Shown: in pieces, positions 1-27,422 of the stretch | How the letters are laid out: each line of letters opens with the position of its first letter | How positions within the stretch are numbered: the stretch's first letter is position 1 | Virus record (IMG/VR): IMGVR_UViG_3300031577_000185 | Location: 1 to 27,422 of that record | DNA from: a virus | Taxonomy: Duplodnaviria; Caudoviricetes | DNA length: 27,422 bases | Strand: one strand, 5' to 3' | Notes under the pieces: generated by a model | Told to the model about the DNA's origin: nothing | Seen by the model: only the letters and a program-made list of their open reading frames with translations | The model's database searches: none | Program-made: the position numbers and the translations under genes

Positions 1-867
1 ATGACAGGGATAACACGAAAAGAAGCGGCACAAGTGGTGGCAAGTTATTTTACTAGCCAAATCCAGCATCAGGGCGGTTCCTATGATGAATATTGGATAG
101 TAGACAGCAAGGGAAGAACTTGGAAGATGGTCAGTGATTCTAGTATTCACGCCATGAAAAAAACACAGGGACATTTGGTTTCTGCTGGTAACGAGTATAA
201 AGTAGAACTGGTAAGCCCCATTTTAACCTATGAAGACGTAGAACCTTTGCAAGAACTGATTCGCTTGCTTCGAAAAGCAGGGGCGGTAAGCGACAGCCAG
301 CATAATTGCGGTATACACATTCATGTGGATGCCAAACCGCATACCCCGAACAGCCTAAAAAATCTGGTGAACTTAGTGGCCAGTAAAGAGGAATTGCTGT
401 ATAAAAGTTTAAACATTGATTACGCGCGAATCAAATATTGCAAAAAAGTGAATGAAGACTTAGTACAGAAAATTAATAATAAAAAGCCAAAAACTATAGA
501 AGCCTTAGCCGATATTTGGTATGAGAACTACGGTACAGAAAGCCGAACACGACATTACCATAACAGTCGCTACCACGGCCTTAACTTGCACAGTACATTT
601 ACCAAAGGTACCATTGAGTTTCGGCTTTTTAACGGAACGCTGCATGCCGGAAGAATAAAGGCCTACATTCAGTTTTGTTTAGCCATTAGCTATCAGGCAT
701 TAAAACAAAAAACGGCAAGTGCGAAACGAAAAGTAACCGATAATGAAAAATACACCTTTCGCTGTTGGATGCTTCGGCTGGGGCTTATCGGTAAGGAATT
801 TGAGACCTGTCGCTATCATTTTCTAGCCAATCTTACTGGTGACTCCGCGTGGAGAAACGCCGCCTGA
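1..867 (+). CDS. Putative amidoligase (Amidoligase_2 / COOH-NH2 ligase family), probably 5'-truncated by the window
   Basis: Motifs ELVSPIL, CGIHIHVD, RYHGLN, TIEFRLF. The family's N-terminal FGxExE motif is missing just before MTGITR, so the true start is likely upstream. Confidence 0.85.
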   Translation: MTGITRKEAAQVVASYFTSQIQHQGGSYDEYWIVDSKGRTWKMVSDSSIHAMKKTQGHLVSAGNEYKVELVSPILTYEDVEPLQELIRLLRKAGAVSDSQHNCGIHIHVDAKPHTPNSLKNLVNLVASKEELLYKSLNIDYARIKYCKKVNEDLVQKINNKKPKTIEALADIWYENYGTESRTRHYHNSRYHGLNLHSTFTKGTIEFRLFNGTLHAGRIKAYIQFCLAISYQALKQKTASAKRKVTDNEKYTFRCWMLRLGLIGKEFETCRYHFLANLTGDSAWRNAA

Positions 868-879
868 AATGTAACTAGA

Positions 880-922
880 TAAGGGGCTGTAAGCCCCTTA
901 ATCCGCCAAGTGTTCGAGGCGG
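880..922 (+). other. Two adjacent intergenic stem-loops without a U-tract
   Basis: taaggggct-gta-agcccctta (880-900) and ccgcc-N10-ggcgg (903-922). Confidence 0.55.
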
Positions 923-942
923 TAGAGCGAAAGGAGCAAATA

Positions 943-1398
943 ATGCAAACAAAACTTTACGCTGCTTACGGCAGTAATATGAATCTAAGCCAAATGAAAA
1001 AACGCTGCCCCAAGGCGCGAGTTGTAGGAAACGGAGGCCTATTGGGTTACCAATTGACGTTTCGGGGAACTCAGTCTGGGGTAGCGAATGTGGAAGTAAT
1101 TAATAACGGTAAAGTGCCGGTGGTATTATGGGAGATCACAAACGAATGTGAAAAATCGTTGGACCGCTATGAAGGGTTTCCGACGTTATATACCAAGAAG
1201 TTAGTAGAGGTTGAGACTCCAGTGGGAACGGAAAAAGTGATGGTGTATGTGATGACTCGGCAGTATGAAAGCAAGCCAGCATTACCTAATGAATACTATT
1301 TTTCTACCATCAGCCAAGGATATCAAGACAATGGTATTGATATAGCATTTTTACAGGAAGCATTGGAACGATGCAAAGCTGAACTAGGAATAAAATAG
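943..1398 (+). CDS. Gamma-glutamylcyclotransferase (AIG2/GGCT-like) family protein
   Basis: YAAYGSNM and LDRYEG motifs; SD aaggag before ATG 943. Confidence 0.88.
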   Translation: MQTKLYAAYGSNMNLSQMKKRCPKARVVGNGGLLGYQLTFRGTQSGVANVEVINNGKVPVVLWEITNECEKSLDRYEGFPTLYTKKLVEVETPVGTEKVMVYVMTRQYESKPALPNEYYFSTISQGYQDNGIDIAFLQEALERCKAELGIK

Positions 1399-1450
1399 TA
1401 AAAGCCGATGTTTTAACTTGGTCAGACAAAAAAATATCAGGATATTCTCA

Positions 1451-1474
1451 GGGAGCCGAGAGGCTTCCTTTTTT
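1451..1474 (+). terminator. Rho-independent terminator
   Basis: gggagcc-gaga-ggcttcc followed by a T run. Confidence 0.8.
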
Positions 1475-1498
1475 GATTGAAATAGGGAGGCAATACCT

Positions 1499-1984
1499 AT
1501 GGCTCAAAAGGGAAGAAAACCAAAACCAACTGTCTTAAAGATACTGGAAGGAAATCCAGGAAAACGAGAACTCAATCGAAATGAGCCTACGCCGGAAGCG
1601 AAGGCTCCAAAATGTCCGGTATGGCTCGATGGGGAAGCGAAAAAAGAATGGCGCAGGTTAACTAAACAGTTGGAGCATATAGGTCTTTTAACCAGCATGG
1701 ATTTAGCGGCATTTGCAGGATATTGCCAAGCGTATGCCCGTTGGAAGGAAGCTGAGGAGTTTATTAGCAAGCATGGCACTATTGTAAAAACCCCTTCCGG
1801 GTATTGGCAGCAAGTACCTCAGGTATCTATTTCCCAAACGTACTTAAAGATTATGAATAAACTTTGTGAACAATTTGGCCTGACGCCAGCGGCTCGAAGC
1901 CGAATTGTCACTGATGGGATAACAAAAGAAACCGCTGATCCGATGGAACTCATTTTGCTAAGTGGAGGTAAGACGAGTGTATGA
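1499..1984 (+). CDS. terS: Phage terminase small subunit, P27 family
   Basis: GRKPKPT...GNPGKR N-terminus, FGLTPAAR motif, directly upstream of terL. Confidence 0.93.
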   Translation: MAQKGRKPKPTVLKILEGNPGKRELNRNEPTPEAKAPKCPVWLDGEAKKEWRRLTKQLEHIGLLTSMDLAAFAGYCQAYARWKEAEEFISKHGTIVKTPSGYWQQVPQVSISQTYLKIMNKLCEQFGLTPAARSRIVTDGITKETADPMELILLSGGKTSV

Positions 1985-3521
1985 TAAAGATAAAGCGCAG
2001 CATGCGGTTACCTTTATCAACTGTTTAAAGCATACCAAAGGAAAGTGGCGTGGGGTTCCCTTTGAGCTTCTAGGCTGGCAAGATAAAATTATCCGGGACA
2101 TTTACGGTACGGTAAAAGAAGATGGTTACAGGCAATATAATACCGCATATATTGAAATTCCCAAGAAAAATGGTAAATCCGAATTGGCGGCTGCTGTAGC
2201 TCTACTCATGACTTGCGGTGATAATGAGTGGGGGGCAGAAGTCTATGGTTGTGCATCGGACCGGCAGCAAGCATCCATTGTTTTCGATGTCGCGGTGGAT
2301 ATGGTGGATCAGTGTCCGGCGCTGAAAAAAAGAATAAAACCAGTCATGTCGGTAAAAAGGCTGGTGTATTATCCAACTAATAGTTTTTATCAAGTACTGT
2401 CAGCAGAAGCGTACACCAAACATGGTTTGAATGTTCATGCTGTGGTTTTCGATGAACTACATGCACAGCCCAATAGAAACCTATATGATGTCATGACGAA
2501 AGGTTCGGGAGATGCGCGGACACAGCCGCTATTTTTTCTAATTACGACGGCGGGCAATGATCGAAACTCCATTTGCTATGAAGTACACCAAAAGGCAAAG
2601 GATATTCTGTCCGGCAGAAAAATTGATCCGACATTTTACTCGGCTATTTATGGTATCGAAGATACCGATGATTGGGCAAATGAAGAAAACTGGTATAAAG
2701 CCAATCCGTCACTGGGTCATACTATTGCCATAGAAAAAGTTAGAGCCGCTTTTCAAAGTGCGAAGGAAAATTTAGCCGAGGAAAACTTGTTCCGACAGCT
2801 TAGATTAAACCAGTGGGTAAAGCAATCAGTTCGCTGGATGCAGATGGATCGCTGGGACGAGTGTGCTTTTCCTATAGATCTAAACAGTTTACGTGGAAGA
2901 GTATGTTACGGTGGCCTTGATTTATCCAGTACCACCGACATTACCGCCTTTGTCTTAGTATTCCCGTCAAGAGATGATACTGAGAAATTCATTGTTCTGC
3001 CTTTCTTTTGGATTCCAGAAGAAAACTTGGCAACGAGAGTTCGGCGAGACCATGTCCCATATGATATTTGGCAGCAACAGGGGTATATCAAAACTACCGA
3101 AGGAAACGTAGTCCATTATGGCTTTATTGAGGCTTTTATTGAAGAACTCAACACAATATATAACATTAAAGAAATTGCGTTTGACCGTTGGGGTGCTGTA
3201 CAGATGGTGCAAAATTTAGAGGGGATGGGTTTTACGGTTGTTCCATTTGGACAAGGCTATAAGGATATGTCACCAGCTTCAAAGGAGATTATGAAATTGA
3301 CGCTGGAAAAGAATATTTCTCATGGTGGTAACCCTGTATACAGGTGGATGATGGACAATATTTATATTAAGACAGACCCAGCCGGTAACATTAAGCCGGA
3401 TAAAGAAAAAAGCACCGAGCGTATTGACGGTGCGGTGGCGCTTATTATGGCACTAGACCGGGCGATTCGAAACGAGAATAAAGCCAGTATATATGATGAA
3501 CGGGGAATTTTGGTATTGTAG
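1977..3521 (+). CDS. terL: Phage terminase large subunit
   Basis: Walker A IPKKNGKS, Walker B VVFDELH, nuclease GGLDLSSTTD and RIDGAVA; SD ggaggt before GTG 1977. Confidence 0.96.
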   Translation: MYDKDKAQHAVTFINCLKHTKGKWRGVPFELLGWQDKIIRDIYGTVKEDGYRQYNTAYIEIPKKNGKSELAAAVALLMTCGDNEWGAEVYGCASDRQQASIVFDVAVDMVDQCPALKKRIKPVMSVKRLVYYPTNSFYQVLSAEAYTKHGLNVHAVVFDELHAQPNRNLYDVMTKGSGDARTQPLFFLITTAGNDRNSICYEVHQKAKDILSGRKIDPTFYSAIYGIEDTDDWANEENWYKANPSLGHTIAIEKVRAAFQSAKENLAEENLFRQLRLNQWVKQSVRWMQMDRWDECAFPIDLNSLRGRVCYGGLDLSSTTDITAFVLVFPSRDDTEKFIVLPFFWIPEENLATRVRRDHVPYDIWQQQGYIKTTEGNVVHYGFIEAFIEELNTIYNIKEIAFDRWGAVQMVQNLEGMGFTVVPFGQGYKDMSPASKEIMKLTLEKNISHGGNPVYRWMMDNIYIKTDPAGNIKPDKEKSTERIDGAVALIMALDRAIRNENKASIYDERGILVL

Positions 3522-3588
3522 TTATAATAAATGTTAGCGGCGTGGTAGTATGACTACAATAGAATGCTGATTGTGGAGTTGCTTTAAC

Positions 3589-3617
3589 TTGGAATAAGAA
3601 TATTAATGTGGTAAAAT
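3589..3617 (+). promoter_or_regulatory. Sigma-A-like promoter of the kinase/HIRAN insert
   Basis: TTGGAA-17 bp-TAAAAT with TG extended -10; SD ggagga follows. Confidence 0.6.
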
Positions 3618-3655
3618 ATAGTTTAAGCTTAATATATCTTCTTTTGGAGGAGTGA

Positions 3656-4537
3656 ATGCTTAAAGACTTTAGCAACTGGGAAGTTTATGATGGTGCTCAT
3701 GAAGGTAGCGGACGCAGTGAAAAAATATGGTTAATAAATTCGGTAACTGGTCAAATTGGTTTATTTAAATTTAAAAAAGATTTAGAAACCAAGGACCATG
3801 TATCGGAAAAGTTAGCATCTGACTTAGCAGCATTATTGGAAATCCCTTGTGCCCAAGTGGAAATAGGTACTTTTAAACAACGTGAAGGGTCCATGAGTTA
3901 TTTGATTAATAAAGATAGTGAAGAACTTATTGAGGGGATATCACTTATTAATCAATATTATCCTAATTATAGTGCCGAGAAAATGTATGATAGTTCGTTA
4001 GATGAACAATATTCAATACACATGCTGGTCAAGTCAATAAGAAAATATGGGCTTCTTAAAGATCTGTTAAAAATGCTTGTATTTGATTATTTGATAGGAA
4101 ATTCGGATCGTCATCAAAATAATTGGGCAATAATTAAACAAGGAGATGGAATATATAAATTCTCTCCATTGTACGATAATAGCTCATCTTTGTGTTGTTA
4201 TGTAACAGAAGATAAGGTGCAGCAATATTTGGGAAATGATCTAAATCGATTGTATTCGCTTGTTAGGACAAAATCTAGGTCAATAGTAAGAATTGATGCG
4301 AAAAGAAAAATAAGACCAACGCATGAAGAATTATTAATATATATAAATCAGCATTATCATCATGAAGTGAAAGAATTTATAGATTTGGTCAAATTGAAAA
4401 TTAATGATGTTAGTTTAAACGAAATATTAATGAAATATCCTGAGCCAGTATTGAGCCAAAGTAGAAAAAATCTAATCAAGCGCTTTATAATTGAAAAGGT
4501 TAAGTTAATGGTGATCATTGACAGAAAGGAGGCGTAA
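3656..4537 (+). CDS. HipA-like (CtkA-type) Ser/Thr kinase, core domain only; putative toxin
   Basis: Gly-rich GSGRSEK, LFKF, SEKLASDLA, catalytic FDYLIGNSDRHQNNW, Mg-binding SPLYDNSSSL; visibly AT-rich relative to the flanks. Confidence 0.85.
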   Translation: MLKDFSNWEVYDGAHEGSGRSEKIWLINSVTGQIGLFKFKKDLETKDHVSEKLASDLAALLEIPCAQVEIGTFKQREGSMSYLINKDSEELIEGISLINQYYPNYSAEKMYDSSLDEQYSIHMLVKSIRKYGLLKDLLKMLVFDYLIGNSDRHQNNWAIIKQGDGIYKFSPLYDNSSSLCCYVTEDKVQQYLGNDLNRLYSLVRTKSRSIVRIDAKRKIRPTHEELLIYINQHYHHEVKEFIDLVKLKINDVSLNEILMKYPEPVLSQSRKNLIKRFIIEKVKLMVIIDRKEA

Positions 4538-4538
4538 G

Positions 4539-5255
4539 ATGTCTATAAAAAATGGTAGGGACTATCTTGAGCTAGTTTGGAAAGATCCAAAATCGAAGCG
4601 AAGATATGTAGTTGGTGAATTGTCTAGAAATGGACAATTTGAATTTTCGTATGCGAATGAGGTTCACGCGGCCATAGATGCAGGCTTTGAGTTACTAATT
4701 GCTTTTCCTGATATTGATAAAACATATAAAAATGAAAATTTATTTCCAGTATTCGCAAGCCGATTACCTGATCCAAAAAGAAAAGGCATTGAAGCCATCC
4801 TTAAAAAATATGGTGTGTCAGAGTATGATGCATATAAACTTTTAAAGAGTAGTGGTGCAAGATTACCCATTGATAATTTGGAGTTTATTGATCCTATATT
4901 TGATTTAGAGTCGGAAAAAGTGGTAAGGAACTTTTACGTAGCTGGTACCGGTTTTTGCCTTGGCTGTGAAGGTTCAAGTTGTAAAGAATCTATTGAAGTA
5001 CAGTTGAATGAAGAGTTGAGATTAGAGCCTGAACCGAAAAATAGACATGATCAACATGCAATAAGAATCACTAACAATGTAGGGGCATTGCTGGGATACT
5101 TACCTCGCTATTATGCTAAGGGCGTTAGCCAACTTATGCGAAATAATGTTACAATCACGTGTAAGGCTATCGAAATTAACAAAACGAGTGAATGTTTAGA
5201 GTGTATTAAAGTTGAATTGACTATAGAAAAGGACAAAAATTGGAGCACCTGTTAA
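4539..5255 (+). CDS. HipS-like N-terminal domain + C-terminal HIRAN domain protein; putative antitoxin/sensor
   Basis: N-terminal VGEL..FEFSY, LFPVFASRLPDPKR, LPIDNLEF; HIRAN signature LEPEPKNRHDQHAI...LGYLPRYYA; SD aaggagg before ATG 4539. Confidence 0.82.
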   Translation: MSIKNGRDYLELVWKDPKSKRRYVVGELSRNGQFEFSYANEVHAAIDAGFELLIAFPDIDKTYKNENLFPVFASRLPDPKRKGIEAILKKYGVSEYDAYKLLKSSGARLPIDNLEFIDPIFDLESEKVVRNFYVAGTGFCLGCEGSSCKESIEVQLNEELRLEPEPKNRHDQHAIRITNNVGALLGYLPRYYAKGVSQLMRNNVTITCKAIEINKTSECLECIKVELTIEKDKNWSTC

Positions 5256-5268
5256 TCGCAGGTGTTTT
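5238..5268 (+). repeat. 31-bp direct repeat copy 1 (terminator-like hairpin)
   Basis: aattggagcacctgttaatcgcaggtgtttt; 27/31 identical to 5710-5740; stem cacctg/caggtg; contains the stop codon of the HIRAN gene. Confidence 0.8.
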
Positions 5269-5329
5269 ATTTAAATTAAGTGTATGTTAAAGTGGTTTTG
5301 ATGGTACCAACGAGGGCGGAGGGCGCAGA

Positions 5330-5506
5330 ATGGCTACTTCATCATTTTATAAAGATTTCACTTTGGATAGTAACAAGGCGGTGGATGCTTTTGAAAAAAT
5401 AATTTCTCATCCTGTTACCAAGGTGAAAATAGATAGGTCCTTAACGTCGCCAGAGAACAATAGGCGGGGCGAAACAATGGTAAGAAAAATGCTATCTCGG
5501 GCATAA
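5330..5506 (+). CDS. 58-aa protein (MATSSFYKDFTLDSNKAVDAFEKIIS...MLSRA), resembles small Firmicutes proteins encoded upstream of GNAT toxins; possible orphan antitoxin
   Basis: Translated by hand (below the ORF-track cutoff); SD ggaggg at 5318-5323, TAA at 5504-5506. Family resemblance is from recall only. Confidence 0.6.
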   Translation: MATSSFYKDFTLDSNKAVDAFEKIISHPVTKVKIDRSLTSPENNRRGETMVRKMLSRA

Positions 5507-5569
5507 ATGGCTACGCACTGCGTAGTGAATTAAGCACCAGCACATGCTGCTCTAGCGTATTCTATGGTC

Positions 5570-5598
5570 TTGGATCGTAATAAAAGGAAATTTATAAT
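5570..5598 (+). promoter_or_regulatory. Near-consensus sigma-A promoter with no intact ORF downstream
   Basis: TTGGAT-17 bp-TATAAT, then SD-like aaggggag at 5621-5628. Confidence 0.6.
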
Positions 5599-5709
5599 AT
5601 AAATGTAAGCGTAATTTTGTAAGGGGAGACTCTGTTTATAATTTACGCAAAAAGTATGGCTTGAATGAATTAACGCGACTACCAATGTAAGTAATAATTC
5701 TTGTATAAG

Positions 5710-5744
5710 AATTAGAGCACCTGCTAATCACAGGTGTCTTTTTT
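5710..5744 (+). terminator. Rho-independent terminator = direct repeat copy 2
   Basis: aattagagcacctgctaatcacaggtgtctttttt. Confidence 0.8.
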
Positions 5745-5766
5745 ATGCTAATTTTAGGAGGTGAAT

Positions 5767-7005
5767 ATGAAAATTCCACTTTTGTCCCAATGGTTCCAAA
5801 CGCGAGCCAGTCCTCATAATAGCGTATGGAGTAATTCATATAGTTTCCTTTTTGGAACAACTACCAGCGGCAAGACGGTTAATGAGCGCACGGCCATGCA
5901 GACAACTGCTGTATATGCTTGTGTCCGGATTTTAGCTGAAACCATAGCCTCTCTACCGCTAAATACCTTCCGCTACACGGCGAGCGGCAAGGAAAAGGCC
6001 ATAGACCATTTCCTATATTACCTTCTCCATAATGAACCAAACCCTGAGATGACCTCCTTCGTGTTTCGAGAAACACTAATGGGTCATCTTTTATTATGGG
6101 GTAATGCCTATGCCCAGATTATTCGAAATGGACGCGGCAATGTGGTAGCGATCTATCCGCTGTTACCTAATAAAATGATCGTGCAGCGCAATAAGCAAGG
6201 CCAAATCTATTACGAATATGAAAAAGATGGACAAAGTTACTCGCTGCGAAGTAATGAAGTGCTGCATATTCCTGGCTTAGGCTTTGATGGATTAGTGGGA
6301 TATTCGCCTATTGCGATGGCCAAAAACGCTATTGGAATGGCTATTGCCACCGAAGAATATGGGGCTAAATTCTTCGCCAATGGAGCCAATCCTGGTGGTG
6401 TTCTTGAACATCCAGGAGTAGTAAAAGACCCAGCGCGGGTTCGAGATAGCTGGAATGCCGTGTATCAAGGAAGTGCTAATGCCCACAGGGTAGCTGTGTT
6501 AGAAGAAGGAATGAAATTTCAAAGCATTGGGATACCTCCGGAACAAGCACAATTTTTAGAAACACGAAAATTTCAACTCAATGAAATTGCCCGTATTTTT
6601 CGGATTCCGCCGCACATGATTGGTGACTTAGAAAAATCAAGTTTCTCCAACATTGAGCAGCAGTCCTTGGAATTTGTTATGTATACCTTAGACCCTTGGG
6701 TGGTTAGGTGGGAACAAGCTATGCAGCGAGCGTTATTTAGTGAGAGCGAAAAGCAAAAACTCTTTGTCAAATTCAATGTGGATGGACTTCTTCGCGGGGA
6801 TTACCAAAGTCGGATGAATGGCTATGCAGTCGGGCGGCAAAATGGTTGGCTATCCAGCAATGATATTCGGGAATTAGAGAATTTGAATCGTATCCCGGCA
6901 GAGTTAGGTGGAGACCAGTACCTGATTAACGGCAACATGACAAAACTAGCGGAGGCGGGAGCCTTTGTTACTAACCGGAAAGAGGAAATGGAGCAAACCA
7001 AATGA
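5767..7005 (+). CDS. Phage portal protein, HK97 family
   Basis: AVYACVRILAETIASLPL, GFDGLVGYSPI, EIARIFRIPPHMIG, FSNIEQQ motifs; SD aggaggt. Confidence 0.96.
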   Translation: MKIPLLSQWFQTRASPHNSVWSNSYSFLFGTTTSGKTVNERTAMQTTAVYACVRILAETIASLPLNTFRYTASGKEKAIDHFLYYLLHNEPNPEMTSFVFRETLMGHLLLWGNAYAQIIRNGRGNVVAIYPLLPNKMIVQRNKQGQIYYEYEKDGQSYSLRSNEVLHIPGLGFDGLVGYSPIAMAKNAIGMAIATEEYGAKFFANGANPGGVLEHPGVVKDPARVRDSWNAVYQGSANAHRVAVLEEGMKFQSIGIPPEQAQFLETRKFQLNEIARIFRIPPHMIGDLEKSSFSNIEQQSLEFVMYTLDPWVVRWEQAMQRALFSESEKQKLFVKFNVDGLLRGDYQSRMNGYAVGRQNGWLSSNDIRELENLNRIPAELGGDQYLINGNMTKLAEAGAFVTNRKEEMEQTK

Positions 7006-7712
7006 AGAAATTTTGGAATTGGGTCGAGACAGAAGAGACAAGAACGCTATATTTTGACGGATACATTGCACAAGACAGCTGGTTCGATGATGATATTACT
7101 CCGAAAAAATTCAAAGCCGAGCTTACCGCAAGTCAAGGAGATATCTCCGTCTGGCTAAACTCACCCGGTGGCGATGTATTTGCTGCTAGTCAAATTTATA
7201 CTATGCTCAAGGAATATAGTGGCAAAGTTACCGTCCAAATTGATGGGTTGGCAGCGAGTGCGGCTTCCGTTATTGCCATGGCTGGGGATGAAGTACTAAT
7301 GTCACCGGTAGCTATGATGATGATTCATAATCCAGCTACCATGATGTTTGGCGAAGCTGCTGATTTTCAAAGTGCTATAAAGATGCTGGGAGAAGTAAAA
7401 GAGGGCATTTTAAATGCTTATGAACAGCGAACCGGTATATCTAGAGCCAAACTATCCAATATGATGGATTCAGAAACTTGGTTTAGCGCGCAAAAGGCAG
7501 TTGAACTAGGTTTTGCTGATAAAATCCTCTACGCACCCGAACAGGGCGAAGCGGCAGAGGGTTTTATTTTTGATAAATCCACTGTTACCAATGCATTACT
7601 ACGGAAACTCCCCAAAGATACACCAGAACCAATTGTTCCTGTTGGTACGCCTCATAAAGAACTTTTGACACGGCTTCAGTTACTTAAGCCATTTACGAGA
7701 GGAAGTTGTTAG
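7002..7712 (+). CDS. Head maturation protease, ClpP-like
   Basis: LNSPGGDV, DGLAASAASVIAMAG, MMIHNP, ETWFSAQKAVELGFAD. Confidence 0.93.
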   Translation: MKKFWNWVETEETRTLYFDGYIAQDSWFDDDITPKKFKAELTASQGDISVWLNSPGGDVFAASQIYTMLKEYSGKVTVQIDGLAASAASVIAMAGDEVLMSPVAMMMIHNPATMMFGEAADFQSAIKMLGEVKEGILNAYEQRTGISRAKLSNMMDSETWFSAQKAVELGFADKILYAPEQGEAAEGFIFDKSTVTNALLRKLPKDTPEPIVPVGTPHKELLTRLQLLKPFTRGSC

Positions 7713-8908
7713 TGAATAAAATATTAGATCTGCGTGAGAAACGGGCGAAACTTTGGGATAGTACCAAGGCATTTTTAGACAGCCGCCGAAACGACAATGG
7801 ACTGTTATCCGCCGAAGATACATCAACCTATGAAAAAATGGAACAGGATGTAGTGAATCTAGGCAAAGAAATTGAACGCTTAGAACGGCAGGCTATTTTG
7901 GACCTGGAACTTTCCAAACCAACCACTCCGCCCATTACCAATCAGCCCAATGCAGTGCAGGAACCGGAAAAGCCAATTCGAGCTACCAAGGAATATACCC
8001 AAGCCTTCTGGACCGCGATGCGGAGTAAATCTAACTTTTCCGTACACAATGCGCTGCAAGTTGGTACTGATAGTGAAGGCGGTTACCTGGTGCCGGATGA
8101 ATTTGAACGTACGCTGTTGGAAGCTTTACAGGAAGAAAACTTGTTTCGGCAAATTGCTAAGGTCATTACCACTTCCTCCGGGGACAAAAAAATACCGGTA
8201 GTCGCATCAAAAGGCACAGCTTCCTGGGTGGAAGAAGAAGCTGTAATACCGGAATCAGATGATGCTTTTGGACAAGTATCCATTGGCGTATATAAACTAG
8301 CCACGCTGATTAAAGTTTCCGAGGAACTTCTAAACGACAACGTGTTTAATCTGGAGCAATATATTGCTAGAGAATTTGCTAGGCGTATGGGAGCTAAGGA
8401 AGAAGAAGCCTTCTTTGTTGGTGATGGCTCAGGAAAACCGACCGGCATCTTTCATAACACGGCTGGAGCCGGAGTTGGGGTTACGGCAGCCAGTACTACG
8501 ACCATTACGTTTGATGAAATTATGGATTTATACTATTCTCTAAAATCACCTTATCGGAAAAGTGCTGTGTTCGTAACCAATGACGCTACCGTTAAAGCTA
8601 TACGAAAACTTAAAGATGGGAACGGGCAGTATCTTTGGCAGCCATCAGTGACGGCAGGGGAGCCGGATACTTTGTTTAGCCGCCCGGTAAAAACCTCAGC
8701 CTATGTACCTTCCCTTGCAGCATCCGCCAAAGTTATCGCCTTTGGTGACTTTAGCTACTATTGGGTGGCCGACCGGCAGGGAAGAAGTTTCCAGCGATTG
8801 AATGAACTGTTTGCTGTAACCGGCCAAGTCGGTTTTAAAGCAACCCAGCGTGTAGATGGGAAACTTATTTTACCCGAAGCTATAAAAGTACTGCAAATGA
8901 AAGCGTAG
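7712..8908 (+). CDS. Major capsid protein, HK97 fold
   Basis: N-terminal coiled-coil scaffold region, EGGYLVPDEF, LKDGNGQYLWQP, FGDFSYY. Confidence 0.96.
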   Translation: MNKILDLREKRAKLWDSTKAFLDSRRNDNGLLSAEDTSTYEKMEQDVVNLGKEIERLERQAILDLELSKPTTPPITNQPNAVQEPEKPIRATKEYTQAFWTAMRSKSNFSVHNALQVGTDSEGGYLVPDEFERTLLEALQEENLFRQIAKVITTSSGDKKIPVVASKGTASWVEEEAVIPESDDAFGQVSIGVYKLATLIKVSEELLNDNVFNLEQYIAREFARRMGAKEEEAFFVGDGSGKPTGIFHNTAGAGVGVTAASTTTITFDEIMDLYYSLKSPYRKSAVFVTNDATVKAIRKLKDGNGQYLWQPSVTAGEPDTLFSRPVKTSAYVPSLAASAKVIAFGDFSYYWVADRQGRSFQRLNELFAVTGQVGFKATQRVDGKLILPEAIKVLQMKA

Positions 8909-8915
8909 GTGTGGA

Positions 8916-9143
8916 ATGAGGCTGACAAAAAACTACTCTGATCAAGGTGGGGACAGATGGGTAGTCCGTGGTATTATTGAAATTACACCTGAAGGAGTGA
9001 TCTTGCTAAATGGAACACCACTAACAAGCGCGAGCTTTCAGGAAAAGAGCAGCGCAAGCACGGTGGAAGAATTGAAAGTCGACTTTAATGCGCTCCTGCA
9101 AAAATTGCAAGCGGCGGGGCTGATGAACAAGGCACAGGAGTAA
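8916..9143 (+). CDS. Head fibre / decoration-like protein
   Basis: Located right after the capsid gene; C-terminal STVEELKVDFNALLQKLQAAGLM typical of head-fibre proteins. Confidence 0.7.
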   Translation: MRLTKNYSDQGGDRWVVRGIIEITPEGVILLNGTPLTSASFQEKSSASTVEELKVDFNALLQKLQAAGLMNKAQE

Positions 9144-9146
9144 CTA

Positions 9147-9404
9147 ATGTTACAATTAGATGAAGTAAAAGAATACCTACGTATTGACGGCGAGGAGGAA
9201 GATATCCTTCTCGCTAATTTTATAGCGGTGGCCAAGGCACATTGTGAAGACTACCTACAAATTGCCTTACAAGAGGAATTTCCCTTGCCAGTCAAGCAGG
9301 CCATGCTTATTCTTATTGGTCATTTTTATGAACAAAGGATTGGCGAAGCTATCCCGAAAGTGGTATACACGCTTCTTTCGCCGTATAGGATGCACCAATG
9401 GTAG
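9147..9404 (+). CDS. Head-tail connector (HK97 gp6-like)
   Basis: LDEVKEYLRID, KQAMLILIGHFYEQR, LLSPYR. Confidence 0.92.
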   Translation: MLQLDEVKEYLRIDGEEEDILLANFIAVAKAHCEDYLQIALQEEFPLPVKQAMLILIGHFYEQRIGEAIPKVVYTLLSPYRMHQW

Positions 9405-9448
9405 GTGTTAGATGAAGAATTAGCCAATATAGATCGGGTGTTATATGC

Positions 9449-9511
9449 TTGCTATTTGTAGTAATTTCAACTAGAATTAAGTTAGAAAGTTAAACATTCA
9501 AACTTAATTCT
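9449..9511 (+). promoter_or_regulatory. Promoter and inverted-repeat operator of the AbrB-RelE module
   Basis: TTGCTA-17 bp-TAGAAT; perfect 11-bp inverted repeat agaattaagtt (9473-9483) / aacttaattct (9501-9511) overlapping the -10. Confidence 0.65.
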
Positions 9512-9524
9512 GGAGGCGTGTGGA

Positions 9525-9803
9525 ATGCTTGTTGAATTGAAACGAAAATCACAAGTGACAATTCCCGTTGAGTTGTTAAAAAAGATGAAGTTGAAACCTG
9601 GAGATAAATTGGATATTGAGGAAAGAGAAGGACGGTTGGTTATTACGCCGGTCGTGGTTATTCCCCGTGATCAACTATGGTATTATTCGAAAGAATGGCA
9701 AAAAGATGAATTGGAAGCGGAGCAACAGATTAATGATGGCAAGGTAAAACTGGCAAAAAACAAAGACGAACTTTTTAAGGGACTTGGTTTGGATGAACTA
9801 TGA
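9525..9803 (+). CDS. AbrB/MazE/SpoVT-family antitoxin
   Basis: KSQVTIPVELLKKMKLKPGDKL swapped-hairpin signature with an acidic C-terminus; ATGA overlap with the next gene. Confidence 0.88.
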   Translation: MLVELKRKSQVTIPVELLKKMKLKPGDKLDIEEREGRLVITPVVVIPRDQLWYYSKEWQKDELEAEQQINDGKVKLAKNKDELFKGLGLDEL

Positions 9804-10060
9804 ATATTTACTATACCGAGCTTTTTAGGGAAAAAGTTAAAGTATTGCCAGTAGAAATTAAGAAAGCGCTGAAAACCAAGCTAGAGTTGATGGTAGAAAA
9901 TCCGCGACATCCTTCGTTACGTACAAAAAAGATTCAAGGCCAGGAAGGGTTATTTGAAGCCAGTGTCACTATGGGGATTCGCATGACGTGGCAATATACC
10001 GATGACGGTGTATTGCTCCGCAATATTGGTGAGCATGACAAAACATTAAAAAATCCATAA
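9800..10060 (+). CDS. RelE/ParE-superfamily toxin (putative mRNA interferase)
   Basis: 86 aa, YTELF, NPRHPSLRTKKIQG, IGEHD motifs; coupled to the AbrB gene. Confidence 0.83.
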   Translation: MNIYYTELFREKVKVLPVEIKKALKTKLELMVENPRHPSLRTKKIQGQEGLFEASVTMGIRMTWQYTDDGVLLRNIGEHDKTLKNP

Positions 10061-10069
10061 TAGTATGTG

Positions 10070-10100
10070 GCCTGCAGTTTTCTACTGCGGGTTTTTTATT
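10070..10100 (+). terminator. Rho-independent terminator closing the TA moron
   Basis: gcctgcagt-tttct-actgcgggt followed by a T run. Confidence 0.8.
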
Positions 10101-10125
10101 TGCACAGAAACAAGGGGAGAGATGT

Positions 10126-10479
10126 TTGAACCCAGGAGAACTCAATCGCCGGATAAGTTTACATCAGCAAACCAAAGAGCCGGACGGTCAAGGCGGATTT
10201 CAGACCACCTATGTACAAAAAGCTATTATATGGGCTAAGATTACGACTCGGACCGCAACCATGAAGGATCAGTACGAAGCGATGGTGCCTGAAATTGTGC
10301 AGCAGATTATCATTCGGTATCGCCGGGATATAGTGGTAACCGACAGACTGGAATATAAAAATCGTATCTTTGAACAAATTGGGCCGCCTGTTGATGAAGG
10401 AGAGAAAAAAGCGTATCTTCGACTCACGTGCCGGGAGGTAGTAATTGATGCAGATAGCGATTCGGGTTACGGGTATTGA
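10126..10479 (+). CDS. Head closure protein (SPP1 gp16-like head-tail adaptor)
   Basis: MNPGELNRRISL, DGQGG, WAKI, IIIRYRRDI. Confidence 0.9.
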   Translation: MNPGELNRRISLHQQTKEPDGQGGFQTTYVQKAIIWAKITTRTATMKDQYEAMVPEIVQQIIIRYRRDIVVTDRLEYKNRIFEQIGPPVDEGEKKAYLRLTCREVVIDADSDSGYGY

Positions 10480-10810
10480 TAAATGTCTTACGTTTGGCAA
10501 CTTAGTTGCCGGGAATGTGAGCCTAACAATCGAAAAAGAAGCAGAACTTGGGGCAAAAGAAATTCGAAAGCGTGAGCGGGCATTGGCTCCGGTAAAGTCG
10601 GGTGGATTAAGAAAAAGTATTGTTTCGCAAAAAGGGAAATATGGCATTAGTCGCATGGTTCGGGCGAAAGCACCCCATGCACCGCTCCAGGAGTATGGAA
10701 CCAAGCGAGGTGTGAAAGCCAAACATTTCGCGGAAAAAGCCAGAGAAGAACTACTTCCTGGGATTGAAGAAAAAATAAAGGCCGCTGTCCGGCGAGAGGT
10801 GAATCCATGA
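10448..10810 (+). CDS. HK97 gp10-family neck/tail component
   Basis: APVKSGGLRKSI and APLQEYGT motifs; position. Confidence 0.85.
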   Translation: MQIAIRVTGIDKCLTFGNLVAGNVSLTIEKEAELGAKEIRKRERALAPVKSGGLRKSIVSQKGKYGISRMVRAKAPHAPLQEYGTKRGVKAKHFAEKAREELLPGIEEKIKAAVRREVNP

Positions 10811-11202
10811 TCCGGTCACCCGTATCTCCGTTAAATAAAGCAATATATGAACGGCTGAAATCCGCTATGAAAGTTGCGGTATATGACGCAGTACCGGTTG
10901 GCAAGAAAGCGCCCTTTGTGGTGTTAACCGATACTGCGGCCCAAAGCTGGAATACGAAAACCCTATCTGGAGCATTGGTAAATGCGACAATTAAGGTAAT
11001 TAGCGAGTATCAAGGCGATAAAGAAGTGGCGGAATTAGCCGATCAGGCTATTTCCGCCATTATGCACCCTAAGCTGCTTGTAAGTGATAATTGGCAGATC
11101 GTACAGAGTGCGATCGACAGCCATACAGTGGAACGTTACGAAATACATCGAGAAGCTACTATTATTTTTAAATTGACTATGATTGACATCAAGGAGGGAT
11201 GA
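10807..11202 (+). CDS. Tail completion/terminator protein (DUF3168-like)
   Basis: AIYERL..VYDAVP...PFVVL; position before the major tail protein. Confidence 0.78.
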   Translation: MIRSPVSPLNKAIYERLKSAMKVAVYDAVPVGKKAPFVVLTDTAAQSWNTKTLSGALVNATIKVISEYQGDKEVAELADQAISAIMHPKLLVSDNWQIVQSAIDSHTVERYEIHREATIIFKLTMIDIKEG

Positions 11203-11203
11203 A

Positions 11204-11992
11204 ATGCCCTTACTTCCTAGCGATGGTGTAGACTTTTTACTCAAGGTCAACACCGGAACGGCAGAAAATCCGGTTTGGATTATTATTGGAGGACAGCGTG
11301 GTGCCACACTCAGCATGACGGCGGCGGTTATTGATGCCAGTAACAAGTTATCCGGCGCTTGGACAACCAGTGTTCCCGGACTTATGAGCTGGAGCCTGGA
11401 TGCTGATGCCGTTATGCTGACTGATGTGGCTGGGCTAACCGTGGAAGCCGCCCGGCAACAGTTACTGTCGTGCTTCTATAACCGAACCTTAGTGCATGTC
11501 CGGTATGTACGCAAAGATGGCAGTAAGTTTCAAGGCTATGCGGCTATCACGGATTTATCTGAAGAAGCCCCGCATGATGGGGTAGCCACCTATAAGATAA
11601 AGCTCGATGGCAGTGGTGCTCCGGAAGAAGTAAATGGGATGAAACAAGTAGAAACGTTAGTTGTAAGCGGTACGGTTACAACTGCAGGTAATGCCACACT
11701 TACTATTACTGCAGCGGGATTAAGTGGATCGCCGAAAACCTTGAGTGTGGCCGTGGCCCAGAACGATTCGGCAGCCGTAGTGGCGCAAAAAGTACGGGAA
11801 GCGTTAAGCGTAGATAGTGGCGTAGCTGCTCTTTTTGATACTAGCGGCGTGGGAGCTGCGGTTATTCTAACCCGGAAAATAGCGGCGGCTAATGATTCAA
11901 CGCTAAATATTGCCATAGCCAATGGCACCTGTGTAGGCCTTATTGCTGTTCCCGTATCAAGCGATACGACGCCAGGAGTTGCCCCGGTATAG
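11204..11992 (+). CDS. Major tail tube protein (TP901-1 type) with a C-terminal accessory domain
   Basis: GVDFLLKV, IGGQRGATLS, IDASNK, GLMSWSLDAD, EAPHDGVATY; extra Ala/Thr/Val-rich domain after about residue 147. Confidence 0.9.
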   Translation: MPLLPSDGVDFLLKVNTGTAENPVWIIIGGQRGATLSMTAAVIDASNKLSGAWTTSVPGLMSWSLDADAVMLTDVAGLTVEAARQQLLSCFYNRTLVHVRYVRKDGSKFQGYAAITDLSEEAPHDGVATYKIKLDGSGAPEEVNGMKQVETLVVSGTVTTAGNATLTITAAGLSGSPKTLSVAVAQNDSAAVVAQKVREALSVDSGVAALFDTSGVGAAVILTRKIAAANDSTLNIAIANGTCVGLIAVPVSSDTTPGVAPV

Positions 11993-11998
11993 TAAGAG

Positions 11999-12028
11999 TA
12001 AGTGTATTTTCCATGCACTTATTTTTTT
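11999..12028 (+). terminator. Terminator after the major tail gene
   Basis: taagtgtat-tttcc-atgcactta followed by T7. Confidence 0.7.
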
Positions 12029-12059
12029 ATCTTTATATAAATAAGAGGAGGCTTAGTAA

Positions 12060-12431
12060 ATGACAGGGTCTGTATATATCGCGATTGGCGGTAAAGAACG
12101 AAAACTTCGTTATGATATTAATGCGGCGGCAGACATGGAAGAACTTATGGGCGGGAAATCGCTGTTGTATGTACTGGGGAATCCGATGGCAGCAGGTTTT
12201 TCTGCGATCCGGGTGCTTTTGTGGGGTGGCTTAAAACATGCCGAGAAGGGCTTGACCCTGCAGCGGGTTGGGCTAATGATGCAAGAGTATTTGGAAACCG
12301 GTGGGACCTTAGAGAACCTTGCCGTTAAAATTGGCGAAGCGGTTAGAAAGTCCAAGATCTTGGGCGAAGAAATGGAAACAGAAAGCGAAGAAATGAGCGG
12401 TGACCTGGGAAACGAGGCTCAGCCACAGTAA
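12060..12431 (+). CDS. Tail assembly chaperone (lambda gpG analogue)
   Basis: Between major tail and tape measure genes; IGGKERKLRYDINA; slippery site near the 3' end. Confidence 0.85.
   Translation: MTGSVYIAIGGKERKLRYDINAAADMEELMGGKSLLYVLGNPMAAGFSAIRVLLWGGLKHAEKGLTLQRVGLMMQEYLETGGTLENLAVKIGEAVRKSKILGEEMETESEEMSGDLGNEAQPQ
12407..12413 (+). other. Programmed -1 ribosomal frameshift site G GGA AAC
   Basis: XXXYYYZ heptamer in the correct phase (codons GGA 12408, AAC 12411); the -1 frame is open and continuous with the 12449-12742 ORF. Confidence 0.85.
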
Positions 12432-12742
12432 CCGAGTGGCTGAGCCGGATGACTCCTATTGCTTACGGAGCGTTGGCGCTCAAACCTTGGGAGTTTGGGC
12501 GGCTTACGCCGGGAGAGTTCCAAGAATTAGTGGAAGGGTACCTTTGGCGGACACAAGAACGGCAAATAGAGGCGGCTAGATTTGTTGCGCCAATTATTAA
12601 TACCTGTACTTCGTATGAACTCAAACGGCCTGTTACTGTGGAAATGCTGTTAGGAAAAGATCCTAAAACAAAAGAGCATAGCGAAAAAACACAGGGTGAA
12701 GTAAAGACAGAACTAGCGAAATTGGTTGCAGAAGTGGGGTGA
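12407..12742 (+). CDS. Tail assembly chaperone frameshift extension (gpGT analogue, C-terminal part)
   Basis: LKPWEFGRLTPGEF motif; no clear SD before ATG 12449; reachable by -1 slip. Confidence 0.8.
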   Translation, partial: GKRGSATVTEWLSRMTPIAYGALALKPWEFGRLTPGEFQELVEGYLWRTQERQIEAARFVAPIINTCTSYELKRPVTVEMLLGKDPKTKEHSEKTQGEVKTELAKLVAEVG

Positions 12743-12746
12743 ATGG

Positions 12747-15458
12747 GTGGCGGGCAATGCTTCCATGACCATCTTCATTGGTGGAGATAACTCGGATTTT
12801 CTTAAAAAGTGGGAAAGTACGAAACGCGCCATGCGAAAGGGCTTCGGCTCTGAGGCCATGGCGATGTCGGAAAGCGTAGTTACCGGCTTTGGCGCGGCGG
12901 CAGTGGCCATGGGAGCTTTAGGATTAGCCAGTATAAAGCTGGCCGGAGACATGCAAGCCAATAAAAGAGTGTTTACTACGCTTTTAGGAGACAGTCAGCA
13001 GGCCGAGGTGTTCCTAGGAGATTTAGCAAAGTTTGCCGCTCAAACCCCGTTTGAACTTCCCGGACTCGTAACCGCATCTAAGAAACTTTTGGCTTTTGGC
13101 TTTGCCGCCCAAGACATTCTGCCGATAATGGCTGCGTTAGGAGACGGTGCTGCCATGCTTGGGCTTGGCGAAGAAGGCGTCAATCGAATGACTCTTGCCA
13201 TTGGCCAGATGCAGGCAAAAGGGAAAGTCTCCGCGGAAGAAATGATGCAATTGGCTGAGGCTGGAGTTCCTGTCTGGCGGTATCTTGCGGAGGCAATTGG
13301 AACAGATATTCCTACGGCCATGAAGCTGGCGGAAAATGGAGCGATTGACAGTACCACCGGGATTAATGCGGTGCTGAGTGGAATGCAGAGCAATTTCAAA
13401 GGTGGAATGGCCGGACTATCCCAAGAAATCCCCGGCCTGTTCAGTACAATAAAAGACAATGTAAATGCTGTTCTGCGTGAAATGGGCGACCAATTGATTA
13501 GTGTGCTGGATATTAAATCGCGTATGCAGAATTTAGCCACCTACCTTGACCAATTTACGGGGTATATAAAAGGGAGCGGAGTGAATGCCGCCTTACGGGA
13601 ATTGATACCTAAAGAATTGTCGCTGGCCATATTTGTTGTGGCTGGTGCCTTGACTGCTGCCGCTATTCCGGCCCTTGTTTCTTTTGCCATTGCTGCTTGG
13701 ACCGCAATTGCGCCATTAGCTCCGTTTATTGCGGGTGGCGCGGCTCTTGGAGCGGTAGCTTGGGTGATCTGGCAAGCCTGGGAGCCATTAGGTGGTTTGT
13801 TTGCCAATACCTGGACCGGGGTGGTTAGTTATACCGTACAAAAATGGGCGGAACTCAAAAGTGTGGTATATAGCGGCGTGGAGAAGGTATTAGCGGCGAT
13901 TATGCCGCTCCTTAATCTCTTTGGCGGCGGCATTCAACAAGCTACCGCTGGCTGGCTGCAAAGTGTTTCTGAAGGTGCGGCGACTGCAGGAGAAGAAGCG
14001 ATTGCGGCATCCGAGCAGGCACGACAAGCCGCTAATGGTATTAGCACGGCTTGGAATGGTATTGGTAATAAAATTACTTCCGGCGTTGAGGGCCTAAAGG
14101 AAAGTATTAGCGGCTTATCTACGACTTTTACTGGATTGAGTGGCAGTGGGAAATCTGTCGTTCCCGTTAATACTGGTGCTGGTAGTGGAAAGAGTACCTG
14201 GGATAAACTGAAAGACAAAGCGGAGCAAGTAACTAAAGAAATTCGAAGCCAATGGATACAAACCACCAAAACGGAACTCGAACAGCTGGATATTTGGAAA
14301 GCAGAACAAATGGCTGCCTTGGAAGAAACCAAGGCAGCCAATGAAACCTATCAGCAAGATGTAACTCGACTGGAAGCTGTATATTCTGTGCGCCGTCGTA
14401 AGATTATGGAGGAAGAAGTAAAGAAACGAAACAGCATCTGGGATGAGGCAGCAGATACGGCGCGTTCTTTAGGTGTTAAGTTAGGCGCTATCGGTAAAAC
14501 AGGGGTGGTAAAAGAAAAATTCGATCTTGAAACTGAGGCTGTGGCACAAATAGAGGCGGTTCAGCGTAAATATCGGAATTGGACAGCAGAGTTTGCTAGT
14601 GCTACCCAACTAGAGCAGGAAGAGTTCTGTAAAGCCTGGCAGGCCAATGGGATTCAGTTTGAAGTTGCGGCGGATGGTATGGTGAGCTTTTCGCGGCAGG
14701 TTGCAGCAGAGCAAGTAGCCATTGAAGCTGAGAAAAACCAAAAATTGAAAGACTTGCATTATGACCGGGTGAAATTCCAAGAAGAGTTGGAAGAGGCCAA
14801 CAAAGATGGCGACATTGACCGGTATCTTCAGCTTCTAATGGAAAAGCAAGCGTTAGAGGCACAAAACCTGGCGGGACGGCAGGAATATTTAGACACCTAT
14901 TATGAGATGTGGAAAAACGCACACCGTTCGGCGATGAGCTATATGGCTGAATCCATGAGTGGACTCTATAGTGGATTTCAAGGCTTTTTTAGTGATATCC
15001 TTACCGGTACAAAGTCTATTGGGGATGCTTGGCAGGACTTAGGCAGTAAAATTATGAAAATCATCGCCGATATGGCGGCCCAGTGGGTAGCCAGCCGCTT
15101 GGTCCTATCCGTATTTACCGGAGTAAGTGGGAGTACTAAAGGATTGTCACCTAATACATCAACACCAAGCAGTTTCAACACTTTTGCTGCAAGTTTACCG
15201 GCAAGAGCCGCCGGTGGTCCGGTGTCTGCCGGAACGCTATATAAAGTGAATGAGCTTGGCATGGAAACTTTTGTGCCTGCTGTTGATGGGTATATCTTAA
15301 ATGCAAAACAAACCAGTCAGACAAAAGCATCGCAAGGAGCAACTCCAACTATTATTATGAACATTACCACACCGGACGCGCATTCCTTTCGGCAGTCCCA
15401 AGGGCAGATATTAGCCAGTATGAATATGGCTCTAGCGCAAGGCAGACGGAATTTATGA
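12747..15458 (+). CDS. Tape measure protein
   Basis: About 900 aa, Ala/Gly-rich; FAAQTPFELP and GQMQAKGKVSAEEMMQLAEAG tape-measure domain; hydrophobic mid-segment; C-terminal RAAGGPV. Confidence 0.95.
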   Translation: MAGNASMTIFIGGDNSDFLKKWESTKRAMRKGFGSEAMAMSESVVTGFGAAAVAMGALGLASIKLAGDMQANKRVFTTLLGDSQQAEVFLGDLAKFAAQTPFELPGLVTASKKLLAFGFAAQDILPIMAALGDGAAMLGLGEEGVNRMTLAIGQMQAKGKVSAEEMMQLAEAGVPVWRYLAEAIGTDIPTAMKLAENGAIDSTTGINAVLSGMQSNFKGGMAGLSQEIPGLFSTIKDNVNAVLREMGDQLISVLDIKSRMQNLATYLDQFTGYIKGSGVNAALRELIPKELSLAIFVVAGALTAAAIPALVSFAIAAWTAIAPLAPFIAGGAALGAVAWVIWQAWEPLGGLFANTWTGVVSYTVQKWAELKSVVYSGVEKVLAAIMPLLNLFGGGIQQATAGWLQSVSEGAATAGEEAIAASEQARQAANGISTAWNGIGNKITSGVEGLKESISGLSTTFTGLSGSGKSVVPVNTGAGSGKSTWDKLKDKAEQVTKEIRSQWIQTTKTELEQLDIWKAEQMAALEETKAANETYQQDVTRLEAVYSVRRRKIMEEEVKKRNSIWDEAADTARSLGVKLGAIGKTGVVKEKFDLETEAVAQIEAVQRKYRNWTAEFASATQLEQEEFCKAWQANGIQFEVAADGMVSFSRQVAAEQVAIEAEKNQKLKDLHYDRVKFQEELEEANKDGDIDRYLQLLMEKQALEAQNLAGRQEYLDTYYEMWKNAHRSAMSYMAESMSGLYSGFQGFFSDILTGTKSIGDAWQDLGSKIMKIIADMAAQWVASRLVLSVFTGVSGSTKGLSPNTSTPSSFNTFAASLPARAAGGPVSAGTLYKVNELGMETFVPAVDGYILNAKQTSQTKASQGATPTIIMNITTPDAHSFRQSQGQILASMNMALAQGRRNL

Positions 15459-16057
15459 GCAGCTTTCATGAAGTGCAGTTTCCGCCGGATATATCGTTTG
15501 GTTCTACAGGCGGCCCCGGTTATTCGACCGGGGTCGTTACTACATCCAGTGGCGGAGAACAGCGCAATCAGAACTGGGCGCAAGCCCGCTGCAAATATAA
15601 CGTTGCGCATGGGGTGAAGAACCAAAAGCAATTGGATATATTAATTGCCTTTTTTCGAGCCAGAAGAGGTAAGGCTTATGGGTTTCGCTTTAAGGATTGG
15701 GCAGATTTTACGGGGGTAAAACAAAGCTGTAGTGTTTTTGGCAGCGGACCGCCTTTAGTGTATCAAATGCAAAAAACGTATACTGATGCAGCAGGCTATA
15801 CTGAAGTGCGAACTATTTATAAACCGGTTGTAGGCACTGTTAAGGTTTATATCAACGGGTCGCTGCAAACCGATGGTTATACTGTGGACTATGCAACAGG
15901 GAGAATTACCTTTGTGGAGGTTCCTTCAGGCGCGGTAACCGCAGATTTTGAATTTGATATTCCTTGCCGTTTTGATACCGATGAAATGCCGATTAATATT
16001 GATAATTGGAGTAGTTATTCTTGGTCTGGGATTAGCGTGATTGAAATAAAGGTTTGA
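15455..16057 (+). CDS. Distal tail protein, DUF2460/TIGR02217 (RcGTA g12-like)
   Basis: FHEVQFPPDISFGSTGGP, GGEQRNQNW, FFRARRGKAYGFRFKDWADF, FEFDIPCRFDTD. Confidence 0.9.
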   Translation: MSSFHEVQFPPDISFGSTGGPGYSTGVVTTSSGGEQRNQNWAQARCKYNVAHGVKNQKQLDILIAFFRARRGKAYGFRFKDWADFTGVKQSCSVFGSGPPLVYQMQKTYTDAAGYTEVRTIYKPVVGTVKVYINGSLQTDGYTVDYATGRITFVEVPSGAVTADFEFDIPCRFDTDEMPINIDNWSSYSWSGISVIEIKV

Positions 16058-16067
16058 GGAGGACAGC

Positions 16068-17519
16068 ATGTCATTTACCTTTTACACCGTGGGGTTGCTT
16101 GAGGATTTTTCCTATTATAGTAACTGTGTACAAAATAGAAATAGTGCGTACGCCAGATTATCCCCTTATTACGTCGTGGAATTACAAAATGGTTCTAACT
16201 ACGTCTTACGGTATGATTTCCCGCAGGCTGTATCCGAAGTATACCTTTCGGAAATCACTTATATTTCAGCAACCAACGGAAATTATGCATCAAACCGCTT
16301 ATTGGCCTTAAGAAAATCTGACTTAACTACGGATTTGCTGTACTTTGCCATTGACCATACCACAAGGGTGGTTACGGTATATGCCAACAATATAGCCAGA
16401 GGTACGTTTCAGATGCTTGTTGGCGTACAGACACAAATCGAAGTCAGGTTTAAACGGGATGCTACAGCAGGTATTGTTCAAGTGTGGAAAAATGGCGAGC
16501 TTGTTGTAGACTTTACCGGAGATACCGGATTGTCAACTGATCTTATTGCTTGTGCCTATTGGTGTTCGTATTCAGGATATAGCCTTCCGCAATATATTTC
16601 TGATCTTGTTATAACTACCACAGGTCGGATTGCTAACAAGCGTCCGGTAATTCTTCCCCTTACCGGAGCAGGCGATAGCAACCCGCCGAAATACTACGAC
16701 TTTGTGGGCAACCAGTTTTCTACTGGAGGTAGCGGCCTTACAGTGAATCGAACCTATATTCAAAAACAAGCCTTTCAGTACGCTGGGACCTTAACCAGCG
16801 TTACCGCCAACTTTTCAACAGTTGGAACTTGTTATATCGGCATATGCGCTAGGAATGTAGCAACACCTACAAAACACACCCGCCGCTTAGTCTCATCGCA
16901 GCTAACTGTTGGAGCCACTGGAATAAAAACATTTGTAGCCGGAACGGATTTTCCCGCCGACTGGGTGATTGCACCGGGAGAGTGTTTGGCCATTTTCTGT
17001 GAGACAGCGCAAGTAAAATCGGTGAGTGCTTTGGCGGATGATAACAAATATAACTCAGATGCGTCTTACTACTATGCGGGTAATGGACTACTAGGTACCT
17101 CTGAGTTATCGTATATAGCCGGGGTGAGCAATACATTTGATCTAATCTGTGCGCAATACCAAGTTACCAACAGTGGAAACTTTTATAATACCTCGTCGGC
17201 CCTAGACAAGCTTATTAAGAAAGATTTCGTGGAAACGCAGCGGTATGCCGAATTTTCGAATGCCGATGACGCAGTTTTTTGCAGTATTGGTGATTTGCCA
17301 TTGGTATGTACGGGCGTAAAATCTATAAAAGTATCGGCACGATCTATTGCTGGATCCGCCCTTCCAAGCTCTGAGTGGCGGTTAAAGATTGGAACAGATG
17401 ATTTAGCAGTACTCAGTGCGGCTCCTACGAATATGACGCTAAAGACGATACAATTTGATGGCACTTGGACGCCGGAACAATGCAATTCGGCGCAGATCGG
17501 TTATAAGGTCAAACCGTAG
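16068..17519 (+). CDS. Beta-rich virion protein, probable ConA/lectin-like receptor-binding or side-fibre protein
   Basis: Inside the tail-tip operon with SD gaggagg; IEVRFK..GIVQVWKNGELVVDFTGDT and YISDLVI resemble LamG/ConA folds; C-terminal WTPEQCNSAQIGYK. Confidence 0.55.
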   Translation: MSFTFYTVGLLEDFSYYSNCVQNRNSAYARLSPYYVVELQNGSNYVLRYDFPQAVSEVYLSEITYISATNGNYASNRLLALRKSDLTTDLLYFAIDHTTRVVTVYANNIARGTFQMLVGVQTQIEVRFKRDATAGIVQVWKNGELVVDFTGDTGLSTDLIACAYWCSYSGYSLPQYISDLVITTTGRIANKRPVILPLTGAGDSNPPKYYDFVGNQFSTGGSGLTVNRTYIQKQAFQYAGTLTSVTANFSTVGTCYIGICARNVATPTKHTRRLVSSQLTVGATGIKTFVAGTDFPADWVIAPGECLAIFCETAQVKSVSALADDNKYNSDASYYYAGNGLLGTSELSYIAGVSNTFDLICAQYQVTNSGNFYNTSSALDKLIKKDFVETQRYAEFSNADDAVFCSIGDLPLVCTGVKSIKVSARSIAGSALPSSEWRLKIGTDDLAVLSAAPTNMTLKTIQFDGTWTPEQCNSAQIGYKVKP

Positions 17520-17534
17520 AGAGAAGGCACGAAT

Positions 17535-18602
17535 ATGGCGAATGCAAAACTGGCGCAACTAAACGGGACGGTATACATGGAGGGGCTTTCGGCAGAAATT
17601 GCGGGGTTGTATGTACAGGCATTTTTAACCGATGAAATGCTAAATGCGACTAAGCTCTCCGATTTGTATGCTGAAGGATATATAGACGACAGATCGGAAC
17701 TTGCCGCTTTATATGTCCAAGCGCTTGTTGATCCTCATCCTCATCCTTGGATGACAGAAGAAGTAGTAACGGCGGCGTACTGCTGGCGCATTGAACGAAC
17801 AGATGGTGTAGTTTTGGGGTTTACCAGCCATGATCAGGATATTATTTTTGACGGCGTTACGTATGAAGCGGCTACTGGCTTTACCCCGACAGCGGTTGAC
17901 ACGAACGATTCGCTTGCCGTCGATAATCTTGATGTCGACGGAATGTTAACCGCGGATTGTATAACTCAAAATGAACTGGCGGGTGGTGTATATGATTTTG
18001 CCAAGGTAAGCATTTATCTGGTTAATTGGAAGAATATTAGTGATTCCAGGCTTGTATTGCGTCGAGGAACAATCGGCAGACTGCGTTATGGAAAAAACGG
18101 ATTTACTGCCGAAATTCGCGGGTTAACCGAAGCGTATCAACAAAAAGCTGGGGCGGTATACCAAAAGACTTGCCGAGCTACACTGGGTGACGTAAAATGC
18201 AAAATCAATTTGACGGACTATACAACAACGGGAATAGTACTGGCTGTAGAATCGGATACGGAGTTTACGACAAATGTACAGGTGACAGCGGGATTCTACG
18301 ACTATGGCTGTCTCCGCTGGACTTCCGGTACGAATATAAATACGACAGTCGAAGTGAAAACCTATTTGGCAGATGGAACCATCGAGGTATATCTGCCGAC
18401 GATTTGGAAGCCGGAGGTAGGGGACACATTTGTTCTTTCAGCTGGGTGTGATCGTAACTTGTCTACTTGTATAAACAGGTTCAATAACTTACTCAATTTC
18501 AGAGGAGAACCTTATGTGCCGGGAAACGACTATCAGACGGGGTATGCCACGCAGGGTAGTTCCAATGTAGTGGTTGCTGGAACTAATCCCGCCAGAGGGT
18601 AG
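17535..18602 (+). CDS. Baseplate hub, DUF2163/TIGR02218 (RcGTA g13-like), with a repeat-containing N-terminal extension
   Basis: CWRIERTDGVVLGFTSHDQD, CRATLGDVKC, GCDRNLSTCINRFNNLLNFRGEP (four conserved Cys). Confidence 0.9.
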   Translation: MANAKLAQLNGTVYMEGLSAEIAGLYVQAFLTDEMLNATKLSDLYAEGYIDDRSELAALYVQALVDPHPHPWMTEEVVTAAYCWRIERTDGVVLGFTSHDQDIIFDGVTYEAATGFTPTAVDTNDSLAVDNLDVDGMLTADCITQNELAGGVYDFAKVSIYLVNWKNISDSRLVLRRGTIGRLRYGKNGFTAEIRGLTEAYQQKAGAVYQKTCRATLGDVKCKINLTDYTTTGIVLAVESDTEFTTNVQVTAGFYDYGCLRWTSGTNINTTVEVKTYLADGTIEVYLPTIWKPEVGDTFVLSAGCDRNLSTCINRFNNLLNFRGEPYVPGNDYQTGYATQGSSNVVVAGTNPARG

Positions 18603-19037
18603 GTGATAATAATATTTAGCGATGCAATTGTAGCAGAAACGAGAGAATGGATCGGGACGCCCTGGCAGCACCAAGCGAGTTTAAAAGGAATAGCCTGTGA
18701 TTGTGTGGGCCTGGTTCGTGGTGTGTATACTGAAGTTACCGGAAGACCGGTGGAGTGCTCTACCGATTATTATCGCATTCCCATTTCGGGGCGTGAAACC
18801 AGGTTAGTGGAAGAGTTATCCAAATATGCAAATGAAGTCCCTTTAGAAAGTAGGCAGCCTGGCGATGTGCTGCTTTTTTCTTTTTTAAGCCAAGCTTCTA
18901 ATCATGTGGGAATTGATTCTGGTAATGGTCAATTTATTCATGCGTGGCTGGATGTGAACCGGACGGTGGAAATGCCACTAAGCGATGAGTGGCTGCGGTC
19001 GTTACGGCATGTGTTTCGCATCCCGGAGGAAAGCTAG
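18603..19037 (+). CDS. NlpC/P60 cell-wall peptidase (RcGTA g14-like)
   Basis: WIGTPWQHQ, CDCVGLVRGV, PGDVLLF, HVGI, FIHA. Confidence 0.9.
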   Translation: MIIIFSDAIVAETREWIGTPWQHQASLKGIACDCVGLVRGVYTEVTGRPVECSTDYYRIPISGRETRLVEELSKYANEVPLESRQPGDVLLFSFLSQASNHVGIDSGNGQFIHAWLDVNRTVEMPLSDEWLRSLRHVFRIPEES

Positions 19038-21286
19038 TGGCCACTCTGATTCTTGCAAACACCATTGCTGCCGCTAACCCCTTTTGGGCTGCTGTTATGA
19101 CGATGGGAGCTAGTTATATTGACCAGAGCTTGTTTGGCCCTAAACAGCCAAGTGTACAAGGGGCAAAACTGGATGACCTCCGTTTGCAGTGTTCCACCTA
19201 TGGAGTGCTGATCAATACGATTTATGGGACAGTTCGGATTTCCGGTAATGTAATTTGGGGTACTAACTTTGTGGAACATAAAAAGACGCAAAAGCAAGGT
19301 AAGGGCGGCGGGAGAGCTACAACTAGCAGTTACTCTTATACCGTTTCCTGTGCGATTGGCTTATGTGAAGGTGAGATTTCTGGTATTCGCCGGGTGTGGG
19401 CGGATGGTAAAGAAGTAACTGAGCGGTTCTGGGCACAGGAGAGTTCTTCGATAAACTGGACGCTGTACACCGGAACCGAAAACCAAGAACCTGATCCGTT
19501 TATAGCGGCGATCGAAACTTCGCGACCGACTCCCGCCTATAGGGGTTTAGCCTATATTGTTCTAAAAGATTTGGATGTAACGGACTTTGGTAATCGCATC
19601 CCCAACTTTACGTTTGAAGTCTTGTGCGATGGTGCTTTTTTAGACGGTATTATAAAAGAAGCTTCTAGAAAGGCTGGATTAAATGCAGTTTTAGGAGATG
19701 CCGATATTGATGCCAGTGACCTAGCTGGTATCGCGGTTGATGGGTTTACGGTATCATCTGATCGGACCTATCGCGAGCGGGTTGAACAACTGATGACCGT
19801 ATATAACTTTGGCGCGTGCGAAACTGATGGCAAAGTTACTTTTCGGCGGAAAGAACAATGTAATACATTTTATATCCCATTGGAGGATTTAGGAGCAAAA
19901 GAAGGTGACAAAGGGGAAGACGAAATCTACCAGGTGGAACGAAAGCATGACCAGGAATTGCCGAAGACGTTAACTGTGACATATTTGTCGTTGGATAAAG
20001 ACTACCAGGCTGGGGCGTTAACAGCGATACGAGTTAATTGTAACAGTGAAAATGCTGCCTCTTTGGACATTAATCTTTGCCTGACTGATGTCCGCGCTAA
20101 AGAAATGTCGGAACAGAAGCTCTATGAAGCGTGGATTCGACGGTCTACGATAACTGCCGCTCTTGGACCGACATGGGCTTTTCTTTCTCCCGGCGATCAA
20201 TTGGACCTAAATTTAGCCGGGCGCAGGCGGTTGGTGCAACTCACTAAAACAACACTTGGCGCCACTATGTTTTTAAAAGTAGAGGGAACGGACGTTGGTG
20301 GTAATACCTATAAACGAATAGAGCGGGCGATTGATGAAGAGGTGAAACCGTCGCCTGTCCGTGAACCTTCCCTTGTTACCTTCGAGTTTCTGGATATACC
20401 CCGTTTGCCGACAGATACCCGAACAGACCCTATTGTATATATCGCCGCGACCGGATATCCCTACTATAGTGCCAATGTTTTCGAGACAAAAGATGGTGGC
20501 GCGTCTTGGCTTTTAAAAACTCAGGTACTCAGCCAGGGAACAATTGGTCAAGCCTTAACTGCGCTGGCAGTAGGTCCAACGGAATATTGGGATGAGGGGA
20601 ATGGTTTAACGGTATGGCTAGCGAGTGGGACGCTGGAGTCGAGGCCGGAACTAGATGTACTGAATGGGTATAATGCTGCTGTTATCGGGTCAGAAATTAT
20701 CCAGTTTCGTTCAGCGACATTGGTTGCGGCAAATACCTATGTTTTGAGAGGACTTTTGCGTGGACGCCTGGGTACAGAAGAACAGGTTGGTTCGCATACA
20801 GTTGGAGAAAGTTTTGTACTACTGGAGGCGGGAAGAATCGAAAGTATGCAAGCATCGATGGCGGAGTGGTATGCAGAGAAAACGTATCGCGTCGGACCGG
20901 CTACGAAATCAGTTTCGGATGCTGCGTATAGGGAAGTTACTTTTACCAATGCAGGCCGGATGTTTCAGCCCTGGTCAGTTTGTCATGTAGCTGCTAGCCG
21001 GGATGGTGCTGGTAATCTTACTATTACGTGGATACGGCGGGATCGTAACGGGGCGTGGCTGGATAATGTTGATGTACCGATGAGTGAAACCAGTGAAATG
21101 TATGAAATAGATATTATGAATGAATCAACTATTAAACGCACGCTAAAAGTTACGGCACCAAATGTGACCTATACCGCTGCGGACCAGATAGCTGACTTTG
21201 GAATAGTTCAGGCATTTATCACGGTTCGCATCTATCAGATGAGCAGTATTCGCGGACGAGGCATAGGAAAGGAGGTGATTGTTTGA
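19037..21286 (+). CDS. Central tail-tip / host-specificity protein (RcGTA g15 'megatron'-like, shorter)
   Basis: YGTVRISGNVIW, YSYTVSCAIGLCEG, RRVWADGK, PAYRGLAYIV, FGNRIPN, LLRGRLGTE, WIRRDR; SD ggagg before GTG 19037. Confidence 0.88.
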   Translation: MATLILANTIAAANPFWAAVMTMGASYIDQSLFGPKQPSVQGAKLDDLRLQCSTYGVLINTIYGTVRISGNVIWGTNFVEHKKTQKQGKGGGRATTSSYSYTVSCAIGLCEGEISGIRRVWADGKEVTERFWAQESSSINWTLYTGTENQEPDPFIAAIETSRPTPAYRGLAYIVLKDLDVTDFGNRIPNFTFEVLCDGAFLDGIIKEASRKAGLNAVLGDADIDASDLAGIAVDGFTVSSDRTYRERVEQLMTVYNFGACETDGKVTFRRKEQCNTFYIPLEDLGAKEGDKGEDEIYQVERKHDQELPKTLTVTYLSLDKDYQAGALTAIRVNCNSENAASLDINLCLTDVRAKEMSEQKLYEAWIRRSTITAALGPTWAFLSPGDQLDLNLAGRRRLVQLTKTTLGATMFLKVEGTDVGGNTYKRIERAIDEEVKPSPVREPSLVTFEFLDIPRLPTDTRTDPIVYIAATGYPYYSANVFETKDGGASWLLKTQVLSQGTIGQALTALAVGPTEYWDEGNGLTVWLASGTLESRPELDVLNGYNAAVIGSEIIQFRSATLVAANTYVLRGLLRGRLGTEEQVGSHTVGESFVLLEAGRIESMQASMAEWYAEKTYRVGPATKSVSDAAYREVTFTNAGRMFQPWSVCHVAASRDGAGNLTITWIRRDRNGAWLDNVDVPMSETSEMYEIDIMNESTIKRTLKVTAPNVTYTAADQIADFGIVQAFITVRIYQMSSIRGRGIGKEVIV

Positions 21287-21825
21287 GTAACACCGTTCGG
21301 TTAACACTGCCTAATTTAGTGGCAGGACAGGCCCAAAAGGAAATTACCCATAACATGGCATTACAATGTTTAGATGCATTAGTTCAGACGGCGGTAGAAA
21401 GTATGATGCTCACAGTACCTCCTGTTGGAGTAGAGGGAAACCTATATATTGTTGGTCCAGGAGCCACGGGAGCCTGGGCTAGTAAAGAAAACACTCTTAC
21501 GCAATTTGTAGGAGGCGCTTGGTTTTTTTATGCGCCATTTTCTGGTATGCGGGTGTGGAATAAAGCTACCTCTACGGCAATGGTCTTTAAGGGAAGCACG
21601 TGGATGCAAGAAGATACGGCGCAAGATAAGATCGGTTTTTTTGGAACGGCACCGGCAGCTAAAGCTATTGTTGCGTTAAGTAACACAGATAATAGCATTG
21701 GTAGTTTACAAATCAGTACTGTGTACTCCCAAACGGAGATACAGGCTCTGCGTGATAAGTGTGAACAACTGGCAGATGACGTGCGGGCGCTTTATGCAGC
21801 GCTGGGCCAATATGGGTTGGTTTAA
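21283..21825 (+). CDS. DUF2793-domain tail fibre/attachment protein
   Basis: LPNLVAGQAQKEITHNMALQCLDALVQ, YIVGPGATGAW; C-terminal coiled coil. Confidence 0.8.
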   Translation: MSNTVRLTLPNLVAGQAQKEITHNMALQCLDALVQTAVESMMLTVPPVGVEGNLYIVGPGATGAWASKENTLTQFVGGAWFFYAPFSGMRVWNKATSTAMVFKGSTWMQEDTAQDKIGFFGTAPAAKAIVALSNTDNSIGSLQISTVYSQTEIQALRDKCEQLADDVRALYAALGQYGLV

Positions 21826-21839
21826 TAAAGGAGGACTTT

Positions 21840-22277
21840 ATGGTCGAATATACACAAACTGAACTGCGAATCATGGCGGTGTTTTCTGCTGTGGGCGCAG
21901 TTTTTTCTTTCCTTATTGGTGGTGTAGATACGTTGGTGAAAGCTCTGCTTATTTTTATTGCGATGGATTACCTGACCGGTGTTATTGCTGCCTGGAGTAC
22001 GGCTGATTTAAATAGTAAAAAAGGGTTTGAAGGGATTAAACGAAAACTGGTCATGCTGCTTGTGGTCATTGTTGCCAACTGGATCGATATGGCTCTCTTT
22101 GGTAGCAGTGCGTGTAGATCAATGGTGATTTTCGCGTATTTAGGTAATGAAGGGTTAAGCATTATGGAAAACGTAGATCGGATGGGGTATGGCAAGATGA
22201 TTCCGGCGATTGTTCGAGAAAAACTTTTGCAGCTTAGAGAAGAAAAAAAGCCGGGTTCAAAAGAGGATAACCTCTAA
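21840..22277 (+). CDS. Phage holin (toxin secretion/phage lysis holin family)
   Basis: Hydrophobic segments; DYLTGVIAA, SKKGFEGIKRK, NEGLSIMEN. Confidence 0.92.
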   Translation: MVEYTQTELRIMAVFSAVGAVFSFLIGGVDTLVKALLIFIAMDYLTGVIAAWSTADLNSKKGFEGIKRKLVMLLVVIVANWIDMALFGSSACRSMVIFAYLGNEGLSIMENVDRMGYGKMIPAIVREKLLQLREEKKPGSKEDNL

Positions 22278-22331
22278 AAATGATCCTTCGATTTTCCTAC
22301 AAAAACTGTATTTTGAAAAGAAGAAAGAGAT

Positions 22332-22922
22332 ATGAAGATCATGTTAGATCCGGGACATGCGGGAAGAACGGTTGATCCTGGTGCGGTACATGCCAAATCT
22401 GGTTTACAGGAAGCCGATGTTGTTTTAGTCGTTGCGCAGCTGGTTAAAAAATATTTAACGGCTGCGGGGCATGAAGTACAGCTTACCAGAAATACTTGGG
22501 AAGATAAGAAAGCCGATGAACTGAGTTATAGAACCGCTTTATCTAATGAATGGGAAGCAGATGTTTTTGTATCCCTGCATTGTAACAGTGCGGAAAACAA
22601 AGAGGCCAAGGGCTTTGAAGTTTGGACTTCACCCGGCAATACCCGCGGGGATCGGTTAGCGAGCTATATATATGAAGAAATCCATAAGGAGTTTTCAGAT
22701 CGTAGAGGAAGAACCGATTATTCAGATGGGGATGCGGATAAGGAATCGCACTTTTACGTATTGGTGTATACTGCCGCACCAGCGTGCCTGATTGAAATGG
22801 CCTTTATATCAAATGATGAGGAAGCGGCTATGCTAGAAAACTTAACTTGGCAGGATCGCTATGCAAAAGCCATTGCCCGAGGAATTACGGATTACGCAGC
22901 TGAGATAAGTAAAGGCCTATGA
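22332..22922 (+). CDS. Endolysin, N-acetylmuramoyl-L-alanine amidase (Amidase_3), catalytic domain only
   Basis: LDPGHAG, EAD, FVSLHCNS, ACLIEMAFISN; no C-terminal cell-wall-binding domain. Confidence 0.93.
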   Translation: MKIMLDPGHAGRTVDPGAVHAKSGLQEADVVLVVAQLVKKYLTAAGHEVQLTRNTWEDKKADELSYRTALSNEWEADVFVSLHCNSAENKEAKGFEVWTSPGNTRGDRLASYIYEEIHKEFSDRRGRTDYSDGDADKESHFYVLVYTAAPACLIEMAFISNDEEAAMLENLTWQDRYAKAIARGITDYAAEISKGL

Positions 22923-23512
22923 GTTTTTATAGGCCTTGGAGATGGATTTTACTTGTTCCCTTCCTATTAATATTTACAATTTGTGCAGTCTGGTTCTATC
23001 AACGGACTACAGGTGAAGATGCGCGGCAAGCGGTTTTATTTAACAAAGAGCAAATGCAAGATGCAGATTTTGTAGCCCGAAAACTCGACGTGGCACAGCT
23101 GGAAGCCCAAGAGTTGGTGGAGGCATATAACCGAAAAGATACCAAGCCTGCGGTTAGCTTTATTGTAAAAGCACAGTCGCTTGAAAAAGCGGCAGAACAG
23201 GTTAAGGGACGGATTAATTCACATGATCCGTCCTTGCCGCTTGCGGCGCAAGCAGAAAGTGATCGTACTGTAGTGGTTAAGAACGATACGGCGTATAAGG
23301 TAGATGTGCTAAAGATTAACCTGGATAAGTCTTGGGAGATTTCGCTGGGGCTTGGCAGTCACCAGGGGGATGTGTATGTGCCTGTAGCCATGCAGCGAAA
23401 TTATGATGATCATCGTGCGGTGGCGGTTGAGTTTCATATGGCTCCAGAAGACGTGGTACGGGTAAAAATAAAGACCTCCGGGTGGGAGGTTAAACATGTA
23501 TGGCGCTATTGA
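22919..23512 (+). CDS. Membrane-anchored lysis-cassette protein; candidate spanin-like outer-membrane disruptor
   Basis: ATGA overlap with the endolysin; N-terminal TM helix, helical mid-region, four C-terminal amphipathic beta-strands ending in an aromatic residue. The CDS is solid; the function is inferred. Confidence 0.5.
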   Translation: MSFYRPWRWILLVPFLLIFTICAVWFYQRTTGEDARQAVLFNKEQMQDADFVARKLDVAQLEAQELVEAYNRKDTKPAVSFIVKAQSLEKAAEQVKGRINSHDPSLPLAAQAESDRTVVVKNDTAYKVDVLKINLDKSWEISLGLGSHQGDVYVPVAMQRNYDDHRAVAVEFHMAPEDVVRVKIKTSGWEVKHVWRY

Positions 23513-23536
23513 ATATTCAAGGCCCTTTGCTATAAT
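23509..23536 (+). promoter_or_regulatory. Promoter of the antitoxin-doc moron with a palindrome over the -35
   Basis: TTGAAT-16 bp-TATAAT with TG extended -10; ttgaatattcaa (23509-23520) is a perfect 12-bp palindrome. Confidence 0.65.
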
Positions 23537-23561
23537 GAATATACGGAAGGAGCTGAGCTAG

Positions 23562-23702
23562 ATGTTAATAAACAGAAATTCGATTAGTGCTACTGGAAAT
23601 GCGGCTGATAGTAGAATAAAAGCAGAAAAACAGGAAGTAATATCGTCAGTAGCTAAAGCCGGAAAGAAATACGCAAAAATGCTCACTCAATTAAGTAAGT
23701 GA
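23562..23702 (+). CDS. 46-aa putative Doc antitoxin (MLINRNS...KAGKKYAKMLTQLSK)
   Basis: Translated by hand; SD aaggag; GTGA overlap with the doc start; C-terminal helix resembles Doc-neutralising peptides. Confidence 0.65.
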   Translation: MLINRNSISATGNAADSRIKAEKQEVISSVAKAGKKYAKMLTQLSK

Positions 23703-24106
23703 AACTGCTGGATGTTGAGCATATACTTGAAATACATGAATATGGTATAAAAAACTTTTCGGGTTGAAGTGGATTGCGTTCTGATTCCTTAGAAAAATTG
23801 GAGTCGATTTTGGCGCAGTAGTACCCATTTTTTGATGTGGAACGGTACCCTACTTTATTTGAAAAGGCGGCCATGTTACTTTATTTCTTAGTCAAAGGAC
23901 ATTGCTTTCCCGACGGAAATAAGCGAGTTGCAGTGTTAGCGGCGATTGTATTGTTAGATATTAATGGCTATGAGACAATATTTACGGATGAGGAAGGCTA
24001 TGAGATAACTATGGAGGTTGCTGCTTCCAATGTTTCTGAGGAAAACCGCCTAAGCTACATTCAGTGGTTGGCAAAATGGTTAGAGCAATACAGCCAACCG
24101 TTATAA
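23699..24106 (+). pseudogene. doc: Fic/Doc (death-on-curing) toxin with two in-frame stop codons
   Basis: Frame from GTG 23699 reads MKLLDVEHILEIHEYGIKNFSG*SGLRSDSLEKLESILAQ*YPFFDVERYPTLFEKAA...HCFPDGNKR; TGA at 23765-23767, TAG at 23819-23821. Confidence 0.85.
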
Positions 24107-24120
24107 ATTTTATATTATGT

Positions 24121-24157
24121 ACTGTTGCTTTATAGTAGGCAACAGTTTTTTATTTTT
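24121..24157 (+). terminator. Rho-independent terminator
   Basis: actgttgctt-tatagt-aggcaacagt followed by T runs. Confidence 0.78.
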
Positions 24158-24253
24158 ATGTGGAGATATCTTTATTGAGTGGTTTAGTTCCTTGACTAAG
24201 TAGAGGTTCAGAGTGATTAATGGTAGTGGAATTAATAGAGAGGAGGATGCGCG

Positions 24254-25444
24254 ATGCGGGTGAGAATCATTGAGCCAACCAAGCCCTTAGAACCTAGAAA
24301 AAAACGAGTATGTGCTTATGCCAGAGTGTCTTCGGATAGCGAAGCGCAGGGGGAGTCCTTAGAAAACCAGGTTATGTATTATCGGAACCTGATTGAAAGT
24401 AACGCGGAATATGAATGTGTTGGTGTGTTTTCCGATGAAGGTTTTACCGGAACAAAAGAGGATCGGCCTGAGTTTCAAAAAATGATTGCACTGGCGAGAG
24501 AGCAGAAAATAGATGTAATCTTAACGAAGTCAATCTCTCGCTTTGCGAGGAACACCACGGTTGTACTCGAACTTGCCCGCGAAATGAAAAGCTTAGGTGT
24601 TGAGATCCGATTCGAAAAAGAAAATATTTCTACATTTGATGGGGACGGTGAGCTGATGCTTACCGTCCTTTCTTCATTTGCACAAGCGGAAAGCAAAAAT
24701 ACTAGTGATAACCAGAAATGGCGTTACAAGCGCAATTTTGAAAAAGGGAAACTAGCGATTAATGCTACCCGGTTTTTAGGCTATGACAAAGATGAATATG
24801 GCGATTTGGTAATCAATCCAAGACAGGCCGACATTGTGAAACGAATTTTTCACGACTATATAACTGGGAAAGGTACCTTTGTGATTGCTAAGGAACTGAA
24901 CGCCGAATGTATATCAACGGTTGCGGGAGGAACGTGGCATTCCAGTACAGTGCTGAACATACTTAAAAATGAAAAATATAAAGGTGATGCCAAGCTGCAA
25001 AAAACCTATAGGAAGGATCATCTTTCTAAAAAGAAATGCATTAACCACGGAGAAATCGATAGTTTTTATATCCTGGATAACCATTCGCCCATAGTGACGA
25101 AAGAACTATGGGATGAGGTACAGCGGCAACTGCAGCTTAGGGGCAAGGCCAAAGGCAATGTTGCGGAGATAAAGGAAAAGTATCAAAATCGTTACTCACT
25201 AACAGGAATGCTTTACTGCAGTAAATGCGGGGAAGCCTTACGCCGCCGGGTGTGGAACAGTAAATATGATTGTAAAAAGATTGTTTGGCAATGCAGTAAC
25301 TATGTTAAAAACGGCAAACAAGCTTGCGTGGGCACCGTAATTGAGGATTCGGTTGTAAGCGGACTTACGATAAAACAAAAAACTGTAGTTGAGGAAGTGA
25401 ATAAAAATGGCCAGAAGCATTACCGTTATACCTGCCAGAGCTAA
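24254..25444 (+). CDS. Large serine recombinase 1 (resolvase + recombinase + Zn ribbon, short C-terminus)
   Basis: CAYARVSS catalytic Ser, TKSISRFARN, FLGYD, NEKYKGD, CSKCG...WQC. Confidence 0.93.
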   Translation: MRVRIIEPTKPLEPRKKRVCAYARVSSDSEAQGESLENQVMYYRNLIESNAEYECVGVFSDEGFTGTKEDRPEFQKMIALAREQKIDVILTKSISRFARNTTVVLELAREMKSLGVEIRFEKENISTFDGDGELMLTVLSSFAQAESKNTSDNQKWRYKRNFEKGKLAINATRFLGYDKDEYGDLVINPRQADIVKRIFHDYITGKGTFVIAKELNAECISTVAGGTWHSSTVLNILKNEKYKGDAKLQKTYRKDHLSKKKCINHGEIDSFYILDNHSPIVTKELWDEVQRQLQLRGKAKGNVAEIKEKYQNRYSLTGMLYCSKCGEALRRRVWNSKYDCKKIVWQCSNYVKNGKQACVGTVIEDSVVSGLTIKQKTVVEEVNKNGQKHYRYTCQS

Positions 25445-26819
25445 CCGAACCAGCCTAGCGGAAAATCTTATGCCAATTAAGAAAAGAGTGGCTGCGTATT
25501 GTCGGGTGTCGACAGACCAAGCGGAGCAGTTGTCGAGTTATGAGGCGCAAGTAAGTTATTATACCGCCTATATACAGGGACATTCAGATTATGAATTGGC
25601 CGGAATTTACGCCGATGCTGGCATTACCGGTACCAATACCAAAAAACGTGAGCAATTTAATAAGATGATCGAAGACTGTAAGGCCGGAAAGATTGATATG
25701 ATCATAACGAAGTCTATATCCCGCTTTGCCAGAAATACTCTGGATACACTAACTTTTGTGCGGTTATTAAAAGAATTAAATATAGAAGTATTTTTCGAGA
25801 AAGAAAATATAAAAACTCTCGATAGCAAAGGAGAAGTTTTGCTTTCGATTTTAAGCTCACTTGCGCAAGATGAGTCGCGGTCGATATCGGAAAACTCAAC
25901 CTGGGGCATTCGAAGACGATTTGAGCAAGGAAAACTTCAAATCAACCATACTAAGTTTTTAGGTTATGACAAAGATGTTAGTGGAAATCTTGTTATTAAT
26001 CCCAAACAGGCGAAAATAGTGAAACGGATTTATACGGAATTTCTTAACGGTAAAGGGGCCAATCGAATAGCGAGAGACCTTCAATTTGATAGGGTGCCAA
26101 ACTGGCACGGCAAGCCTAAGTGGTATGAGGGCAGTATTCGAAAAATGCTTACTAATGAAAAGTATAAAGGCGACGCCTTATTGCAGAAAACCTACACCGT
26201 TGATTTCTTGAGCAAAAAGCGGGCAGAAAACAATGGACAAGTACCGCAATATTATGTAGAAGATAGTCATCCGGCGATTATTGATAAGGATATGTGGGAA
26301 GCGGTGCAGCTTGAGATGGAGCGCAGAAAAGCTTATGCGGTAGAGCATGGTATTCAGAAACTTGAATATGCAACAAATACTAATCCTTTTGCAGGCAGAG
26401 TCATCTGCGGTACTTGCGGCCAGATTTTTGGCAGGAAGGTTTGGAACTCTACTGATGAAAGGCTTAGAAGGTTGGTTTGGCAATGCAACGGGAAGTATCC
26501 TGGGAAAGGGAAAAAGGGGTGTGAAAGCAAGCATATTGATGATGGGGTTTTATATCAGGCTTTCGTTGATGTATTTAATACGCTGGTTGAAAATAAGGAT
26601 TACTTCATATGTAAGTGGCAGGAACGTTTGTGGAGCGATAATTTGCTTCAAAGATATAAGGCGAAACAGTTTATTGGAATCTTAACAAAGGCTGGGGTAA
26701 TTGATAAATTTGACATAGATTTATATTTTGCATTGGTAGAGAAGATAACGGTTTATAACGGCGGGCGATTGATTGTAAGTTTGCTTGACGGCACAGATGT
26801 GGAATGTGAAATGGAATAG
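25407..26819 (+). CDS. Large serine recombinase 2 (integrase)
   Basis: AAYCRVST, TKSISRFARN, FLGYD, NEKYKGD, CGTCG...WQC...C; overlaps recombinase 1 by 38 nt. Confidence 0.94.
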   Translation: MARSITVIPARANRTSLAENLMPIKKRVAAYCRVSTDQAEQLSSYEAQVSYYTAYIQGHSDYELAGIYADAGITGTNTKKREQFNKMIEDCKAGKIDMIITKSISRFARNTLDTLTFVRLLKELNIEVFFEKENIKTLDSKGEVLLSILSSLAQDESRSISENSTWGIRRRFEQGKLQINHTKFLGYDKDVSGNLVINPKQAKIVKRIYTEFLNGKGANRIARDLQFDRVPNWHGKPKWYEGSIRKMLTNEKYKGDALLQKTYTVDFLSKKRAENNGQVPQYYVEDSHPAIIDKDMWEAVQLEMERRKAYAVEHGIQKLEYATNTNPFAGRVICGTCGQIFGRKVWNSTDERLRRLVWQCNGKYPGKGKKGCESKHIDDGVLYQAFVDVFNTLVENKDYFICKWQERLWSDNLLQRYKAKQFIGILTKAGVIDKFDIDLYFALVEKITVYNGGRLIVSLLDGTDVECEME

Positions 26820-26921
26820 GTGAATTACCGCTTTTGAGTTAGTTGTCTGACCTTATTACCAATGCATTAGCCGAGGCGGTAACCAAAACAATTGCTAAAC
26901 TTGAAAATGAAGTAATAGTTT

Positions 26922-26955
26922 TAGGCCCGGTCTTAATTGATCGGGGCCTATTTTT
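26922..26955 (+). terminator. Rho-independent terminator
   Basis: taggccc.ggtc-ttaatt-gatc.gggccta hairpin followed by a T run. Confidence 0.7.
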
Positions 26956-26978
26956 GTATTGGGGGAGGTGTATACATA

Positions 26979-27422
26979 ATGAAGGTAAATGTTTTATTTT
27001 CATATCCCGAGACAACATTTGGTCGCATAATTGATGCAGTAGAAGGGGCAGGAGCAGACCCAAGTCATGCCGCTATTTTTATGCTGGACCATATCCTGGA
27101 GGCGTTAGACAATGGTTTTATTAAATCGCCACGGACCGCATACGATGGCCATAAAACTACTATTATTACTGTTGATGTGCCAAATATTGAAGAGTCAGAG
27201 CTTGAGCAAAGCGGCTATTGAATACACCTTATGGCTGGATAGTTTGCATAAATGGCGGTATCAGAGAGATTACAGGCCTTGCAACTTCCTGGCGATGGCG
27301 AGGTTACAGTCAATTGTTCTGAGGCTGTATGCAGGATTCTTCGCTGTGGAGGCCTGGATATTTTGCCGGGGGTGTATGCTGACGGGGTGACGCCTGCGGC
27401 TTTGCAGGGGTTGGCGGTGTGA
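26979..27422 (+). pseudogene. Permuted papain-like amidase (YiiX/YaeF, C92-like) with two compensating frameshifts
   Basis: SD ggaggt and ATG 26979; SHAAIF (His) in frame; TPYGW in a shifted frame after about 27206; returns to the original frame near 27278 with NCSEAV (Cys) and VTPAAL, TGA at 27420-27422. Confidence 0.7.

Follow-up and report, generated by a model that had tools for sequence, protein, structure and literature searches.

A candidate single-chain spanin with a predicted C-terminal barrel anchor in the lysis cassettes of Negativicutes phages

Kongari et al. 2018 (PMC6139136) distinguish two spanin classes, both proposed to pull the two membranes together after loss of the wall, and report no spanin in 91 of 677 phages (~13%) of Gram-negative hosts. 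Both known classes need an outer-membrane lipoprotein, whereas the Negativicutes are without Lol. The lack of LolA in this class is stated in PMC5007114 and PMC5491611, in the parts of these papers available to us, the latter noting that its evidence against lipoproteins in the outer membrane falls short of proof. Our own search found LolA in none of 101 Negativicutes genomes while returning E. coli as positive, and lysis proteins with the usual lipid anchor can probably not be delivered to the outer membrane of these hosts. The available text of PMC6139136 remarks that an outer-membrane protein could serve as an o-spanin and contains neither the word "Firmicutes" nor "barrel". In the accessible portion of a diderm-Firmicute prophage survey (10.1101/606087), Negativicutes phages group with monoderm-Firmicute phages and "spanin" does not occur; a peptide route for spanin-less phages is presented in the part seen of 10.1101/515445.

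Among the closest described systems is the u-spanin T1 gp11, which, in the available text of PMC6139136, is a single chain encoded by the last gene of its lysis cassette, with one inner-membrane helix and a periplasmic part of ~100 residues with beta content, features shared by the protein presented here. Whereas gp11 is an N-terminal outer-membrane lipoprotein with a C-terminal helix, our candidate carries its helix at the N-terminus, is without a conserved lipobox and has four C-terminal strands as its predicted outer anchor. The lambda Rz/Rz1 and T7 18.5/18.7 spanins resemble it in the type II N-terminal anchor of Rz and in lying behind the endolysin or, in T7-like genomes, within the terminase block, but the candidate lacks a coiled-coil stalk, an embedded or neighbouring lipoprotein gene and a match to PF03245. 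Family profiles scored at most 6.3 bits against lambda Rz/Rz1, T7 18.5/18.7 and T1 gp11, and an Rz-like PHROG was matched by one of 60 family members (E 2e-4). With the YadA/Hia trimeric autotransporter anchors the candidate has in common a C-terminal four-strand meander of ~58 residues with an aromatic end; unlike them it has no cleaved signal peptide and no long helix before strand 1, so that its N-terminal part would stay periplasmic rather than being exported. The Pfam YadA_anchor model (PF03895) matched none of 60 members at E<=0.01. A precedent from the same host class is the long MlaD of Veillonella parvula, described in the available part of PMC10665443 as a single polypeptide that begins with a helix in the inner membrane, ends with a barrel in the outer membrane and is found in both membrane fractions; it is, however, encoded on the chromosome and transports lipids, and its 419 aa include an MCE domain and a barrel of ten strands; comparison by Pfam found no homology to our family. 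The nearest named look-alike by language-model features (0.92) is the DUF6808 (PF20647) group of phage proteins, assigned to 15-24% of cluster members, with a fold match to the candidate at E 1e-3; the DUF6808 Pfam model matched none of 60 members at E<=0.01, and our literature search found no paper on this group, whose function is unknown.

The stretch of DNA analysed here, referred to as the window, spans 27,422 bases in which terminase, portal, capsid, tape-measure and tail genes precede a lysis cassette made of a holin, an Amidase_3 endolysin and, closing it, the single gene for the 197-aa candidate (Table 1). The candidate ATG at 22919-22921 overlaps the endolysin TGA at 22920-22922, bearing out the translational coupling that had been proposed from the sequence. 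No signal peptide was seen in the endolysin. The candidate matches PHROG 10797, of unknown function, at E 2.6e-52, and a Pfam scan assigned no family to it and none common to the family members. Immediately before the terminase (window 1-1398) lie Amidoligase_2 and gamma-glutamyl cyclotransferase genes, a pair often tied to cell-wall modification. Between terminase and portal (3656-5255), a HipA-like kinase gene is inserted together with a Couple_hipA/HIRAN gene, likely as toxin-type or defence cargo. The candidate gene is followed by a Doc-like remnant and then by two long ORFs read as serine recombinases from their sequence; the remnant region (23562-24106, GC 0.37) comprises a short ORF and a partial Fic/Doc ORF, is ended by a terminator-like hairpin at 24121-24146 and looks like degraded toxin-antitoxin cargo. 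A promoter scan was at chance level (5 found against 6.8 expected). A search of 50,697 annotated phage records with three query proteins was negative, which means that no cultured phage is at hand.

Table 1. Positions of the lysis-cassette genes, of the predicted segments of the candidate spanin, and of the overlapped gene pairs found in other Negativicutes loci.
Feature	Position	Strand	Remarks
Holin, Phage_holin_4_1 (PF05105)	window 21840..22277	+	Pfam E 3.1e-33; PHROG 199 holin
Endolysin, Amidase_3 (PF01520)	window 22332..22922	+	Pfam E 1.9e-46; PHROG 435 endolysin
Candidate spanin, 197 aa, PHROG 10797	window 22919..23512	+	Single-chain, predicted barrel tail; ATGA overlap couples it to the endolysin
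Predicted uncleaved inner-membrane anchor, residues 9-27	window 22943..22999	+	Aromatic belt at its end
Predicted periplasmic alpha/beta domain, residues 28-138	window 23000..23332	+	T7-like subfamily has an unrelated-looking beta-rich linker instead
Predicted outer-membrane anchor, residues 139-197	window 23333..23509	+	Four amphipathic antiparallel strands, terminal aromatic
Overlapped gene pair	L485:2457-2958; L496:2588-3050; L502:2945-3395; L505:2425-2854; L509:2422-2866		Also in L480, L498, L499 and L507

Homologue searches returned 460 proteins, reduced to 162 representatives at 50% identity; of the 150 representatives listed, 121 of 160-240 aa were kept, and two more were dropped by eye as chimeric. 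The PHROG 10797 profile was matched by 44 of 60 members. The same C-terminal tail is carried behind two types of linker, defining two subfamilies. Our literature search, with subscription papers and supplements outside its reach, found no description of the family. The feature is real, conserved and specific, and it stands outside the u-spanin, Rz and autotransporter families.

Close relatives of the window protein are named for Anaeroselena agilis, a Negativicute, and Anaeromusa acidaminophila. A GTDB motif scan yielded 51 loci, 47 of them under genus names that we take to belong to the Negativicutes; the remaining four are most similar to Veillonella or Acidaminococcus loci, weakly so in the case of L134. 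Three contigs carry Streptococcus or Lachnospiraceae host labels, which we disregarded because misbinning is likely. Locus L117 is 96% identical to a Veillonella locus over 5.3 kb and L102 is 79-83% identical to Acidaminococcus loci; L134, with 0.7-1 kb of similarity, is the weakest case for misbinning. In samples that include incomplete genomes, 118 of 401 Negativicutes genomes (the class of Anaerovibrio) had any match and 70 a match at E<=1e-10, against 14 and two strong matches in a phylum-wide sample of 401, both strong ones also present in the class set; the other 12 have E>=2e-4 and alignments that stop before the strands. The profile of the second subfamily found 41 of 301 class genomes and one of 401 phylum genomes, this one being the centre itself. 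Among the genomes searched, then, the family is confined to Negativicutes rather than being common in phages of monoderm hosts.

Linkage to lysis genes was assessed in 178 partly redundant loci, 166 of which contain a member and 152 also enough upstream sequence. A same-strand peptidoglycan hydrolase lies nearby in 146 of the 152, within 150 nt upstream in 123, and the linkage persists in 18 of 20 sequence clusters at 60% identity, so homologues are tied to lysis genes well beyond the window. The neighbouring hydrolases belong to five unrelated families (Amidase_3, Amidase_2, GH25, Peptidase_M15_3 and VgrG3-like C-terminal); a search with the window's own endolysin as query returned four loci, all distant. 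The second subfamily, which shares the tail but not the linker, occurs in T7-like prophages whose terminase matches T7 gp19 at E 1.9e-183, and the large terminase adjoins it in 73 of 74 loci. The usual gene order there is holin-like genes, endolysin, small terminase, large terminase and family member, with the member placed between endolysin and small terminase in L058 and L066; in T7 itself the spanins lie between the terminase genes. With the large terminase gene intervening, a lysin was recognised in 34 of 60 loci of this subfamily within the 3.5-4 kb fetched, and most of the 25 loci without a lysin match come from one clade of near-identical phages. In L022 (3302-3919) and L223 (677-1273), the endolysin slot holds a ~200-aa protein that neither Pfam nor PHROG matched and that is probably a peptidoglycan hydrolase of unrecognised type. 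Loci L179-L268 (for example L200, L191, L223 and L243) are integrated T7-like Negativicutes prophages, in which the terminase is a near relative of T7 gp19 and the family member is followed by a small excisionase-like gene. In some T7-like prophages the gene immediately before the member encodes a membrane protein of ~60 aa with two helices (L200:3814-3996; L191:3809-3988), for which no PHROG match was found.

The slot behind the endolysin is not always filled by this family. We surveyed the top 40 of at least 81 listed Phage_holin_4_1 matches in Negativicutes genomes, 38 of which were informative (two end too early), and the top 20 from other Bacillota, assigning slot classes by eye from the ORFs. 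The 38 Negativicutes loci comprise 10 with the family, seven with a look-alike helix and strand tail (five of these matched by the family profiles at E 7e-6 to 4e-3), nine with an overlapped gene pair, one hybrid and 11 with no candidate; neither family nor pair was found in the 20 other-Bacillota loci. The pair consists of two genes fully overlapped in different frames after the endolysin, the first encoding a type II coiled-coil protein and the second a protein with a signal peptide, a coiled coil and a C-terminal short hydrophobic helix, without a canonical lipobox; in L480 the partner has a strand-like aromatic tail in place of this helix. This layout recalls Rz/Rz1, PHROGs labels none of these proteins a spanin, and we regard the pair as a candidate lipid-free two-component spanin. 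The hybrid protein (L500:2444-3007, 187 aa, PHROG 37316) combines an N-terminal helix and the second type of linker with a C-terminal hydrophobic helix, and is, judged by its predicted segments, a swap of outer anchor, helix for strand tail. Pair and family never co-occurred, and a profile of the pair partner found no match in loci L001-L394 or in four proviruses. Of the indirect evidence for a spanin slot, this mutual exclusion with an Rz/Rz1-like pair is the strongest; what speaks most against the family being necessary is the set of 11 empty cassettes. Five of the 11 are of a type known from monoderm genomes. These lie in L472-L475 and L477, where recombinase-like genes follow and no spanin-like gene is present; they could be defective, recently acquired or misbinned. 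A conserved soluble-looking protein of 95-120 aa, with no family match, lies between or after lysis genes in several Negativicutes cassettes, namely L113 (1168-1536), L482 (2672-2968), L483 (3046-3351) and L484.

These neighbourhood data also bear on whether the protein simply happens to be located at the prophage end, as a moron, a membrane protein of superinfection exclusion or a part of the virion. In favour of such a passenger, that end is an insertion hot spot, where the Doc-like remnant of GC 0.37 follows in the window, and 11 of 38 cassettes are without any candidate. The gene itself, however, is coupled by ATGA to the endolysin at nearly the same GC (0.46 against 0.45 for the lysin), and its relatives sit directly behind five unrelated endolysins, intervene between endolysin and small terminase in L058 and L066, and are common to long-tailed and T7-like phages, which together render a passenger role quite improbable.

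The expected lipoprotein partner of a conventional spanin was sought at several levels. No lipobox ORF was found on the + strand of the window, with a detector that recovered four of four controls (lambda Rz1, Bor, T7 18.7 and T1 gp11) without a ribosome-binding-site filter and two of four with it; the absence of a lipoprotein o-spanin ORF and of a canonical lipobox, as noted in the preliminary description, is thereby upheld. A nearby lipobox ORF was seen in 10 of 166 loci, where it is mostly a holin helix or a short frame and in one case a host binding protein, and across the 166 loci no linked o-spanin lipoprotein gene is conserved as a partner, nor is any other partner gene conserved downstream of family members. 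None of four complete proviruses carrying the family, nor one partial record, has an Rz match (PF03245), and the four complete ones hold no lipobox ORF preceded by a ribosome-binding site; without that filter, strict lipobox matches in the proviruses come from short frames that run on the other strand from the family gene. Within the family, the query has no lipobox, a strict pattern finds one in three of 121 members and a loose [GAS]C pattern in 16 of 117, at unconserved positions. A non-canonical lipobox was considered and rejected: the query Cys is not preceded by a small residue, and the Cys position is unconserved in the family.

In the predicted structure, a single chain has a putative anchor at each end. 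AlphaFold2, run with a 95-sequence alignment, modelled the 197-aa protein with a mean pLDDT of 91.4 as a helix (7-31) and, at the C-terminus, strands 139-148, 151-161, 166-178 and 183-195. The best hydrophobic 19-mer is residues 9-27, in agreement with the N-terminal transmembrane helix first proposed, and the four quoted amphipathic strands with their terminal aromatic residue, located in the sequence at 139-148, 151-162, 166-174 and 188-197, are likewise recovered as a meander whose pattern is kept family-wide. Rather than the helical linker that had been described, the model places between them a compact mixed domain (helices 43-71, 88-100 and 108-111; strands 38-42, 116-122 and 127-133) with no helical stalk; these short helices and strands form no coiled coil of the kind that characterises Rz-type i-spanins. 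For the second subfamily the model is confident in helix and tail and poor in the linker (mean pLDDT 72.5), and the median length of the periplasmic part is 115 and 97 residues in the two subfamilies. To judge the N-terminus by a simple pattern test, 15 OmpM-type host proteins drawn from 30 SLH loci served as controls. At least 12 large hydrophobics within 19 residues were present in 103 of 117 family members against none of the 15 controls, while AxA in the cleavage zone was present in 18 of 117 against 15 of 15. The N-terminus thus looks anchor-like, and this comparison favours an uncleaved type II inner-membrane anchor over a cleaved signal peptide.

Across the 95- and 60-sequence alignments the alternating lipophilic/polar pattern of the strands is kept; each strand has one face that is lipophilic family-wide, and the opposite face carries conserved Gly, Tyr, Pro and charged residues. 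Fold searches of the PDB gave no match at E<=0.001, neither subfamily model reached Z>=8 against any structure, a profile search of solved structures returned nothing below E 0.18, and the significant matches in a viral structure library were uncharacterised phage relatives only. The likeness to trimeric autotransporters advanced in the preliminary description was not established: YadA-type anchors superpose on the tail with an rmsd of 2.5-3.0 A over 55-58 residues at E 0.01-0.08, below significance, Hia (Z 4.9) and AtaA (Z 5.1) score level with unrelated sheets, and the window subfamily has no pore-filling helix before strand 1. A covariation analysis used 307 tail sequences, which count as ~115 effective ones and belong almost entirely to the long-loop subtype; it picked up the three hairpin registers 1-2, 2-3 and 3-4 at z 7.7, 4.5 and 6.0. 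An antiparallel diagonal between strands 1 and 4 reached z 2.6-3.8 over nine settings and was equalled in none of 80 shuffles, with 142-194 the fifth strongest covarying pair and with the antiparallel diagonals 1-3 and 2-4 at z <2. Since strand 1 of a four-strand meander can pair with strand 4 only between chains, this signal bears on barrel closure. It is carried by few pairs of inward-facing residues (outward-facing pairs have z 1.2), its register is the transitive one that chained indirect couplings would give, second-neighbour parallel diagonals reach a similar z, and a tree-aware test, with 2-6 supported pairs, had too little power to bring even its positive controls to significance. We take the covariation as a hint of homo-oligomeric barrel closure that gives no subunit number. 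With an even number of strands, the tail would begin and end in the periplasm, and no part of the chain would need to be exported.

The same strands could instead lie outside the outer membrane, as a periplasmic sheet. The chain would then be a type II inner-membrane protein that either works as an i-spanin, together with a partner from the host or one that escaped detection, or regulates holin or endolysin. The best structural matches of the sheet are indeed generic and mostly soluble proteins (Z<=6.0), and the periplasmic domain of T1 gp11 is beta-rich too, according to the available text of PMC6139136. Against a soluble sheet, all four strands present a whole lipophilic face that is ringed by aromatics across the family, a terminal F/W/Y is found in 107 of the 121 full-length representatives among those listed just as all 15 host OmpM-type controls end in F, and no downstream partner gene is conserved; we consider a periplasmic location of the strands highly unlikely.

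We therefore favour, with a probability of roughly 0.6, a single-chain spanin anchored in the outer membrane by a barrel. Counted for it were the slot, the host range, the lack of LolA, the anchor-type N-terminus, the substitution of other genes in the slot, the covariation and the MlaD precedent; counted against the spanin part of this reading were the lack of similarity to known spanins, the 11 of 38 empty cassettes and the lysin linkage in 34 of 60 T7-like loci. The preliminary description had placed a spanin in the Rz/Rz1 slot with the reverse topology of a u-spanin. Its slot and coupling were substantiated and the elements of its topology are predicted, while the spanin role itself we infer at the same odds. 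In the proposed mechanism, Sec would insert the protein N-in, with the N-terminal helix staying uncleaved in the inner membrane. Terminal aromatic strands of outer-membrane proteins engage BamA, and in the same way the host BAM could insert the four strands into the outer membrane, where the tails of several chains may close a homo-oligomeric barrel. The resulting bridge would be trapped in the wall until holin and endolysin have acted, and with the wall removed it would draw both membranes together and break the outer membrane, plausibly by membrane fusion. The modelled periplasmic part is compact, at ~110 residues far shorter than the MlaD bridge, and would have to extend or act where the membranes are close. 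An outer membrane may well persist alone, given that OmpM ties it to the wall and that, on loss of OmpM, cells share a detached outer membrane, as described in the part of PMC10628300 available to us.

A lysis protein could also weaken the outer membrane without fusing it to the inner one, either because the strands form an oligomeric pore or because the signal at the C-terminus blocks BamA or dislodges the OmpM tether, with the helix serving only to time and localise the action. Slot, host range and anchor fit this equally well. The conserved charged or polar residues at inward-facing positions (E140, Q159, E171, H173 and E190) are as expected of a pore, and a linker that is exchangeable between subfamilies suits a tether better than a precise fusion machine. 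Nearly all members nonetheless keep a full inner-membrane anchor that a simple pore would not need, and the other occupants of the slot are coiled-coil pairs with the gene layout of Rz/Rz1, so that we judge this mode of action unlikely.

In summary, a barrel-anchored single-chain spanin would be a concrete, small and testable answer to how phages cross the outer membrane of diderm Firmicutes, in the genetically tractable genus Veillonella. More broadly, and at somewhat less than even odds, Negativicutes phages may descend from monoderm-Firmicute phages, infect Lol-less hosts and possess a lipid-free spanin toolkit of their own, with a third class that joins an inner-membrane helix to a self-assembling outer-membrane barrel and fuses the membranes. 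In its slot this class would be exchangeable for a coiled-coil pair from overlapped genes, the outer partner of which is held by a C-terminal helix or hairpin in place of a lipid. If the proposed reading is true, membrane-fusion proteins would gain a member that is anchored by a barrel, and studies of BAM would gain a simple case of a folding substrate still tied to the inner membrane; the combination of helix, linker and strand tail offers a search pattern for missing spanins elsewhere.
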